DNA from: Methanobacteriota archaeon
GTDB taxonomy: Archaea > Thermoplasmatota > E2 > DHVEG-1
DNA: 64,000 nucleotides
Reading direction: 5' to 3'
Assembly: GCA_043806635.1 (NCBI GenBank)
Contig: JAZDGT010000044.1
Span: 36-64,035 of the forward strand
Of the stretch, positions 1 through 64,000 are shown one piece after another. Both the position numbers and the translations under genes were made by a program. Under the pieces are notes generated by a model. The model saw nothing but the letters and a program-made list of their open reading frames with translations. It searched no databases and was not told the origin of the DNA. The number at the start of each line of letters is the position of its first letter. Within the stretch, counting starts at the first letter, position 1.

Positions 1-269
1 TGTCTTTATCATACCCCCCAAATTTTGTTACAATATTATCTATAGCTTCAAATATAAATACTTTATGCAAAAAATACGAGTTTTGAACCAAAATACATCT
101 ATACAAACACTAAAAGCTCCATTTAACAGGTTTAATGTTTTAAGATAAAAAAATGCATTAAAGTACAAAAATGTACATAAAATAAAATCAGAAAAAAAAC
201 AGGACCATCTAAACACACCAAGGATAAATTTTTATAGAATCAGAAAATGATACCAAAGGAAACGATATT

Positions 270-971
270 ATGACGCCACCACCGCAATACCGACCAGAAC
301 ATACATGGGATGCTATCGCCGAAAGTTTCGATAAAACAAGAAAAAAACCATGGAAACAATGCCTAGATTTCATCGAAACACTCCCAAAAAATGCACTAGT
401 CGCAGATATCGGATGCGGCAATGGCAGGCACCTCCTCCCCTGTGCGCAGTACTGTAGACAAATCATCGGAATAGACATCTCAAGAAAATTCCTCCAAATA
501 ACACGTAAAAAAACAAGAGAAAAAAAATTATCCAATGTTGAATACCTCCAAGGAAATCTCACCGCACTCCCTCTCAAAAATGATAGTCTTGATGCGGTAC
601 TTTATATTGCTGCGATACACACAATTCAAGGAAGAGAACAACGAATAGGTTCATTGAAAGAAGTACACAGAATATTAAAACCTCAAGGGATAGTATTCAT
701 CAGCGTCTGGTCACGTTGGCAAGAGGCATATAAAAAATATTTTATTAAACAATGGTTTCTACGAAAAAAGAATGACGAATTCGGAGATATTATAATTCAT
801 TGGAAACAACAACGATTGAATATACCCAGATTCTATCATTTATATAGTAAACGGGAATTTGTCAAAGATGTCCACCGAGCAGGATTCCATATTGAGCGCA
901 TACAATGCGTTAACCTATGTTCACGGAATTCACCGGACAATTTCTTTATCACCGCACGGAAAAACGCTTAG
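270..971 (+). CDS. Class I SAM-dependent methyltransferase (Methyltransf_11 / Trm9-like)
   Basis: 233-aa ORF. SAM-binding motif I VADIGCGNGRH, followed by GIDIS and LDAVLYIAAIHT, typical of Rossmann-fold methyltransferases. Confidence 0.75.
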   Translation: MTPPPQYRPEHTWDAIAESFDKTRKKPWKQCLDFIETLPKNALVADIGCGNGRHLLPCAQYCRQIIGIDISRKFLQITRKKTREKKLSNVEYLQGNLTALPLKNDSLDAVLYIAAIHTIQGREQRIGSLKEVHRILKPQGIVFISVWSRWQEAYKKYFIKQWFLRKKNDEFGDIIIHWKQQRLNIPRFYHLYSKREFVKDVHRAGFHIERIQCVNLCSRNSPDNFFITARKNA

Positions 972-1027
972 AAAAATATTTGACGAATTTCTTACCGGCT
1001 AAATGGTCAAATACAAGGAAAAAAGAG

Positions 1028-1049
1028 TTGTTCGGGAGATTCCGAACAA
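1028..1049. promoter_or_regulatory. Inverted repeat TTGTTCGG-N6-CCGAACAA just upstream of a TATA-like box (TTTAAATA, 1062-1069) of the ArsR-type gene; candidate operator
   Basis: Perfect 8-bp arms verified base by base (1028-1035 / 1042-1049). Lies ~52 nt before the ATG at 1101. Confidence 0.3.
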
Positions 1050-1100
1050 AAACAAACAGTATTTAAATAAAACAAGAGATAAGTCTATATACCGAGAAGT

Positions 1101-1871
1101 ATGACAAAAATTACCCTTGATCGAGAAACCTTCAGAGCGCTTGCTTCAGATACCCGGTTAGAGATCCTCAAAGTTCTAGATGGAAAAAAACTGAGTTTAA
1201 ATGATATTATGCGTTCAACGTCGTTGAATAAAGCCACACTGCATGAGCATTTATCGAAGTTGAATGAGGCAGGATTGGTGAAACGACAGGAGCGCGAAGG
1301 GCATAAATGGGTGTATTATCGTCTCACATGGAAAGGGGAGAGTCTGCTTCATCCAGAGAATACTCGTATTGTTGTGTTGTTTACTACAACGTTTGTTGTG
1401 TTATGGGTAGGAATACTGCAGTTGATTGCGTATGTGAAAGGGACGTTTACGAATATTCGATACGATATTTTCAGCGTAGGGCAGGATACATTGCTGATGA
1501 ATGAGGCAGATACACAATATCTTACAAACTATTCTTATGCGCCTTCAGCAGGTTCAGGTGTTCCGCTGGTTCTACCTGAAAATCTTCAAAAAATCCTGAG
1601 TTTTATTAATGATGGAAAAAGTGCAATGGCTGAGAGAGCGTCTTCGATCCCTCTTAGTAAGAATCTGTCTGCTATTCAAACTGACGATACTGTTTTTGAT
1701 TCTACCATACCAGGTATGAGGTACGTGGTGGATAAATCAGAAGGAGTACTTCATGCGGTGTATCAAGATCCGGTATTGCTGTATATTGCGATTGCGTGTT
1801 TTCTCATTTTTACGGTTGTGCTCTGTGTCTCTCTCTGGAGATTGTGGGAGAATAGGGCGGCTAAACTCTGA
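1101..1871 (+). CDS. ArsR-family winged-helix transcriptional regulator with two predicted transmembrane helices
   Basis: N-terminus FRALASDTRLEILKVLDGKKLSLNDIMRSTSLNKATLHEHLSKLNEAGLV is a typical ArsR/SmtB HTH. Hydrophobic helices IVVLFTTTFVVLWVGILQLIAYV and LLYIAIACFLIFTVVLCVSLW. Confidence 0.7.
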   Translation: MTKITLDRETFRALASDTRLEILKVLDGKKLSLNDIMRSTSLNKATLHEHLSKLNEAGLVKRQEREGHKWVYYRLTWKGESLLHPENTRIVVLFTTTFVVLWVGILQLIAYVKGTFTNIRYDIFSVGQDTLLMNEADTQYLTNYSYAPSAGSGVPLVLPENLQKILSFINDGKSAMAERASSIPLSKNLSAIQTDDTVFDSTIPGMRYVVDKSEGVLHAVYQDPVLLYIAIACFLIFTVVLCVSLWRLWENRAAKL

Positions 1872-2275
1872 GTGTGGTTTCTGTATCTTTTAACGAGTAA
1901 AAAAAGATATATGTTTTTATATTAGATACCGAGTAGTGTTATTGTTTTTGCTTCTTAGTGTCGAGGTCGATATCGAAGAAATCAAATAAGGTTTTTTGCA
2001 TCTGCCATCACCCAATAGGCAATAATAATGAGGTAGATTATATGCTTTTCGATTTCAATGGAAGTATAGGAATATTTTTTTTCATGTGATTGGTATTGTG
2101 GCTATTTTGACATTTCGTCATTTTTTTAAGAAAACTATATAAACCAGTAATGACAAATAGTATCATGATAGTAAATATCAATATTGGGTCTTACCTCAAA
2201 AGGTGAACAACACGTACCAAAACAACGCCCTAAAAACCCTTTCTGATCAACCGTTGGTGGGAGGACGATAAACGC

Positions 2276-2383
2276 ATGCCTGCCATAGCCATCATACTCA
2301 TCGGCTTTGTCGCAGGACTCTTCGCAATGATCGTCATAAATATCTATAAACAAGTCTTCAAAACCATGAAAAAAGATTTATAA
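2276..2383 (+). CDS. Possible 35-aa single-TM micro-protein (MPAIAIILIGFVAGLFAMIVINIYKQVFKTMKKDL)
   Basis: ATG at 2276 preceded by GGGAGG 8-13 nt upstream. One hydrophobic helix plus a basic tail. Below the ORF-track size cut-off and antisense to the listed 72-aa ORF 2135..2353. Confidence 0.25.
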   Translation: MPAIAIILIGFVAGLFAMIVINIYKQVFKTMKKDL

Positions 2384-2427
2384 AGACAAGGCTAAAAAAA
2401 AACTAACCCCCCAACCCTCCCTATTTT

Positions 2428-2445
2428 AAAAAAAACAAAAAAAAA
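2428..2445 (-). terminator. Oligo-T tracts (T8 and T9 on the minus strand) downstream of the rpl18e-rpl13-rps9-rpoN operon
   Basis: Plus-strand A8 (2428-2435) and A9 (2437-2445), 45-60 nt after the rpoN stop. Archaeal termination typically uses T-runs. Confidence 0.35.
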
Positions 2446-2488
2446 GAATAACGATTTATTTTTTTTTCCTATCTGAAAGAATACAAGG

Positions 2489-2722
2489 TTATTCGTACGG
2501 TGCGGCATCCTTCAACAAATCAACATGAGACAGAATCATCCGACGGCAACAATACCGATCCAAACCCAAGTTATCTAATATCTGCTGCGGTGTCTCCGGA
2601 GGTTTCTGACCAGCATCCACCGCCTTACGATAGACATCATATCGTTTCTTATAGTCTTCATATAATTGACCGATCACTTTCCCACAGGTAAAACATCTAA
2701 CGGGTATAATCACACACATCAC
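2489..2722 (-). CDS. rpoN: DNA-directed RNA polymerase subunit N (Rpo10/RpoN)
   Basis: 77 aa. [14 protein letters not shown] ... [18 protein letters not shown] zinc-binding motif of RpoN/Rpb10. Conserved position after rps9. Confidence 0.9.
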
Positions 2723-3123
2723 CTATATGATTTCTGTCTTTTCTTTCTCGCCCCTCGACCCAGAGGTTTTTTCGACTCTTTAATACGAGAATCATTGACT
2801 AATAAACCTCGATCATAACTTAAAAAAGACGCTTTCAATCCCGCGTCTCCAGTAAACTCAACTAAACCTCGTGCAATCGCGGTACGCACTGCATTTGCTT
2901 GACTCATGTACCCGCCACCTTGAACACATACATCGATATCAACCTTATCAGCATATGCATCTGCGATCTGTAATGGTTCAACGATACGCCAACGCGCAAT
3001 CTCAGGTTCATACAACTCCACTGGTTTTTTATTTATCCTGATACGACCGATACCCTTCTGAACGGTTGCTTTCGCAATCGCCGTCTTTCGCTTCCCCGAG
3101 GTGTTCACAAGTTTTTTTGCCAT
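2719..3123 (-). CDS. rps9: 30S ribosomal protein S9 (uS9)
   Basis: 134 aa. [20 protein letters not shown] and C-terminal RKKRQKSYR typical of uS9. 4-nt overlap with rpoN. Confidence 0.95.
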
Positions 3124-3124
3124 A

Positions 3125-3538
3125 TTAGAATCGTGCTCCTAAATATCTTGTCAATTCTTCAACGGTAATATATTCAACAGGTTGTTTCTGTGCGACCTTG
3201 ACCGTCTCTAAAGTCTGTCCTTCGAACTCTTTCGGAACGCCAATATAACATTTCAATCGTTTAAATGCTGTTCTTCCATGAGAGGATTGATACGGTATCA
3301 TCCCTCGAATCGTCCGTTTCAGCATAGCATCAGGCATCCGTGGGAAAAACGGACCTTTCCGATACGTTCCCATATTTCTTTTTTCAAGATACTGCGATTT
3401 TATAAGGGATTTTTTTCCCGTGATAATCGCTTTTTCTGAGTTCACCACTGCGATCTCTTCACCGTTCAATAACCGTTTCGCTACCTGCGTTCCCAGTCGA
3501 CCAAGCACGGCACCATCTGCATTAATCACTACAACCAT
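3125..3538 (-). CDS. rpl13: 50S ribosomal protein L13 (uL13)
   Basis: 137 aa. [24 protein letters not shown] ... [17 protein letters not shown] typical of archaeal L13. Confidence 0.95.
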
Positions 3539-3540
3539 AG

Positions 3541-3906
3541 TTATCCCACTATCCGTATATTTTTCCCTGTCGGGTTCTTCTTCATTAATTCTTCTAAAGT
3601 CAGGTGTTTTCCACCAGCTTTTTTTATCTTCTCTACTGATTTCTCAGAAAACGACCACGCTGCTATCGTTACTTTTTTCGTAAGCGTACCCGCAGAAAGG
3701 ACTTTCCCGGGTATAAGCGCAGTCTCTTTTTCGCTAACATAGCGTTCTATTTTTGTGAGATTCACCACCGGCCAATTCCGTAATGGTTTTTCTAACCGTA
3801 CTGCGATATCTTTCCACAGAGGAACTTTCTGTTCATATGATGCTTTTTTTAACTCCTCTATGAGTGAGAGTAACATCGGATTTGTTTTTTTTATTCTCCT
3901 AGCCAT
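3541..3906 (-). CDS. rpl18e: 50S ribosomal protein L18e (eL18)
   Basis: 121 aa. Position at the head of the archaeal L18e-L13-S9-RpoN cluster. KTNPMLLSLIEELKK ... NLTKIERY pattern. Confidence 0.9.
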   Translation of the reverse strand: MARRIKKTNPMLLSLIEELKKASYEQKVPLWKDIAVRLEKPLRNWPVVNLTKIERYVSEKETALIPGKVLSAGTLTKKVTIAAWSFSEKSVEKIKKAGGKHLTLEELMKKNPTGKNIRIVG

Positions 3907-4025
3907 AAGGGGTATTCTCCAGGATATGCGAAGAGTAGTGAAAGAGCGCAGTATTTATAAGATTTGTGGGAGAACAACAGTCGTTTTCGCCAGCAAATTT
4001 CAGATTACTTGTATAGTACGCTTAT

Positions 4026-5216
4026 TTATAAGGGGTGAACTAGAGGTTTATTTGGATAAAGGAGAAGGGAAAACGTGAGAAGAAGCGAGAGAACTCCGAG
4101 TATTATAAATGGGACTGAAATACCATACAGATCAGAGATAACACCACTGAGAAAAAGACCGAGAGCACCTCCACCTGTTTGAAGGGTAAACGTGATACCG
4201 AATGTTCTTCCTTCAACGGATTCATGCGTGATTTCTGACACATAGGAAAATAATGCAGGATATGTTAAAAACACGGAGATACCTAAGCAAACCATGATCA
4301 TAATAAGGATGAGGATATGGGTGAATTGAGTGAGAAGTATCCCCATTATTCCTAAGATGAAATAAGAATATATAACAACGGTTCTTCTTCCAAGAATGGT
4401 GTTTATTCTCCCATAAAAGATCGATGCGGTTCCGCCGATACCAATCCAGATTGCGACAATGAAACCAATCATCGGTAAGGGAATCGTCGTCCGTTCCTGT
4501 AGAAGAAGGGGGTAATAACTTATGATAACTCCCCATGCTGACCCACTGATCATGAATGCAGGGATTATCCGTTTTATTCGTTTCAAAAAATGAATACTTT
4601 CTGAGTACGCATCCCGGAAAGTCTGCCTCTGTTTTTTTTGAGGGATGGAGAGCAGATGCGGATCAAGTCGTCTTGTTAATGATAAACCGAAAAATAATCC
4701 GAATACTCCTATGATTGCCCAGAGATACAGAGTAAAATCAATACTTAATGTCTGAGAGAGTGACAGAGTGGTTGCGACCGCGATGAAGGAACATATATCT
4801 GCTGCTCCGCTTTGGATACCCATCGCCCAATCTAAACGGTTTTTTTTAAAAATCCGTGAGATCCAGCCGATACCGATTGGATGAAAAAAACTCGTAGAAA
4901 AACGCAGGAAAAAAATAAAGATCATAAGCGTATAAAAATCGATGCTTTGTGCGAGAAAAAGAAGGGAAATACTCGTCAGAAAAACTCCTAGGGAGAGGAG
5001 GGATCGAGTGTTTTTCCCATCAGCGGCTCTCCCGATAAGGAGTTGAGCGATGAGGGTGATAAATAATCCTCCACCAGTAATAATTCCAACTTGAGTATAT
5101 GTCAAAGAGTATACTGTTTTAAAAATCGGGAAAAGAATGGACATAACCGCAAGAGGGCCATCAGTTATCGCATGATAGAAACTGACGGTTGATAAGACAC
5201 GAAATTTTTCATCCAT
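4026..5216 (-). CDS. MFS-type transporter
   Basis: 396 aa, about 12 hydrophobic helices. Loop motif GRAADGKNTRS between TM2 and TM3 resembles the MFS signature. Confidence 0.7.
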   Translation of the reverse strand: MDEKFRVLSTVSFYHAITDGPLAVMSILFPIFKTVYSLTYTQVGIITGGGLFITLIAQLLIGRAADGKNTRSLLSLGVFLTSISLLFLAQSIDFYTLMIFIFFLRFSTSFFHPIGIGWISRIFKKNRLDWAMGIQSGAADICSFIAVATTLSLSQTLSIDFTLYLWAIIGVFGLFFGLSLTRRLDPHLLSIPQKKQRQTFRDAYSESIHFLKRIKRIIPAFMISGSAWGVIISYYPLLLQERTTIPLPMIGFIVAIWIGIGGTASIFYGRINTILGRRTVVIYSYFILGIMGILLTQFTHILILIMIMVCLGISVFLTYPALFSYVSEITHESVEGRTFGITFTLQTGGGALGLFLSGVISDLYGISVPFIILGVLSLLLTFSLLLYPNKPLVHPL

Positions 5217-5293
5217 AGAACCAAGAATGGGAAATACAAAATCAGTTATATTAACTCATAGAGTGAACGGTTAAATACCGCGAGAAGGATTGG

Positions 5294-5713
5294 GTGTTTC
5301 ATATGGTTGAGAGAATCCCAAGAGTCACCGTTGATGGTTTCATTTATGAGTCAAATCGTGTGTTGTTAATTAGAAGAAAAAACCCCCCATTCCAAGGGAG
5401 GTGGGCACTTCCTGGTGGTTTTATAGAATATGGGGAGACCACAGAAGAAGCAGTTGTTCGAGAAGTCTTGGAAGAAACCGGTTTGAAAACACGAGTGAAG
5501 AAGGTACTAGGGGTGTATTCTGACCCAAAGCGAGACCCACGAGGACATACAATAACCGTTGTCTATCTTTTAGAACAAATCAACGGTACTCTTACATCTG
5601 GTGATGACGCAGGTGATGTAAAGTTTTTTAACATCGATGATTTACCGGAGTTATCATTTGATCACGCAACAATCATCAATGATGCCCTACAAAAACAATC
5701 CTTGGAGATGTGA
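5294..5713 (+). CDS. NUDIX hydrolase
   Basis: Nudix box GGFIEYGETTEEAVVREVLEETGL (GX5EX7REUXEEXGU). Confidence 0.85.
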   Translation: MFHMVERIPRVTVDGFIYESNRVLLIRRKNPPFQGRWALPGGFIEYGETTEEAVVREVLEETGLKTRVKKVLGVYSDPKRDPRGHTITVVYLLEQINGTLTSGDDAGDVKFFNIDDLPELSFDHATIINDALQKQSLEM

Positions 5714-5720
5714 AAAAAAT

Positions 5721-6017
5721 ATGTTCTGTCCGAAATGTAAATCATTACTGTTTCCGAAAGATGATGACTTCGTCTGTCAACGATGTGGATATACACAGAA
5801 GAAAAAAGGAAAAAACATTGTTGTTTCAAAACAGAAAGAAAAAGAAATGGTAGTTTTAGAAGGGAAAATCGATATTTTACCGAAAACACGCGCTGCATGT
5901 CCGAAATGTAATAATCGAGAAGCATACTGGGTGTTACGTCAAACGCGAAGTAGTGATGAACCGGAGACACGTATTTATACCTGTACGAAATGCAATCATA
6001 CATGGAGAGCATATTAA
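5721..6017 (+). CDS. tfs: Transcription factor S (TFS / RpoM-like)
   Basis: Start moved to the ATG at 5721 (MFCPKCKSLL...). N-terminal Zn ribbon CPKC..CQRC and C-terminal Zn ribbon CPKC..CTKC with acidic loop RSSDEPET, characteristic of TFS/TFIIS domain III. Confidence 0.85.
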   Translation: MFCPKCKSLLFPKDDDFVCQRCGYTQKKKGKNIVVSKQKEKEMVVLEGKIDILPKTRAACPKCNNREAYWVLRQTRSSDEPETRIYTCTKCNHTWRAY

Positions 6018-6037
6018 GGAGAATACACCCTTTTTTC

Positions 6038-7630
6038 CTAAATACTTTGGAACGCTTCTTTCACAGTCTGTTGTTCTTTTTTATCCTGTTTTTTCAGAAC
6101 GCTGAAGAGATATGTGAGGAAAAACGATAACGGAAGCCCTATGAAAATAGGATCTAACATGTTGATAGTGTATTCACTAACCAGTGAGGATCCAAGAATT
6201 GTTGGCGCGGTTTTAAAATAGATCAGGATGTACCAGAGCATAGTGAAAATAAACCCTCCGAGCATCCCCGCCCATGCACCGGCTCTACTTGTTTTGCGCC
6301 AATACAGCATAAACGTGTAGGGTGCAAGGAACGTACACGCCATCAACCCAAAGAAAAACGAGGTGATAAACGCGACTCGATCAGGGGGGGAAAGAGAGAT
6401 GACTAATGTCGCACCAACAACAATAATGGTAGCAAAACGTGTCACTTTTATTGATTTTTCACCGGACAACCCTTTTTTCATTCCCTTCTCATAGACATCT
6501 CTTCCAATGGAACAACCTGCGGTATGGAATAGTGCACTCGCCGTGGACATCGCCGCTGCAAGTATAGCAAAAAGGAATAAGACAACAAACCACTGGGGGA
6601 ATAACTGGTTAACTATCACGGGAACAACAGCATCTGGATTCGCCACAGCGACACCCGCAACAATCTTCGTCGGGTACATAATCCCATTATTCACCATCAA
6701 CACGTTACACAAGGGACCAATACTGAACGCAGCGAAGGTCATAATCAATATGAATATCCCCCCATAGGGTATTGCGAGACGTAATGCTTTCTCATTTTTT
6801 GCCGTAAGATATCTCGTTATCAGCTGAGGCTGAGCAAGAACACCAATACCCACACCAAAGATAAGGGTTAAAATCATCATGAACGGTTTTGATAAAAAGG
6901 GTGGCATAGAGGTTAATCCATTTGGAGCTTGTGTCGCAGCAGGGCTCCCAATACTTGTGAGGATCTCAGGGGTTAAACTTGCAGCAGCCTCATGAGCTGG
7001 AATAACTCCTCCAAGCATCGCATAAATACCAATCGTAAGAATAAGCATACCGACAAGCATCAGGACACCCTGAATCGCATGAGTCCACATCACCGCATAT
7101 AAACCACCCACCAAGAGATAAGCCCCAACGATTATGGTAAAAATAATGACACAGACTTCATAAGGAATCCCGAAGGTGACCTGAAACAATGAAGATATCG
7201 CAAGAAAAACAGCCGAGGTATACGCTACCATAAACACAGCGATAATTAACCCTGAAGTCATCTGTAGTTTTCTTGAATTAAACCTGTTTCCAAGAATCTC
7301 AGGTAACGTCATAGCATTCAATGAAAGACCCATTTTTCGTGTACGAAAACCATAGACAACAAACGCGATGAGAATACCAACAAATATGTTAAGAAAAGAC
7401 AGCCAGAGAATCGAATGCCCATAGACCGATGCGATACCAGAAAAACCGATCAACGCAACAGCACTAATAAATGTTGCACCATAAGAAAACGCGATAACAA
7501 GAGCCCCCATTTTTCTCCCGGCGACATAGTAGTCCTCAGCGGTTTTTGTTTTCTTATACCCAAAATATCCAAGAACAATAAACATGAGTGAAAACAACAC
7601 CATGAAAAAAGCAAAAAAGATGATATCCAT
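6038..7630 (-). CDS. Sodium:solute symporter (SSF) family transporter
   Basis: 530 aa, about 13 TM helices. N-terminal YYVAGRKMG motif typical of SSS permeases. Confidence 0.85.
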   Translation of the reverse strand: MDIIFFAFFMVLFSLMFIVLGYFGYKKTKTAEDYYVAGRKMGALVIAFSYGATFISAVALIGFSGIASVYGHSILWLSFLNIFVGILIAFVVYGFRTRKMGLSLNAMTLPEILGNRFNSRKLQMTSGLIIAVFMVAYTSAVFLAISSLFQVTFGIPYEVCVIIFTIIVGAYLLVGGLYAVMWTHAIQGVLMLVGMLILTIGIYAMLGGVIPAHEAAASLTPEILTSIGSPAATQAPNGLTSMPPFLSKPFMMILTLIFGVGIGVLAQPQLITRYLTAKNEKALRLAIPYGGIFILIMTFAAFSIGPLCNVLMVNNGIMYPTKIVAGVAVANPDAVVPVIVNQLFPQWFVVLFLFAILAAAMSTASALFHTAGCSIGRDVYEKGMKKGLSGEKSIKVTRFATIIVVGATLVISLSPPDRVAFITSFFFGLMACTFLAPYTFMLYWRKTSRAGAWAGMLGGFIFTMLWYILIYFKTAPTILGSSLVSEYTINMLDPIFIGLPLSFFLTYLFSVLKKQDKKEQQTVKEAFQSI

Positions 7631-7837
7631 TTACTCTCCCTCCTCCGTTTCCTGATCTTTTTTCGTTGGTCGCTTGGGTACGGGTTTTTCATCGGTTTTT
7701 TTTAGAAACTGATAATACACCCCATATACAATACAGAGTATCGCTGCTAAGATTGTCCCTATCCACGCAGTAAACACTACTGGATCCATACCAAATATAA
7801 AGCTCATGTTTTTTTCTCCCCCGAATGAATTATTCAA
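7631..7837 (-). CDS. Small single-TM protein abutting the symporter (probable symporter accessory subunit)
   Basis: 68 aa with one hydrophobic helix (VVFTAWIGTILAAILCIVYGVYY) and a charged tail. Its stop directly abuts the symporter start. Confidence 0.5.
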   Translation of the reverse strand: MNNSFGGEKNMSFIFGMDPVVFTAWIGTILAAILCIVYGVYYQFLKKTDEKPVPKRPTKKDQETEEGE

Positions 7838-7953
7838 TTCATTGTTTTATAATAAACCGCTGAAACATTTTCCCAGTATAATATATTTCTTATTTTTACA
7901 AAATCATTATATCATGATAATTTATTCATGGCGAACAGTGAAAGAGGTTTTTC

Positions 7954-9246
7954 ATGTCTGATACATTTTGGGATTCAACCATTGAAACATTACCATTGAA
8001 TAAATTAAAAGAATTACAACTTCAGCGGTTAAAAAAACTGGTTCATTACATCTATAAAACCAACAAATTCTATCATACTAACTTCAAAGAGAGAAAAATA
8101 AACCCCGAAGATCTCCATACATTGAAAGATATTGAAAAACTCCCGTTTTTAACAAAACAAGATTTGAGAAAATATTACCCTTTTGGGTTGGTGTGTACTC
8201 CTCTTGATGATGTCGTAGAGGTTCATGCATCCTCAGGGACAACAGGAAAACCAGTTGTTGGTCCATATACAAGGAACGATGTGGAATTATGGGGTGAAGT
8301 CATGGCTCGTTCCCTCTGGGCGAATGGGCTTCGGAAAAACGATATTCTACAGAATTCGTATGGCTATGGGTTGTTCACGGGTGCGCATGGGTTTGAAAAA
8401 GGTGCCCAGAAAATTGGGGCAATGGTTATCACGATCAGTTCTGGAAACACAGAGCGGCAGATAGATGTGATGAAGGATTTCGGGACGACTGCTCTTGCGT
8501 GTACTCCCTCCTATTCATTGCATATTGCTGAAGTCGCTGAGGAAAATGGGTTAGATCCACAAAAAGATTTTAAACTACGCCTTGGGCATTTTGGTGCAGA
8601 ATCCTGGAGTCAAGAAATGAGAACAACAATAGAGAAACGATGGGGAATCATTGCTCATGAACACTATGGTTTGACTGAATTGATCGGGCCTGGTGTTGTC
8701 TCAGAATGCGAACAGAAAAAACTGCACATAAACGCAGATCATTTCCTCCCGGAGATAATCGATCCTCAGACAGGAGAAACCCTCGGACCTGATGAAGAGG
8801 GGGAACTCGTGTTTACCACACTGACGAAAGAAGCGTTTCCTGCTCTTCGATTTCGGACTCGAGATCTGGCATCTTTTAGTGAAGAGCTGTGTGATTGTGG
8901 ACGTACCTTGCCGATTCAATCACGAATAAAAGGAAGAAGCGATGACATGATGAAAGTAAAAGGGGTCATCGTTTTTCCATCACAGATCGAAGCAGCCCTT
9001 ATGAACGTCAGCGGAGTGAGTGATAATTACCAAATAGTCAAAACGAAAAAAGAGGATAAAATTGTATTATCTGTTGAAGTAGAACCATCTGAGGAACGAT
9101 ACAAAGAAGGACACCTTGATGAACTCGAAAAACAAATTGAAGCTGCCATTTACCGTATTTTGAATTTAAACATCCCTGTAAATACTCTACCACCAAAAAC
9201 CTTACCTCGGAGTACAGGAAAAGCAAAGAGAGTCATTGAACGATAA
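7954..9246 (+). CDS. Phenylacetate-CoA ligase-like adenylate-forming enzyme (PaaK / F390 synthetase family)
   Basis: 430 aa. AMP-binding P-loop SSGTTGKPVV, and YGLTEL and ACTPSY motifs typical of PaaK-type ligases. Confidence 0.8.
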   Translation: MSDTFWDSTIETLPLNKLKELQLQRLKKLVHYIYKTNKFYHTNFKERKINPEDLHTLKDIEKLPFLTKQDLRKYYPFGLVCTPLDDVVEVHASSGTTGKPVVGPYTRNDVELWGEVMARSLWANGLRKNDILQNSYGYGLFTGAHGFEKGAQKIGAMVITISSGNTERQIDVMKDFGTTALACTPSYSLHIAEVAEENGLDPQKDFKLRLGHFGAESWSQEMRTTIEKRWGIIAHEHYGLTELIGPGVVSECEQKKLHINADHFLPEIIDPQTGETLGPDEEGELVFTTLTKEAFPALRFRTRDLASFSEELCDCGRTLPIQSRIKGRSDDMMKVKGVIVFPSQIEAALMNVSGVSDNYQIVKTKKEDKIVLSVEVEPSEERYKEGHLDELEKQIEAAIYRILNLNIPVNTLPPKTLPRSTGKAKRVIER

Positions 9247-9277
9247 CCTATTCACGAAAAAAAAGAGGAGACGAGTA

Positions 9278-10342
9278 ATGATCGAATTTTTAGAAGCAGT
9301 TCTTCCCTATATTAAAGGTCTTTGGACTCTTCCCTGGATACTAATTGGTTTTCTCGTAACACTGCTGCTTTCCCGGTTTTTCGATGAAGAAAAAATAAAT
9401 ATGGTGATGAAAAAAATCGGACTTATTCTCCTCTATTTTTTTGTACCACTATTACTGTTTAAAATATTTCTGAGTGTTGATTTCGGTCAGAAAGAACTAG
9501 AATTTACCGCAGTATGTGTTATCGTGTTTTCTTTCATGTATATCCTTGCTTATTTTTTCGCAGTATATAAATTAAAAAAAATGCATCAACCAAAAGAAAC
9601 GAAGAACTATTTCCTAAAAACTGTGTTAACCAATCAGGGGCGAAGTTCAGCGTTTGTCGGCGGAGCCATGCTTGCGATATCCGAATGGTGGATTCCCGCT
9701 GCAATCTATATGAGTGTTGGAGCAATCTTCCTCTTTGCGTTCATCCCCTATATTCTCTCCTATTTCTATAAGAAAGACATGAAAACATCGGATAAGGACC
9801 CCGTACATCATGCGTTACCCTGGTACCTTCGCGTATTCCCTTGGTATCTTCTTTGTTTTGCTGCAGCTGCTATTCTGATTCATGGCATGACAGATATCAC
9901 CCCAAGAAATTTGGGGGATTTTGGTATTGTTTTTGACTTCTTCACGTCGCTTACCATTCCTGCTGCACTCTACTATGTCGGGACTGGGATTCATCCCCAT
10001 GATCTGAAAGTAGATGAGATGAAGAAATTGTTTAATGTTCATAAACAAAAGAAAAGTGATGATCATTGGGGAGGAGTACGAAATATTTTTTTCCTCACCG
10101 TTATACTTACCCCGCTTCTTACGGTTATCGTTTTATTCCCTTTATTACTCTTGCAGATCATACCAAAAGAATGGTTTTCTGTGATCATGATCAATTCAAT
10201 ACTGCCTATTACAAGCACGAATATGTTTCTGGTTCCGTATGGGATTGATAAAAAAATTACAGCCCATGCTATCACTTGGACGACTATCGTCTGCGTCCCG
10301 ATTGTCGTATTACTCATCTATATTTTTTCAATTTATCTCTAA
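9278..10342 (+). CDS. Multi-pass membrane protein, probably AEC (auxin efflux carrier) family permease
   Basis: Start set at the ATG at 9278, 7 nt after GAGGAG. About 10 hydrophobic segments. C-terminal ILPITSTNMFLVPYGID...TWTTIVCVPIV resembles the AEC C-terminal repeat. Confidence 0.5.
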   Translation: MIEFLEAVLPYIKGLWTLPWILIGFLVTLLLSRFFDEEKINMVMKKIGLILLYFFVPLLLFKIFLSVDFGQKELEFTAVCVIVFSFMYILAYFFAVYKLKKMHQPKETKNYFLKTVLTNQGRSSAFVGGAMLAISEWWIPAAIYMSVGAIFLFAFIPYILSYFYKKDMKTSDKDPVHHALPWYLRVFPWYLLCFAAAAILIHGMTDITPRNLGDFGIVFDFFTSLTIPAALYYVGTGIHPHDLKVDEMKKLFNVHKQKKSDDHWGGVRNIFFLTVILTPLLTVIVLFPLLLLQIIPKEWFSVIMINSILPITSTNMFLVPYGIDKKITAHAITWTTIVCVPIVVLLIYIFSIYL

Positions 10343-10679
10343 TACAAAATCCAGACAAATAGGAGATAAGACAGTTACGAGCTCTTTCCGGTACCATTTG
10401 TACAGAACGCGGGTACTAGATGTACAACAAGGCTTTATTAGCATAAAACAGTAAGAATCAATTGATAACTATGTTGATTGTCGGGCAAGTCTCGAGTCAG
10501 GAAGAAGTCAACGAGATAACTTTTATTGCAAAACTTGTTGTGGTTGGTCAACGAGCACGTTTTCTTGCCAGTCAACAAAAAAATAAATAAGTTTCTTTTT
10601 TCTTCTGTCCTTCATTTTCATAAATCATATTTACTTGTGGAGATATTTTTTGTACAGTTTGACATTTTGTCACGAAAGA

Positions 10680-10687
10680 TTTATATA
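10680..10687 (+). promoter_or_regulatory. TATA box (TTTATATA) with purine-rich BRE-like CGAAAG upstream
   Basis: Sits ~24-30 nt upstream of the first base of the GC-rich stem at 10711. Confidence 0.35.
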
Positions 10688-10710
10688 GAAATAATGACAG
10701 ATAATATCAT

Positions 10711-10823
10711 GCTTAGAGAGAGCCGATGGGGACTTTGGTGTCTCGTCTGTTCTGGTGAGAGCGCTGGGGGCGTTTGGCGCCTGCCGGTGGCATCTCTCTC
10801 TAGGCCCGGTTTTGCCGGTTTTT
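10711..10823 (+). ncRNA. GC-rich structured RNA candidate (three-way junction plus hairpin/T5), unidentified family; alternatively a pyrE leader or attenuator
   Basis: Closing stem 10711-10722 / 10794-10805 (12 bp including one GU). Hairpin 10729-10744 (5 bp). Hairpin 10762-10789 (11 bp, one bulge). Then CCGG-N5-CCGG hairpin 10806-10818 followed by TTTTT (10819-10823). The local GC-rich island contrasts with the AT-rich flanks. Confidence 0.4.
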
Positions 10824-10901
10824 ACTAGCATATGTTTTTTCTATTGGGTGTTATGTAAAGGTATAAATCATTCAACTCTATTTACCGGTGGGGATTTCAA
10901 G

Positions 10902-11432
10902 ATGAAGAAGGAAGAACTTATCCATCTTCTTAAGGAATGTAAAGCGATACAGTTTGGACATTTTATTCTCACCTCAGGGGCAACAAGTGACTACTATATT
11001 GATATAAAAAAAGCGAGTACAAACCCAGATATTCTTAAAAAAATTGGAGAAGCCATGTCGGAATATACCGAAGGATATGATGTGCTCGCAGGTATGGAGC
11101 TTGGTGCGGTCCCTCTTGTGGTTGCGCTCTCGTTAGAAACTGGTATCCCTTATGTGATTATTCGAAAGGAAAAAAGGGAGCACGGAACTGGAAAACAAAT
11201 CGAGGGGGGAGACGTGACTGATAAACATGTGCTGATTGTTGAGGATGTGACGACAAGCGGCGGATCAGTAGTCAAGACTATTAATATTCTGCGGGAGAAC
11301 AAAGCCCTTGTTGACACCGTTGTTTGTGTGGTTGATCGAGAGAGTGGAACCCAAGAGAAAATGAACAACTTGGGAATACAATTTATTCCGTTACTCAGTG
11401 TGAGTGATATCTTAAAAGAGAAACAACATTAG
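10902..11432 (+). CDS. pyrE: Orotate phosphoribosyltransferase
   Basis: Start moved to the ATG at 10902 (MKKEELIHLLKE...). FGHFILTSGATSDYYID and PRPP-binding loop LIVEDVTTSGGS. Confidence 0.9.
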   Translation: MKKEELIHLLKECKAIQFGHFILTSGATSDYYIDIKKASTNPDILKKIGEAMSEYTEGYDVLAGMELGAVPLVVALSLETGIPYVIIRKEKREHGTGKQIEGGDVTDKHVLIVEDVTTSGGSVVKTINILRENKALVDTVVCVVDRESGTQEKMNNLGIQFIPLLSVSDILKEKQH

Positions 11433-11472
11433 ATGTATCGTAACAACGACATTATGGAGTAGAGGTTGAACC

Positions 11473-12807
11473 ATGAAAGTATTAGTTGTTGGTGGTGGTG
11501 CTCGAGAACATGCGATATGCGATGCGGTTGCTCGATCAAAAGACGCAACATTATATTCAGTGATGAGTAACCTGAATCCTGGGATAGAACGACTTGCTAC
11601 GAAACATGTGATTGAAAAAGAAACACAGGTGGATCGCGTCGTCGAATTTGCGGACCAGGAGAAGATTGATCTCATTCTTATTGGACCAGAAGCTCCTCTG
11701 GAAGCTGGTTTAGTTGATGCGTTACAAAATAAAGGTATCAAGGTCTGTGCACCAACGCAGGCTGCTGCACGGATTGAAACCGATAAAGAATGGATGCGTG
11801 CGCTTCTAAAAAACCATAAGATACCGGGTCAGGTGCACTGTGAAAGTGTTATCGATGTTAAGAAAGCAAAAGAGTTTATTGATTCATTGGAATCCAATGT
11901 TGTTATAAAACCTATTGGGCTAACTGGAGGGAAAGGTGTTCGAGTCGCTGGTGATCATTTCAATGGTGCTGATGAAGCATTAGCGTATGTGAAAGAGGTT
12001 ATTGAGAAGAAGATTGGTGGTGCTGCAAAAGTCTTGTTGGAAGAAAAACTTGAAGGCGAGGAGTTTACGTTGCAGGCGTTTTCTGATGGTTCTCGAATTC
12101 GTACATTACCTGCGGTTCAGGATCATAAACGGTTATTGCCTGACGATTTTGGGCCGAATACAGGAGGTATGGGATCGTATTCGTGTATGAATGGGCTGCT
12201 TCCGTTTTTGTCCCAGAAAGAGTATGATAGTGGAACCCGGATTTTACAGCAGGTCATCCATGCCTTAAATCGGGAAGGAAACCCGTATATTGGTCCTATT
12301 TATGGTCAATTTATCCTGACGAAAGATGGTGTGAAAGTGATTGAGTTTAACGCTCGGTTTGGCGACCCAGAAGCAATGAATGTATTACCGTTGCTACAAA
12401 ATGATTATGTCGAGTTATGCACTGCGATGCTTGAGGGTAAGCTCAGTGAAAATCCTTTAGAAGTTGAGAGAAAATCGACGGTGTGTAAATACGTGGTTCC
12501 TGAGGGGTACGGTGTGAAAAGCATGGTTGGTGAAAAAATCCAGGTTGATGAGTCGGCGATTACGAAAGTTGGGGCGAAATTGTTTTATGCTTCGGTGAAT
12601 AAGAAAGATAGTGATATTGTGACGTTGTCGTCTCGTTCTCTTGCGATTGTTGGTATTGCTGATGATGTTGATGCTGCTGAGCGTCTCTGTGAACAAGGGC
12701 TTTCTCATGTGAAAGGTGATCATATTTTTATCAGGCATGATGTGGGGACGAAACCATTACTTGAAAAACGAGTTCGTCATATGAATAGGATTCGTGAGAG
12801 AAAATGA
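11473..12807 (+). CDS. purD: Phosphoribosylamine-glycine ligase
   Basis: 444 aa. MKVLVVGGGAREHAI N-terminus, ATP-grasp core, EFNARFGDPE motif. Confidence 0.93.
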   Translation: MKVLVVGGGAREHAICDAVARSKDATLYSVMSNLNPGIERLATKHVIEKETQVDRVVEFADQEKIDLILIGPEAPLEAGLVDALQNKGIKVCAPTQAAARIETDKEWMRALLKNHKIPGQVHCESVIDVKKAKEFIDSLESNVVIKPIGLTGGKGVRVAGDHFNGADEALAYVKEVIEKKIGGAAKVLLEEKLEGEEFTLQAFSDGSRIRTLPAVQDHKRLLPDDFGPNTGGMGSYSCMNGLLPFLSQKEYDSGTRILQQVIHALNREGNPYIGPIYGQFILTKDGVKVIEFNARFGDPEAMNVLPLLQNDYVELCTAMLEGKLSENPLEVERKSTVCKYVVPEGYGVKSMVGEKIQVDESAITKVGAKLFYASVNKKDSDIVTLSSRSLAIVGIADDVDAAERLCEQGLSHVKGDHIFIRHDVGTKPLLEKRVRHMNRIRERK

Positions 12808-13577
12808 CCGAAGGAATTTTTGCGTATTTTATAGGGACGGCGGGTTCAGGGAAATCAACGCTGGTGGCGACGATGAGTAGTTGGTTTAAGCTTCGAGGGT
12901 TAGACACCGTTTTAGTGAATCTTGATCCGGGTGCAGAAAAACTCCCATATACTCCTGATGTAGATATCCGTGATTGGATTTCGTTGAAGGAGGTGATGGA
13001 GTCGTATGAGCTGGGACCAAATGGTGCTCAGATCGCGTGTGCGGACATGATTGCGTTGAATATGGATGATGTAAAAGAGAGTATTGAATCGTTTAAATCA
13101 GATTATATTCTGATGGATACCCCGGGTCAATTGGAGTTATTTGTTTTTCGAGAAGCAGGAAAATACACAGTGAAGTTACTTCATCCTGAGAAATCAGTGA
13201 TTTGTTATCTTATTGATCCCGCGTTAGCCAAATCAGCATCGGGATTCGCAACACAATTATTGTTGTCGTTAACGACGAATTTTCGGTTGAATCAATCGCA
13301 GATTAATATTTTAACAAAAACTGATTTGTTAACAGATGAAGAGTTAGAATCTATTGAGAAATGGTCATGTGACTCTGAGGAGTTATATGGTGCGGTGATT
13401 GCTGAAGAACCTAGTGTGTATCAACAGATGAGTGAAGGTCTTATTCAGTTGATGAGGGAGTTCGGGGGTCATACCCAGTTGATTCCGACTTCGAAGGAGA
13501 AATTTTTCGGTGTGGAGGATGTGTATAACACGATTCAACTGTTATTTGAGGGTGGGGAAGATAAGATGAAGGATTAA
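12804..13577 (+). CDS. GPN-loop GTPase
   Basis: P-loop GTAGSGKST, NLDPGAE and diagnostic GPNGA motif. ATGA overlap with purD. Confidence 0.85.
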   Translation: MTEGIFAYFIGTAGSGKSTLVATMSSWFKLRGLDTVLVNLDPGAEKLPYTPDVDIRDWISLKEVMESYELGPNGAQIACADMIALNMDDVKESIESFKSDYILMDTPGQLELFVFREAGKYTVKLLHPEKSVICYLIDPALAKSASGFATQLLLSLTTNFRLNQSQINILTKTDLLTDEELESIEKWSCDSEELYGAVIAEEPSVYQQMSEGLIQLMREFGGHTQLIPTSKEKFFGVEDVYNTIQLLFEGGEDKMKD

Positions 13578-13599
13578 CCACTTAACAAAAAAGGGGGGG

Positions 13600-14550
13600 T
13601 TAGGTGGTTTTAATCGTGCCTAGGACTGGCTCATAAATAAGTCCTTTATCCATGAGTGCGGTAAGAGCTTCTTCGATTTGTTCTTCAGATAACCCTGTTT
13701 TTTTACATTTTTTCATGATCTCATCCCAGGCTGCTCCATTCTCACCTTCGAGCTCATGGATAATTCGTAGAACAGATTTTTCGGCATCTTCTGTTTCAGG
13801 TTCATCCGCTGATGGTTCTTCTGTTGGAGGTTCTTCTTTTTTTCGTTTCTTTTCTTTTTCTACTGGTTTGTTTTCTATGGGTGTTTCTTTTTTCTCTGTT
13901 TTTTTTGGTTTTTTTATTTCTTTTGGTTTTTCTCGTTTGGGGTAGAGGTATTGAAGGGATTCCTGTACCGAGGTTACATATTTACGGATATCAATAGTTG
14001 GGTATTGTTTTAATGCGGTGACGACACCTTCAGATAATATTTTACTATAGCCGAGTTTCCGTAAATCATACGCGTTCGGGGGATTCATTTTCTTTCCTTC
14101 AAGGATGGCACTGATTCGTTCCTTAGTTTGTAACCCGGTTTCCACGATCCATCGGTCACGTATCTCAGCAGTTACTTCATAGACGATCTCAGGGCGAATA
14201 GAGACGTACAGTTCTCCACCTTCAGGAGTGTACGTACGGGCTTTACCGATGACAGCGACGAATGCTGGTACATCGATGTGGGATAAATTTGTGGTTGCTT
14301 CTGGTTGATATTGCCCAGAGTACAACGTGAATACCCCCGTGGGGTCAGAGAGGTGCGCACGAAGGAGTTCACCACCCTCCTTCACATTTTCAACATCAGT
14401 GAGTACACCAATGATGAATACACGGTTAATCTTCGCACCTAACGGTGTAATCAGATACGAGGGGGTTTTTTCACCGGAGCCTTTTATTTCAACGGTCGCA
14501 TCGTTATATTCCCCTGCGAATACGCGCCATGCAGGTTCTCGTTTCATCAT
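13600..14550 (-). CDS. RPA-associated OB-fold protein (RPA32-like / Rpap-like) with C-terminal winged helix
   Basis: 316 aa. 4-nt overlap with the upstream RPA gene. N-terminal OB-like region, Lys/Glu/Pro low-complexity linker, C-terminal LSEEQIEEALTALMDKGLIYEP wH-like tail. Confidence 0.6.
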   Translation of the reverse strand: MMKREPAWRVFAGEYNDATVEIKGSGEKTPSYLITPLGAKINRVFIIGVLTDVENVKEGGELLRAHLSDPTGVFTLYSGQYQPEATTNLSHIDVPAFVAVIGKARTYTPEGGELYVSIRPEIVYEVTAEIRDRWIVETGLQTKERISAILEGKKMNPPNAYDLRKLGYSKILSEGVVTALKQYPTIDIRKYVTSVQESLQYLYPKREKPKEIKKPKKTEKKETPIENKPVEKEKKRKKEEPPTEEPSADEPETEDAEKSVLRIIHELEGENGAAWDEIMKKCKKTGLSEEQIEEALTALMDKGLIYEPVLGTIKTT

Positions 14551-15872
14551 TGGAACTCCTCCAGTTCATGAAGCAGTCTCTCAGATTCTGATGCGATATC
14601 GAAATCAGCGAATCGGACTTGTTTCGCGATAATGGTCGTTCCATATTGATCCCCAAGCGCGTTCCCTTGAAGGGTGAGACGATGCCCAAACAACAATGAG
14701 TACAGCTCCCGTATCACCAAGGTATTCCCCTCATTTTGATTCGCGATTTGTTTCCACTCGTCAAGGGTTTTTCCTAGGAGTTGTTCGGTTGTTTCCCGTC
14801 CAATCGTACTTGTCACCGTACCTGTTCCATCATCAAGTATGAGTTTCACGCGGAAATCAATCTCCCCGTTTACGGTTCCATGTGTTGAACAATTTGAATC
14901 TTGAAGAACTCGTTTACATTCAGGGCATCGGAGAATTACACCAGATCCATCACGAATCTCTATGACGGTTCCTTCTACCAGGACGTCGAGCGCTCCGCGT
15001 TTTTCAACAAGATCATGTAACGAAAGCTGTTGTGTCGTCACATCCTTTTTCGAGATAAGATTTGCATCAAGTTTTTCCACGGTTGCTTTTTCATCAAAAG
15101 TAAGCTGTGGAACACCCTTCCAGGTTTTTACGTAGCCTCCGGAGATTTTCACGACGTCACCAGTTTTCAGATGAAAATCATGCCATGAGGTAAACTGTGC
15201 TTTACCAGTCTCATCGCCAATCATCCCAGAAAACACAGATTTTTTTACCTGATTCACTTCGACTTCTCGTACCGTGACGTCAAGAATCCTGCTAATTACT
15301 TCAATCGAACCAAGACCTGCTCGTAACTCGTTCACTTTATACTCTTTTGGTACGTAACTCGTCTCCGGGAGTTTCTCTTCATCGGTTTTTTCAACAACGG
15401 TTCGATCACCAAGATTAATCTGAACTGCGCTTTGCCATTCACGCGTATACGCATTCGCAATCTCGACGACAGTGCCTTTTTCTAAATTGAAATCCTTCCA
15501 AGCAGTAAAACTCATCGTCCCACTTTCGTCCCCGAGGATCCCATAGAAAATCTTCCGTTTCTCCCCTCGAGCAGTAATCTCTCTCTGGTTTACATTGAGT
15601 ACTCTGCAGAGGAGATGTACATTCGGAAGACCAGGTTGTAAATCAACAATTAAAACACGCTCTGATGACACAGGAGTAACGGTTTTCGTATCACCACCAA
15701 ACTTCTTCAACAACGTTTGTCTAGCATGCTCTAACGGGACACCATACTCTAAAAACTTACGAAGCTCTTTCTCAAGCTCTTCACGATTCACCTTTTTCTC
15801 AGCATCAGAACTCAGAGTATCAAGCATCTCATCGATGAACGATTCGATATCCACATCCGAATCAATAGCCAT
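14547..15872 (-). CDS. rpa: Replication factor A (archaeal RPA large subunit) with multiple OB folds and a zinc finger
   Basis: 441 aa. Repeated OB-fold pattern (FTAWKDF..., FTSWHDF...). Zn motif CPECKRVLQDSNCSTHG. Confidence 0.75.
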   Translation of the reverse strand: MAIDSDVDIESFIDEMLDTLSSDAEKKVNREELEKELRKFLEYGVPLEHARQTLLKKFGGDTKTVTPVSSERVLIVDLQPGLPNVHLLCRVLNVNQREITARGEKRKIFYGILGDESGTMSFTAWKDFNLEKGTVVEIANAYTREWQSAVQINLGDRTVVEKTDEEKLPETSYVPKEYKVNELRAGLGSIEVISRILDVTVREVEVNQVKKSVFSGMIGDETGKAQFTSWHDFHLKTGDVVKISGGYVKTWKGVPQLTFDEKATVEKLDANLISKKDVTTQQLSLHDLVEKRGALDVLVEGTVIEIRDGSGVILRCPECKRVLQDSNCSTHGTVNGEIDFRVKLILDDGTGTVTSTIGRETTEQLLGKTLDEWKQIANQNEGNTLVIRELYSLLFGHRLTLQGNALGDQYGTTIIAKQVRFADFDIASESERLLHELEEFQ

Positions 15873-15969
15873 AGCCTTCTCCCCACCACAGTGATATGAT
15901 AAGGGGATATATAAAATGCTCTGGTTTCGTAGAAGAATCTCATCTTATAAACTAACGAAAAAATTCGTC

Positions 15970-17631
15970 TTAAAACAATCCAATAATATTCCCGTCATCA
16001 TCAATATCCATGTTCTCTGAACTCGGAGTACGGGGGAGACCAGGCATCGTCGTAATCTTACCAGTCATTGGTACCAGAAAACCCGCTCCTGCAGAGAACT
16101 TGATCTCCCGAACCGTGATCTTGAAATCCTTCGGTCGCCCCAACACCTTCGGGTCATCAGAAAGGGAATACGCGGTTTTCGCAATACAAATAGGAAGACC
16201 ATCTAACTGCAGCTCCTGACACAGCTTCAAATCTTGCTCCGCAGTCACCGTATACACCACACGATCAGCACCATAAATATTCTTAGCAATAACCTCAATT
16301 TTCTTCTTCACCGGAAGATCAAGATCATATAAAAAATGAAACTGAGACGGAGTATTATGAATAAGACTCACGAGTTTCCCCCCAAGCTCAATACCGCCCT
16401 CACCACCCTGTTTCCAGACATCAACAACCGCAACAGGAACCTGCTTCGATACGCAATACTTCTCAACAAGATCAATCTCAGGGTTCTTATCACCAGGGAA
16501 ACGATTCACTGCGACAATAACCGGGACGCCAAAAAGCTGGATATTCTCCAAATGCTTCTCAAGATTTAAGAGACCTCGTTGAATCGCAGCACTATCTGTT
16601 CCAGAGCCATGATGTTTTAACGCGCGAATACTCACCACAAGAACCACCGCATCAGGAGTGAGATTACCAATTCGACACACGATATCAAAAAACTTTTCCG
16701 CACCAAGATCAGACCCGAACCCTGCCTCAGTCACAAAATAATCAGAAAGCTTCAACCCCATCATGGTTGCGACGAGACTATTCGTCCCATGCGCGATATT
16801 CGCGAACGGACCACCATGCACAAACGCGGGAACACCCTCAAGCGTCTGCACAAGATTCGGCTTAATAGCATCCTTCAGAAGAACTGCCATCGCACCAACC
16901 GCTTTCAAATCCTGCGCGGTCACCGGCTCATTATCATAGGTATACGCGACAATCACTCGCGCGAGACGCTCCTTCAAATCCTTCAGATTCTTCGACAAAC
17001 ACAAAATCGCCATAATCTCAGACGCAGGAGTAATCGCAAACTCCACCTCATGCGGAACACCATCAGTCGGACCACCAAGACCCACCACAACCTTCCGTAA
17101 CGCCCGATCACTAATATCCATTACTCGAGGCCACACAATATACCGAGGATCAATATGATATTTATCACCATAATGAAGATGGTTATCCAACAAACTCGCT
17201 AACAGATTATGCGCACATGTAATCGCGTACATATCCCCCGTAAAATGAAGGTTAATATCCTCCATAGGAAGTACTTGTGAAAAACCTCCACCAGTCGCAC
17301 CCCCTTTCTTCCCCATAATAGGACCAAGAGAAGGCTCCCGGATAGCAAGCATCGTTTTTTTCCCAAGACGAGAAAGAGCCTGAGCAAGCCCAATCGTCAC
17401 TGTTGTTTTCCCTTCACCAGCAGGAGTAGGATTAATAGTGGTCACCAAAATAAGTTTCCCAAGCTTTTTTCCTTCAAGCCTATTCAGGATATCAAGAGAC
17501 ACCTTAGCCTTTACATTACCAGATAACGTAAGCTCTTGTTCATTAATTCCTGCACGTTTCGCGATTTCTTGAATAGGGTACGGCGTCACAGAGCGTGCGA
17601 TCTCAAGATCTGATTTCATAGTTGATAACAC
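15970..17631 (-). CDS. fhs: Formate-tetrahydrofolate ligase
   Basis: 553 aa. INPTPAGEGKTTVTIGL and GGPFANIAHG signature regions. Confidence 0.93.
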   Translation of the reverse strand: MLSTMKSDLEIARSVTPYPIQEIAKRAGINEQELTLSGNVKAKVSLDILNRLEGKKLGKLILVTTINPTPAGEGKTTVTIGLAQALSRLGKKTMLAIREPSLGPIMGKKGGATGGGFSQVLPMEDINLHFTGDMYAITCAHNLLASLLDNHLHYGDKYHIDPRYIVWPRVMDISDRALRKVVVGLGGPTDGVPHEVEFAITPASEIMAILCLSKNLKDLKERLARVIVAYTYDNEPVTAQDLKAVGAMAVLLKDAIKPNLVQTLEGVPAFVHGGPFANIAHGTNSLVATMMGLKLSDYFVTEAGFGSDLGAEKFFDIVCRIGNLTPDAVVLVVSIRALKHHGSGTDSAAIQRGLLNLEKHLENIQLFGVPVIVAVNRFPGDKNPEIDLVEKYCVSKQVPVAVVDVWKQGGEGGIELGGKLVSLIHNTPSQFHFLYDLDLPVKKKIEVIAKNIYGADRVVYTVTAEQDLKLCQELQLDGLPICIAKTAYSLSDDPKVLGRPKDFKITVREIKFSAGAGFLVPMTGKITTMPGLPRTPSSENMDIDDDGNIIGLF

Positions 17632-17696
17632 GATGCAATATGTTCCCTCTACTTAAAAATTTTGAAGAATAACCATAAAAAAAAAGTTTTATTTTT

Positions 17697-18107
17697 TTAT
17701 GAATCCACTATTTTTCTTGTAGACCATAAATCTAACGGTACAGTTGAATAAAGGTCCTCATAGATCGATCTCTGTATCGTTTTTTCAAGACGCATAGCAG
17801 TGCGTGTAAGTAACTTTTTATTTTTAGTAAAATGTACAATTGTGTCTTTTTCAAGACGCCAATAATGAATACGCCATGGACAACCACTTGGGAGTACTGC
17901 ATCCTCTCTCTCTGCAGAAATAATTCCCGCCTTTTGTAATCGATAAAAGAGTTGTCGTTCTTCAGAGGTTAACACATTATCAATAATACGATCCTCGAAC
18001 CCAAAAAAATCCATGACGATATTCGCATAATCTTTTGCTTCACTATACTCTATTTCAAGTGCGTTTTCAATTGCTTTAGATAATTGATATACAGTAATGA
18101 GTGTCAT
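17697..18107 (-). CDS. Hypothetical conserved protein
   Basis: 136-aa ORF with no overlap and coding-like composition. No motif recognised. Confidence 0.45.
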   Translation of the reverse strand: MTLITVYQLSKAIENALEIEYSEAKDYANIVMDFFGFEDRIIDNVLTSEERQLFYRLQKAGIISAEREDAVLPSGCPWRIHYWRLEKDTIVHFTKNKKLLTRTAMRLEKTIQRSIYEDLYSTVPLDLWSTRKIVDS

Positions 18108-18270
18108 ATATACCCTCCCGGAGTGTCATCTACTGGTACACCTTTGTTACTCATAGTATATAAACTTTTCTCTGTTTTAGGTGTATTTTTCATTTATTTC
18201 ACAAAAAAATACGGATTCAATAAACATTATATCATCTATATTGAATACCCCCGCAGGTAAGGTTTACCGT

Positions 18271-19110
18271 ATGAAACTAGCGTTGATTACCGCCAGACCA
18301 AAAATCGCTGACCCTTTAGCAAATATACGAATTATTGAGAATTCCATTAAAAAAACCTCTGCTGATCTGTATGTTTTCGGTGAATTATTTTTGAGTGGCT
18401 ATCACTGTAAAGATGAACTGAGAACATTAGCTGAACCACTTGATGGACCATCAATAAAAAAAATAAAGCGAATAACTAGAGAACGACACTGTAGTATACT
18501 GTTTGGTATGCCTCTTCGAGACGAAAAAATCAAGGGGGTTAATTATAACGCAGCCATACTTGTTCAGGCGGATGGTACTGTGGAGTATTACAAAAAATGG
18601 TTTTTACCGAATTTCGGTCCTTTTGAAGAAAAAATTTTTTTTGATGAAGGAGAAGAACTCCCCGTGTTTTCAACACCATGGGGGAAAATCGGAGTGTTTA
18701 TTTGTTATGATCTTTTTTTCCCGGAGGTTGCCAAGGCGCTCTCGTTACAGGGTGCTGATGTATTGATTTGTTTATCGGCGACTCCTTCTACCACCCGAGT
18801 TTTTTTTGAAACGTTGATTCCTGCTAGAGCTGTGGAAAACACGGTGTTTATGGTCTACGTGAACTTGGTAGGTACGCAAGATGATTTGGTGTTTTGGGGT
18901 GGTTCGCAGGTTTATGATCCGTTGGGTAAATTAGTAGTGAAGGCCCCATATTTTAAGGAGAGTATTGTAACGTGTGATCTTGATTTGACATTGTTAGATG
19001 TTGCTCGGTTGAATCGTCCAGTGTTACGGGATATTCGACCGCAGATTTATGAGGATCTGTATAGCATGAGTCGATTTCATAGGAAAAAGAAGAAGAGTAG
19101 TACTCGTTAA
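18271..19110 (+). CDS. Carbon-nitrogen hydrolase (nitrilase superfamily)
   Basis: Start moved to the ATG at 18271 (MKLALITARPK). E-K-C triad context: FGELFLSGY, YKKWFLP, VFICYDLFFPE. Confidence 0.8.
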   Translation: MKLALITARPKIADPLANIRIIENSIKKTSADLYVFGELFLSGYHCKDELRTLAEPLDGPSIKKIKRITRERHCSILFGMPLRDEKIKGVNYNAAILVQADGTVEYYKKWFLPNFGPFEEKIFFDEGEELPVFSTPWGKIGVFICYDLFFPEVAKALSLQGADVLICLSATPSTTRVFFETLIPARAVENTVFMVYVNLVGTQDDLVFWGGSQVYDPLGKLVVKAPYFKESIVTCDLDLTLLDVARLNRPVLRDIRPQIYEDLYSMSRFHRKKKKSSTR

Positions 19111-19284
19111 TGGTTGTAAAGAGGGGGAGGTTTCTGATAGGATGATTTTGTTTTCTTCGAGTAGTAGTCAATATTATGTTCGTAGGTGTCTCCAGGGTTT
19201 TTTTTGGTTACAAAAAGTATTATTATCTATGAAAAGTATACGGGCGAAAGTACCCTTTATTCTAATTATGTGGGAGGGGCATCT

Positions 19285-20139
19285 GTGAAAACAGTTGATG
19301 ATACAGCTATCCATGCGTTGAATATCACTGCAGTAAAAATCCGGAAGCACATCATTGAGATGTTGTATCGTGCTGCGTCAGGTCATCCTGGTGGTTCTCT
19401 TTCTGCGGTTGATGCGTTAGTCGCACTATATTTTGCTCATATGCATCATAACCCGAAGAACCCGAAAGACCCTGACCGGGATCGATTTATCCTGAGTAAG
19501 GGGCATGCGGCTCCAGCGTTATATGCAGTGTTAGCGGAGTCAGGGTATTTCACAGTGAACGAGTTGAATCGTCTGCGTCAAGTGAATTGTATGTTACAGG
19601 GTCATCCCGTGTGTTATCAGACTCCAGGTGTTGAGGCGTCAACAGGTTCTCTGGGTCATGGGTTATCGTTCGCTGTTGGTGTTGCGCTTGCTGGTCGACT
19701 GGATGCTAAGGATTATAACGTGTATGCGATGCTTGGAGATGGAGAAACGAATGAGGGGCAAATCTGGGAGGCAGCTGCAGTAGCAGCTCATTATAAACTC
19801 GATAGGATTACAGCGCTTCTTGATCGTAATTTTCTGCAGATTGATGGGAATACTGAAGAGGTGTTACGACTGGAATCAGTGCGGGATCGATGGAGTGCTT
19901 TTGGGTGGAATGTGCTTGAGGTTGATGGACATGATATCCGGTTGATTCTTGACGCGTTACAAGAAGCGGATGATCATAAACGACAACCTTCGATGATTAT
20001 TTTAGATACGGTTAAGGGGAAAGGGGTTTCGTTTATGGAGAATAACGTGGACTTTCATGGGGTTCCCCCGAATGAGATGGAGTATAAACTCGCGATGGAA
20101 GAACTGAACGCGATGCAAAAAAAACTGGAGGAGTCATAG
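19285..20139 (+). CDS. Transketolase, N-terminal (TPP-binding) subunit
   Basis: GTG at 19285 follows GGAGGGG. SGHPGGSLS and GDGETNEGQIWEA motifs. Confidence 0.88.
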   Translation: MKTVDDTAIHALNITAVKIRKHIIEMLYRAASGHPGGSLSAVDALVALYFAHMHHNPKNPKDPDRDRFILSKGHAAPALYAVLAESGYFTVNELNRLRQVNCMLQGHPVCYQTPGVEASTGSLGHGLSFAVGVALAGRLDAKDYNVYAMLGDGETNEGQIWEAAAVAAHYKLDRITALLDRNFLQIDGNTEEVLRLESVRDRWSAFGWNVLEVDGHDIRLILDALQEADDHKRQPSMIILDTVKGKGVSFMENNVDFHGVPPNEMEYKLAMEELNAMQKKLEES

Positions 20140-21089
20140 TGACAAGAGAGCTTATGAATCCTCGGAACGCGTATGGGGAAACCCTGGTAAAACTGGGAGA
20201 GAAATATCCTAATCTTGTGGTTCTGGATGCTGATTTATCGAAGTCGACAAAAACGATTATGTTCGGGAAGAAATACCCGGATCGTTTTTTTGAGATGGGG
20301 ATTGCTGAGGCGAATATGATTTCTGCAGCGGCAGGGTTAGCATCATGTGGAAAAATCCCGTTTGTGAGTACGTTTGCGGTGTTTGCGACGGGTCGCGTGT
20401 ATGATCAGATACGGATGGATGTCGCGTATTCCCGGGCGAATGTGAAGATTTTTGCAACTCATGGTGGGGTGAGTGTCGGGAAAGACGGTGCGAGTCATCA
20501 GATGATTGAGGATCTCGCGTTGATGCGGGTGCTTCCGAATATGACCGTGTTGGCTCCGAGTGATGCGACGCAGACGAGAAAGATTGTGGAGCTTATGGCT
20601 ACCACCCAAGGCCCGATGTATGCGCGGGTTGGCCGGGATAATGCTCCTGTGATCTATACGCCTGAGGAAATGAGGGATATTCAACTCGGGAAAGGATTGT
20701 TATCTGGTGATGGTGAGGATGTGAGTATTATTGCATGTGGCACGATGGTGGAGCCTGCGCTTAATGCACAAGAACAACTTAAAAAAGACGGTGTGAGTGC
20801 TCGTGTTGTTGATATGTTTACCATTAAACCGTTAGACAGCAGACTTGTGATGAAATGTGCACAGAAAACCAATGTAATTATTACTGTTGAGGAACATTCA
20901 GTGATTGGGGGATTAGGGAGCGCTGTTGCTGAGACTCTTGTGGAGAATGGATATAGTGGAAAATTCCATAGGATGGGGATCCAAGATATTTTTTGTGAAT
21001 CCGGGGATCCAAAAGATCTTTTAGAGAAATATAAGCTTAATGAAAAGCATATTATGAACACTGTAAAAGACCTTCTTAAAAAGAAATAA
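20139..21089 (+). CDS. Transketolase, C-terminal (pyrimidine-binding) subunit
   Basis: 316 aa. FEMGIAEANM and THGGVSVGKDGASHQ motifs. Start overlaps the upstream stop by 1 nt. Confidence 0.9.
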   Translation: MTRELMNPRNAYGETLVKLGEKYPNLVVLDADLSKSTKTIMFGKKYPDRFFEMGIAEANMISAAAGLASCGKIPFVSTFAVFATGRVYDQIRMDVAYSRANVKIFATHGGVSVGKDGASHQMIEDLALMRVLPNMTVLAPSDATQTRKIVELMATTQGPMYARVGRDNAPVIYTPEEMRDIQLGKGLLSGDGEDVSIIACGTMVEPALNAQEQLKKDGVSARVVDMFTIKPLDSRLVMKCAQKTNVIITVEEHSVIGGLGSAVAETLVENGYSGKFHRMGIQDIFCESGDPKDLLEKYKLNEKHIMNTVKDLLKKK

Positions 21090-21096
21090 GATATTG

Positions 21097-22224
21097 CTAT
21101 GATCTAGTAATTAGGATGGTGACTACATCAGTATCTTTTAATCGATGTTCCAGTCCTACTTTTTGTCCTACATGTTTTGCAGAAGGACCCCAGATATGTG
21201 CATATCGGAATTTTCTTTTGAACTCTCTATGGAGTCGTTTACAGACGTCCTCCACTGTTGCATCCTCCTTGAAAATCAAGGGTTCTTGATAATCAGGTTG
21301 TTTCCCTACAGGTTTGAGATAGATACGTATGAGTCTTAAGTGCGTAAAAATCGCTTCTTTTAACTCTTCGAGGTTAGCACGGTTTTTTGCTGAGATAGTA
21401 ATAACAGTCCAACCTTTGTGCTGTAGATATCGTTTGGTTTCTTCAACAAGTTTTTCTTCAGCAAGGTCTATTTTATTCATTATAACAATAGCTGGGACAT
21501 ACTCCCGGTTCACAGAGAAAACATCAATGAGTTGATCCTCCGTGATATCTTCACGAATGGTCACTGATCCATTGATCAAGAACTCTGAGGCTATGGTTTT
21601 AATCATCAGATCATCCATCTTTGTGAGGGAGATAGTAGAGCTAACTGTGATACCCCCATGGTTGGTTTTTCTGATAACAACATTCGGTTGCTTCTGGTTT
21701 AATCGCAACCCTGCCAAAACAAGTTCCTGTAGAATAGGGTCGAATCGTTTCCACTGATACGGATCAATCATTAACATCAATAAGTCAACGTTTCGGACCG
21801 CAGCAATAACCTCTCGACCACGACCTTTTCCTTTCGAAGCTCCTTCTATCAGACCAGGTAAATCAAGAAGTTGGATTTCTGCGCCCTTATATTTCATCAT
21901 CCCCGGTACGGTCTGCAAGGTAGTAAAATCGTAATCACCGACTTTGCTTGACGCGCCAGTCAATTGATTGAGTAACGTGCTTTTTCCGATACTGGGGAAT
22001 CCAACGATTCCAACGGTAGCATCACCGGATTTTTTCACAGCGAATCCTTTGATTTTTGCCCCAGAGCTTTTTCGTTTCTCTACTTCCTCTTGTAATCGAG
22101 CGATCTTGGCTTTGAGTTTACCAATATGATGTTCGGTATTCTTGTTTTTCTGTGTTTTGAATATCTCGTCTTCGATGTCTTTTATCTGCTTTTCAATTGA
22201 AGAGTAATCCATAGTGCTTGTCAC
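21097..22224 (-). CDS. Developmentally regulated GTP-binding protein (DRG/Obg-like GTPase with TGS domain)
   Basis: G1 GFPSIGKSTLLN, G3 DLPGLIEGAS, G4 NKID. C-terminal TGS-like region. Confidence 0.85.
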   Translation of the reverse strand: MTSTMDYSSIEKQIKDIEDEIFKTQKNKNTEHHIGKLKAKIARLQEEVEKRKSSGAKIKGFAVKKSGDATVGIVGFPSIGKSTLLNQLTGASSKVGDYDFTTLQTVPGMMKYKGAEIQLLDLPGLIEGASKGKGRGREVIAAVRNVDLLMLMIDPYQWKRFDPILQELVLAGLRLNQKQPNVVIRKTNHGGITVSSTISLTKMDDLMIKTIASEFLINGSVTIREDITEDQLIDVFSVNREYVPAIVIMNKIDLAEEKLVEETKRYLQHKGWTVITISAKNRANLEELKEAIFTHLRLIRIYLKPVGKQPDYQEPLIFKEDATVEDVCKRLHREFKRKFRYAHIWGPSAKHVGQKVGLEHRLKDTDVVTILITRS

Positions 22225-22298
22225 CAGGAATCGTGACGTGCTTTATAAAAAAGACGCATCATTGAGAGTTATCTACCCATGTTCGGTGAAAAAAAAGA

Positions 22299-23237
22299 CT
22301 ATTTTTTCACTATTGAGGTTCCTGTTTCTCCGTTGAGGGCAGCCCAACCTTTTTGGATGTTTGAGATGACGACTTTTTTGCCACCGAATTCTAAGAATCG
22401 TATCGCCGCAAGAATTTTTGGTCCCATGCTTCCAGTGGGGAATTGCCCATCTTGGTAATGCTTTTTTATTTCTTGAAGAGAAATCGTATGAATTGCTTGT
22501 TGTTGAGGAGTATTATAGTGAAGATACACGTGTTCAACATCGGTGAGAATTAAGAGAACATCTGCGGTGATGGCTTCTGCGATTCGTTCTGCTGCAAGGT
22601 CCTTATCAACAACCGCTTCTAAACCGTCAAGTCCCCATCCTTCTTTTTCGATGACCGGCATCCCACCACCGCCAGAAGAAATCACGATCACTCCATCATC
22701 AAGGAGTTTCATAATAACATCGCCTTCAACGATTCGTTTTGGGTCAGGTGACGGGGCAAGCATACGCCATCCTCGAGGTAGACGAGTCATAACGTAACCT
22801 TCCTTCAGCATCCTGACTGCATCATCCTCAGAATAATATGGTCCAATAGGTTTCGACGGATTAGTTAATGATGTATCATTACGATCAACTATTACTTGGG
22901 TGATGAGGGCGACGACAGGCCTCTCGATGTTTTCTTTTTTTAATGCGTTTGAAAGACATTGCTGAATCATGTAACCAATAAGGCCTTCGCTTTCCGCTAC
23001 ACAGATACCTAAAGGCATAGCAGGTGTGATGGCTTTTGCAGCCTCATTCTGAAGGAAGATGGCACCAACCTGAGGTCCATTCCCATGGGTGATAACGACG
23101 TCCCACCCTGCTTTAATCATCTCAACAATGGAGACGCAACTCTCTCGAGTATTTGCGAATTGTTCGTAAATAGTCCCTTTTTGCCCTTTTTTTATGAGTG
23201 CGTTCCCACCAAGAGCGATAACGGCTCGTTTCTTCAT
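22299..23237 (-). CDS. arcC: Carbamate kinase
   Basis: 312 aa. AVIALGGNAL, THGNGPQVG and SSGGGGMPV motifs. Confidence 0.9.
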   Translation of the reverse strand: MKKRAVIALGGNALIKKGQKGTIYEQFANTRESCVSIVEMIKAGWDVVITHGNGPQVGAIFLQNEAAKAITPAMPLGICVAESEGLIGYMIQQCLSNALKKENIERPVVALITQVIVDRNDTSLTNPSKPIGPYYSEDDAVRMLKEGYVMTRLPRGWRMLAPSPDPKRIVEGDVIMKLLDDGVIVISSGGGGMPVIEKEGWGLDGLEAVVDKDLAAERIAEAITADVLLILTDVEHVYLHYNTPQQQAIHTISLQEIKKHYQDGQFPTGSMGPKILAAIRFLEFGGKKVVISNIQKGWAALNGETGTSIVKK

Positions 23238-23317
23238 AGAGAATGCTTGAAATCTATTCTTGATATAAAAACCAAATGGTAGAAGATATATACAGGGGAC
23301 ACTATGGGTTTGTTTAA

Positions 23318-23962
23318 ATGAACAGATTTGTACAAGAACGAGAGCAGCTTGTGCAAAAACTTGTTAATGAAGGATATATAAAAACCGATAGGGTAAAACA
23401 AGCGTTTCTCCAAGTTCCTCGAGAGGTTTTTGTCCCAGATAGCATAAAATCTTTTGCATATGTAGATACTCCATTAGAGATTGGTGAAGGTCAGACAATT
23501 TCTGCTCCCCATATGGTTGCTATCATGTGTGAAGCACTCGATATCCAAGACGGGCAGACGGTTTTAGAGATTGGCGCTGGATCGGGATATCATGCTGCTA
23601 TTGTCTCACAACTAGTAGGAGAGATAGGGAAAATATATACGATTGAGCGATATCCGGTTCTTGCGGATCGAGCACGAAAAAATTTGAAAGTTGCAAATTT
23701 ACAAAACGTTATTGTCCTCGTTGGCGATGGCTCAGAAGGACTTTCTGAGTATGCTCCATATGATTGTATTTATGTGACGTGTGCTTCTCCACAGATACCA
23801 CCACCTCTAATTGAGCAGTTAAAAGATGGTGGAAAACTCCTGATTCCAGTTGGGAGTTTTTATTGTATGTTAGAGTTGCTTGAAAAAAAGGGATCGAAGA
23901 TTCTTCGAACAGAGTATGGTGGTTGCGTGTTTGTTCCGCTTATAGGGAAATATGGGCATTGA
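23318..23962 (+). CDS. pcm: Protein-L-isoaspartate O-methyltransferase
   Basis: 214 aa. GQTISAPHMVA and VLEIGAGSGYHAA motifs. Confidence 0.9.
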   Translation: MNRFVQEREQLVQKLVNEGYIKTDRVKQAFLQVPREVFVPDSIKSFAYVDTPLEIGEGQTISAPHMVAIMCEALDIQDGQTVLEIGAGSGYHAAIVSQLVGEIGKIYTIERYPVLADRARKNLKVANLQNVIVLVGDGSEGLSEYAPYDCIYVTCASPQIPPPLIEQLKDGGKLLIPVGSFYCMLELLEKKGSKILRTEYGGCVFVPLIGKYGH

Positions 23963-24154
23963 TATTACTATAACGAAAAACCGAGATTTTTTTAGTATAT
24001 CGCAATTTTTTTTAATGTAACAAATTATTTATATAATATTAATATAAAGGAAAAATTTATCATATAAATTCGTATAAAATGTGTTGATTGGTATTGATAA
24101 GCAAAAAATTTAAATCGTGCTAGTGTATTGCATCCTTTAGGAGGCTATAAACTT

Positions 24155-24904
24155 ATGCAAAAAGAAGCAATAAAGAAAATATGTGTTATGCTGGTGATTA
24201 CGCTACTCACAGCTAGTTTTGCTGTCGCATTGGGTATGAAAACATTTGCCGCGAAAGGCGGCGATGGTGTACCAATGTTTCAAGAAGGAGATGCAACAGT
24301 AACTGAAACCTCAATTGAAATGCTCATAGAAGGACAGACACAAGGAGTAATAGAAGGAGAAGGACACCAAGGCTGGATAGAAGTTAACTCCTTTTATCAC
24401 GAAATCAGTGTCCCGTATGAAAACGATACCGGATTACCCTCACCCTCAGAACAACGTCAACACAAGCCTATTACAATAACAAAAGAGATCGATAAAGCAA
24501 CCCCCCAACTCTATCAAGCATTGTGCCAAGAGGAACCTTTGACGATCACACTAAGTTGGTACCGAATTGATCCTACAAATATGAAAGAAAGCTGGCAGCA
24601 ATACTATACTATAACATTACAAAATGCGAGAATAGTAATCTATAAAGAATATGATGCTTCAAGTCCGAAGCTTTTTGGATTTAACAATAACTATCTAAAA
24701 ATCGATTGGACATACGATACGGGATCCTCATTTGGAGAATCTGTTCTAGCGGGGGGGAATGATATGCCTATGGAACAAGTAAGTGGTAACTACAGACATC
24801 TTGAGGAAATCACATTTACCTACGAGGAGATCGAGTGGTCATATAATCTAGGTGTTGGTGGAACATACGGAGACAATTGGAACCAGGCACTACCTCCCAA
24901 ATAG
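24155..24904 (+). CDS. Signal-anchored Hcp-like (TssD/T6SS_HCP-fold) domain protein
   Basis: ATG at 24155 follows GGAGG. N-terminal KKICVMLVITLLTASFAVALG. Core aligns by eye with Hcp landmarks: GHQGWIEVNSF, ITITKEIDKATPQLYQALC, YYTITLQNARIV, EEITFTYEEIEWSY. Confidence 0.6.
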   Translation: MQKEAIKKICVMLVITLLTASFAVALGMKTFAAKGGDGVPMFQEGDATVTETSIEMLIEGQTQGVIEGEGHQGWIEVNSFYHEISVPYENDTGLPSPSEQRQHKPITITKEIDKATPQLYQALCQEEPLTITLSWYRIDPTNMKESWQQYYTITLQNARIVIYKEYDASSPKLFGFNNNYLKIDWTYDTGSSFGESVLAGGNDMPMEQVSGNYRHLEEITFTYEEIEWSYNLGVGGTYGDNWNQALPPK

Positions 24905-24935
24905 AGAAAGGAAAATAAGAGGTAGTGTTTCACCT

Positions 24936-27731
24936 ATGGAACACATCATACGAAAAAAACCATTAACCTCGAACATTCTGATTGTAGTCGTGATCTTTGG
25001 ACTTTTAGTAGGAATTGCGGTTGTACTTGGGGATACATCTTTTGTAGGTCGATATTTGTTCAGTGATAGTAGATCCGATACACTAGCTCCGATTGTTGAA
25101 ACATCAGTCGAAATGATTATTTTAGGGCAGAATCAAGGACTGATCGAAGGAGAAGGTCATAATGGTACTATCTTGATTGAGGCTTTGGATCATGAGGTGG
25201 GTCTTGCTTATAACAACGGTACTGGGAATCCTACAGGAACGAGATACCATGAACCACTATGTGTTCTCAAACTGCTTGATAAATCAAGCCCGATGCTATG
25301 GCAAGCGCTCTGTCAAAATGAGTCATTAACTATAACCCTGAATTGGTATCGAAGGGATCCAGGAAATGTAAAAGCTGTCTGGCAACAGTACTATACGATA
25401 ACTTTACAGAATGCGAAAATAGTGATAATGAAGACGTATGACAAGGCTAGCCCCTATCTCTACTCACGATTGATGGAACAAAAAGGGATATATAACAAAG
25501 GAGTATCCCTAAAAAATCCTGTAGATGACGGAGGACAATATAGTATAATAAAATATGAGTGGGATACCAGCGATCAACATGTAGAGGAAATCAGTTTCAC
25601 CTACGAGACGATTATCTGGTCGTATAACCTTGGTCAAGGTGAAGAACAAGGCGATAGTTGGTCTTTAAAAACGATTTATGTCGATGATGATTATAACAGC
25701 TCAACAAGTGGATGGCAAATCAACCATTTTGATACGATACAGGATGGAATCAACAGAGTAGAAGTAAACGGTACTGTGCTCATCTACAACGGTACATATA
25801 TCGAGAATCTGTATATACCAAAGACTCTTTGTTTACAGGGGGAGAATAACGAAAGAACCATTATCGACGGTGGTCAACTTGGTACGGTGATCATTGTTGC
25901 AGCTGATAATGTCATCATCACAGGGTTTACTATTCGAAATGGAATCAACGGTGTTTTCCTTGATTATTGTGTTAATACAACTATTTTTTCCAATATCATC
26001 GACTCAAATATTGGAATGATTGAGGGTTCGGGTATATTGTCGAGTTATTCAAATAACACAACGATGGTACAGAACCAGATCACAAATAATTTTTTCGGTA
26101 TATCTTTAATATACTCAGACAACAACATCATCATAGAAAATATCATCGCATACAGCAGCTCAAATGGGATACATATTATTGATAGTAATAATAATTTCAT
26201 TTATCACAACAACTTTATCAGTAACGCAATACAAACATCATGCTCCCCAGGAACAACTAATATCTGGAATGACAGCTATCCCTATTGTGGTAATCACTGG
26301 AATGATTTTGATGGCAGTGATCATTTTCATGGTCCCAATCAAAATATTCCTGGTCCCGATAATATCTGTGATAGCCCATACCCCATTGAGGGAGAGAATA
26401 ACCAGGATCATTATCCCTTAATGGAACCCTGGGGATATTATATCGAAGGGTTCTGTTCGTACGAGGATACTATACCAACCCTTCTTTCTGTTGAGATCAC
26501 CAACCTAAATACTGGTAAGAAACTTAACGCGGGTATAATAGATAATTACTATCGTCTTATGGTTGCAGTAGGAGAAGATATCACTATCGGTGAGCATCTT
26601 CGATTTATCGCTAAGGACATCACTGACTGTATTAACGTTACAGAGTACGAAATAACAGGAGAAGATATCGTAAGAGGATTTATTCGTCTGAATCTTACTC
26701 TCGATATTCATTACCGAGATCTGAAGAGGTTTCCATTTTACGTTTCAGAGGTTAATACCGGCGCGATGGTGATGAAACAGATGATGGACTACCTGATGTG
26801 GAACAGTACTATAAACCCTGAGAGGCCACCGAGCGTCTACAATGAACAAACCCTGTTCAACCAATACAAAGGAGCCGATGATACTATCAACGGGAGCGAA
26901 CTCTGCAACGGATTAAATACAGAGATTGATGACTTCGGAAACGGGTGGATCTACGGATACTTCTTCGCACCCTCAGCCCGAGACCAAGCAATGGATGCGC
27001 TCCGGGATGCAGTGATCTGGCTTGATTACAATATCAGTGGTGCTAATGATTTCAGATCTGTCGACGTTCCAAAAACTGGTCATCCCTGGCATGTTCCGAT
27101 TGCTGTTCCCACAAGTGGAACCTACGATAAATGGATGGTACTTCGAGGGATACATACGAACCGAAGCATGTGGGACACTACTAACCCCGGTGACCATGAA
27201 CTCATCACCGGCCCAGTTACGATCCACGGGTTTTGGCTCAACGATCCACAGCAAGGAGGAATCGGCGGGAATACCTACGTCACTGCACAGTACTTCACGA
27301 ACGCCTATTTTCAGAGAATTACGATTACCGGTGATCTCTATTATAACAAGTTCTTAGTAATCACTGATCCACCGAGAGACCAACCTATTCCAGAAACATC
27401 CGGACTTGACCTGACCCTAGCAGAGACACCCCAAGGGTTCTCGGTACATGAAGCAGAACTCGTTGCCCAACAGAACAAGAGAGGAATGAAAACTACCGCA
27501 GATACCATTGTAACACGTGTTGCATTCGATGAAGCATTCAAAGTGCTTCGCTACGACCCTATCGGGGAAACATTCGAAGCAGCGAATCCTATCGGAAAAC
27601 CGCTCTATAAGCGCGACACCTGTACAGTTACTTTCGGTAACAACAGCGTTATCTTCACCGTAATCCTCAACAAGCAGAATGGTGCCCTTCAGGAAATCCA
27701 TATTCAAAACAAAAGTACGCTACTACAGTAA
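24936..27731 (+). CDS. Signal-anchored Hcp-like domain fused to a NosD-type parallel beta-helix and an unknown C-terminal domain
   Basis: Start at the ATG at 24936 (MEHIIRKK...). TM LTSNILIVVVIFGLLVGIAVVLG. Paralogous Hcp-like region (GEGHNGTILIEAL, LLDKSSPMLWQALC, WQQYYTITLQNAKIV). Beta-helix repeats ending in CGNHWNDFDGSDHFHGPN...DSPYPI...DHYPLMEPW. Confidence 0.65.
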   Translation: MEHIIRKKPLTSNILIVVVIFGLLVGIAVVLGDTSFVGRYLFSDSRSDTLAPIVETSVEMIILGQNQGLIEGEGHNGTILIEALDHEVGLAYNNGTGNPTGTRYHEPLCVLKLLDKSSPMLWQALCQNESLTITLNWYRRDPGNVKAVWQQYYTITLQNAKIVIMKTYDKASPYLYSRLMEQKGIYNKGVSLKNPVDDGGQYSIIKYEWDTSDQHVEEISFTYETIIWSYNLGQGEEQGDSWSLKTIYVDDDYNSSTSGWQINHFDTIQDGINRVEVNGTVLIYNGTYIENLYIPKTLCLQGENNERTIIDGGQLGTVIIVAADNVIITGFTIRNGINGVFLDYCVNTTIFSNIIDSNIGMIEGSGILSSYSNNTTMVQNQITNNFFGISLIYSDNNIIIENIIAYSSSNGIHIIDSNNNFIYHNNFISNAIQTSCSPGTTNIWNDSYPYCGNHWNDFDGSDHFHGPNQNIPGPDNICDSPYPIEGENNQDHYPLMEPWGYYIEGFCSYEDTIPTLLSVEITNLNTGKKLNAGIIDNYYRLMVAVGEDITIGEHLRFIAKDITDCINVTEYEITGEDIVRGFIRLNLTLDIHYRDLKRFPFYVSEVNTGAMVMKQMMDYLMWNSTINPERPPSVYNEQTLFNQYKGADDTINGSELCNGLNTEIDDFGNGWIYGYFFAPSARDQAMDALRDAVIWLDYNISGANDFRSVDVPKTGHPWHVPIAVPTSGTYDKWMVLRGIHTNRSMWDTTNPGDHELITGPVTIHGFWLNDPQQGGIGGNTYVTAQYFTNAYFQRITITGDLYYNKFLVITDPPRDQPIPETSGLDLTLAETPQGFSVHEAELVAQQNKRGMKTTADTIVTRVAFDEAFKVLRYDPIGETFEAANPIGKPLYKRDTCTVTFGNNSVIFTVILNKQNGALQEIHIQNKSTLLQ

Positions 27732-27796
27732 TTTCGAACAAACTGTACCCTTTTTTTCTTTTATTGTAGGGGTAAAAGTAACGAGTAAAATCGTGA

Positions 27797-28300
27797 TTAC
27801 AGCTTATAGTGTATATCTCGTAAAAACTTCTTCCGCCAGGCAATCTCTTCTTTGGTTTCTACTCCTTTGGGTATATACCCATCAACCACGCCAAGAATAC
27901 CACGACCTTTCTCCTCCCCTATAGATAACTCAACGAGAACAACTTTTGTCGGATTTGCAGTGGCACAGAAAATAGAACACACCTCAGGTAGCTGTTTAAT
28001 CGCGTTCAGCACATTCAATGGATAACACTCTTTCATGAAGATAATAAAAGAATGTCCTGCGCCAATATTCTGGGCATTTAACTCTGCGAGTTTCTTAAGT
28101 ACGGGGTCGTTACCTTCACTGCGGATTTTACATGCACCACTTGCCTCACAGAAAGCAACACCAAATTTACCTTGGGGTACAGAACTTACCATCACCTCAT
28201 ACAAATCCTCTACGGATTTAATGAAATGCGTCTGCCCAAGAATAAAATTCATCTCCTCAGGTTTTTCTATCTCCACGAGTTTCATATCAACCTGTGTCAT
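27797..28300 (-). CDS. Adenosine-specific kinase family protein (PF04008-like)
   Basis: 167 aa. ILGQTHFIKSVEDLYE...FGVAFCEASG...IGAGHSFIIFMK..YPLNVLNAIK...ANP matches my recollection of this archaeal family. Confidence 0.55.
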   Translation of the reverse strand: MTQVDMKLVEIEKPEEMNFILGQTHFIKSVEDLYEVMVSSVPQGKFGVAFCEASGACKIRSEGNDPVLKKLAELNAQNIGAGHSFIIFMKECYPLNVLNAIKQLPEVCSIFCATANPTKVVLVELSIGEEKGRGILGVVDGYIPKGVETKEEIAWRKKFLRDIHYKL

Positions 28301-28396
28301 GCTTCAGTATTCCCCCCTTTAAAATCATATTATAATATAGCAATTCAATCAGTGGTATATAAAATCTCAGTAAAAAAAATTGATGACAATTACTTT

Positions 28397-30160
28397 TTAC
28401 CAAGGTAAAACAAATAATATATATCCAAACGCGAACGCATTCACAGTTTGTTTCATCGCGTTTTCATGGTCTTTATCAGAGATCGTCACAGTAATCCGTA
28501 TTTTACCGAGTTCAAAAAATGGTCCAGTGCGGATCGGCACGGTCTCGCCACTCGCGAGCTGTTCGATGTCTCCGTCATAATACGAGTTCACAGGATTAAG
28601 AATCCTACCACCATTAATAGAAATGTTCCAGTAAATATCCCAGATCTTCCGAGTTCCAAGATTATTAATCTCCGCATGAAAACCAAGGCCACCACGGAGA
28701 TGATCAACCGATAAAATCATCATATGAACCGTCAAGGGAATCGACCAGTCGCTCTCATACCCATAATGATCCTTCGCCTTCACCGTGATATTATAGGTGC
28801 CTTCGCTTTTCCATTTATAAGTCGTATTCACGGTGTCCAGCTGACCAAACGGTCCACGCCAGCCACTCTCATTCCCATCACCCCAATTGAACTTATAATA
28901 AATCTGATCAAGTTCGGGGTCACTCGTTTTTGTATGATACCGATACGTCTCCCCGATTAACCCCGCAGTCGGTCCACGAGGCATCTCAGGAACATTCGGA
29001 GGATTATGATTCCGGATACAAACCAGATGCCCATTCTCCGCAGCAACGAAGACGCGAAGGTTCGAGACCGCAGGTGAACAGCTCACCGGGGCACTATCCA
29101 TCGCATATCTCCAAATCATGCTGCCATCCATGATATTATAACAATACACGTATCGGTCATCGGATCCAACATAGACTTTCCCATCAGCAACTGCTGGAGA
29201 TGAGCGGATACCACTCTCGGTCTCATTCTTCCAAATACCAGACCCATTTGATGCAAAAAAACAATACAGTTTCGCATCATCCGAACCAATATAGAGCTTC
29301 CCGTTAAAAACCGCAGGTGAAGAAAACACTCGACCATCCGTGCGATACGACCAATTTACTAATCCCGTTGTCGCATTCAAACTATATATTCGATAATCCT
29401 CAGATCCAACATAGACTCGATCGGCAACTACTGTAGGCGAAGACCCTACGTTACCCCCAGTCATATACCGCCAAACCCGTGACCCATTCGAAGCAAATAA
29501 ACAGTACACCTGATGATCATCAGAACCAATAAACACTCGATCGTTTACCACCGCGGGTGAAGAACGTACTGGTCCACCTGTAAGATACTCCCAGTTATGA
29601 GCACCGGTCTCCGCATTCAAACAGTAGACCTTCCCATTCTCAGAACCGATATAGATTCTTCCATCAACAACTGTTGGAGAAGAACTTACTGGGGAACCCG
29701 TGGAATAATTCCATATTTCAGTCCCAATACAAGCATAAATACAATACACTTTCCCATCAGAGGATCCAAAATACATTCGTCCATCATAAAAAGCAGGAGA
29801 CGACCGAATCGCACCCCCGGTATGGAATTTCCAGATAAGATCACAGCTTGCACCCGCTAGATCAGGGATCCCTTCAGGGGTTCCCTCTGAAGGATCTGCA
29901 TCAAAACAATATAAGTACCCGTCTTCAGAGCCGATGTATAGGCGACCGAGACCAAAGGCTGGAGATGATGAAACGACAGGGGAAATCGTGGTATTCCAGA
30001 GGATTTGTGTCATACTTGGTCCTTGCGTTGGTGAATACCCAGTATGTTGAGGATCATGTCGAAACATCGGCCAATCATCAGCAAACACGGTTGTTACTCC
30101 TGTACTGAATAACCCTAGTACGAGTAAAATACTGAGGAGTTTACCAGGTAGTCTAAACAT
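28397..30160 (-). CDS. Secreted PQQ-like 8-bladed beta-propeller protein with PKD domain and C-terminal beta-sandwich
   Basis: Signal peptide LLSILLVLGLFSTGVTTVFA. Eight repeats of xSSPAVxxGRVYVGSxDxxVYC. PKD-like YKFNWGDGNESGW...TYNITVKAKDHYGYESDWS. Confidence 0.8.
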   Translation of the reverse strand: MFRLPGKLLSILLVLGLFSTGVTTVFADDWPMFRHDPQHTGYSPTQGPSMTQILWNTTISPVVSSSPAFGLGRLYIGSEDGYLYCFDADPSEGTPEGIPDLAGASCDLIWKFHTGGAIRSSPAFYDGRMYFGSSDGKVYCIYACIGTEIWNYSTGSPVSSSPTVVDGRIYIGSENGKVYCLNAETGAHNWEYLTGGPVRSSPAVVNDRVFIGSDDHQVYCLFASNGSRVWRYMTGGNVGSSPTVVADRVYVGSEDYRIYSLNATTGLVNWSYRTDGRVFSSPAVFNGKLYIGSDDAKLYCFFASNGSGIWKNETESGIRSSPAVADGKVYVGSDDRYVYCYNIMDGSMIWRYAMDSAPVSCSPAVSNLRVFVAAENGHLVCIRNHNPPNVPEMPRGPTAGLIGETYRYHTKTSDPELDQIYYKFNWGDGNESGWRGPFGQLDTVNTTYKWKSEGTYNITVKAKDHYGYESDWSIPLTVHMMILSVDHLRGGLGFHAEINNLGTRKIWDIYWNISINGGRILNPVNSYYDGDIEQLASGETVPIRTGPFFELGKIRITVTISDKDHENAMKQTVNAFAFGYILFVLPW

Positions 30161-30261
30161 AATTCTCGCTCGATCCCTAATATTTATATGTTATTATATA
30201 CTAGTGATATTATTTAAAACTTGTTGTACAATTCTTGTTTATTTCTCCTTTAGAAAATAAG

Positions 30262-30269
30262 AAAAAAAA
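30262..30269 (-). terminator. T8 tract 19 nt downstream of the giant ORF stop
   Basis: Plus-strand A8 at 30262-30269. The stop codon is at 30288-30290. Confidence 0.3.
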
Positions 30270-30287
30270 GGGGAAAAAGAGAGAAAA

Positions 30288-33200
30288 TTATAGTTTCCCG
30301 AGGTCTGTTGGCGGTTTTTGGTATGTATTCTCTTTTTTGTCGTCTTTGGTTTTTTGTGGGTCTTTCGGTTTTTCGTCGATGTAAATGAACCCGGCTTTGA
30401 AGAGAACAACAATAACGATGATAATGGCAAGTATTGCGCCGAGTATCACTGCGATGAGGGTAAACGGGAGTTGTATTGTTGGTAGTATAGGGGGTTGTTG
30501 CGCGGCGATCGCAAAGGTTGAGAGGCCAGTTGTAACTGCTTTGTAGTAGACGTACATGTCGTCTTCATTGACTATGGTGGTTTCGAGTTGTTCCCATTGG
30601 TTGTTGTGGTATCGCATGAGGACAATATTGGTTTTATCGATGTCGTGTTCAGTGAACCATTCTTGTTCTACTTTGAAGGTGATGGTAAATGTTTCGATGC
30701 TTCCTTCCTCAGCAGTGGTTTCGATGGTGAGGTAGCAATAGACATTTGCTGTGGGCTCTAGGATTCCTTTGGGTAGTTCTGTGAGACTTTCGACAGAGAT
30801 GGTGACGTCGATGAGGTTCCCTGCTGCGGTGATTTCTATGGAGTCGATACCAGTTGCGGTGTGTTCTAGGGAAATGAATTGTGTATCTCCTTTGGTGAGG
30901 TTTTCGATGGTCTCGTTGATTTTCGTGATTTCTTCTTGTACTGTGAAGGTCCAGGTTTTTGTTGCTTGGTTATTATATGTGTCTGATACGGTGACGGTTA
31001 TGGTGTGTGTTGTGTAGCTCATGGGGATAGTGGGGGTGTAGGTGACTTGTGCTAGGGTTATGGTTGCTGATGAGGTGACATTGGTTCCATCGACGCGGAT
31101 GGTTATGGATCCTGCTTTGATCCCACTGGGGTCAGTGTAGGTTGCTTGTATGGTCGGTGTTCTATCATTGGTTGTTGTTCCTGCTGTTGGGTGGAGGTTG
31201 GTGATGGTTGGTCCTGTGCCGTCTACGACGGTGAAGCTGTAGGTTGCTGATCGGGTGGTTTGTGATGCATTGTCTTGTGCGATGATCCAATAGTTCACGG
31301 TGATGCCATCAAGGAACGGACCGATTTCTGTCACGTAATCATTGCCGGTTCCTTTAGTCATTGCTCTGGAGTGGTTTGATCCATCGTTCCAGTAGAGTGT
31401 GACTAAGGAGACGAGGTAGTTATCGGTGACGGTTGCATAGATAGTAACGTAGTTGTTACTCGTAATTGTTGTGGGTGTATGGGAGATGCCAGAGATGGTT
31501 GGTGGAGTATCTCCTCCAGTTACTGGTGGTTCTGGACCAGGTCCTGATGGTGGTGGTGATTCTGAGGCAGCGGTGGTGAAGGTATCATCTGAAGAGGTGT
31601 TCTGGTTCCCTGCTTTATCATAAGAGATGACGCGGTAATGATAGGTGGTACTTGCGGAGAGGCTGGTCAGGGATCGGGAGTGGGAGGTTGTGTAGGTTGA
31701 ACTCGTGCTTGTTGATCCGTAGGAGTCGGTGAGTCCGTATTCAACGGTGCTGTTTGCGTCTTCATCTGTTGTCCAGGTGATCGTTGCTGAGCTTGCGGTG
31801 GGAGTACCAGAGCTGATGGAGGAGAGTTCTGGTAGGGTGTTATCCACGGTGACGTCTAGAGTGATCCAGTTTCTGACGCCTCCAATGTTTCTTGCGGTGA
31901 GATTCAGGGTGTAGTTGCCGTCGTCAAGTGCGGAGGTGTTCCAGCTCCCAAGAGTATCATTTTCAACTGCTGAGGTTGAAGAAGTGATGGTCGTCCAGGT
32001 GATTTCATCTGCGGAGTAGTTCAGCCAGTATTTGTTGAAGTTGGTGTCGGTTGCGTTTCCGGTGATGGTTACGGTGTCTTTCACGTAGATCCATCCGTCG
32101 CCATCATCATCTGTTGGTGAAGCGATGTCAACGGTGGGTGCGCTGGTGACAATGGTGGTGTAGGTATCGTAGGTTGATGCGGTTTCTGTATTGGATACGT
32201 TGTCTTTCGCGATAGAGCGGAAGTAGTAGGTGGATCCAACTGCTCCGTTATAGATGAGGGTTCCGCTTGATGAGGTACTGGTGGTGTAGTTCGTCCATGT
32301 TCCACCGGTACCGTTCTTGATTTGGATTGTCACATTTTTGACGCCACTGTAGGTGTCTGATGCAGCCCAGGAGACGTCGAAGGGTGTGGTGCTGTAGGTT
32401 GAGAGCGCGGTGATGCTTGAGGTGGGTGCTGAGGTATCGATTTTGATATATGCGGTATTTGGTGTTTCTGTGTTTGTCGCGTTGTCTTTTGCGCGATATT
32501 TTAGTGTGGTGTTTCCTTGCGCGCTGAAGAGGAGTGGAGTGGTGTATTGTGTTGATGAGTTGGTGGGGCTTGACCCATCTGTTGTGTATCGGATTTTGTA
32601 GACCCCACTAGTGTCATCGGTTGCGGAGAGGGTGATGGTGACTGCGGTGTTTTTCCATCCTGTTCCTGTTGGTGAACGGCTAATTGAGGTAATTGGCGCA
32701 ACTGTGTCTACTTTGAGTGTTTTTGTATGGGTGCTTTCAATATTGGGTGTCGTGTTTTTGTCGTAGGAGTAGTACATAATCGTGTAGGTGTCATCACCAA
32801 GATCGTTATCGCCACCGATAGTGAATGGTGATGTGTATTGTGTTCTGTTTTGATTCGATGTGTTCGTTGGGTTGGTTCCATCTGTGGTGTAATAGGTTTT
32901 GTTCACGCCTTTCCCGTTATCAACCGCGGTGAGGGTGACAGTGACTGCTGATCGTTGCCAACCTGTGGGAATATTATCAGTTGTGGCGGGTTTTTTATCA
33001 TCATAGGACATTCCTGATACACTAGTCACGGTTTTATTCTCGTTTGGTGGTGAAGCGGTGTCGATGGCAGTGACCGCGTAGTAGAAGGTGGTATCATCTG
33101 TTGCTGAGGTATCATCGTAGGTGGTTGTTGTTTTCTCTGTTATTGTTGTGAGGAGTTGGACGCCTGATGCGGTGACGTTGGTAAATGAGCTTGTTCTGCG

Positions 33201-36200
33201 GTAGATTTTATAGGCTGAGAAATCTGTCGCGCTTGATTGTGTCCAGGATAAAGTAAGGGTTTTTTCTGCATTGGTTTTATCTCTAACGGTGAGCCCAGTG
33301 ATCGCGTTGGGTGGTGTCGTATCAGTGCCTGAAGTGGTAGCAAAGGTGTAGTCTGTTGATGTACCGAGGTTGTCTGCTTGGTCTCGTGATTTCACGCGGT
33401 AATGGTAGGTAGTCCCTGGTGTGAGACTGGTTAACGAGACTGAATGACTGGTGACATCACTTGTATCAAGGGTGCTGTTGGATCCATAGGATGTGCTTAG
33501 TCCGTATTGGACTTGACTATCCGCTACTTCACTGGTTGTCCAGGTGATTGTTGCACCGGTTTGTGAGAGTCCTGTGCTGGTGATTGATGAAAACGTTGGT
33601 GCAGTTGTATCTAGAATAATGGTATCGGTGACTGCGGTTGCGGTATTTCCTGCGGTATCTTTGGCTTGGAAGTAGACGGTTTTTGTTCCATCACCTGAGA
33701 CTAACGTCCAGGTTTTTGAGGTTGCGTACGTCTCATATGTTGTGTAAGTGGTGCCGTTGCGGCTGAACCGCATTTTTGCGGCTCCGGTGGCTGAGACTGA
33801 GACAGTAACGGTTGTGGAGTTGGTGTAGGTTTGTCCTGATGCGATCGAGACGGTTAGACTGGTTGGTGCGGTGGTGTCTAATGTGATGTTATCAGAAACA
33901 ACATCGGCGATTAACCCTGCGTAGTCTTTTACTTTCAGGTACACAGTTTTAACACCGTCTCCTGATGTGAGCGTCCATGATTTGGATGTTGAGTAGGTTT
34001 CCCAGGATTGGCCTGTGAAGGTGATATCATTTGATAGCATCATTTGGTAGAGTCCGCTGGTGGCATCAGATGCTGAGATGGCGAGGGTGACACTGACACT
34101 ATTCGAGTGGGTTGTTGGTGTATCTCCACTTCCTGATATTGTTACGGAGACATCAGTGGGTTTTACGGTATCAAGGGTGACGGTATCAGATACTGCGGTC
34201 GCGGTGTTTCCTGCAACATCTTTTACTTGATAGTAGACGGTTCGTACGCCATCAACTGCGTATAACGTCCAAGATTTGGAGGTTTGATAATCTTCCCAGT
34301 CACTCCAATCACCGACACTGTTTTTAAACCGCATTTTTTTATTCGAAACATCTGTTCCAGTGAGGGTCAACGTGGCACTTGTTGAGTTCGCGAAGCTATC
34401 ACCATTGTTTATGGTCACGGTGGCTCCGGTTGGTGCGGTATTATCAACCACTACTGTTGTAGTCTCTGTTGCTTCATTAGAAGGATCACCATACGACCCC
34501 GTGGAGACTTTTATCCGATAGGTGTCATCAGTAACCACAGTGTTACTATCATCTTTCCCATTCCATGTTGCGGTGTATGTGGTACCGACCCCTGAGAGAG
34601 CAAGTCCTGTTCGTTTGATATCGTTTTCACTGTTGTATATATTGAGGTATAAGGTTTGTGAGGCGTCAGCGGTGACTGTTACTGATGTTGTATCTTTATA
34701 GCTATCAGCATTTGGACTAAACGGATCATTAGACACCGATATCGATTGCACATTTTCGGGAGGGGCTAAAGGTTCAACTGGTTCAGATTCAAAATCGGTA
34801 TACTCATATGCTGTTATGGTAAAGACATTACTTGCGGAATCAAGGACCAATGGTGAACCATCGATATCAGCGCTTACTCGGACATAACCAAGAATGTAAG
34901 GTCCGTCGGTTAATGAGGAGTAGATGGCGTCGCCTTCAAATTTCAGTTGAATGATTTGAACTCCTGTCTCAAGGTTTGCGGAAGCGTCGTCTCCATCGAC
35001 CCAGACGTCTCCACCATCTGCATAGAGGTCGCCGTAGAAATCGTAATCACCCTCAACACCAATATCAACGGCTACATTAATGATCAGATATTCGTACTCA
35101 TCATCTCCATCAACATTACTCGCATACCCGCTGTAGGTTCCTGTGAAGTGTGCTGCTGCATCAGGATGTTGGAAAGCAGTGTATGCATAGGCATCGGTGG
35201 TATGAACATTATTTACTCGGGCGATTTCTCCAACACCCGCTTGTACGACGGAGATAAACGACACAACATATGGTCCATCTCGTGCTTTTGCATAGATATC
35301 CAGTCCGTTAAAGACTAATGAAATCACTGTTGGTCCTGAGTATGAGCCATTAGTTGATGCACCAGTGATCCATGTACCAGTCTGGTTTGTTAAACCAGCG
35401 ATGATCGCATATGATCCCTCGGTCGTAAAATCAATGGTCAGCGTAACATTTAACGTGTCGTATTCAAGGTCACCATCTGCATCCCATACATCCGAATCAA
35501 CGGAGGATACATCAATTTCAACCCCTGAGGAGAAATCATTGTAATCGTAGGATCCTTGTAACACGGTCGCATTTGAATCAATCAGTCGTCCGTCACTTGT
35601 TCTTCTCATCTCAATATAAACTTTATCCGGGTTGATGTGGCTGTTATTGATGATACTCCCATCAAATTGTAACGTGAATGTCTGATTATATCCTTGTATG
35701 GTTTGAGTCTGTTCATTCCATGCAATGTATTCCCAGTTCTCGCCACAGAGCCATCCGCTTACTTGATATTGTGTACTTGTTGCCGAGTTTGTGGTTACAT
35801 TGACTTGGAGATAGGTTTCCGTTGCATAATCCTCGGTTTCGGTTTCATTGATGCCTGCTTGTGATGATGTGAAATCAGTAAAACTGTAGGTGTTTGTTTG
35901 GTAGGGATCGATGCTATCGATCATCGTCCATGTTCCGGTTCTCCAGAGTTCGATACGGATTTGATAGGGTCCGTTTATTCCGCGGTTGTATATTTCTTCG
36001 CCATCAAATGTGAGAGAGAATTGTTGATCTCCAGAGTCATCAACGGTGATTTGTTGAGAACTCGAGACAATGTACCACCAGTTGTATTGTTCTTGTTTGT
36101 AGACCATACTACGGAGTTCATACGTACCAATCGCTGATGAGTTAACGGTAATATTCAGTTGGAGGTTACCGCTTACGATGGTATCCGCAGCACCATTCGT

Positions 36201-39200
36201 CATTGAGACTAGTTCGATGCCGGCTCCTTGGAAATCGGTGTTATCGTAGCTCTCAGTTTGATAATCGTCAATCATGTCTAAAAGGTTCCATGTGGTTGGA
36301 TCGCGAAGTTCTAAACGGAGTTCATAGGGGCCGTCGTATCCGCTATTACGAATGATTGAACCTTCGAAGAGGATTGAGAAGGTTTCATCTCCACTTCCAG
36401 TATGGGTTATCTCTTGGCTTTGCCAGGTTATCGGTATCCAGTTGTATCCCACGCGTTTATGGAGGTCAGCACCAAGCCAGTAGGTTCCTCCTGTGGTCGA
36501 ATTCATAGTGACATTGACAAGTAAATAGGTATAGGAGCCCGCGGTTCCCACTCCTTGATCTGATGGCGACTGAGAGTCTTCCACGAATTCAATCGAAGGA
36601 CTCTGGAAGTCAGTGTAGGAATAATCTTCAGTCTGGTATTGTTCGATGACATCGTATCGCATCCAGGTTGTGATATTATTGAGTTCAAGGCGGATTTTAT
36701 ATGGGCCATCTAACCCACTACCATAGATCTGCTCGCCACTAAATTGTAGTTTCACTTGTTGTTCACCTGAGTCATCGAGAGTGATTTCCTCTCCTTCCCA
36801 AGATATCGGATACCACATCCACCCTGACTGATAATGTAGATTACCATGAATCCAGTACCTTCCTGCTTGACTACAATTAATGGTAACGTTAAGATCTAAG
36901 AAGTTATACTTCGTATCAGCATCATCAGTATCGTTCCCCCAGTCCTCCATCAGGTCTTCAACGAAGAACACGGATGGTTCTTTGAAATCAGTATAACTGT
37001 ATCCTTGGGTTTCATATCGATTGATCATGTCCTGGGTTGTCCAGGTTGTAGTATCTCGAAGTTCTATACGGATTTGGTAGGGACCATCTAACCCGCTACC
37101 GCTGATTAGTTCACCAGGGAAAGAGAGGATCTTATATTGTTCTCCTTCTACCGCGGTGAATTCAATATTTTGGAAGTCAATCCATTGCCATTGCCATCTG
37201 GATTCCTTATGGAGATCAGCACCAAGCCAATACGTATGACCCGCACCTCCTGCGCTACAGTTTAGAGTGATATTGAGTTCGAGGTAATCATATGATCCAG
37301 GTGTGCCGATACCCTGATCAAACGGGCAGGTATCGTTATCAACGATTTGTATCCCTGCTTGTTCGAATTCTGTATAGGAGTATTGTGCGGTCATGTAGCG
37401 ATCGACTCGATCTAATTGATTCCAGGAATCGTCACGTAATTCGATGTGTGCCTGATATGGTCCGTTGACTGCTGCTGACCGGATTTGTATTCCATCAAAT
37501 TGTAGGGTGATGTTTGATGTTCCTTCTGGAAGGGTCATTAATCCTGTGGATTCCCATCCGAGCCAATACCATCCACCGATATCTTGATGGAGGTCACCAG
37601 AGATCTCGTAGTCACCTTCTGTGCTCACTGATACAGGTATGGTGATGTCTAAGGTATCGTAGTATCCATTGCTATTGGAATCATTTCCTATGTCGGTGAT
37701 ACCGTTTTCATCCATCGATGCACCGGGTTGTTGGAAGTTCGTGTACATGTAAGATCCGGTATCGTAGCTTCCAATGGTATCAAGGAGGCTCCAGGTGTTA
37801 GCATCTCTCAGTTCTAAGCGGATTTGATAGGGGCCATTTACACCACTATTGTAGATAGATTCGCCATTAAAGGTTAGAGTTACGGAGTTAGTTCCAGCAT
37901 CGACGGTTTCCCATATTTGTGTCCATTCTATCCATTGCCACCCTCCTTGCTGTTCTTTATGGAGGTCAGCAGAGATGACAACGTCTTTTTCTTCAGATGA
38001 GGTGATGTTTAGGTCAATTTGGAGATAATCATATTCTTCACCAGAGTCATCAGAATCAACAGCGGTATCAATGATAGACGCATCGTCAAACACTACTGCA
38101 GAACCAACAAAATCTGTGTAGGAATATCCGCTGATTTCTGCTTCACGCATCGCAACTCGTTGGCCGGATCCTCGATCTTGTATCTCGAAGTGGTAGCGAT
38201 AGGGTGAATTTTGTTCTGATGAACTAATTTGCTCTCCGTTGAATTGGAGGGGGATTTCTTCAACTTCGTAGCCATCGATGAGATCTGTCGCGGTTATCGT
38301 GACAAATTCGTTGGTCCATCCAAGCCAATACCAATTTGGTTGAGCCTGTTTGGAGAGATCACACCAGACTTCATAGTTACCAGCGACCGTGAAGTTCACG
38401 AGAACTGTGATATTTAAGAAATCATAGGGGGGTGTGCCTTCTCCGCCACTTACACTATATCCATTATGAGCGACTGATCCGATACTGACTGCGGTGTTGG
38501 AGAAATCAGCAGTAGTATACGTGTTGTAGGAGGTCCCACTGATATGGTCAAGATCTTGCCATTGTCCAGATCGACGTAGCCATACCTCGAGATCCAGTGT
38601 AGATCCTCCATCAAAGACACCTTCCAATCCTTGACTTTGAATATTGTTACAGATCTCGACGACATCAAATTGTAAGGTGATGTTTTGTGTATTGTTACTT
38701 GCTTGTAGATAGAGATCCATTCCGTTTCCTGCTAAGTGGTTCCAGTTCCAGTTAATTTGTTTATGAAGACATCCGTCGATATGATAATTCCCCGATTCGT
38801 TTACCTCGAGGCTTATGTTGACTTTCACATATTGTGCGTTTGTTGGTGGAGAGAGATAGTCGTAGTACTCACCCGTGAATTCAACGGGAGCAGGGGCGAA
38901 TTCTCCCAGGTCATAAGGTTCGGTTTCGTGTTCGTCAATTGAGTCAATCATCATCCAGTTCTCGTCCATGAGTCGGAAGTTAACCATGTATGGTCCATCG
39001 TATCCTGATTGTTGTATTGTTGCGGTATCAAAGGAGAGTACAACTTCGGTGGTTCCTGTCTCAGATATCGTGACGTCCTGACCGGTATGGGTTAACCAAA
39101 TCCATTGCTGCCATCCACCCATGTTGATAACTTTATGTAAATCCGCTTCAACATGATATTGTCCAACCTCCGAGGAGTTTATTACTAGGGTGAAATTGAG

Positions 39201-42200
39201 ATATGATCCATCATCACTAAGTGATTCGTTTGTGGGAGAATCTTCTGAGAAACTCACTGCAGGAAGTTCAAAATCAGTATAATAGTAGTACGTATCGGCG
39301 GTAAACTCTAATTGTCCGAGTTCTATTCCCTGATCAGGGACTCGTAACCTAAGGGTGACACCATATTCACCGTCTAATCCGCGGTTACGTATCTCGTATC
39401 CGCTGAAATCAATGGTGACGTTTTCTTCTCCGGTTTCATTGATCTGGAATTCAGTGTGTGACCAGGTGATCCATTCACGTTGGTATCCGACTTGTTTGTA
39501 GAGTTCTCCTGATACTTCGTATCTGTCTGTCTCGGAGAAATTAATTGGCGCAGTGATTCTGAGGTAATCATAGAAACCGTCTTCGTCTTCATCGTATCCT
39601 GCGTCTGTATGTTCGCCTGTAAACAGTGCACCGGGTTGTGAGAAATCAGTGTAATTCCACGCGTCGGTGTCTTCTTCGCGGTATCCGAGCCATTGCCAGG
39701 GATCGGTTTGCCGTAATTCTACTCCAACACGGTATGGACCATTGTATCCTGCGCTGTAGATGGATTCCCCTGAGAAAATAATAGTTACGTTATTAGTTCC
39801 ATTCTCTAGATGTGTTTGGTTCCATTCTTGTGATATCCACATATGACCTTGTTCTTGGCTACTAAAGAGTTGCGCATTGATTTCGTAGTTCCCTACTGAT
39901 CCATTGGAGACGTTCACTTGTGTTGTTATCCTGAGGTCTCCATTCGGATCCGGCCCGTTATCGATAATCTGGCCGATATATGCTACGGGTGCGGTGAACT
40001 GGTTATAGGTATAATTGATCTCTGTTTCTGGATCCCAACCTTCTATCCATTCCCATTGCCATTCATTCACTCGCTGTTGGAGGTTAAGGTTGATGTTCCA
40101 GGGGCTGGGTTGCATACTCCCATATATCTCACTTCCTCTGAAGGATAAGGTGACTTCAATGGTGGTGTTCACATTGGTTTCATTGATTTCGACATCTTTG
40201 TTCGCCCATGCAACCGGGTGGTGAAGCCACCAGCCTCCTTGTTGATATTCACGATAATGTAAATCCCCATTAACAGAGTAATTCCCTGTGGTTGTCGAAT
40301 TAATTGCACAGGTAATATTTAACGAGTCGTAGTTATCAACGGGTCCAATCGGGGTTATCGTAAAACCGAGTTGTCGTTCGAACGCAACAGCGGGTCGCAT
40401 GAAATCTTCATAGTTGTATTCTTGAGAGAGGGTATATTGGAGGCTGTCTAACTCGTTCCATTCTCCAGCCCGGTACAACCCAATCCACACAGAATATGGA
40501 TCTCTCCCGTTACTACGGATCTGTTGACCATCAAAGTAGAGCTGCAGGGTTCGTAAACCTGCAGATACATAGGATTCGTTGTCATCACCGGCGATCCACC
40601 ACCAGTTCTCGTCGTTTAACCCACCGCTTATTCGATAGGTACCAGCTGTGGTTACATTAATGGTGACGTTTACTACTAATCCTACATAGTTCCCGGGTTC
40701 ACCAACCGCACTATCAGTGACTGATTCTATTGATGTCCCCGTGGCTATTCCAAAACTACGTTGTGTTCGTATTTCATTATCATCTTTTGTGGCAATAAGT
40801 CGTATATCGTACCAATACGCCGGGTTAATTGTTGCTGGGATGGTGAATGTGAACGTTCCATGTCCTATTCCACTAGTAAACGTACCACTGGTTACGGTGT
40901 GTTCCCCCATCCAATCATAGTACAAGATCATCCATTCGAAGCTTCCGTCTTGCACATAACTCTGATTCCCTGCGTATGTAAACGAATAGGTTCCCGTACC
41001 ATTACTCCCGGGTCGATATCTGCTTTTATCGATCTCAAAGTTAAGGAATAACGAGTTAATCTGAACCCATCGGTCATCGCGACAGACACGTTGTTGCGTT
41101 TCGTTATATAACGCTGCCTCAAAGATATAGTCACCGTTGTCAAATCCTGAGGTATCTATCGAAAAGGTTACGTATCCATTTTCATCAGTCTGATTCTCAT
41201 GTTCCTCAACAAAGATCCTGCTGTAAAATCCTTCGACATTAACCTCTCGATAAATAAAGAGTGTACACAGTGAATAGGGTAGTGGTGTACCTTGCGCTGC
41301 TATAGTAATATTAACAGGATCCCCAGCAGCGTACTGACAATTCTCCATCCACATGTCAAGCCGCTCCGTCATATGCCAATACGGCAACATCGTAATATCA
41401 CGAATGAGAATTTCATCCTCATCAAGAGTCACATACTCCCAGCGGTTATCCAAATTCGCACCAGGATCAGTACACCATATCTCCATCTCAAATGAACCCG
41501 CTGTTGAATCGATACGATACCACCCGGTTCCATTGGTTGTGGTTGAATTCTCGCTCCAGGTGTTCCGATCACGTAACGTTATCATTGCTGATACAGGGTT
41601 TCCATAGATATCGGTAACATTCCCTCGTATCGAAGAATTCTCTGGCGGTGGCAACTCGAATTGTTCGTAATAATAGGTGTCAGTCATATACTCAACTGAA
41701 TCCAGCTGACCATATTGGGGAGTACGCACCCGTACACTAAACCATAATGAGCTATTCACTCCTTTGTTATAGATCTGATAACCTTCAACATTTAATGAAA
41801 TCGTTTGTATTCCAGTCATCGAAAAAGTGGTTGATTTCTGGATATGAGCTATATGTTGATCAACACCAGGACCACCCTCAGTGATGCCCACATCTCCTTC
41901 GAACTCATAGTAATCGGCTTCACCAACATCAACTTCAACGTCAAAGATCAAATATTCGTATAACCCGTTATCATTTGTATCTGATCCGTAATCGGTGATC
42001 GTTCCTGTGAAATAAATGGGTGGACTATCAAAAGCAGTGTATGAGTAATTACTTGTTGATTGGTTAATCGTATCAAACCAGTATTCAGTTCCATCAATCG
42101 AAAAGAAGAGGTCGATGACAGTTCGATACGGCCCATTTTCATGCATTTTATAGATTTTCTCTCCTTCAAACCAGAATTCAGCGGTTTTCGAACCGCTGCT

Positions 42201-45200
42201 GTAATTTTGATTCACGGTATACTGGTCGATATCTTCGCCAGCCATGGTTCGCAGTCTACCATCAAGTTCAAATATACCCGATCGAGATGTGTAGAATTTG
42301 ACTTTTCTTTTTAAGAAATTATATTTCCCATCACCATCGGTGTCGATAACTGTTTCATAGACATATGATTCATTAAACCACGCGGTTGCATTACTAGTGC
42401 CGACAAACATAAAGACAGGCTCATAAAACGTTGTATCCAGAAGATTTGGGTCTTCTACAGCGGTAAAGATTGCGGTTGAGGTCCCAAGACCTTCGAATGA
42501 AATTAATTCTTGTCGTGCATTTCTGACAGTAAAACTATCAGGGTAGATAAGGGTAAAAGTTTGGGTGAACGCAGGATTCGCATAATACGCATGCGTTTTA
42601 ACACTGTGGAACGCCATTGACTGATTAATCTGACTTTCCAAAACGTAGGTTCCATTCACGTAGAAAATAATAGGATCAGTAGAATTCGAAGCGGATCCGT
42701 TTAACCCCGAGGCTTCGATAACGACTGATTCTGAGGTAAAATCTACTCCATCAACGCTAATACTAAATGGGAATGATATGAACATACCGATTTCTGAGTA
42801 CATCATCGTATTCGATAACGCATCAGTAACATCCTCAATGACTATCGCAGCTTCTTCCGCTGAAACTACACCGTTTAGATCAGTATCAGCTATCACGCGG
42901 ACCACTTCTGCATTCCCCAGTACGGTCCGTACCATCATCAGTGTTGACATATTCCAAGAAGAAAGGTTCATATTCACGAGAATTTCATCAGGTTCAGATT
43001 CAGTTAATTCGATGTCAACAATAAATGTTTCATCTTCCGCAACAACAACATCGATAACCTGATTCACGTACCCACCAATTCCCAGGGGTGGTCCGTTCAT
43101 TCGCATCCCGATAATCTCCGCGAGGGTAACGAGGTAAAACTGACCAGGATAGGTTGAGATATTGAAACATCCTGTTGCATTGGTTCGTGGAGGCATACCT
43201 TGTTTTTGGTCAAAAGGATGCTCGGGATCGTATACCATCAACTCAATATTTGGAAGCGGTTGCGCATTACAGGTGACTGTTCCTGAAATATGTGCAGAAT
43301 AGGGCGGAATCGTTTCAAGATGGATATCACCAAGATCAATAACGTTATCTAACTCAGTGATTTCAAGTTCTGTGACATTTTGGAAATACCCGTTCTTCCA
43401 CACCCATATCTCAATCATACCCGTGATGACACCTACAGAGAAGTTTCCTTCGGAATCAGATATGCTCTGGTTTTCGAAATACTCATCACCTCGAGCGAAA
43501 ATCTGTGCGTCTTCTAGCGGTGTTGTGGTTTCATTATACACTGTCCCGATAATCGTACAGGTGATATTCCAGAGTTTACGGATACGGAACTCCTGCACCT
43601 GTTCTTCTTCCGCCCAATGATATAAATCTTGTAAGGAAAACGAATTCGTCCTCTCTTCATAACTAATTTTTTGGAGACGGATGGTAACCATGCTATTTCC
43701 ACCTTGAACCGCGGATGCATTTGGAATAACCTGAATCAGGAACTCTCCTTCATCATCGCTTAATGACCAACCAAGAACATCAAAAGGATTCCCTTGAGTT
43801 TCCACAGTAATATTCACTCCTTCGACAGCAAGATTAGGAGTCATATCTTGATAGACGACTCCGCTGAAGTTTATCATCTCGTATGATTCGCCACCTTGGA
43901 CTTCGACTGAAAAATTCTGCCATATGGTGCGGTTATCCTCGACAGCGATGTTATTAAAAGTAAACGGGTCAAACACTCCGTCTTTGCTTGCGGTAATATT
44001 GTATATTCCGCTTGTGATGTTGTGATCAAAGATGTAGAATCCTTCTCCGTTTGTTTGGACTGTTTCAAAGGTTTGATTGTTTTGTACATTGACTCTTGCA
44101 TTAGGGATGGAATCATTGGTTCCTTGTTCTTTGACGTATCCTTTGATTGTACTGTTACCGGTTTGGTTTTGACCAGGACCTGCTTGTAATGTGAAATTGA
44201 CCCACCGTGTTTGATTGTTCGCGAGATCGAAGTCTGGTTCGACTATTGGTGGGTGCCCGTCAACGTTTGCCATTGGAGTATAATGACCAACAGAAACATT
44301 GTGGTTGAAAAAATAATAACCATTTGAACTGGTGGATACTGAAAAATTCTGACTCCCAACTAATATGACTAATGCTCCTTCGATGCCGGTTTGGTTCTGA
44401 TCTTTCACGAATCCGCAGACAGTACCATTTCCACTAGGGGGTATTTCTTCTTGTTCAGTAGTGAAATTCCATATTGGACTAATTGTTGATGCACTATGAT
44501 TATCCCATGCGACGATTTTCCAGTAATATTTAGTATTGTAATCGAGAAAGATGGGATTGAAGGTGAATGCTGATTGGTTTGATACGTTCTTTGGGGGGAA
44601 TGGTGATGTTCCGAAGTAGACGTCAAAAGTGAGGGTGTCACCAGGGTCAGGGTCGGTACAATCCCAACTCAGGTTGGTATGAATAGGAACATCCATTACA
44701 CTTGGTGCCGGGTTCGGGTTTGAAGGCATATTTGGTGGATTATTCATCGGACCTGTGAAATTTGCTACAATAATTGTGTACGCAATCTCAGAATCGCCGT
44801 CTAAAGGACTCTCAGGTATCTCAGAAATATTAATGATGTCCATGTGATTCGATTGTAAGTATGCGAGATCCATGGGCATCGATGCATTCTGGGTGGGATG
44901 TGTGCTATTGATCTGGAAGCGACCCCAATACATACCATCGTTTGGAGTATTTGGGATACCGATGCTTTGATTATCAGTCACGTTTACCATAATCCATTCA
45001 CCGGTCATCTCGTTCAGCGCCTTCACAAAGTACAATCCAATGGGAGGATCGCCGGTCATATTATCAACAACGGTGACATTGACAATGACATCTGTACGAT
45101 CATTAAACTCAGTGGTTTGTATTAAATTACCATCATACAGATATGTGGTAATAAAAACGTTAGAATCGTCTGCTATGACTTGTGGTACTAGACTGACAAA

Positions 45201-45299
45201 TGATGTTATCACGAGTAATATTATCAGATAGAGTGCGATACTTTTTCTGCCTATTCTACTTATATTTCTTGTTATGTTTTGTTTTTGCATCCTCATCAC
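30288..45299 (-). CDS. Giant (5003-aa) cell-surface adhesin-like protein
   Basis: Single uninterrupted 15,012-nt ORF. N-terminal signal/anchor (IALYLIILLVITSFVSLVPQVIA). CarboxypepD_reg-like domains, an EF-hand-like loop DTDLNGVVSAEE and about 18 novel ~165-aa modules. FlgD-Ig-like, triplicated Ig-like, FN3/PAP-N-like (TITWTTSE...YHYRV) and chitobiase-C-like (YYTTDGTNPT) domains. PGF-pre-PGF-like domain and a C-terminal TM helix. Confidence 0.85.
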   Translation of the reverse strand: MMRMQKQNITRNISRIGRKSIALYLIILLVITSFVSLVPQVIADDSNVFITTYLYDGNLIQTTEFNDRTDVIVNVTVVDNMTGDPPIGLYFVKALNEMTGEWIMVNVTDNQSIGIPNTPNDGMYWGRFQINSTHPTQNASMPMDLAYLQSNHMDIINISEIPESPLDGDSEIAYTIIVANFTGPMNNPPNMPSNPNPAPSVMDVPIHTNLSWDCTDPDPGDTLTFDVYFGTSPFPPKNVSNQSAFTFNPIFLDYNTKYYWKIVAWDNHSASTISPIWNFTTEQEEIPPSGNGTVCGFVKDQNQTGIEGALVILVGSQNFSVSTSSNGYYFFNHNVSVGHYTPMANVDGHPPIVEPDFDLANNQTRWVNFTLQAGPGQNQTGNSTIKGYVKEQGTNDSIPNARVNVQNNQTFETVQTNGEGFYIFDHNITSGIYNITASKDGVFDPFTFNNIAVEDNRTIWQNFSVEVQGGESYEMINFSGVVYQDMTPNLAVEGVNITVETQGNPFDVLGWSLSDDEGEFLIQVIPNASAVQGGNSMVTIRLQKISYEERTNSFSLQDLYHWAEEEQVQEFRIRKLWNITCTIIGTVYNETTTPLEDAQIFARGDEYFENQSISDSEGNFSVGVITGMIEIWVWKNGYFQNVTELEITELDNVIDLGDIHLETIPPYSAHISGTVTCNAQPLPNIELMVYDPEHPFDQKQGMPPRTNATGCFNISTYPGQFYLVTLAEIIGMRMNGPPLGIGGYVNQVIDVVVAEDETFIVDIELTESEPDEILVNMNLSSWNMSTLMMVRTVLGNAEVVRVIADTDLNGVVSAEEAAIVIEDVTDALSNTMMYSEIGMFISFPFSISVDGVDFTSESVVIEASGLNGSASNSTDPIIFYVNGTYVLESQINQSMAFHSVKTHAYYANPAFTQTFTLIYPDSFTVRNARQELISFEGLGTSTAIFTAVEDPNLLDTTFYEPVFMFVGTSNATAWFNESYVYETVIDTDGDGKYNFLKRKVKFYTSRSGIFELDGRLRTMAGEDIDQYTVNQNYSSGSKTAEFWFEGEKIYKMHENGPYRTVIDLFFSIDGTEYWFDTINQSTSNYSYTAFDSPPIYFTGTITDYGSDTNDNGLYEYLIFDVEVDVGEADYYEFEGDVGITEGGPGVDQHIAHIQKSTTFSMTGIQTISLNVEGYQIYNKGVNSSLWFSVRVRTPQYGQLDSVEYMTDTYYYEQFELPPPENSSIRGNVTDIYGNPVSAMITLRDRNTWSENSTTTNGTGWYRIDSTAGSFEMEIWCTDPGANLDNRWEYVTLDEDEILIRDITMLPYWHMTERLDMWMENCQYAAGDPVNITIAAQGTPLPYSLCTLFIYREVNVEGFYSRIFVEEHENQTDENGYVTFSIDTSGFDNGDYIFEAALYNETQQRVCRDDRWVQINSLFLNFEIDKSRYRPGSNGTGTYSFTYAGNQSYVQDGSFEWMILYYDWMGEHTVTSGTFTSGIGHGTFTFTIPATINPAYWYDIRLIATKDDNEIRTQRSFGIATGTSIESVTDSAVGEPGNYVGLVVNVTINVTTAGTYRISGGLNDENWWWIAGDDNESYVSAGLRTLQLYFDGQQIRSNGRDPYSVWIGLYRAGEWNELDSLQYTLSQEYNYEDFMRPAVAFERQLGFTITPIGPVDNYDSLNITCAINSTTTGNYSVNGDLHYREYQQGGWWLHHPVAWANKDVEINETNVNTTIEVTLSFRGSEIYGSMQPSPWNINLNLQQRVNEWQWEWIEGWDPETEINYTYNQFTAPVAYIGQIIDNGPDPNGDLRITTQVNVSNGSVGNYEINAQLFSSQEQGHMWISQEWNQTHLENGTNNVTIIFSGESIYSAGYNGPYRVGVELRQTDPWQWLGYREEDTDAWNYTDFSQPGALFTGEHTDAGYDEDEDGFYDYLRITAPINFSETDRYEVSGELYKQVGYQREWITWSHTEFQINETGEENVTIDFSGYEIRNRGLDGEYGVTLRLRVPDQGIELGQLEFTADTYYYYTDFELPAVSFSEDSPTNESLSDDGSYLNFTLVINSSEVGQYHVEADLHKVINMGGWQQWIWLTHTGQDVTISETGTTEVVLSFDTATIQQSGYDGPYMVNFRLMDENWMMIDSIDEHETEPYDLGEFAPAPVEFTGEYYDYLSPPTNAQYVKVNISLEVNESGNYHIDGCLHKQINWNWNHLAGNGMDLYLQASNNTQNITLQFDVVEICNNIQSQGLEGVFDGGSTLDLEVWLRRSGQWQDLDHISGTSYNTYTTADFSNTAVSIGSVAHNGYSVSGGEGTPPYDFLNITVLVNFTVAGNYEVWCDLSKQAQPNWYWLGWTNEFVTITATDLIDGYEVEEIPLQFNGEQISSSEQNSPYRYHFEIQDRGSGQRVAMREAEISGYSYTDFVGSAVVFDDASIIDTAVDSDDSGEEYDYLQIDLNITSSEEKDVVISADLHKEQQGGWQWIEWTQIWETVDAGTNSVTLTFNGESIYNSGVNGPYQIRLELRDANTWSLLDTIGSYDTGSYMYTNFQQPGASMDENGITDIGNDSNSNGYYDTLDITIPVSVSTEGDYEISGDLHQDIGGWYWLGWESTGLMTLPEGTSNITLQFDGIQIRSAAVNGPYQAHIELRDDSWNQLDRVDRYMTAQYSYTEFEQAGIQIVDNDTCPFDQGIGTPGSYDYLELNITLNCSAGGAGHTYWLGADLHKESRWQWQWIDFQNIEFTAVEGEQYKILSFPGELISGSGLDGPYQIRIELRDTTTWTTQDMINRYETQGYSYTDFKEPSVFFVEDLMEDWGNDTDDADTKYNFLDLNVTINCSQAGRYWIHGNLHYQSGWMWYPISWEGEEITLDDSGEQQVKLQFSGEQIYGSGLDGPYKIRLELNNITTWMRYDVIEQYQTEDYSYTDFQSPSIEFVEDSQSPSDQGVGTAGSYTYLLVNVTMNSTTGGTYWLGADLHKRVGYNWIPITWQSQEITHTGSGDETFSILFEGSIIRNSGYDGPYELRLELRDPTTWNLLDMIDDYQTESYDNTDFQGAGIELVSMTNGAADTIVSGNLQLNITVNSSAIGTYELRSMVYKQEQYNWWYIVSSSQQITVDDSGDQQFSLTFDGEEIYNRGINGPYQIRIELWRTGTWTMIDSIDPYQTNTYSFTDFTSSQAGINETETEDYATETYLQVNVTTNSATSTQYQVSGWLCGENWEYIAWNEQTQTIQGYNQTFTLQFDGSIINNSHINPDKVYIEMRRTSDGRLIDSNATVLQGSYDYNDFSSGVEIDVSSVDSDVWDADGDLEYDTLNVTLTIDFTTEGSYAIIAGLTNQTGTWITGASTNGSYSGPTVISLVFNGLDIYAKARDGPYVVSFISVVQAGVGEIARVNNVHTTDAYAYTAFQHPDAAAHFTGTYSGYASNVDGDDEYEYLIINVAVDIGVEGDYDFYGDLYADGGDVWVDGDDASANLETGVQIIQLKFEGDAIYSSLTDGPYILGYVRVSADIDGSPLVLDSASNVFTITAYEYTDFESEPVEPLAPPENVQSISVSNDPFSPNADSYKDTTSVTVTADASQTLYLNIYNSENDIKRTGLALSGVGTTYTATWNGKDDSNTVVTDDTYRIKVSTGSYGDPSNEATETTTVVVDNTAPTGATVTINNGDSFANSTSATLTLTGTDVSNKKMRFKNSVGDWSDWEDYQTSKSWTLYAVDGVRTVYYQVKDVAGNTATAVSDTVTLDTVKPTDVSVTISGSGDTPTTHSNSVSVTLAISASDATSGLYQMMLSNDITFTGQSWETYSTSKSWTLTSGDGVKTVYLKVKDYAGLIADVVSDNITLDTTAPTSLTVSIASGQTYTNSTTVTVSVSATGAAKMRFSRNGTTYTTYETYATSKTWTLVSGDGTKTVYFQAKDTAGNTATAVTDTIILDTTAPTFSSITSTGLSQTGATITWTTSEVADSQVQYGLSTSYGSNSTLDTSDVTSHSVSLTSLTPGTTYHYRVKSRDQADNLGTSTDYTFATTSGTDTTPPNAITGLTVRDKTNAEKTLTLSWTQSSATDFSAYKIYRRTSSFTNVTASGVQLLTTITEKTTTTYDDTSATDDTTFYYAVTAIDTASPPNENKTVTSVSGMSYDDKKPATTDNIPTGWQRSAVTVTLTAVDNGKGVNKTYYTTDGTNPTNTSNQNRTQYTSPFTIGGDNDLGDDTYTIMYYSYDKNTTPNIESTHTKTLKVDTVAPITSISRSPTGTGWKNTAVTITLSATDDTSGVYKIRYTTDGSSPTNSSTQYTTPLLFSAQGNTTLKYRAKDNATNTETPNTAYIKIDTSAPTSSITALSTYSTTPFDVSWAASDTYSGVKNVTIQIKNGTGGTWTNYTTSTSSSGTLIYNGAVGSTYYFRSIAKDNVSNTETASTYDTYTTIVTSAPTVDIASPTDDDGDGWIYVKDTVTITGNATDTNFNKYWLNYSADEITWTTITSSTSAVENDTLGSWNTSALDDGNYTLNLTARNIGGVRNWITLDVTVDNTLPELSSISSGTPTASSATITWTTDEDANSTVEYGLTDSYGSTSTSSTYTTSHSRSLTSLSASTTYHYRVISYDKAGNQNTSSDDTFTTAASESPPPSGPGPEPPVTGGDTPPTISGISHTPTTITSNNYVTIYATVTDNYLVSLVTLYWNDGSNHSRAMTKGTGNDYVTEIGPFLDGITVNYWIIAQDNASQTTRSATYSFTVVDGTGPTITNLHPTAGTTTNDRTPTIQATYTDPSGIKAGSITIRVDGTNVTSSATITLAQVTYTPTIPMSYTTHTITVTVSDTYNNQATKTWTFTVQEEITKINETIENLTKGDTQFISLEHTATGIDSIEITAAGNLIDVTISVESLTELPKGILEPTANVYCYLTIETTAEEGSIETFTITFKVEQEWFTEHDIDKTNIVLMRYHNNQWEQLETTIVNEDDMYVYYKAVTTGLSTFAIAAQQPPILPTIQLPFTLIAVILGAILAIIIVIVVLFKAGFIYIDEKPKDPQKTKDDKKENTYQKPPTDLGKL
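33600..34445 (-). repeat. Three tandem ~93-aa Ig-like domain repeats inside the giant ORF
   Basis: Repeating pattern TAPT..VTI..G..(Y/F)(T/A)NST..TL.....(M)RF.....W..(W)E.Y..SK.WTL..GDG.KTVY..(V/A)KD.AGN. Confidence 0.7.
34800..42350 (-). repeat. About 18 diverged protein-level repeats of an uncharacterised ~165-aa module (interrupted once by ~270 aa of other domains)
   Basis: Each unit typically starts with an acidic loop (DTDGDGKYNFL, DTNDNGLYEYL, DEDEDGFYDYL, DSNSNGYYDTL, DADGDLEYDTL...). It continues with F.GE.I...G.(D/N)GPY and ends in Y.(Y/F)(T/N)(D/E)F. I counted 18 such terminal motifs. Boundaries located by back-translation at 42336-42350 and 34800-34817. Confidence 0.7.
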
Positions 45300-45422
45300 C
45301 GTTTATCGCATAATTTCTGGTATACTCAGAACTGAAAATATGAACGAATGAGTACATCCAATCTAATTATGCATGTTGTTATGTAGGTAATTCAAAAATA
45401 GGATAAATACTTTTCGTTTAAA

Positions 45423-45433
45423 AGAAAGATGTT
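45423..45433. repeat. Left copy of the 11-bp direct repeat AGAAAGATGTT flanking the IS (putative target-site duplication)
   Basis: Identical 11-mer at 46623-46633, immediately outside the inverted repeats. Confidence 0.65.
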
Positions 45434-45450
45434 TAGCCTGTTGAAAAATT
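45434..45450. repeat. IS left terminal inverted repeat TAGCCTGTTGAAAAATT
   Basis: 16 of 17 nt match the reverse complement of 46606-46622. Confidence 0.75.
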
Positions 45451-45632
45451 CTGAAGTCAGTTGAATTTTTCTAAACAGATGATTAAAATGTTTAATGTTT
45501 ATAGTAGATTCTGATGTTTGTAACGTCTTTCATGGTTGTAAAAACGTGTTTGTCGCTCTATTTTTCTCCAATATTAACCTGGTTATCTCTCCAAAAAGAG
45601 AAGAACAACCATCCTTTGTTGTTACGAACGTG

Positions 45633-46591
45633 TTAGGTGCACGTTCGTAGGAATGTTTTGATGCTGCGGGGTGAATATCCAAGCACGTGGTTAATGTACC
45701 CGATCAACAGCATGCCAATGCAAATCAGATAGGCGTAGAGTTGAACGGTCCCTCTCCCGTAGATCTGAAGTTTTTTGAGGTCAAGGAATTCTTTGAGCCG
45801 GGAGAAGAACCGTTCGACAGCGGTTCTTTTCCGGTAGTGTGTTCGGAACCATGGTGGGTACCTGGGTTTTATCCGGGTTTTTGCTATTTTGATAATAGGG
45901 GTGACTCTGTCTTTGAGCAACATGGTTCTGATCTTAGAGGAGTCAAAGGCTTTATCCCCAAGAAAATACCGGGTTGGAAACCGGGTGTTATAGGATTTTA
46001 CTGTGGTGTATAAGTGTTGAAACTGGGTTGAGTCGTGCGTATTCGCACGAGTGATGGTGAGTGCGACGGGTAGTTCTGCATTGGCATCTACATCAACGTG
46101 GATTTTGTATCCGTAGATGTATTGTTCGTTGATGTGGTCCCATCCCCATTCACCTTCGCTATCATCTTGGTTTCCTTCAAGGATGGAACCATCCTGTGCA
46201 ATAGTGTGAATATTCAGAAACTCCTTGTCAAGGAGTTGTTGAACAACAGCCGTGAACAGTTGTTCAAACGTTTTTACGCCGATTCGTTTGAGAAAATTGG
46301 TGAAACTTCCAATATCTGGGGGTTGTTTGAAGTTAAGTTGCCGTCTCCAAAACTGTTTTTTTCTAGGAATGCTTGGTAATCTCGGTAGGATTCCATCCTG
46401 AGGAACATCAGGATGAATGACAGGAACATCCCTGTGGGTGAGAGTGGTGGTCTACCAGGTTTACATGGTGTATATTTGTAGCTGTTTTTGAGTATATCTT
46501 CGGCTTCTGAAAGATTAATATTTGACAAAACCTTTCTGAGACTAACCCTCCTATGGTTTTTCATTTTGTGCATCCAAACAAAATGAAACAT
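45633..46591 (-). CDS. IS5-family DDE transposase encoded in two overlapping frames (OrfA 46274..46591; OrfB frame open to 45633), joined by a putative -1 frameshift
   Basis: OrfA has InsH-N-like GRPPLSPTGMFLSFILMFLRMESYRDY. My manual translation of the -1 frame gives QPPDIGSFTNFLKRIG...IAQDGSILEG...HVDVDANAELPVALTITRANTHDS...FLGDKAFDSSKIR...RTAVERFFSRLKE, with no stop from about 46394 to 45633. Confidence 0.7.
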
Positions 46592-46605
46592 GGGAGGGCT
46601 CAATT

Positions 46606-46622
46606 AATTTTTCAACAGCCTA
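46606..46622. repeat. IS right terminal inverted repeat AATTTTTCAACAGCCTA
   Basis: Reverse complement TAGGCTGTTGAAAAATT versus the left TAGCCTGTTGAAAAATT (1 mismatch). Confidence 0.75.
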
Positions 46623-46633
46623 AGAAAGATGTT
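46623..46633. repeat. Right copy of the 11-bp direct repeat AGAAAGATGTT
   Basis: Identical to 45423-45433. Confidence 0.65.
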
Positions 46634-46800
46634 GTTGTGTTTTGTCGTGAAATCTTTTTTTAGGCATTGTTTTTTTCTTAAAAGAATTGTAATCGATATA
46701 AGGATGAATTTATTTCTTTTATTCATTTTGATTTTTGTATGATGTTCTTTTGTAGAGATTCTTGTGTTAGTTTTCCATTTTGGCGTTTTTCCAACAAATC

Positions 46801-46808
46801 TTTATATA
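46801..46808 (+). promoter_or_regulatory. TATA box TTTATATA upstream of the C25 peptidase gene
   Basis: 90 nt before the ATG at 46898. The predicted transcription start near 46830 coincides with the palindrome. Confidence 0.35.
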
Positions 46809-46829
46809 ATGTCATTTGGGAACATTATA

Positions 46830-46848
46830 CATGGTAATAATTACCATG
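46830..46848. promoter_or_regulatory. Perfect 19-nt palindrome CATGGTAAT-A-ATTACCATG (candidate operator)
   Basis: All 9 arm positions verified as complementary around the centre at 46839. Located 22 nt downstream of the TATA box. Confidence 0.4.
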
Positions 46849-46897
46849 CATCATTTTGTTGCATAAGAGATGGTACCGAAAGAAAGGCGAAAAAAGA

Positions 46898-49800
46898 ATG
46901 AAAAAAAGAGTAAAGAATATCCAAACTATATGGTCTATATTCCTTGTACTCTGCTTGTTTTCATCAACTCCGCTTTTTCACGCTATTCTCCTCACCACAG
47001 CAACACAACAACACGCAATGCTTTCCTATACCATCAGATTTTCTCAACCACAACTCACAGAAGTAACCATAGACGATAAAACATTCACTCAAATCGAAAT
47101 AAAAGACTGCCTCTCACAAAACGACCCAGGACACCCTGCACTTCCACTTCGTCCAATACAAATCCTTATCCCCGCAGGAAAGACCCCCACCGAGATAACT
47201 GTTTCATATCCTACCTACACAGATCTCTCCTCAGATATCGAAAAAAAACCGATCATCCCCCAACAAGACCTGATCACAACAAACACACCAGAAACCGATG
47301 AACCACTCATGATGAACACCAAGGTCTATAACTCAACAACCCCTATTTTTGAAAACCTCTATGAACAAAAAGAGATCGGGTACTGTCGAGGATACCAAAT
47401 ACTCAGCCTTATCCTTCATCCCATACAATATATCCCAGGTACCAATCAACTCTATTATTTTCCACAACTCGACATCACCATAGACCTTGCGGAAGATGAA
47501 CAAGACCAGACCCATACTCTTCTTCGTAATAGCCAGGAGGATACCAAGATCATTCAAAACCTCGTTATTAATCCAGATATAATCCAAAGCTATCAGACAG
47601 AACCAGAATACACGTTCTTAACAGTACCAAGCGGATTATGCAACCCCGAAGACACCTACGAATACGTAATTATCACCAATGACGCACTCAACGACACCAC
47701 TGGAGAAACCTATAACTGGTCAGATCTCCTCACCCATCGACATACGCTTAATGGTTATAATACCACGAAAATAACAACCGAAACCATTGATCAATGGCCT
47801 ACGTATTGGAACGAGACTGCGTTGTTTAATGATACCGCAGCCCATATCCGCGAGTTCATCAAAGACGCGTATCAAAACTGGGAGACACAATACGTGGTCC
47901 TTGGTGGGGATTGGGATACTGACACACCCGCAAACCAGATTGTACCCGCACGTATATTCACCGAGTATACCTCTTTTGAAAACAGTGATGACTACTACAC
48001 GATGCCCTGTGATCTCTACTATAGTCATCTCGATGGAGACTGGAGAGACATAGTGCATAACTGTTGGGGTGGCGGACGAAACAGCGGAGTGAACGACCCC
48101 TACGGAGAAGTCTACATCGGACGCATGACTGTTTGCACCGCAGAACAATTATCCAATTTTATTCAGAAAATCATCTGGTATGATCTCTTTGTTGACACAG
48201 TGTTTGTGAACAAAACCGTTTTCCTCGGTGGAAATCTTGGTTTCCAATCAACCTCTGCAGAATATATGGAAGAAGTCCGTAATGGAACCGACCCGAACTT
48301 CTATCAATGCATCGGATTTAAAGAATGGAACACCGACAACCCAGACACTACATTTAACATCTCAACCCGGAAATATTACGACTGGGGAGCAAGTATACCC
48401 AGCGACTATATCACGGTCATCAACAATAATAACGCGTGTCTCATCAACCATATCGGCCATGGATCACCCACGACCGCATTAGACATGTCAAATGCGCAAC
48501 TCAACTCGTTAGCCAATACAAAATATTTTTTTGCGCATTCGCAACAATGCCTTGCAGGGCGATTCACTGAAGGGGATACCACGGAAAAAACACTCACCTG
48601 CATGAATGCAAATAACGGTGCATTTGGGTTAATCTGGAACACCGGATATGGATGGGCGAGTTCCGTGAACACGAATGGACCAAACCAGTTTCTCCAAAGG
48701 AAATTCTGGCATTACCTCTTCAACACCTCCATGGAACACTGGCAGATCGGAGCAGCACACGCCTATGCGCAAGATGAAATGTCTGCGTATGTTGACATCC
48801 CCGGATGGCATTACGCATGGTGCTATAACTGGTACAGCTCCCACTTCTTTGGGGATCCTGCACAGACGTTGAAATCAATCGTCCCTGAAATCGTTCCTTG
48901 CTCATTGAGTAATGAAACCCCAACAAATGGGACAACGAATCTTTCAGTTGGAGATCACATAATCGGTATCTCGGTGTCTGATTACGAAGGAGATCTCATG
49001 AATATCACGTTTCTCACCAACGCTTCGGGTTCATGGGAGGACATCGGATTTAACAGTTCCCAATATAACGGTACCTACGCCCAAGACTATGATTTCTTGA
49101 ATTATAACACATCCTATTGGTGGAGTGTTCATGTCCACGACATCGCAGGAAACAGTGGATGGACGAATGAAACATATTCTTTGAGAACACGACCACTGCA
49201 TAGTGCGACTCCACCAGAGAACTTTATCGCAGTAACCTATAACAAAACACAGATAAATCTAACTTGGTCACTAGGAACCAACGCGACTCAAACATATATT
49301 GAACGAGCCACAACTCAACTTTGGAACCGAGGTACAGGATTACTCGTATACAACGATTCCGGAGAGTATTATGATGATCACGATCTCGTAACTGGTGTTA
49401 CGTATTATTATCAAGCATGGTGTTGGGATGAAGAAGACATGGTATGGAGCATAGAAAACGCTTCAACGAGTAACATAACGATAAACTGTGTACCAAGATT
49501 TTCGAATGAATCTCCACAAAACTACTCAGTAAATGAATCTCGTAACCCTGTTCTTTCTATTATGGTGTCCGACCTTGACGGGGACTCTGTAAATGTGTCG
49601 ATGTGGACAAATAGTTCAGGGCAATGGTCTAGTATGGGTTATAATATAAGCCTCATAAACAATAATTATCATCAGAATACAACACTCTTCAATAATTATT
49701 CAACAACGTACTGGTGGTCGGTGAACTGTACCGACGGTGAAAACTGGACGAATGCAACATACGTTTTTATGACACGAGCGAACCTCCCGCCACTTCTCTC

Positions 49801-50836
49801 AAATGAAACCCCCTCAAATGAATCAACCAATGTAGCTCGAAGTACATCATCACTCACTATTACCATAATCGATTCTGATGATGATCACATTAATTGGTCG
49901 ATCTGGACCAACCCAGATATCGGTAACAATTCTATGAGTAATGATACGAGTGGGAATAAAACGTGTACCATCACCGGTTTACAGTATGATACCACGTATT
50001 ACTGCTTTGTGAATGTAACTGATAATGGAAGCGGACAATGGACGAATTATTCATGGTGGTTCACCACCGAAGAAGAACCGTCTATACCTAGTGGTGGTAG
50101 TTATACTCCTCCACCACCGTCTCCTCCACCGAACACACCACCGAATAACCCAGTAACACCCCTGGGAACACAAACTGGATACCTGTACGTTAATTACACG
50201 TATTCGGCGAATACAACCGACCCTGAGAATCAGATGATTCAATACTTGTTTGACTGGGGGGATAACACTACCAGTAACTGGACGAACGCGGTTGAGTCGG
50301 GGGAAAGCGTTTCACTTTCACATTACTGGTCAGTAGAAGGAAGTTATCTGGTGCGGGTGAAAGCGAAAGATGTTGATGGGGCAGTCAGTGACTGGTCTGA
50401 CGTTTGTATGGTATTGATTCAGCATGTACCAGCAGCTCCTAAGGTGGAACCAAAACTCGTGATTCATATTCCTGATAATGTGTTTGCTCAACAAGTTATT
50501 GTGTTTACGGTTTCCATTGATGATTATGAGGAATCATTGGGAAATCTATCGTTTGTGTGGGAGTTTGGCGATGGGGGGATCGGGAATGAGATGCAATCTC
50601 TTCATTGGTATGCAGAACCTGGGGTTTACCAGGCTACAGTCACAATATATGATGGGGATGACCAACTTGGTTTAACGACTCATACAGTTGTTGTTTCTCC
50701 GAATGATTCTCTTGTTCCTATTCGGGAAAGTGACGAACGGGTGTTGGCGTTTTCATGGCCAATCCTGGTATTGTGTGGTGTGTGCGGAGTATTGATTTGT
50801 GTTCTTCTTTTATTTAAGAAAAGAAAAACTGTTTAG
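46898..50836 (+). CDS. Membrane-anchored gingipain-type cysteine peptidase (MEROPS C25-like) with Ig-like, FN3 and PKD domains
   Basis: Start at the ATG at 46898 (MKKRVKNIQ..., signal peptide). Catalytic region INHIGHGSPTT...(27 aa)...FFAHSQQCLAGRF aligns with the gingipain GHGS...ACVNGDF. His codon at 48458-48460, Cys codon at 48548-48550. Three Ig-like repeats ending (Y)WW(S)V...WTN.TY, two PKD-like domains and a C-terminal TM plus KKRK. Confidence 0.8.
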   Translation: MKKRVKNIQTIWSIFLVLCLFSSTPLFHAILLTTATQQHAMLSYTIRFSQPQLTEVTIDDKTFTQIEIKDCLSQNDPGHPALPLRPIQILIPAGKTPTEITVSYPTYTDLSSDIEKKPIIPQQDLITTNTPETDEPLMMNTKVYNSTTPIFENLYEQKEIGYCRGYQILSLILHPIQYIPGTNQLYYFPQLDITIDLAEDEQDQTHTLLRNSQEDTKIIQNLVINPDIIQSYQTEPEYTFLTVPSGLCNPEDTYEYVIITNDALNDTTGETYNWSDLLTHRHTLNGYNTTKITTETIDQWPTYWNETALFNDTAAHIREFIKDAYQNWETQYVVLGGDWDTDTPANQIVPARIFTEYTSFENSDDYYTMPCDLYYSHLDGDWRDIVHNCWGGGRNSGVNDPYGEVYIGRMTVCTAEQLSNFIQKIIWYDLFVDTVFVNKTVFLGGNLGFQSTSAEYMEEVRNGTDPNFYQCIGFKEWNTDNPDTTFNISTRKYYDWGASIPSDYITVINNNNACLINHIGHGSPTTALDMSNAQLNSLANTKYFFAHSQQCLAGRFTEGDTTEKTLTCMNANNGAFGLIWNTGYGWASSVNTNGPNQFLQRKFWHYLFNTSMEHWQIGAAHAYAQDEMSAYVDIPGWHYAWCYNWYSSHFFGDPAQTLKSIVPEIVPCSLSNETPTNGTTNLSVGDHIIGISVSDYEGDLMNITFLTNASGSWEDIGFNSSQYNGTYAQDYDFLNYNTSYWWSVHVHDIAGNSGWTNETYSLRTRPLHSATPPENFIAVTYNKTQINLTWSLGTNATQTYIERATTQLWNRGTGLLVYNDSGEYYDDHDLVTGVTYYYQAWCWDEEDMVWSIENASTSNITINCVPRFSNESPQNYSVNESRNPVLSIMVSDLDGDSVNVSMWTNSSGQWSSMGYNISLINNNYHQNTTLFNNYSTTYWWSVNCTDGENWTNATYVFMTRANLPPLLSNETPSNESTNVARSTSSLTITIIDSDDDHINWSIWTNPDIGNNSMSNDTSGNKTCTITGLQYDTTYYCFVNVTDNGSGQWTNYSWWFTTEEEPSIPSGGSYTPPPPSPPPNTPPNNPVTPLGTQTGYLYVNYTYSANTTDPENQMIQYLFDWGDNTTSNWTNAVESGESVSLSHYWSVEGSYLVRVKAKDVDGAVSDWSDVCMVLIQHVPAAPKVEPKLVIHIPDNVFAQQVIVFTVSIDDYEESLGNLSFVWEFGDGGIGNEMQSLHWYAEPGVYQATVTIYDGDDQLGLTTHTVVVSPNDSLVPIRESDERVLAFSWPILVLCGVCGVLICVLLLFKKRKTV

Positions 50837-50865
50837 TTAGAATGGGATAAGTCAAGGGTGGAGTT

Positions 50866-50876
50866 AAAAAAAAAAA
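50866..50876 (-). terminator. T11 tract downstream of the LarA-like gene
   Basis: Plus-strand A11 at 50866-50876, 21 nt after the stop at 50897. Confidence 0.35.
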
Positions 50877-50896
50877 TTTGTGTTTGATTGTATATT

Positions 50897-52156
50897 TTAT
50901 TGTTTTTTGGTTATGAGGGTGGTGCATCCTTGTGGTATGACTCGGATTCGTGCGTCTTTTCCTTTTAATGAGATTGTGTTCTCTAATGCTTCCTGCGGGG
51001 TTTGTGCAGGGGTAACATGGTAGATGGTTTCGACTTCTTTTTTGTCTAAGGATGATACTAAAAATATGGGATGATGTTCAACAGCATCATAATGGTAATA
51101 TGCTCGATGTGCACCGAGAACGAATTCTTTCTGTAACGCGGATTTGATCTCCGTGGCTGTGTGGTGGGTATGCATCCATTCATCGAAAATCTGGTTCCCT
51201 ACACCCTGGATACATTCTGCGATGAACACAATTACTCCTTGTTTTTTCATGAGTGGTAGTGTCATTTGTAACGCCTTATGCGCGTGGTATAGGTCGATAT
51301 CGTGGGGGTACCCTCCTGCGGAAACTATAGCGATATCTGCAGGCTCGGTGACCTCTTTTTTGTACATGGAATCTACGAGTTTTGCTCCCACGTCAAGGAC
51401 TGCCTCTGGTTTTCCTGTCCACGCACCGACAATGCGATGAAACGAATTCAGGACGACGTTGAACGCGAAATCACACCCCGCGAAATGCATCGCCTCGTTC
51501 ATCTCATGATGAATCGGGTTGTCCTTGAGGACACCAGCGTGTGCGTTCGCTTCAAACATGAGTTTATGGTTTCGTTGAATCGTTTTGAATGAGGCGATCC
51601 CGGGGAGGATGCTTTTTCTGGTTCCACTATATCCTGCAAAAGGATGGTATCCGATATCTCCAAGAAGAATTTTGATATCCGCATCAATATACGTTCGGAG
51701 TACCTCAACAGTGTTCCCTCGTTTCGTCGTTCCTACAGCGACATGATCACCCTGATACGCATCATTAGAAAGAACCTGATAGGTTCGCGCGATCCGCTCA
51801 CCAACAATATCTTTGATTTGTTCAGACGTTGGTGGTGTATGAGACCCACACCCGACTATGATCAACACATCCGTATCATCAACATCAGCGGTTCGAAGAA
51901 GATCAAGAACAGGAGGAAGCATCTGCTGCGTTGGACACGGGCGCGTGTAATCGTCAACAACGATCGCCACCTGATCACCAGGTTTTGCGATATCCTCCAG
52001 ACGATCAGAACCAAGTGGATCACGTAATGCGCCATGGATGAGTGACTCCATACGCTCTGGTTGTATTATCTCCTTTGGAAGAACGACATCAAGGATGTTT
52101 TGATCAGGAATTTCGACAGGTAAAAAGATTTTTCCATACGGTAATTGAATGTGCAT
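50897..52156 (-). CDS. LarA-like (DUF2088) nickel-pincer-dependent racemase family protein
   Basis: Start at the ATG at 52156 (MHIQLPYGK). IVVDDYTRPCP and IVGCGSHTPPT motifs resemble the LarA N-terminal domain. Confidence 0.7.
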   Translation of the reverse strand: MHIQLPYGKIFLPVEIPDQNILDVVLPKEIIQPERMESLIHGALRDPLGSDRLEDIAKPGDQVAIVVDDYTRPCPTQQMLPPVLDLLRTADVDDTDVLIIVGCGSHTPPTSEQIKDIVGERIARTYQVLSNDAYQGDHVAVGTTKRGNTVEVLRTYIDADIKILLGDIGYHPFAGYSGTRKSILPGIASFKTIQRNHKLMFEANAHAGVLKDNPIHHEMNEAMHFAGCDFAFNVVLNSFHRIVGAWTGKPEAVLDVGAKLVDSMYKKEVTEPADIAIVSAGGYPHDIDLYHAHKALQMTLPLMKKQGVIVFIAECIQGVGNQIFDEWMHTHHTATEIKSALQKEFVLGAHRAYYHYDAVEHHPIFLVSSLDKKEVETIYHVTPAQTPQEALENTISLKGKDARIRVIPQGCTTLITKKQ

Positions 52157-52177
52157 TGTTCCCCATCTATGCAAGCA

Positions 52178-52360
52178 TCATTCTTTTGACGCGTGTTTTG
52201 TCCATCTCACTTTTCGAGGTATCCTTTTTAATTGTAACATGTTCTTTTGGCATTTATTCTTACAAAAATAGAGGACGGTTCCGTCTTTCCGTATATACAT
52301 TTTCCCAGTCCCCGGCTCGATTTCGTTCCCACAAAATGTACACGTCCTTCTTTCGACCAT
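52178..52360 (-). CDS. rpl24e: 50S ribosomal protein L24e
   Basis: Start at the ATG at 52360 ([37 protein letters not shown]). Confidence 0.9.
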
Positions 52361-52376
52361 ACCGGTATCCCTCTCT

Positions 52377-52586
52377 CTATCGCGCTCCACCTAGTTTTTT
52401 TGCTTCTCGTTGTGTCTCTAAAAGCATGAGGATATCACCAAGGCGAACAGGTCCGATTACATTTCGTGTGATGATTTTTCCTTTATCGCGACCATCTAAC
52501 ACACGGACTTTCACTTGAGATGCCTCACCAGCCATCCCAGTGCGTTCAAGGACTTCAACAACCTCACAAGGAATTCCTTCAATCAT
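52377..52586 (-). CDS. rps28e: 30S ribosomal protein S28e
   Basis: 69 aa. [43 protein letters not shown]. Confidence 0.93.
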
Positions 52587-52590
52587 GTAG

Positions 52591-52962
52591 TTAACCCTGT
52601 TTTTTTACGGTCTCGAGTTTTTTCACCAGATTATCGATTCCTTCTTTGTCTTTTCCAGGATTGACGATAGCGATAGCTGATGTTCCAACGGTTAACCCTG
52701 CGGCACTCCCCAGTTGTTCTTTACTTGGAACATAAGTGTAAGGAATGTTTTTTTCTTCACAGAGAATCGGCATGTGAGCCAATATTTCCTCAGGAGTAAC
52801 ATCTTCAGCCATGACCACGAGTTTTGCTTGTCCTCGTTCTACTTGTTTGGTTGCCTCGTTTGTTCCTTTGCTTATTTTCCCGTTGTCTCGAGCTTTTTCT
52901 ACCAATTCATAGGCTAAATCTTGTAGTTCTTTTGTTGTTTGAAATCGTACATACATCGGCAT
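52591..52962 (-). CDS. rpl7ae: 50S ribosomal protein L7Ae (K-turn binding)
   Basis: 123 aa. [44 protein letters not shown]. Confidence 0.93.
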
Positions 52963-53081
52963 TTATTCTTAGCCTCCTGTGGCATTTATTATTCCTTCTT
53001 TTCGGATAAGGAATGTAGAAGGTGGAATAGAGGCCATCTATAAAAAGGTTTTTAGAGTAAAAACTATTGTGCGGTCCTCGC

Positions 53082-54113
53082 ATGATCGCAGTAACGTATC
53101 ATGATGATTATAATAAATATGATCTTGGTACTGATCATCCACTTATTAGGGATAAGCCGCGTAAAACAATGGAATTTTTAGAAAAAAAAAATATTATAAG
53201 ACAATGCACGGTTATTACTCCGGAGAAAGCGACAGAAACTGATCTTCTACGAGCCCATGACCTACAATATGTTACTCATGTGAAACAACTGAGTATGACT
53301 GGTGGATGGCTATCACAAGATACTCCTGCACCGAAAGGTATCTACGAGTATGCATGTCTTTCAACAGGCGGAAGTATACAAGCGGGGGAACAACTGTTTA
53401 AAAAGTTTGTATGTGCGGTGAATCCTTTGGGTGGTTTTCATCATGCAAGTAGTGCTCATTCCTCTGGGTTTTGTTTTTTTAATGATATCGCAGTCACTAT
53501 CGAGTATCTCCGAGAAAAATATAAGGTTAAACGTTTCGAAATCATCGATTTAGATGTGCATCATGGAAACGGGACACAGGATATCTATTATAGTGACCCA
53601 ACGGTTCTGAATATCTCGTTTCATCAGGATGGGAGAACCTTGTATCCTGGGACTGGATCACTCGAATCGATAGGGCGGGATGAAGGTGAAGGGTTCACGG
53701 TGAACCTCCCATTTCCACCAGGTACCAGTGGAATATGTTATCGAAAAGCATTCGATGAAATCGTCCCATGGCTAACGAGAGAGTTCAAACCAGAACTCAT
53801 TGTATACCAGGCTGGTGTTGATACGCACCATACTGATCCGCTTGCCGATTTAAAACTTGTATACCAAGACTATTATGATTTAGCGAAGCGAGTCACAGGT
53901 CTCTCTCAGGAAACGTCTCGGAAATTGCTCGTGTTATTGGGTGGCGGGTACAACAGTGATTCATGTCTTCGCTCTTATTATAATATATTTTGTGCCTTAA
54001 TAGGAAGAGAAGACATCGAAAAAGAACCTGCTATAGAAGATCCAAATGTTAAACAAGTGGAGTTGCTTGTGAATGATCTAAAAAAGTTATTACATAGTTA
54101 TTGGAAACCCTGA
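53082..54113 (+). CDS. Histone deacetylase family / AcuC-like deacetylase
   Basis: Start at the ATG at 53082. GGFHHA and DLDVHHGNGTQ motifs. Confidence 0.85.
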   Translation: MIAVTYHDDYNKYDLGTDHPLIRDKPRKTMEFLEKKNIIRQCTVITPEKATETDLLRAHDLQYVTHVKQLSMTGGWLSQDTPAPKGIYEYACLSTGGSIQAGEQLFKKFVCAVNPLGGFHHASSAHSSGFCFFNDIAVTIEYLREKYKVKRFEIIDLDVHHGNGTQDIYYSDPTVLNISFHQDGRTLYPGTGSLESIGRDEGEGFTVNLPFPPGTSGICYRKAFDEIVPWLTREFKPELIVYQAGVDTHHTDPLADLKLVYQDYYDLAKRVTGLSQETSRKLLVLLGGGYNSDSCLRSYYNIFCALIGREDIEKEPAIEDPNVKQVELLVNDLKKLLHSYWKP

Positions 54114-54265
54114 GTCTATTTTTATTATTCTTTTTTTTATATAAATATTGTCGATAACCTTATGTAATCTTTCACAATACCGGTTCTATTCAGATTTATC
54201 ATCTAATGTATGTACGAAACAAAGTAGAAAAACGGTATCCTCAAAAAAACCATAATAAGGATATT

Positions 54266-55378
54266 TTATAGAAGTGTTCGCTCTACTTCCAATCGATCCG
54301 CAGTAGGATACTCCTCCACCAGATAACACAGGTAACCTTGTCTCTTCAGTTTTTCCGCGAGTTTTTCAAGAAACCATCCACCAATAGTGATCCGTTTCCG
54401 TTTACCATCAAAAAATAGGTATCGAGCAGGGATTTTTTCCTCTTTTTTCAAAGTGAGAAATAATTTTTGTAACATGCTGAACTGAGTGTGAAGAATTTCT
54501 CCTCTGATGAGAGTACCATCATCACTAATCACCTCATACGGTTGCGCGATGTTTATTGCTCGTCGTCTGATTCGATTTCTGAGCTGTACTCCATCTTTAA
54601 ACGAGACCGAACAATAGTGAACACCGATATCATAGTTTTTTTGTTTAATGTCCTGCAACACATGTAGTGCTGTCTTTTGACTACCTCGTACTGCTGCAGA
54701 AATCTCATTTTTCATGGTATATCCGCGGGTGATGAATACATCACAGTTCCGTTCAGAAAACTCAAGTTCATTAAGATTAACCCATTGGATACCCTGTGTT
54801 TCAGCCCAGGTGATGAGAGCAAGTATTTCTTTTTCTTTTGTTGGAATAACTGGGATTTCTATGGCGACATCAGCTGAGGTCTGAAGCACGTGTTGTATTG
54901 CGTTCGTTATTGGATTTCTATTCATCTTCGTCCAATATGTTGGTAATGGATGGAATCTAATTTCATCAAGACCTGCATTGATGAGGTCAATGATATGATC
55001 TGATTGTTCTAGTCCTGAGGTGTAGAGATGGATATGGAATTGTGAACCAAAAACATCTTTCAATAAGGTGATATAGGTTTGTACTCGTCTCCAAACAAGG
55101 AGTGGATCTCCACCAGTAATACCCGCACCGGTTGCATCGATGTATTGTGCTTCTTGGATGAGTTTCTGTGTATCTTCTTCGTTTTCGAGTTCCCATTCAT
55201 CAGCATAGATTCTATCGGTTCCGGCTTTCTTAAAACTTAGTGGACAATAATAACAATGGGTTGAACATAATCCTGTGACGAGTATCACCATTTTTGATCC
55301 TTTAGCACACATGCGACATGCGGGGGACAATGGTGCAATGTATGAGCTTTCATGTAACCAGGGGATGATCTTTTTCAT
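54266..55378 (-). CDS. Radical SAM protein (PFL-activase-related, uncharacterised archaeal group)
   Basis: CxxxCxxC cluster motif GLCSTHCYYCPLS, and GITGGDPLL. Confidence 0.8.
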   Translation of the reverse strand: MKKIIPWLHESSYIAPLSPACRMCAKGSKMVILVTGLCSTHCYYCPLSFKKAGTDRIYADEWELENEEDTQKLIQEAQYIDATGAGITGGDPLLVWRRVQTYITLLKDVFGSQFHIHLYTSGLEQSDHIIDLINAGLDEIRFHPLPTYWTKMNRNPITNAIQHVLQTSADVAIEIPVIPTKEKEILALITWAETQGIQWVNLNELEFSERNCDVFITRGYTMKNEISAAVRGSQKTALHVLQDIKQKNYDIGVHYCSVSFKDGVQLRNRIRRRAINIAQPYEVISDDGTLIRGEILHTQFSMLQKLFLTLKKEEKIPARYLFFDGKRKRITIGGWFLEKLAEKLKRQGYLCYLVEEYPTADRLEVERTLL

Positions 55379-55427
55379 GGAAGTCAGTCTAGTACGGTAT
55401 CAGTGTTTAAAATACCTATCTCCATAA

Positions 55428-56034
55428 GTAATTTATAATCCCCAATCTTACCTAGAATCCGATGAATCAGCAACAAATAAAAAAAAAATCATTGAGACGA
55501 AGAAGATACAATGGATCCAGATTCATTTTACTGATTTGATGGGTGTCCTTCGAGTATTTCGTGTTCCTGCAGAGCGGTTTTTGAAGGATGATTTGTTGAA
55601 AAAGGGTTCACGTTTTGATGGATCCTCAATCGGGTTCAGGAAAGTTGAGAAATCAGATATGATTGCGTTACCTGATCCTGATACGTTTCTTCCGTTACCT
55701 CATATGCCTGGTGAGGCGTTGATCCGGGCGAATTTATATGATGTTGATATGAATCCGTATCGTGCAGGTCTTGATAGTATTAAGAAAAAAATTTCCTATG
55801 ATCCTATCATGAAGAATATTTATAAGATGACGGATGAAGATATTAAACAGCATGGTATCAAACGGTTACCGACGAATCTTATGGAGGCGTTGGAGGAGTT
55901 TAAACAGGATACGGTGCTTATGGATGCTATCGGGAAAGATGGAGCGGAGTTGTTTATTCAGAATAAAACGTGAGTGGCATCGGTACATGGGAGAGATTAC
56001 AGATCTAGATTATGAGTTTTATTTCCACTGTTAA
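55428..56034 (+). pseudogene. glnA: Glutamine synthetase (glnA) remnant: N-terminal beta-grasp domain fused to the C-terminal tail, catalytic core missing, no ATG, terminal frameshift
   Basis: The open frame from 55428 reads ...IIETKKIQWIQIHFTDLMGVLRVFRVPAERF...RFDGSSIGF..SDMIALPDPDTF (GS N-domain) and then jumps to ...IKRLPTNLMEALEEFKQD. The GS C-terminal KREWHRYMGEITDLDYEFY continues in another frame (ORF 55834..56034), with the shift near 55965-55971. Confidence 0.6.
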
Positions 56035-56113
56035 CGACTAATAAAGTTTGTATAAGTAGAGATTTTATATAGAAGAAATCGGTTTCCGTTACTGAAAGTA
56101 ATTGGGAGGTTAG

Positions 56114-56614
56114 GTGAGTATGGAAGAAAGTAAGGAAGAAAACTCTTGTTGTGCTGAGGAGCATTCGACGCAGGGTCTTGGATGGAGAGTTTCGTTATCG
56201 ATTATCGTGGGTGTAGCCTGGCTTGTTTTCCTTCTAGTCTGGTTCTTTTTCTATGCGGGTATGTATAATTGGGAGAAGAATGTCGCCATTGTATTGTTCT
56301 CGCTTTTGGTGATTGTGGGAATCTTAGGGATTCCGTGGTCGATTTGGGGTTTACGACATCGAACTGAGGAAGAACAAAAGATGTGGAAGACTCACGGGTT
56401 TTCTTGGAGGGTGTGGGTGTCCGGATTTTTTGTAGTCGCAGTGTTTGTTTTTCTTATTTATTGGTTCTGGTATCTTGCTCAACCATATCTATGGTATCAT
56501 AATCTAATAATTTTTGTAGTAGCGTTCTTGATTATTGGGGGAATCCTTGGTGCTATGTGGGCACCCTGGGGAATAAAATACGGTCATCATAATAAGGAGA
56601 AAAAGAAGGAATAA
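56114..56614 (+). CDS. Hypothetical 4-TM membrane protein
   Basis: 166 aa. Four Trp-rich hydrophobic helices and a basic C-terminus. Confidence 0.5.
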   Translation: MSMEESKEENSCCAEEHSTQGLGWRVSLSIIVGVAWLVFLLVWFFFYAGMYNWEKNVAIVLFSLLVIVGILGIPWSIWGLRHRTEEEQKMWKTHGFSWRVWVSGFFVVAVFVFLIYWFWYLAQPYLWYHNLIIFVVAFLIIGGILGAMWAPWGIKYGHHNKEKKKE

Positions 56615-56625
56615 AAAAAAAATGG

Positions 56626-57309
56626 TTATTCTTGTTTCTTTTTCTTTTTATTAAAGAGGAAGATACCATCGAGAAGGACTGCGAGTATTCCCGTGAGGAA
56701 TATCATATCGAAAATATTCGCACCTCCGATCACCGCTTTTTGTGTTGTTTTAATTTCTATTGAAAGTAGGGCAAAGAGATGAAGGAGATCGGCACCGAGT
56801 AACACCCCTATAGTTCCTGTAATATACGCGACAGGGGCTGCATTCCGTTTTGTCTTCCATAGTAAAAAAATCGAGGAGATGCTTGCGAAAATTACGGGTA
56901 AAAGCCAGAGAGGAAACACGGAGACGATTCCTTTTTCAGGATCCGGATACGTGACAAGGTAGGTGATACCAGCGACAAGGACTACCCCCAGAAGTATTTT
57001 GGTAAGAGGGAGTTTGTGTTTAATGATGAGAAATGCACTAAGGAGTAACGGGATTACTGCACCCCCTGTGTTCATACCAACCTGCCAGTTCTGATACATA
57101 AACAAGGGGATATTCGCAAAAGGGAACCCGACGTATCGATCAATGAGTCCTGACCCAAGGAGGAATGACCCGAACACGATGATGATAGCCTCTAAAGAAG
57201 TAAACCCCATCTCGTTGAACGCTTTCGTGATAATCAAATACCCGAGATATATGGCAAGTATCGGAATAAGGATGTAAAAGATATACAGTACTATCGACTC
57301 GATAATCAT
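56626..57309 (-). CDS. Integral membrane protein (DUF1614-like)
   Basis: 227 aa. Multiple TM helices. The GMNTGGAVIPLLLS region resembles my recollection of DUF1614. Confidence 0.45.
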   Translation of the reverse strand: MIIESIVLYIFYILIPILAIYLGYLIITKAFNEMGFTSLEAIIIVFGSFLLGSGLIDRYVGFPFANIPLFMYQNWQVGMNTGGAVIPLLLSAFLIIKHKLPLTKILLGVVLVAGITYLVTYPDPEKGIVSVFPLWLLPVIFASISSIFLLWKTKRNAAPVAYITGTIGVLLGADLLHLFALLSIEIKTTQKAVIGGANIFDMIFLTGILAVLLDGIFLFNKKKKKQE

Positions 57310-57344
57310 GGTTCACTCATCATTCGGTGCTTATCCATTGTTGT

Positions 57345-57755
57345 TCAAGTTCCTGCTTTTTTGAATTTATACCCGTAATAAATAGCACCTGTGTACCCTT
57401 CTTCTTGTATTCTCCTGAATGTGCTTTCAACTTTCATGCCGATATGGACATCAGTAATATCACAGTCGACAATCTGTGCAGTAATCTGAGGACCTTCTTC
57501 CAGTTTGATGATCGCAATCGGGTAGGGAACTTGTTCTTCGAAATCCTCAGGAGCAACATGGATAATCGTATATGACACCACTTCTCCTTTCCCCATTAAC
57601 GCGATCTCATTCATCTTCCCCATACTCTTCCTACGGCAATACGGGCAGGCTTCCCTTGGGGGGAAGAAAATGCGATTACATGATCCACAAGTATTCCCGA
57701 TAAAATTGTATCGTTGTGGGATCTCCCTCCAGAACCGTGCGACTGCTTCGCCCAT
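57345..57755 (-). CDS. DUF35 Zn-ribbon/OB-fold protein (scaffold of the archaeal thiolase/HMG-CoA synthase complex)
   Basis: Start at the ATG at 57755, 2 nt after the thiolase stop. Zn ribbon CGSCNRIFFPPREACPYC followed by an OB-like region. Confidence 0.85.
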   Translation of the reverse strand: MGEAVARFWREIPQRYNFIGNTCGSCNRIFFPPREACPYCRRKSMGKMNEIALMGKGEVVSYTIIHVAPEDFEEQVPYPIAIIKLEEGPQITAQIVDCDITDVHIGMKVESTFRRIQEEGYTGAIYYGYKFKKAGT

Positions 57756-57757
57756 GG

Positions 57758-58942
57758 TTACATCGCCTCCAGAATATGAACCGTACACGTTGCTCCAGAT
57801 CCACCAACATTATGTGCTAACCCGATCTTCGCATTAGGGACCTGACGTTTCTCTGCATCACCGCGAAGCTGAAGTGTGACTTCAACAATCTGAGCAACAC
57901 CGGTAGCACCCACCGGGTGGCCTTTTGCTTTTAACCCACCACTCGTATTCACCGGTAATGACCCCTGTAACGGAGTAATATTATTATCGATGGCTTTTCC
58001 ACCATCTCCTTTTTTCACAAACCCTAAATCCTCAATCGCACAAATCTCCGCGATCGTGAAACAATCATGGACCTCAGCGAAACTCACATCCTTTGGGGTA
58101 ATATCTGCTTGTTTGTACGCCTTCTTCGCCGCATACACTGTTGCATCCAACGTACAGATATCCCGCCGAGCATGCAACGCTAACGTATCAGATGCTTGTC
58201 CAGACCCAATAATCTTCACGGGTTTATCCGTATATTTTTTTGCTTTCTCTGCTGCGCATAACACGATCGAGGCAGCTCCATCACTCACTGGAGAACAATC
58301 CATTAACCCAAGCGGGTACGCAACCATCGTCGATTTCAATACGGATTCCAGAGAAATTTCCCGTTGATACTGTGCATAGGGATTCAATGCACCATTCGCA
58401 TGATTCTTCACCGCAACCTGAGCAAGCTGCTCACGGGTCGTCCCATACTCATACATATGTCTCGTCGCAATCATCGCGTAAATCCCCGGGAACGTCGCAC
58501 CAAAAAAGGCTTCCCACTCTTGATCCGCTGCGGTTGCGAGTGTCTCCGTCGCTGACGTCCCCCCGACATCATTCATCTTCTCAATACCACCCACAATCAC
58601 GACATCATTCACACCTGAAGCAATAGAAAGATAACCTTGTCGAACCGCAAGACCACCAGAAGCACATGCACCCTCCACACGAGTCGCTGGTATATGCGCA
58701 TATGCAAACCCAGAGGCATCAGCTACTAAAGCACCCACATGTTCCTGACCAATAAAACGACCTGAACTCATCGACCCGACATACAACGCATCAATATCTT
58801 TCCCCTCGATTTTCGCATCAAGAATCGCTTTCGACCCCGCCTCAGCAATCAAATGACGAAACGACTTATCCCACAACTCACCAAACTTCGTCAACCCAAC
58901 ACCAATAACCGCAACATCTCTCATCGTCTTCATCACTCCCAA
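57758..58942 (-). CDS. Acetyl-CoA C-acetyltransferase (archaeal thiolase)
   Basis: 394 aa. Active-site Cys context [10 protein letters not shown] and C-terminal [10 protein letters not shown]. Confidence 0.9.
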
Positions 58943-59982
58943 TACAACAAATCAGTAAACTTCGCATACGTCCCATAATCAATATATTGCTTCTGTGCAA
59001 CCAACTCGGCAATAGAAGGAGCATTCTTCCTCATCAACTTCGTAATCGCATCAGTAACTGTGATATCAAATCCATCACTCCCTGCACCAGATCCATAACT
59101 CGTGACAAAGATCCGATCACCCGATTTCGCTACATCCAGCACCGAGGCGAGACCAATCATCGCTGCACCAGAATACGTATTACCAATAAAGGGGACCATC
59201 AACCCTTGCTTAATCTGATCATATGAGAAACCGAGTTTCTCAGCCACATTCACGGGAAATTTCCCATTCGGCTGATGAAACACCGCATAATCATAATCCT
59301 CTGGTTTTGTCTTCGCCATCCCCATAAGATTCATCGCACACTCTGTGATATGCTTGAAATATGCGGGTGCTCCAGTAAACCGTCCACCATGCGAAGGATA
59401 TTTCCTCTCCGCCCGCCGCCAGAAATCCGGTGTATCCGTCGTAAAAGAACACGTATGATTAATCTCTGCAATCACGTTCTCTTTCCCAATGATAAATGCT
59501 GCGCCTCCTGCTGCGGCAGAATACTCTAACGCATCACCAGGAGCAGCCTGCGAGGTATCCGCACCAATCGCTAAACCATAAAGAACCATCCCTGCTTTCA
59601 CCAGAGCAGTACAGGTCTGAATCGCTGCAGTCCCAGCTTTACACGCAAACTCGTAATCAGCAACCATCACATTAGGTGTCGCCCCAATCGCCTCAGCAAC
59701 AATAGTCCCCGTCGGCTTCACCGCATACGGATGAGATTCACTCCCAATATATATCGCGCCAATATCCTGAGGATTCACCGTACAGCGCCTTAGCGCCCCA
59801 CGCGCAGCCTCGACACTAATCGTCGCAGTATCCTGATCGATCGAAGGAACCGATTTCTCAAAAATACCTAACCCGCTACTGATTGCTTTCCCGTCTTTAC
59901 CCCAAACCGATGCTATCTCCTCAGCCTTAATTCGATATCGAGGGATGTTCGCTCCATAACTCACAATACCTATGCTCTTCAT
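58933..59982 (-). CDS. Hydroxymethylglutaryl-CoA synthase (archaeal type)
   Basis: 349 aa. Catalytic Cys context [10 protein letters not shown]. 10-nt overlap with the thiolase gene. Conserved three-gene order. Confidence 0.9.
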
Positions 59983-60074
59983 AGTGCAACCCTACCTCGT
60001 TTGAGAAAGAGAAGAAAAAAAGCCTATATAAAAGTGCTTGTTCGTTATTCGTCAAATGTCGACTATACTGTTTA

Positions 60075-60962
60075 TTATCCGGTTAACGAAATCTTCCGCC
60101 CTTTTTTGAGTTCATCCACTGATTCATCAGCATGTTTCTCCAGTTTGTCTTTATCCAATACTGATTTCCTTGCCTGGAGATTTTGTTGTTTCAGAATTTC
60201 TTTGTCTTCTATAAAACGGGATCGACGATCATTTTTTATGGAAAGGATTTTCGAACGCATCTCCATCGCTTTATCATGATTCTGCTGCGCTTCAGTTCGT
60301 ACATCAAGAAATTGCTGATGCTTTTTATTCGATTCATTAATTAAGGTAGCGATTTCCTGTACAAGTTTAATATACTCATCATGTTTCTTCTGACTCTCAG
60401 AATAAAATTTTTGTACGAGAGCATGTTCCTCATCTGCTTTCTTAAATAATTCAGTAATCGCTTTATCAGTATCAGAGAGATCAATTTCGATAGTGTGCTG
60501 CTGGTCAAGCTGTTTCTGGACTTGATTGTATTCTCGCCGTTTCTCTTTGATTTTTTTTACGAGATCGTTCTCCTTACGAGTACTCATCGGAGTGGTTTCT
60601 TGTCGATACTCCATCATTTGGACATCCGCTTTGAGCTCCTCAACCCTCAACGGTAGGTTGCGAACAAAATCACCTTTCTTTTTTCGTTTCTTCTCGATTA
60701 GCTCTTTTGCTTGTTGCTGCATTTGATTGCGCAATTCTTTGTGTTTTTTCATCTGTTTGACGAGTTTATCTCGCTCTACTTTGTTTTTATCCATGAATTC
60801 TCTAAGTTCTATTCGTTTGTTGTTGACCATATCTCGTTCTTCACGGATAACACGTGCGGCGTCGTTTAACTCGTTTCTTTTTTGAATTAACGCTTGAAAC
60901 TTTTTTTCTGAGTTTCTCAGTTGTTCGAATTCTTCTTTTTTCTTCGCACCATCTTCTGTCAC
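60075..60962 (-). CDS. Archaeal coiled-coil protein (COG1340-like)
   Basis: 295 aa, Lys/Glu/Gln-rich heptad-like sequence throughout. Confidence 0.55.
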   Translation of the reverse strand: MTEDGAKKKEEFEQLRNSEKKFQALIQKRNELNDAARVIREERDMVNNKRIELREFMDKNKVERDKLVKQMKKHKELRNQMQQQAKELIEKKRKKKGDFVRNLPLRVEELKADVQMMEYRQETTPMSTRKENDLVKKIKEKRREYNQVQKQLDQQHTIEIDLSDTDKAITELFKKADEEHALVQKFYSESQKKHDEYIKLVQEIATLINESNKKHQQFLDVRTEAQQNHDKAMEMRSKILSIKNDRRSRFIEDKEILKQQNLQARKSVLDKDKLEKHADESVDELKKGRKISLTG

Positions 60963-61005
60963 GAGAAGTACACCACCATTCGAGATATAGAACCCTGATA
61001 AATAG

Positions 61006-63906
61006 TTATTGTTCTTGGAGATGCAACGTTATTTCGTTCTTTCCTTTCACAGCAAGCCAGGGTATGGTAACCTCTGCGTATCCATGACCTGGAACAGTGA
61101 GGTTAATCACCTTATTTTTTTCTTCCCCGTTTACTGCAAGTACGATAGTAAGATTTCGTGCTGGAATCGAGCTTTGATTTTCTATTTTAAAAGAAGTGAT
61201 AATTTTATCGCCTGCATTAAAAGTTTGAGGCCAATGATACACCTGAGTGATTCTAAGATGAGGTTTCCCTTTCACAGCGGTAACCATAAAATGAAGATCA
61301 GTATGTTTCTGTTTTCCAAGGGTGTTTACGGATAGTTTTACCTCAGTCCATGTGTTTGTACTCAGTTGAGTAACAGGTCTCACGAGTAGTGTTATCTGTG
61401 TTGACTGTCCGGGTTCTATGAGAACACGATGCGTGTCAAGACTAACATCCCAACTTGGAGACATCGGAATAACTGCTGCGTAGAGCTCATAGGTCCGAGG
61501 TTTCTTCGTTGGATTCTGTAAGGTAACAAGAAACTGCGCATCCCCCGTTGAGTATGTCTCCTTCACACGATCATCACAGAGGAGGGTTACAGACCGTGAA
61601 GTCATCATAAGCGCAAGAATGATGAGTATAATGAATATAAAGATAACCAGGATAAGAACCGCTAGGGCTACGGGTGCAAATGAGCCGAAGATTTCGTCGA
61701 GCCCGAGCATCTCCGCTGCTGATGTGAACAACCCTGCTATTGCTTCAAGGATTCCTTCTCCGCGTACTTGCACAGTCATGTTGATAGTCGCGGTCGTATC
61801 AGTATTTGTTTGTGAGGTTGCAGTAAAATGAATCTGATCAGAGGACACGGTAGTGTTTTCAGGGACAAACACAGTAACCTTCACTGATTTTTCTCTGCTG
61901 ACGCGAACGTCAGAGAGTATCTCTTCGTGAGTAAGACCCCAGTTGTGTTCTGAGATTATGGTGATTCGATAGGTATCAACGTCATCGATGGCACCAGTAT
62001 TATTATTTTTTACTTTAAAGGTGTAGGTCTGATTTTCTCCCTTTTTAATGGTGAGTTCAGTGTCATTCATTAGTCTCAATTGGATGTCATACTGTATGGC
62101 GTCTTCGGAGATGGTGACTGAGGAGGTTTTTTCTATTTTCCCTGTTTTACCGGTTACGTTTATGGTGAGGTCGATGTAGTTGCCGTAGGCGTCTTTCGTG
62201 TTCTCTGAAGAATTCACGTAGACATGGATAACGTGGTATCCGTTTGCGGGGATTTGAACTGATTCTGGTGTAACCGTGATCTCCCAGGTCCCTTTTTTCT
62301 TCTTAGTCTGTTCTTTGATTTGTATTGTATCAGAATATTTGCTCGTGATATTGAGGGTATACTGGACGCTTCCTCCGGGGACTATGGCTTCTGTAGTTGG
62401 GTCACTGGATATCGTTGCATCAATGTTTGTTGTCTCTTTCAGATTTAGTTGAAGCGATGAAGGGGATTCACTGGAATCATAGACGATATAGAGTTTTCGT
62501 AGACCAAGTCTTGTCTCATTTTCAAATGAGATACCTAAACGGACTTCGTGATTATTCCAGAGTTCATAGTTGAGATCAGTAAACGAGAAGGAGGTGACAG
62601 ATTGCTGTTTCTGTATCAGGTCTAGGATTCTTGTTCTGTTTAGTATAAGGGTATCGGATGCGATCTCTTTATCGTCATCATATACTGTGGCTTTTAAGGT
62701 TATTTTGCGTAGGTTGACCAAGCTTCGATAATCAAGATAAATGGTTGCTTCAGCGGAGTTAATGATTTTATTGCGTTCAAAGTTTGGACCAGACCAGATG
62801 AGGGGATCGGTGGAGATGTTATTACGTTGAGATTCATCTGCGGTTGGCTGATCGGCATCCATTGTTTGATCTGCATGGAGATAGTAAGTGACTGTGTTTT
62901 CTAGTTGCGTGGATGGCATGAGGAGCGGCACAGTGACTTTTGCGGGGTGGGTATTGGAACCAAATACGAAGGATGATCCGAGCATGGCATCGGTAAACTC
63001 GGCGAGGTCTGCAAGACTGAGATTTACTCCTTCTGATGCGAACATGTCGCTCATATTGATGAATTCATTGATGGTGTCACCGATGTCTTTGAGTTTTTCG
63101 ATGCGTCGGTTACTAAGGAAATCAGCGAATTTTTCTCCGATTGTTTTGGCTTTTTCTTCAAAGCCGCGTTCTGAGAGCCGGGTGAGTAGTCGTCCAATTA
63201 CTCGTTCGCTTGGTATCATTTCGATGGTGAAGACGAGGGTTTCTTGTGGAGCTACTATGATGTGTTCATTTGAGAGGTCTAGGGTGACGGTATAGGGTTT
63301 GATTCTTCGAGGTATAAGTGTTGGTTTTATAGTGAGGGTTGTGTTTGAGATTTCTTCGGGGAGTAAGAATGAGCTTTTTGCAACGCTGATTTTTACGGTA
63401 TCCCGATTGATTAATCGGGATTTAGAGGAGAAAAATAAGTCGAAGATGATTTCTCCGTTGAGTTCAACTGGGGTTTCCCCAGTGTAGGTGTAGCTTTCGT
63501 GGACTTTGAAGGGGTTGTAAATGTCGAGAAAGCTTTGGAACTCGGGAGGGATCTCTCCAAATTCTTCGAATTCATCGGGTAAGACATCAAGGAATTTGAA
63601 GGTGACCCAGAGTTCGAACCAGGAGAGCCATCGTTCTGAGTTAATGTTGGGGATTAAGCCGTCTTTGACGAAGAGTCGTGGTGGCCAGTAGGAGTCATTG
63701 GTTTTTGTTGGTATGATGGTATCCATGATCACGTTTCCGAGGTCGTCTATGTTTTCGGAGAAGAGTGGATCGTAATCAGTAAAATATAAGACGGTTTTTT
63801 CTGCTGTTGCTGCGGTGACTGGGGTTGTGATGAAGAGCGATGAGAATGAACCTAGAAGAAGGATAAGAATAACTATAATCGCTTGTACTGTTTTGGGTGT
63901 ATGCAT
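61006..63906 (-). CDS. Large exported/membrane protein with CARDB/NEW3-like beta-sandwich domains on both sides of an internal TM helix
   Basis: 966 aa. Signal peptide AIIVILILLLGSFSSLFITTPVTA. Internal TM FAPVALAVLILVIFIFIILIILALMM (about nt 61611-61701). Repeated beta-sandwich patterns (PGGSVQYTLNITS, GENQTYTFKVKNN, FKIENQSSIPARNLTIVLAVNG). Confidence 0.65.
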   Translation of the reverse strand: MHTPKTVQAIIVILILLLGSFSSLFITTPVTAATAEKTVLYFTDYDPLFSENIDDLGNVIMDTIIPTKTNDSYWPPRLFVKDGLIPNINSERWLSWFELWVTFKFLDVLPDEFEEFGEIPPEFQSFLDIYNPFKVHESYTYTGETPVELNGEIIFDLFFSSKSRLINRDTVKISVAKSSFLLPEEISNTTLTIKPTLIPRRIKPYTVTLDLSNEHIIVAPQETLVFTIEMIPSERVIGRLLTRLSERGFEEKAKTIGEKFADFLSNRRIEKLKDIGDTINEFINMSDMFASEGVNLSLADLAEFTDAMLGSSFVFGSNTHPAKVTVPLLMPSTQLENTVTYYLHADQTMDADQPTADESQRNNISTDPLIWSGPNFERNKIINSAEATIYLDYRSLVNLRKITLKATVYDDDKEIASDTLILNRTRILDLIQKQQSVTSFSFTDLNYELWNNHEVRLGISFENETRLGLRKLYIVYDSSESPSSLQLNLKETTNIDATISSDPTTEAIVPGGSVQYTLNITSKYSDTIQIKEQTKKKKGTWEITVTPESVQIPANGYHVIHVYVNSSENTKDAYGNYIDLTINVTGKTGKIEKTSSVTISEDAIQYDIQLRLMNDTELTIKKGENQTYTFKVKNNNTGAIDDVDTYRITIISEHNWGLTHEEILSDVRVSREKSVKVTVFVPENTTVSSDQIHFTATSQTNTDTTATINMTVQVRGEGILEAIAGLFTSAAEMLGLDEIFGSFAPVALAVLILVIFIFIILIILALMMTSRSVTLLCDDRVKETYSTGDAQFLVTLQNPTKKPRTYELYAAVIPMSPSWDVSLDTHRVLIEPGQSTQITLLVRPVTQLSTNTWTEVKLSVNTLGKQKHTDLHFMVTAVKGKPHLRITQVYHWPQTFNAGDKIITSFKIENQSSIPARNLTIVLAVNGEEKNKVINLTVPGHGYAEVTIPWLAVKGKNEITLHLQEQ

Positions 63907-64000
63907 TTCAGGACTACCTGCTACTTATATCTAGTTTTTTAATATATAAATGTTTGTTTACAATAGTTATCATTTTTTATAATTTTTACTAGTGTAAGAT

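Follow-up and report, generated by a model that had tools for sequence, protein, structure and literature searches.

Very few conserved structured regulatory RNAs have, to our knowledge, been described from archaea, and hardly any of these come from uncultured lineages. The intergenic sRNA154 and sRNA162 of Methanosarcina mazei are trans-acting archaeal sRNAs that occur at the level of the genus and act by pairing, and their genes have their own TATA promoter and an oligo-T tract. Among the other RNAs that invite comparison, CsrB, RsmY and RsmZ are free-standing small RNAs with repeated hairpins that share one loop motif, GGA, in a repeat number that varies between species, and their transcription is under a dedicated regulator. 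RsaE and RoxS of the Firmicutes carry a short C-rich motif that is repeated in several loops and pairs with the Shine-Dalgarno sequence, and loops of the YUNR type are known from antisense RNAs. The IRE, an element of mRNA UTRs that binds IRP/aconitase, presents a CAGUGN hexaloop and, exactly 5 bp below it, one bulged C on the 5' side, above a lower stem of free sequence. Finally, the guanidine-II riboswitch (mini-ykkC, RF01068), found in bacterial 5' UTRs, consists of two similar hairpins with identical ACGR tetraloops that may contact each other, and has no closing stem.

The locus described here lies in a stretch of 64,000 nucleotides of archaeal DNA, which was analysed as a whole and is called the window. 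Positions 10711-10805 of its + strand very probably represent a free-standing gene whose product is a structured small non-coding RNA of ~95 nt, predicted to fold as a three-way junction of a closing stem (P1) and two arms (P2 and P3); this assignment draws on the stability of the fold, on covariance-model scores and on covariation across a family of homologues. The source assembly comprises 83 contigs and 1.93 Mb and is 86% complete. Around the element are genes for a PaaK-like ligase, a permease, pyrE, purD and a GPN-loop GTPase. The neighbouring pyrE gene (orotate phosphoribosyltransferase, 10902-11432 on the + strand; Pfam Pribosyltran, E = 8e-16) lies outside the element, and its product is 64-84% identical to that of MAGs labelled Thermoplasmata, Thermoplasmatales or Thermoplasmatota, including SG8-52-3 and SM1-50, which we take to be members of Marine Benthic Group D.

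Inspection of positions 10660-10905 showed that every feature named in the original prediction is present in the sequence where it had been placed. The element was described there as a GC-rich island in AT-rich surroundings, and its GC content is indeed 0.54-0.57 against 0.26-0.38 in the flanks, in a genome of 42.5% GC. Folding of a 121-nt stretch of the + strand with ViennaRNA gave essentially the three-way junction that had been drawn by hand, with an MFE of -54.9 kcal/mol compared to -42.0 +/- 3.3 kcal/mol for dinucleotide shuffles (z = -3.89; 0 of 200 shuffles as good), so that the fold passed the shuffle control proposed with the prediction. The - strand folded more poorly (-34.7, z = -2.8).

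On the + strand, P1 pairs 10711-10722 with 10794-10805 over 12 bp, including the one G-U pair foreseen, and is seen both in the fold and in the family covariation. The P2 arm (10725-10747; helix 2 of the covariance model) contains the first of the predicted hairpins, 10729-10733 paired with 10740-10744, and is capped by the loop UUUGG(U), 10734-10739. The P3 arm (10757-10793; model helices 3 and 4) is made up of a base, GAGAG/CUCU, a lower stem, CGCUGG/CCGGUG, and an upper 5-bp stem, GGGCG/CGCCU, with a bulged G at 10783 and a UUUGG pentaloop at 10773-10777; it includes the second predicted hairpin, 10762-10772 with 10778-10789, of 11 bp with loop UUUGG and one bulged G. A middle hairpin that the MFE fold places at 10749-10762 is not kept, and relatives use this stretch as the 5' strand of the P3 base. 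A terminator-like hairpin, CCGG-UUUUG-CCGG, followed by T5, occupies 10806-10823 of the + strand in both sequence and fold; this CCGG-N5-CCGG hairpin had also been pointed out, and it is not kept in the homologues. Two entries of the ORF track run through the element, as had been noted.

The original prediction had been unable to match the element to tRNA, 5S rRNA, C/D or H/ACA RNAs, SRP RNA or RNase P RNA, and our searches agree with this. ARAGORN found no tRNA in the window, and the tRNA models of Rfam were silent even at E <= 10. No Rfam 15 family matched the element, or any other part of the whole window, at the gathering score, and relaxing the threshold to E <= 10 for positions 10500-11000 produced chance-level matches only, such as Giardia U6 at 18 bits versus a gathering score of 100. 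Twenty diverse members of the family described below gave nothing against Rfam at E <= 1. C/D and H/ACA boxes were not conserved in an alignment of 73 homologous sequences, nor was there an Rfam match to a guide RNA. Canonical housekeeping RNAs are found elsewhere, and none of them at the element: in the source genome, a 5S rRNA (RF00001, G000:C17:24821-24940, 76 bits) and an SRP RNA (RF01857, G000:C38, 207 bits), and in the relatives G008 and G002, which also bear the small RNA, an RNase P RNA (RF00373). Identities as 5S rRNA, SRP RNA or RNase P RNA were rejected, since canonical copies exist.

These results bear on whether the RNA could be a divergent form of a known housekeeping RNA (tRNA-like, 5S, the Alu part of SRP RNA, or RNase P) or a guide RNA, which we consider very improbable. 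A three-way junction of ~100 nt with a strong promoter would suit such a role, and the pentaloop is identical to U33-G37 in the anticodon loop (CUUUGGA) of the tRNA-Gln(UUG) of the source genome, a match that we treat as a lead only because ~1/3 of U-NNN-R loops match some tRNA. The canonical 5S and SRP RNAs of the source genome and the RNase P RNA of relatives bearing the small RNA speak against it, however, as do the empty ARAGORN and Rfam searches and the lack of conserved C/D or ACA boxes in the alignment.

We then looked for the RNA in related genomes. BLAST-type DNA searches found the element in three relatives in all (L047, L039 and G095), and a search of this type across 108 genomes of the family yielded a single homologue; because so few homologues were found in this way, covariance models were needed. 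In L047 and L039 the element is at the same place upstream of pyrE, and in G095 its neighbours are a zincin-like gene on one side and a CitMHS/ArsB-type transporter gene on the other. A first model, R1, was built from the source sequence and these three, and a second, R2, from 32 of the R1 matches. R1 gave full-length matches in 61/108 family genomes, and R2 detected the RNA in 73/107 other genomes of the same family, mostly at E < 1e-9; the element itself scored 88.1 bits with R1 and 66.3 bits (E = 6.5e-19) with R2, all E-values from these models of our own being rough. In two other families of the order R2 found the RNA in 0/10 genomes, and in other families of the class in 0/83; 141 further genomes of the phylum contained nothing convincing, with one borderline match of 22 bits and 52 nt.

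Within the family the RNA spans ~30 genera, and several genomes carry two or three copies. Some genera lack it among the genomes searched (0/5, 0/5 and 0/3), although these absences are soft because all the genomes are MAGs. In the genomes covered, conservation of the RNA is confined to a single family of uncultured Thermoplasmata (marine-benthic-group-D-like MAGs), and such a distribution, with whole genera without the RNA, is a further argument against a housekeeping RNA. A search of viral contigs with a 17-mer from the hairpin module described below gave eight matches, none of which was the RNA. No description of the RNA was found in a search of full-text literature and preprints. It is a previously uncatalogued family within the general class of free-standing regulatory RNAs, and one that stands out by its modular architecture.

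The neighbours of the homologues are unrelated to one another and include a CitMHS transporter, a C25 peptidase and PKD/fn3 surface proteins. Context is kept within genera only, as with the secreted C25 peptidase in one genus and the PKD/fn3 surface proteins at scattered loci; among the homologue loci no neighbouring gene is kept beyond the genus level, and none points to a binding protein. The RNA adjoins pyrE in only 3/73 distinct homologues. This count is relevant to an alternative raised in the original prediction, namely that the element is a leader, attenuator or riboswitch that senses pyrimidines and terminates transcription before pyrE. Such a reading is suggested by the arrangement in the source, L047 and L039, where T runs follow the element and pyrE begins 90-100 nt downstream of it, and the ATG of pyrE in the source genome does begin at 10902, 79 nt past 10823, as had been noted. 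However, pyrE has its own TATA box on the + strand, TATAAAT at 10862-10868 within GTATAAATCA (10861-10870), which lies outside the RNA gene, downstream of the T5 tract and ahead of the pyrE start codon. This box is kept in relatives: dozens of them lack an RNA gene at this place and still have an (A)AATTATAAATCA box ~30-40 nt ahead of their pyrE ATG. In addition, the other 70 of the 73 homologues are at other sites in their genomes, no alternative antiterminator pairing is conserved, and Rfam gave no match to a PyrR site or a riboswitch. A pyrimidine-responsive pyrE leader is therefore barely tenable and this part of the original prediction was abandoned; as far as genome comparison can tell, the RNA gene is not a pyrE control element.

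The other possibility that had been put forward, an independent small RNA, is favoured by these unrelated gene contexts, by the strong covariation described below and by signals for separate transcription. The predicted TATA box at 10680-10687 (+ strand) is present as TTTATATA, starts 31 nt before the first paired base and is directly preceded, in the BRE position, by the purine-rich CGAAAGA. A TTTAWATA-like box is common to the homologues and starts at -31 from the first paired base in 46/73 distinct homologues. Further upstream on the + strand, at 10660-10672, is the element TGACATTTTGTCA, which contains two TGNCA half-sites 8 bp apart, is palindromic here and recurs in homologues; the half-sites are found at the same distance from the TATA box in most of them, as TTGTCGTTTTGTCA, TTGACATTCTGACA or TTGCCATTTTGCCA. 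Between the TATA box and the RNA, at 10693-10710 of the + strand, is a proximal operator-like element, AATGACAGATAATATCAT, conserved as AATGAYARANNNTAWCAT before the RNA in most homologues. Within it is the dyad ATGACA-N5-TATCAT, and its 3' end coincides with the predicted start site (T at -1, G at +1). A likeness of this element to a Fur box was noticed by eye only and was set aside as too weak in AT-rich DNA. Downstream, at least five T occur within 30 nt in 54/73 homologues, compared to A runs in 11/73. A TATA/BRE promoter of its own at about -27 and an oligo-T tract, kept across homologues, are the marks of a free-standing archaeal sRNA, and the family shows both. Like M. mazei sRNA154 and sRNA162, the RNA is thus encoded by an archaeal intergenic gene and is probably controlled by a specific transcription factor; unlike them, and with no homology to them, it extends over ~30 genera and carries a repeated module.

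The promoter is unusually well conserved, and its proximal 18-mer had 119 exact matches in the 108 family genomes, versus 33 for its reversed control. The source genome contains exactly two exact copies, one at 10693-10710 and the other at 2149-2166. Ahead of the second copy are TGACATTTCGTCA and a TATA box, with an element similar to the TGNCA pair at 2108-2120, and this copy heads a leader of ~110 nt followed by the gene for a 35-codon membrane peptide at 2276-2383. Most of 20 inspected 18-mer matches in other genomes that do not precede the RNA likewise head a unit in which a short upstream ORF abuts a peptide of 33-36 aa of the form MPAMAMVLIGFGAGLF.M.I..LYK..., and this unit was also found in genera without the RNA. 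Immediately upstream of the peptide gene is the gene for a membrane-tethered ArsR-type regulator (1083-1868; HTH_5, E = 2e-11), which is divergent from pyrE in many relatives and whose own promoter bears a different palindrome. From gene adjacency and the shared motif only, the RNA appears to be part of a small regulon with a membrane theme, and the ArsR-type regulator may control its promoter. As the promoter signature is common to the RNA and to the membrane-peptide gene beside this regulator, synthesis of the RNA is likely to be conditional.

We examined the structure of the family in the 73 distinct sequences aligned to R2, following the check for conservation and covariation that the original prediction had suggested. 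Standard pairs were formed by 95% of cells and compensatory double changes were seen in 22/23 modelled pairs, figures that are favoured by the fitting of the alignment to the model. None of 500 column shuffles reached the observed value for any of five measures, and sliding the 3' partners by 1-3 columns reduced pairing to 28-50%. Single-sequence MFE folds, which are free of the model, also showed the P1/P2/P3 layout in most members, with UUURR at both tips. In P1, 91.6% of cells were paired and all nine modelled pairs (9/9) had compensatory changes; its sequence is free, with GCCUAGAG, GGUAUGUG and GUAUGUUG among the variants. The corresponding values were 98.1% and 5/6 pairs for P2, and 94-99% and 8/8 pairs for P3, the base of which is usually GGAG/CUCY.

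Both arms end in one and the same module, which consists of a lower stem whose sequence varies freely, a bulge of one purine (sometimes 2-3 nt) in the 3' strand, a 5-bp upper stem and a pentaloop. The upper stem follows R-G-R-Y-A / U-R-Y-C-U, with nearly invariant G-C and A-U pairs, and the spacing from loop to bulge is constant at 5 bp. Of 146 loops, 94 were UUUGG, 17 UUUGA, 12 UUUAG and 4 UUUAA, so that 87% are UUURR, and the loops are the best conserved single-stranded bases of the RNA. In the source genome P3 is a good, GC-rich copy of the module, and P2 a slightly degenerate one with the hexaloop UUUGGU and a register that is off by one base. Relatives also have a one-module version of 54 nt, with P1, one module and the same promoter, and a three-module version of ~149 nt with three UUUGG hairpins. 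The apical loop with one bulged base precisely 5 bp below it, on top of a free lower stem, recalls the IRE, an analogy of architecture only. Unlike the IRE, the module has a UUURR pentaloop in place of the CAGUGN hexaloop and a 3' purine bulge in place of the 5' C, and it is part of a free-standing RNA rather than of an mRNA UTR.

The presence of two like hairpins raises the possibility of a self-contained fold, in which the two UUURR loops touch each other by antiparallel U-R pairs, within one RNA or between two, to give a compact particle, perhaps one that senses an ion or ligand. UUURR is self-complementary if wobble pairs are allowed, and 63/69 loop pairs could form 4 or 5 of 5 U-R pairs; moreover, all six RNAs with a purine at loop position 3 keep a U in the other loop (6/6), and the mean arm lengths are alike (14.9 +/- 2.5 bp for P2 and 15.5 +/- 2.3 bp for P3). 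However, compatibility is almost automatic for a U-U-U-R-R sequence and provides no real test, and pairs of G-U and A-U only would be weak. The lengths of P2 and P3 are uncorrelated (r = 0.07), and one-module versions occur. The RNA is, in addition, free-standing and has no gene to control. The mini-ykkC riboswitch, which the RNA resembles in its two similar hairpins with identical loops and their possible mutual contact, differs in being bacterial, in its ACGR tetraloops, in its location in 5' UTRs and in the lack of a closing stem, and its model gave no match here. Altogether, we regard the self-contained fold as improbable.

A different use of the loops would be in base pairing with other RNAs, the UUURR sequences serving as YUNR-type U-turn loops from which kissing interactions with targets would begin. 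At the level of sequence, all the frequent loop variants (UUUGG, UUUGA, UUUAG, UUUAA, UUAGG, UUAAG and UUGAG) fit Y-U-N-R, and every common variant thus retains this pattern. The strong conservation of the loops among the single-stranded bases points in the same direction, and identical repeated loops are known in sRNAs that pair with targets. In having a short motif repeated in several loops that satisfy Y-U-N-R, the RNA resembles RsaE/RoxS and the YUNR antisense loops; in contrast to the C-rich motif of RsaE/RoxS, which pairs with the Shine-Dalgarno sequence, its motif consists of U and purine, and no complementary class of targets was found. Only 3-5 nt are available for pairing in each loop, and loop positions 4 and 5 interchange G and A (33/146 loops), which would break a fixed pairing with CCAAA. 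This complement is not enriched near 1270 start codons with Shine-Dalgarno support in the source genome, and RNAduplex predictions against the co-regulated peptide mRNA in seven genomes were no better than those for shuffles (z from -1.4 to +0.2), a weak test since no length limit was set. A pairing seed would, moreover, require neither a conserved stem sequence nor a fixed bulge. As the principal alternative to a protein decoy, base pairing by YUNR-type loops is in our judgement unlikely, but it deserves to be taken seriously.

The most likely mode of action, in our opinion, is that of a trans-acting RNA that would present its repeated putative binding modules as a decoy or scaffold for a protein. 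We propose that the RNA acts in trans rather than on pyrE; that the repeated modules, with their conserved sequence, are putative binding sites for a protein, probably oligomeric, which the RNA would titrate or scaffold in the manner of CsrB/RsmZ; and that the RNA would be made conditionally, along with the small membrane peptide, through the operator-like promoter. A protein partner is favoured because the 5-bp spacing between loop and bulge is constant, the stem pairs are conserved in sequence and the module is repeated a variable number of times. We estimate the probability of this whole explanation, the RNA gene together with a trans-acting decoy or scaffold that bears the modules, at roughly 45%, and we advance the protein-decoy mechanism itself tentatively, at somewhat short of even odds.

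Some observations count against a decoy. The module was not found in mRNA leaders of the family genomes, the lengths of the two arms are uncoupled and so do not demonstrate two sites in a fixed geometry, and the fit of the loops to YUNR favours the pairing alternative. The 17 extra exact matches to the module are all in coding-like sequence and lack the promoter of the RNA, and for this reason we see no sign of a wider regulon of the protein. The likeness to CsrB, RsmY and RsmZ lies in a free-standing small RNA whose repeated hairpins share one loop motif, in the variation of repeat number between species, and in a transcription that appears to be under a dedicated regulator. It is an analogy of mechanism, with protein binding inferred and no kinship in sequence or in Rfam; in contrast to CsrB/RsmZ, the modules number only one to three, display UUURR in place of GGA and have a conserved 5-bp stem and bulge. 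We know of no CsrA-like partner in these archaea.

Two extensions of the decoy or scaffold can be envisaged. According to the first, this RNA would be the first archaeal protein-sequestering decoy, similar to CsrB or 6S RNA, that presents 1-3 identical UUURR modules to a dimeric or oligomeric RNA-binding protein, which it titrates, and is switched by the ArsR-type regulator together with the peptide; taken with all its parts, this proposal is distinctly unlikely. In a more exotic variant, the modules could mimic the anticodon arm of tRNA-Gln(UUG) and capture an enzyme that handles tRNA, by analogy with the thrS operator, which captures ThrRS.

The RNA described here combines unusually clean covariation with an occurrence in ~30 genera of a sediment group that is abundant worldwide. 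It carries a repeated module that resembles a ligand site and varies in copy number between species, and it has a promoter signature in common with a conserved membrane peptide. Its addition to the family databases would stop spurious annotation of ORFs, such as the two ORF-track entries that cross it here. The module sequence, the promoter operator and the candidate regulator offer an entry into the post-transcriptional regulation of archaea that cannot be cultivated. If the decoy reading is true, an envelope signal would be linked to post-transcriptional control in the uncultured Thermoplasmata of sediments.

A second transcription unit that carries the promoter signature of the small RNA gene was found on the forward strand at window positions 2108-2383. 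Its upstream promoter element (TGACATTTCGTCA, 2108-2120, +) is followed by a TATA box (~2135-2143, +) and by the proximal promoter element (AATGACAAATAGTATCAT, 2149-2166, +), downstream of which a leader of ~110 nt precedes a gene for a single-pass membrane peptide of 35 amino acids (MPAIAIILIGFVAGLFAMIVINIYKQVFKTMKKDL, 2276-2383, +). This peptide is kept across the family at a length of 33-36 amino acids, and its gene usually follows a short upstream ORF, the stop codon of which adjoins the peptide ATG. No family was found for the 35-residue peptide in Pfam or NCBIfam. These findings resolve the strand ambiguity at this locus in favor of the + strand peptide.

In the window, as well as in G008, a relative that carries the small RNA, the small-peptide gene lies directly downstream of a membrane-tethered ArsR-type regulator (1083-1868, +, in the window), which combines an HTH_5 domain with two TM helices. 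In most relatives the ArsR-type regulator is found upstream of pyrE and divergent from it (loci L031-L102), with a GTTCGGAAATTTCCGAAC palindrome between the two genes. The source genome and two relatives have the small RNA gene upstream of pyrE in place of the regulator.

Two ORF-track entries that cross the small RNA (10526-10828 and 10755-10901) showed no protein family match; they are explained by the RNA gene and should be left out of the gene annotation. The archaeal RNase P RNA model found no match in the whole of the source assembly (G000) or in the single-contig relatives G072 and G101; clear matches were obtained in two other relatives. The missing matches probably reflect incomplete or masked assemblies. 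Outside the window, ARAGORN reported a 91-nt tRNA-like gene without a definite type and with a four-base anticodon call (gtag) at G000:C76:15049-15139, which may be an intron-containing tRNA.

At the peptide loci of one genus (L255-L257 and L040-L043), a ~36-bp palindrome, AATGACAAATAATATCAT|GATATAATATATCATT, is centred on the start site of the peptide gene and is formed by the proximal promoter element together with the initial 17 nt of the transcript that encodes the peptide. The operator of the peptide gene therefore probably spans the start site, and the peptide mRNA would begin with a hairpin. The proximal promoter element also precedes putative AT-rich transcripts, starting GGTAGTG... 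or GATAGTG..., in genera without the small RNA (L244, L250 and L251, in genomes G010, G093 and G094). The regulon may extend to these candidate transcripts as well.

Follow-up and report, generated by a model that had tools for sequence, protein, structure and literature searches.

Tandem Hcp-family genes with predicted export signals in an archaeon, one of them fused to a beta-helix surface-protein module

Organization and genomic context of the locus

The two genes described here lie in tandem on the forward strand of a contig of an uncultivated Methanobacteriota archaeon, of which a stretch of 64 kb (referred to below as the window) was analysed. Gene 1 extends from an ATG at position 24155 to a stop at 24904, and gene 2 from an ATG at 24936 to a stop at 27731, leaving a gap of only 31 nt between them. 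Each is preceded by a Shine-Dalgarno sequence: GGAGG at 24140-24144, 10 nt ahead of the ATG, for gene 1 and GAGGT at 24919-24923 for gene 2. The leader upstream of gene 1, in which TATA-like runs were read from the sequence at about 24030-24070, is a putative promoter. The two genes form a two-gene operon of the archaeal chromosome, and both have already been annotated as TssD by PGAP in GenBank. The features of the locus are as follows.

23963..24154 (+), AT-rich intergenic leader 5' of gene 1, read from the sequence
24155..24904 (+), gene 1, 249 aa, predicted signal-anchored Hcp-like protein (GenBank MFH1101546.1, PGAP name 'TssD')
24155..24235 (+), gene 1 residues 1-27, MQKEAIKK as basic n-region, then a hydrophobic helix of 19 residues with AVALG at its end
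24308..24883 (+), gene 1 residues 52-243, Hcp beta-barrel domain split by a clade-specific insertion (Pfam, TIGRFAM, AF2, Foldseek)
24656..24796 (+), gene 1 residues 168-214, low-confidence insertion without counterpart in bacterial Hcps (alignments and pLDDT)
24936..27731 (+), gene 2, 931-aa fusion protein (GenBank MFH1101547.1)
24972..25031 (+), gene 2 residues 13-32 (NILIVVVIFGLLVGIAVVLG), hydrophobic helix after the basic stretch RKK
25092..25676 (+), gene 2 residues 53-247, Hcp domain with an insertion of the same kind as in gene 1
25683..26435 (+), gene 2 residues ~250-500, right-handed parallel beta-helix of NosD type plus C-terminal cap (PF05048/PF13229)
26436..26720 (+), gene 2 residues 501-595, beta-sandwich, transthyretin/CBM-like (AF2 and weak Foldseek matches)
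26721..27728 (+), gene 2 residues 596-931, alpha/beta core of a conserved C-terminal module (~335 aa)

Archaeal housekeeping genes and genes for large secreted proteins surround the gene pair. The genes for RNAP subunit N, L18e, uS9 and uL13 are located at 2489-3906 of the window, which also holds RPA and MCM-WH-like genes, and the gene 3' of gene 2 encodes a convergent adenosine-specific kinase (PF04008). The order PIMT - gene 1 - start of gene 2 is repeated, with 52% amino acid identity, in an independent metagenome contig carrying P0002, the only ortholog found, at the same chromosomal position; the archaeal form has thus been seen twice, in a MAG and in a 1.2-kb contig. The GC content, GC3 and codon usage of the gene pair are host-like. 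It is hardly conceivable that the pair represents bacterial contamination or a chimeric assembly in an archaeal bin, even though the Hcp family is otherwise bacterial and no relative was found in 185,579 GTDB species representatives: both genes lie on a single contig with archaeal housekeeping genes on either side, and the synteny in the independent metagenome together with the host-like composition indicates that they are old residents. We regard this explanation as effectively ruled out.

Pfam family scans detected no T6SS or CIS genes in the scanned ORFs of the window. No TssB/C sheath, VgrG, TssE/F/G/K baseplate or TssJ/L/M complex gene was found in the 64 kb, and none of the Pfam families for the Cis1 tube, Cis2 sheath, baseplate or spike was detected in the window ORFs. 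The remark in the preliminary description that sheath, VgrG and baseplate genes are missing from the window was thereby confirmed. An HMM scan of all six frames of the 64 kb gave no further Hcp domain.

Both genes encode members of the Hcp/TssD family

The preliminary description had aligned both proteins by eye to Hcp/TssD, and profile searches bear this out for both genes, with scores far above the curated cut-offs. Against Pfam T6SS_HCP (PF05638, curated cut-off 23.5 bits), gene 1 scored 103.8 bits (E=1.1e-29) and gene 2 80.8 bits (E=1.4e-22); against TIGR03344 TssD (cut-off 58.9 bits), the scores were 118.2 and 101.1 bits, respectively. A phmmer comparison with P. aeruginosa Hcp3 (3HE1) gave E=6e-20. 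In the AF2 model of gene 1 (pLDDT 79.7), the strands of the Hcp domain occupy residues 52-167 and 215-241. The Foldseek matches of this model are Hcp proteins and not an unrelated beta-sandwich: 6A2V, 3HE1, 4HKH and 5MXN were matched with E values from 1e-13 to 4.5e-15 and TM scores of 0.77-0.85, among them 6A2V at E=4.5e-15 and TM 0.80 and 4HKH at TM 0.84. The two archaeal proteins share 44% identity across 246 residues, including the exact block WQQYYTITLQNA that had been pointed out as common to both copies, and from this identity to the modelled gene 1 the Hcp fold of gene 2 is predicted to follow. We concluded that gene 1 and gene 2 are genuinely homologous to Hcp/TssD, the tube protein of the bacterial T6SS.

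Alignment with the Hcp family showed that G93, D113, P117 and D240, which are invariant in the family, are retained in the archaeal proteins together with nearly all near-invariant residues. Such strong retention fits a conventional tube role equally well. The loop after the first strand carries a 4-residue deletion in the archaeal proteins. At its start, the insertion in gene 1 repeats the D-x-x-S-P-x-L-[FY] helix motif, and its residues 180-209 have a pLDDT below 50 in the AF2 model.

Gene 2 joins the Hcp domain to a surface-protein architecture

As had been proposed, gene 2 is a fusion of an Hcp domain with a NosD-type beta-helix, which abuts the Hcp domain directly, with no second signal peptide between them. 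The profile matches cover residues 310-460 and comprise PF05048 (NosD; E=2.7e-16, 60.1 bits, cut-off 23.6) and PF13229 (Beta_helix; E=5.9e-9, 36.2 bits, cut-off 25.9). NosD proper, the nitrous-oxide reductase maturation protein (TIGR04247), was rejected as an identity, with 67.2 bits against a cut-off of 300 and no nos gene context. The beta-helix has hundreds of homologues, and none of the 294 full-length ones contains an Hcp domain. The Hcp-beta-helix fusion is known from a single assembly, because the ortholog contig stops after 16 codons of gene 2.

The part downstream of the beta-helix was modelled separately by AF2 (pLDDT 85, pTM 0.85). A beta-sandwich with strands at model residues 2-94 gave weak Foldseek matches to 2J71, 5AQ0 and 2XET, and the fold of the C-terminal module gave no significant match in PDB or BFVD. 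The preliminary description had called the C-terminal domain unknown; this holds insofar as the last ~430 aa match nothing in Pfam, NCBIfam or PDB sequences, but the domain is not specific to this gene, being a widespread surface-protein module with 313 homologues at E<=1e-3 and 71 at E<=1e-30 in the representative library. The homology extends over ~420 residues and is always C-terminal, the matches ending a few residues from the protein end; in gene 2, residues 501-931 run to the stop with 0 residues left. The homologues are large surface proteins of archaea and Phycisphaerae, in which the domains ahead of the module include FG-GAP, CARDB, NosD, PQQ, LamG, InlB-B repeats and a C10 peptidase. 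Since the module always ends large multidomain proteins, gene 2 is likely to belong to this surface-protein class.

The N-terminal segments are conserved and resemble export signals

Both proteins begin, as initially noted, with a basic stretch followed by a hydrophobic helix, which is 19-20 residues long in each. The Kyte-Doolittle 15-mer maximum is 2.49 for gene 1 and 3.34 for gene 2, residues 2-31 of gene 1 form one helix in the AF2 model, and the segment is conserved in P0002. Over 45 codons of the gene 1 N-terminus, comparison with P0002 revealed 23 identical, 12 synonymous and 10 non-synonymous codons, and the differences are distributed 8/3/17 over the three codon positions, i.e. with a third-position bias. 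The start of the ortholog's gene 2, MKEEIKKKSWTSNIFL, is conserved as well (L005). Judged from these codon comparisons, the N-terminal segment is translated and under purifying selection. Gene 1 carries internal Met28 and Met41, of which Met41 is absent in the aligned P0002; in gene 2, no ATG lies in frame in the stretch from the helix to the first Hcp strand.

Residues 1-27 of gene 1 are a putative Sec signal peptide or signal anchor, the length of the h-region fitting both. The alignment revealed a possible cleavage motif, (A/V)-x-L-G, common to gene 1, gene 2 and P0002. A similar n-region with an h-region of ~20 residues is found in secreted neighbours, namely the PQQ/PKD protein, the 5003-aa protein and the 966-aa protein. 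An archaeal class III (type IV pilin-like) signal was considered and rejected, as the [KR]-[GA] motif is absent and the sequences KK-ICVML and RKKPLTS-NILIV have no G/A at the junction. On these sequence features we infer that both proteins are exported by Sec, with the corresponding topology and, possibly, cleavage.

Signal-bearing Hcps also occur in bacteria

The best bacterial matches are about 34-36% identical over the Hcp domain. Signal peptides are present in at least 16 of 58 bacterial matches. The signal-less P0005 of Phycisphaerales, a close relative, is encoded in a full T6SS locus, among TssM, TssA, VipA, VipB, TssE, TssF, TssG, ClpV and VgrG. Orphan status was checked at three signal-bearing bacterial loci, P0011, P0017 and P0046, and no T6SS genes were found within +/-10 kb of any of them; at the P0011 locus, too, two signal-bearing Hcps lie in tandem. 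In the tree the signal-bearing Hcps are polyphyletic, which points to repeated recruitment, and the archaeal trio forms a clade of its own.

The suggestion that the Hcp fold has been recruited as a Sec-exported surface module gains support from these bacterial signal-bearing orphans, with export itself predicted. None of the outcomes that the preliminary description had named as refuting it was observed within the reach of the analyses, which covered 64 kb of the genome. The same proteins weaken the accompanying view that the arrangement was undescribed: exported Hcp-domain proteins exist in bacteria, PGAP names both archaeal genes TssD, and the arrangement is less unprecedented than had been claimed.

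Interpretation

Taken together, the Hcp relationship, the export signals and the lack of injection-machine genes nearby suggest that the fold has been reused as a cell-surface building block. We consider it somewhat more probable than the opposite that the two proteins are Sec-exported Hcp barrels serving as an archaeal surface scaffold rather than forming an injection tube. According to the positive-inside rule, the positive charges before the helix would keep the N-terminus in the cytoplasm while the remainder is translocated, so that the Hcp beta-barrel would be placed on the external side of the cytoplasmic membrane. There it would be either tethered by an uncleaved signal anchor through a ~24-residue linker or freed by cleavage after (A/V)-x-L-G, and may contribute to the cell surface as a structural or oligomerisation module. 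In gene 2 the barrel would stand ahead of a standard archaeal surface-protein chassis of beta-helix, beta-sandwich and C-terminal module; gene 1 would provide the Hcp subunit in free form, probably for co-assembly with gene 2 via the Hcp ring interface. Ring formation, co-assembly and the surface role are what we infer for the two proteins. Because the Hcps closest to the archaeal ones are T6SS-type proteins of Phycisphaerae and other bacteria, the most likely origin of the Hcp domain is an ancient acquisition from bacteria, and the domain may by now be fully adapted to the archaeal host.

Other uses of an exported barrel have to be weighed against the surface scaffold. Hcp rings stack into sheath-less tubes in crystals and in vitro, and cleaved gene 1 might likewise build an extracellular sheath-less fibre or tube, with gene 2 as the tip or base subunit showing a beta-helix adhesin. 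The complete Hcp fold with its family-conserved residues, the pairing of one free with one fused subunit in an operon and the shared possible cleavage motif all suit such a fibre; however, the disordered ~45-residue insertion and the loop deletion could disturb ring stacking, and no dedicated assembly genes were found among the scanned window ORFs, so we think it unlikely. Doubtful to a similar degree is a monomeric ligand-binding or spacer domain, in which the barrel would have lost ring formation and would be one more beta-rich module like Ig or PKD. The many interchangeable passenger domains on chassis homologues of gene 2 are in keeping with this, as are the clade-specific insertion and loop deletion, but the family-invariant residues are strongly kept, and the retention of an Hcp-only paralog beside the fusion in two lineages suggests interaction. 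A wider proposal, which we advance as speculative and rather unlikely, is that Sec-exported Hcps constitute a second, so far unrecognised functional class, assembling outside the cytoplasm into rings or short tubes that lack sheath, spike and baseplate; the class would have arisen repeatedly in bacteria with one archaeal capture, and the free and adhesin-fused subunits would make up a membrane-anchored hexameric or tubular appendage.

Hcp rings also bind effectors in their lumen, and surface Hcp barrels could act as a defensive decoy, a protective sponge for the archaeon that binds Hcp-dependent effectors or other components of T6SS-armed bacteria such as attacking Phycisphaerae, bacterial periplasmic signal-bearing Hcps acting alike. 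The closest relatives are indeed T6SS Hcps of Phycisphaerae and other bacteria, and the occurrence of the gene 2 C-terminal module in Phycisphaerae suggests a shared habitat and gene exchange. Yet the idea is purely speculative, the context holds no immunity-like genes, the fusion to a beta-helix and surface module is left unexplained, and specific mimicry is unlikely because the archaeal clade is ~35% identical to any bacterial Hcp; we rate it as quite improbable. It is very improbable that the genes encode ordinary tube subunits of a T6SS/CIS located elsewhere, with hydrophobic segments that are start-codon artefacts or irrelevant. The PGAP naming, scores well above the TssD cut-off, the existence of contractile systems in archaea (PMC11566945) and the internal methionines of gene 1 speak for it. 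Against it, the hydrophobic segment is under purifying selection, Met41 is not kept in P0002, the Shine-Dalgarno sequence precedes the upstream ATG, gene 2 offers no alternative ATG past the helix, the 64 kb hold no T6SS/CIS genes, the tube of the known archaeal T6SS is Cis1, the bacterial signal-bearing Hcps examined lie outside T6SS loci, and a 680-aa C-terminal extension with a beta-helix would be too big for a sheath interior.

Comparison with known systems

The archaeal proteins are homologous to bacterial T6SS Hcp/TssD (3HE1, V. cholerae 5MXN, P0005) over the entire Hcp domain and have the same beta-barrel fold. They differ in the added signal or anchor helix, in the ~45-residue insertion before the last strands, in the 4-residue loop deletion, in the archaeal host and in having no T6SS genes nearby. 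An identity as functional T6SS tube subunits is improbable on account of the conserved hydrophobic N-terminus, as that class has no signal, and of the 64 kb free of sheath and baseplate genes.

The preliminary description did not count T6SS among the established machines of archaea; this view is out of date, since a CIS of haloarchaea functions as a T6SS (Zachs et al. 2024, PMC11566945). The CIS cluster of that system is complete, comprising Cis1 tube, Cis2 sheath and baseplate, and the system is assembled in the cytoplasm; its tube is named Cis1, and the word Hcp is absent from the paper (PMC11566945). A phage-tail-like tube fold in an archaeon is common to the haloarchaeal CIS and our gene pair, whereas here two Hcp-family genes carry predicted export signals and no machine genes occur in 64 kb. 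Membership in the archaeal CIS/T6SS (Cis1-Cis2) type was rejected, since no such families are found in the window and the tube family is Hcp.

Like an evolved Hcp (Hcp-ET), gene 2 consists of an Hcp domain and a long C-terminal extension, but in place of a toxin this extension comprises beta-helix, beta-sandwich and surface module, and gene 2 has a predicted signal anchor. No immunity gene follows gene 2, as the next gene is the convergent kinase, and an Hcp-ET identity was rejected for want of a C-terminal toxin and an adjacent immunity gene. Residues 250-931 of gene 2 match the architecture of archaeal and Planctomycete NosD-type surface proteins (P0181-P0195, among them P0188 and P0190), whose C-terminal module is 40-62% identical and always terminal; none of these carries Hcp.

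With the orphan signal-peptide bacterial Hcps (P0007, P0011, P0017, P0046, P0059, P0060) the archaeal pair shares a Sec-type signal ahead of the Hcp domain. The bacterial signals are short and classical with clear AxA sites, unlike those of the archaeal pair, and the bacterial proteins have neither the beta-helix fusion nor the archaeal insertion. Howard et al. 2021 had to leave PF05638 genes with a PEP-CTERM sorting signal out of their Hcp survey (PMC8262886); these genes and the orphan bacterial Hcps, like the archaeal pair in its 64 kb, lie away from T6SS loci. The Hcp fold may also serve as a cell-surface building block in some bacteria, where it has gone largely unnoticed.

The two genes encode members of the Hcp/TssD family

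The features of the gene pair are as follows.

24155-24904, forward strand: gene 1, ATG at 24155 and stop at 24904, 249 aa (MFH1101546.1)
24656-24796, forward strand: insertion in gene 1, residues 168-214
24936-27731, forward strand: gene 2, ATG at 24936 and stop at 27731, 931 aa, co-oriented with gene 1 (MFH1101547.1)
about 25431-25600, forward strand: equivalent insertion in gene 2
26436-27728, forward strand: C-terminal module, about 430 aa, gene 2 residues 501-931 (also loci L006-L026)

The mechanical ORF of gene 1 opens at a TTG at 24128; a GGAGG at 24140-24144 sits 10 nt 5' of the ATG at 24155, and a GAGGT lies 12 nt upstream of the gene 2 ATG. Since the spacer between the two genes is only 31 nt, an AT-rich leader of about 190 nt lies 5' of gene 1 and the gene downstream of gene 2 is convergent, the pair looks like a self-contained operon.

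The preliminary description had likened both ORFs to bacterial Hcp/TssD by eye and had proposed a profile search and a structure comparison; both analyses were performed and bear the likeness out. The search with Pfam T6SS_HCP (PF05638) gave E=1.1e-29 for gene 1 and E=1.4e-22 for gene 2, NCBIfam TIGR03344 (TssD) scored 118 and 101 bits, respectively, with a cut-off of 58.9, and phmmer against the PDB sequences matched P. aeruginosa Hcp3 (E=6e-20) and V. cholerae Hcp (E=7e-14), all of which are significant. The AlphaFold2 model of gene 1, built from an input alignment of 46 sequences (pLDDT 79.7), opens with a long N-terminal helix (residues 2-31), which a disordered linker joins to a beta-barrel formed by residues 52-167 and 215-241. 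When this model was compared with the PDB by Foldseek, the top matches were all Hcp structures, headed by 6A2V (E=4.5e-15, TM 0.80) and followed by 3HE1, 4HKH (TM 0.84) and 5MXN. The two proteins are 44% identical across 246 residues, within which lies the block WQQYYTITLQNA that had been noticed as common to both copies; they keep the four invariant residues of the family and nearly all of the near-invariant ones. Homology and fold place both proteins in the Hcp/TssD family.

Relative to the bacterial Hcps, the archaeal proteins carry an insertion, about 45 residues long, ahead of the last strands; it is modelled with low confidence. The insertion opens with a second copy of D-x-x-S-P-x-L-[FY], the D-K-(A/S)-S-P-x-L helix motif of the family, and looks like a partial internal duplication. 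The successive copies read KEIDKATPQLY and KEYDASSPKLF in gene 1, and KLLDKSSPMLW and KTYDKASPYLY in gene 2; a third copy is present in P0002, the metagenomic ortholog of gene 1. Beyond the motif copy the remainder of the insertion varies, and disorder is predicted for it. The archaeal proteins also have a deletion of 4 residues in the loop that follows the first strand, seen as GVIEG----EGHQG in A1, the alignment with the bacterial Hcps (gene 1 residues 66-72, window about 24350-24370), which could be related to lost sheath or tube contacts. This deletion also occurs in a few signal-bearing bacterial Hcps (P0052 and P0059) and is absent from the Hcps of T6SS loci.

N-terminal segments and predicted export

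Both ORFs begin, as had been described, with a basic stretch and a hydrophobic helix. Gene 1 starts with MQKEAIKK followed by 19 hydrophobic residues with AVALG at the end, and gene 2 with MEHIIRKKPLTS followed by 20 hydrophobic residues with AVVLG at the end; the highest Kyte-Doolittle score of any 15-mer is 2.5 in gene 1 and 3.3 in gene 2, and the segment of gene 1 is conserved in P0002. Comparison of the first 45 codons of gene 1 with those of P0002 revealed 23 identical, 12 synonymous and 10 non-synonymous codons, with the differences distributed 8/3/17 by codon position, a pattern which argues that the N-terminal stretch of gene 1 is translated and under purifying selection. Met41 of gene 1, the potential start of a signal-less Hcp, is not conserved, and no in-frame ATG occurs between the helix and the Hcp domain of gene 2. 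A basic n-region with an h-region of about 20 residues is also carried by evidently secreted neighbour proteins. Neither a class III (pilin-type) signal nor a lipobox is present in the two sequences, and both possibilities were rejected. Judged from these sequence features, it is fairly likely that both proteins are exported by Sec through a putative signal, either cleaved or kept as an anchor. Since the charges sit N-terminal of the hydrophobic segments, the positive-inside rule would place the Hcp domains outside the cell.

Beta-helix and C-terminal module of gene 2

The beta-helix of gene 2 starts directly after the Hcp domain with TIYVDDD..., the usual opening of the NosD type, and its assignment to this type is upheld by Pfam (NosD, E=2.7e-16; Beta_helix, E=5.9e-9). 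Gene 2 is not NosD proper, as TIGR04247 scored 67 bits with a cut-off of 300. There is no second signal peptide between the Hcp and beta-helix parts, which argues for a true fusion and not a lost stop codon. A full-length search with gene 2 retrieved 294 homologues, all of them beta-helix proteins, and none besides the query has an Hcp domain.

Exhaustive HMMER searching with the last 431 residues matched 313 representatives, 71 of them at E<=1e-30, and the match was every time at the extreme C-terminus, in proteins of up to 3,380 aa. The domains upstream of the module in these homologues include FG-GAP, CARDB, NosD, PQQ propeller, LamG, InlB-B repeats and C10 peptidase. Among GTDB genomes, its archaeal carriers are Thermoplasmatales, other 'Methanobacteriota archaeon' MAGs, ANME-1, Methanosarcinales and Micrarchaeota, and its bacterial carriers are Phycisphaerae/Planctomycetota and one Acanthopleuribacteraceae MAG. 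Going by the consecutive accession series (MFH1100578 to MFH1101547), at least 3 further module-bearing proteins belong to the same MAG.

The AlphaFold2 model of the module (pLDDT 85, pTM 0.85) consists of a beta-sandwich followed by an alpha/beta core. Foldseek gave only weak matches for the first 95 or so residues, the beta-sandwich, and no significant match in PDB or BFVD for the core; profile searches with the module sequence found nothing in Pfam (shared region, all 25 members), NCBIfam or the PDB sequences. The domain that had been described as unknown is not specific to gene 2; it ends hundreds of other surface proteins. A Peptidase_C10 match in the homologue P0339 was rejected as the identity of the module because it stems from the end of another domain, which lies upstream of the module. 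Compared by eye, GAxVMKxMxDYL ... HVPIAVP ... WMVxRG ... GFWLNDP resembles the C39_2 domain of P0171 in the order of its motifs. The idea that the core is a degenerate C39-like papain fold lacking the cysteine is unsupported and stands as no more than a lead: hhalign against P0171 aligned the beta-helix cap and sandwich only, and a focused hhalign comparison gave a probability of 5%.

Genomic context and the ortholog P0002

The window is archaeal chromosome, for which the cluster of RNAP subunit N and ribosomal protein genes (uS9, uL13 and L18e) at 2489-3906 on the reverse strand is direct evidence; the GenBank source label is 'Methanobacteriota archaeon'. Further genes encode RPA-like proteins, a DRG GTPase, carbamate kinase, PIMT, adenosine-specific kinase, LarA and HDAC. 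The Hcp pair is adjoined downstream by very large secreted proteins, which possibly form a cell-surface island.

28397-50836: run of very large secreted proteins, made up of the following three
587 aa: PQQ beta-propeller + PKD protein
5,003 aa: protein with CarboxypepD_reg, DUF4785_3rd, fn3 and chitobiase-C domains
1,326 aa: gingipain-like C25 peptidase + PKD protein

An imperfect tandem repeat of 17-19 bp (2.3-2.6 copies) lies at 30333-30378, close to the 3' end of the gene for the 5,003-aa protein. A 966-aa protein encoded at 61006-63906 on the reverse strand bears a clear signal peptide and matched nothing in Pfam at E<=1e-3. The window ORFs scanned yielded no T6SS or CIS family, in agreement with the earlier remark that sheath, VgrG and baseplate genes are missing. 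A six-frame HMM scan of the window detected neither a further Hcp domain nor a second copy of the C-terminal module.

P0002, from JGI metagenome 3300035659, is the only close relative of gene 1 among 5.8 billion protein clusters (52% identity). Its contig of 1,225 bp carries the 3' end of the PIMT gene, the gene 1 ortholog and the start of a gene 2 ortholog (MKEEIKKKSWTSNIFL), in an order identical to that of the window. Both genes lie inside the host range in GC, GC3 and codon usage; recent HGT or a chimera was rejected on this composition and on the synteny with the P0002 contig. A pattern scan based on A3, the alignment of gene 1, P0002 and the gene 2 Hcp domain, gave no match in genome contigs (185,579 species), metagenome contigs or viral contigs and also missed the contig of P0002 itself, so that either the archaeal Hcp clade is rare or the scan was too strict. 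One MAG and one short contig are the sources of the archaeal signal-bearing Hcp, and a single assembly is the source of the Hcp-beta-helix fusion.

Bacterial relatives

The remaining matches are bacterial Hcps with about 30-39% identity, mostly from Phycisphaerae among those with a named organism, and N-terminal signal peptides occur in at least 16 of these 58. One relative that lacks a signal, P0005 (Phycisphaerales), is part of a textbook T6SS locus, with VipA/VipB on one side of it and TssE/F/G, ClpV and VgrG on the other. For the signal-bearing P0011, P0017 and P0046, the 10 kb to either side contain no T6SS gene; after P0011 comes a further Hcp gene, likewise with a hydrophobic N-terminus, which parallels the archaeal tandem.

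L001 (143-kb metagenome contig), 10001-11296: bacterial tandem Hcp pair (180 + 241 aa)

Both N-termini of the L001 pair are hydrophobic. The pair has a Ser/Thr kinase gene on one side and central-metabolism genes on the other, T6SS genes are absent from the surrounding 10 kb, and the arrangement is the bacterial equivalent of the archaeal one. In P0052, P0053 and P0056 a collagen-like Gly-X-Y repeat stalk separates the signal peptide from the Hcp domain, which points to Hcp modules that are exported on a stalk. Neighbour-joining scattered the signal-bearing Hcps over the tree (polyphyletic) and put the archaeal trio in a separate clade. The archaeal pair together with this polyphyletic bacterial set indicates that part of the Hcp family has probably left the injection machine and become Sec-exported.

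A large Hcp survey set aside PF05638 genes with PEP-CTERM sorting signals (PMC8262886); therefore, exported Hcp-domain proteins have been seen before, though not studied. Apart from that exclusion, our literature search found no description of an exported or signal-peptide Hcp.

Possible role of the gene pair and its significance

In the best-supported reading, which we consider somewhat more probable than an even chance, an Hcp domain of old bacterial origin was captured by the archaeal lineage, gained a Sec signal and was duplicated, and one copy, gene 2, was fused to a surface-protein chassis native to the host. Displayed on the outer side of the membrane, the barrels would most plausibly serve as an oligomerisation or scaffold module in which subunits of both genes form a ring, although we only infer ring formation. 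A sheath-less extracellular Hcp tube or fibre and a monomeric module are alternatives, and we regard each of these two as unlikely.

A decoy for bacterial T6SS components we hold to be quite improbable. That the genes encode ordinary tube subunits of a machine encoded elsewhere in the genome would fit their family membership; given the N-terminal segments and the T6SS-free window, it is very unlikely. Contamination would account for a bacterial-type family in an archaeal assembly and, beside the archaeal gene cluster of the same contig and the host-like composition of the pair, is hardly credible.

Hcp is treated as a diagnostic marker for type VI secretion, and automatic annotation follows this practice. 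If part of the family is exported, marker-based surveys would over-call T6SS and wrongly infer an archaeal T6SS. Were the capture and export of the archaeal pair true, the phage-tail-tube fold would be reusable as a cell-surface building block, the pair would be a clear case of old bacteria-to-archaea transfer with later fusion to a native surface-protein chassis, and a small, defined protein would be at hand for testing Hcp ring or tube assembly outside cells. The C-terminal module of gene 2, with a confident model of no known fold at the end of giant archaeal and Phycisphaerae surface proteins, is a separate question.

Comparison with known systems

Functional T6SS tube subunits lack a signal peptide and are linked to T6SS genes; gene 1 and gene 2 differ from them in both of these testable features, the linkage being judged over the 64-kb window. 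Nor are they evolved Hcp toxins, because a toxin domain and an immunity gene are lacking. The premise that archaea have no T6SS is outdated, as a haloarchaeal contractile system functions as a T6SS (PMC11566945). Its tube protein is named Cis1 and the word Hcp is never used in that paper, whereas the pair here belongs to the Hcp family. The homology to Hcp is no novelty, since PGAP had given both genes the name "T6SS tube protein TssD"; the novelty lies in the meeting of signal anchors, a tandem arrangement and a beta-helix fusion in an archaeal host, and in the connection with a wider, so far undescribed class of exported Hcp-domain proteins.
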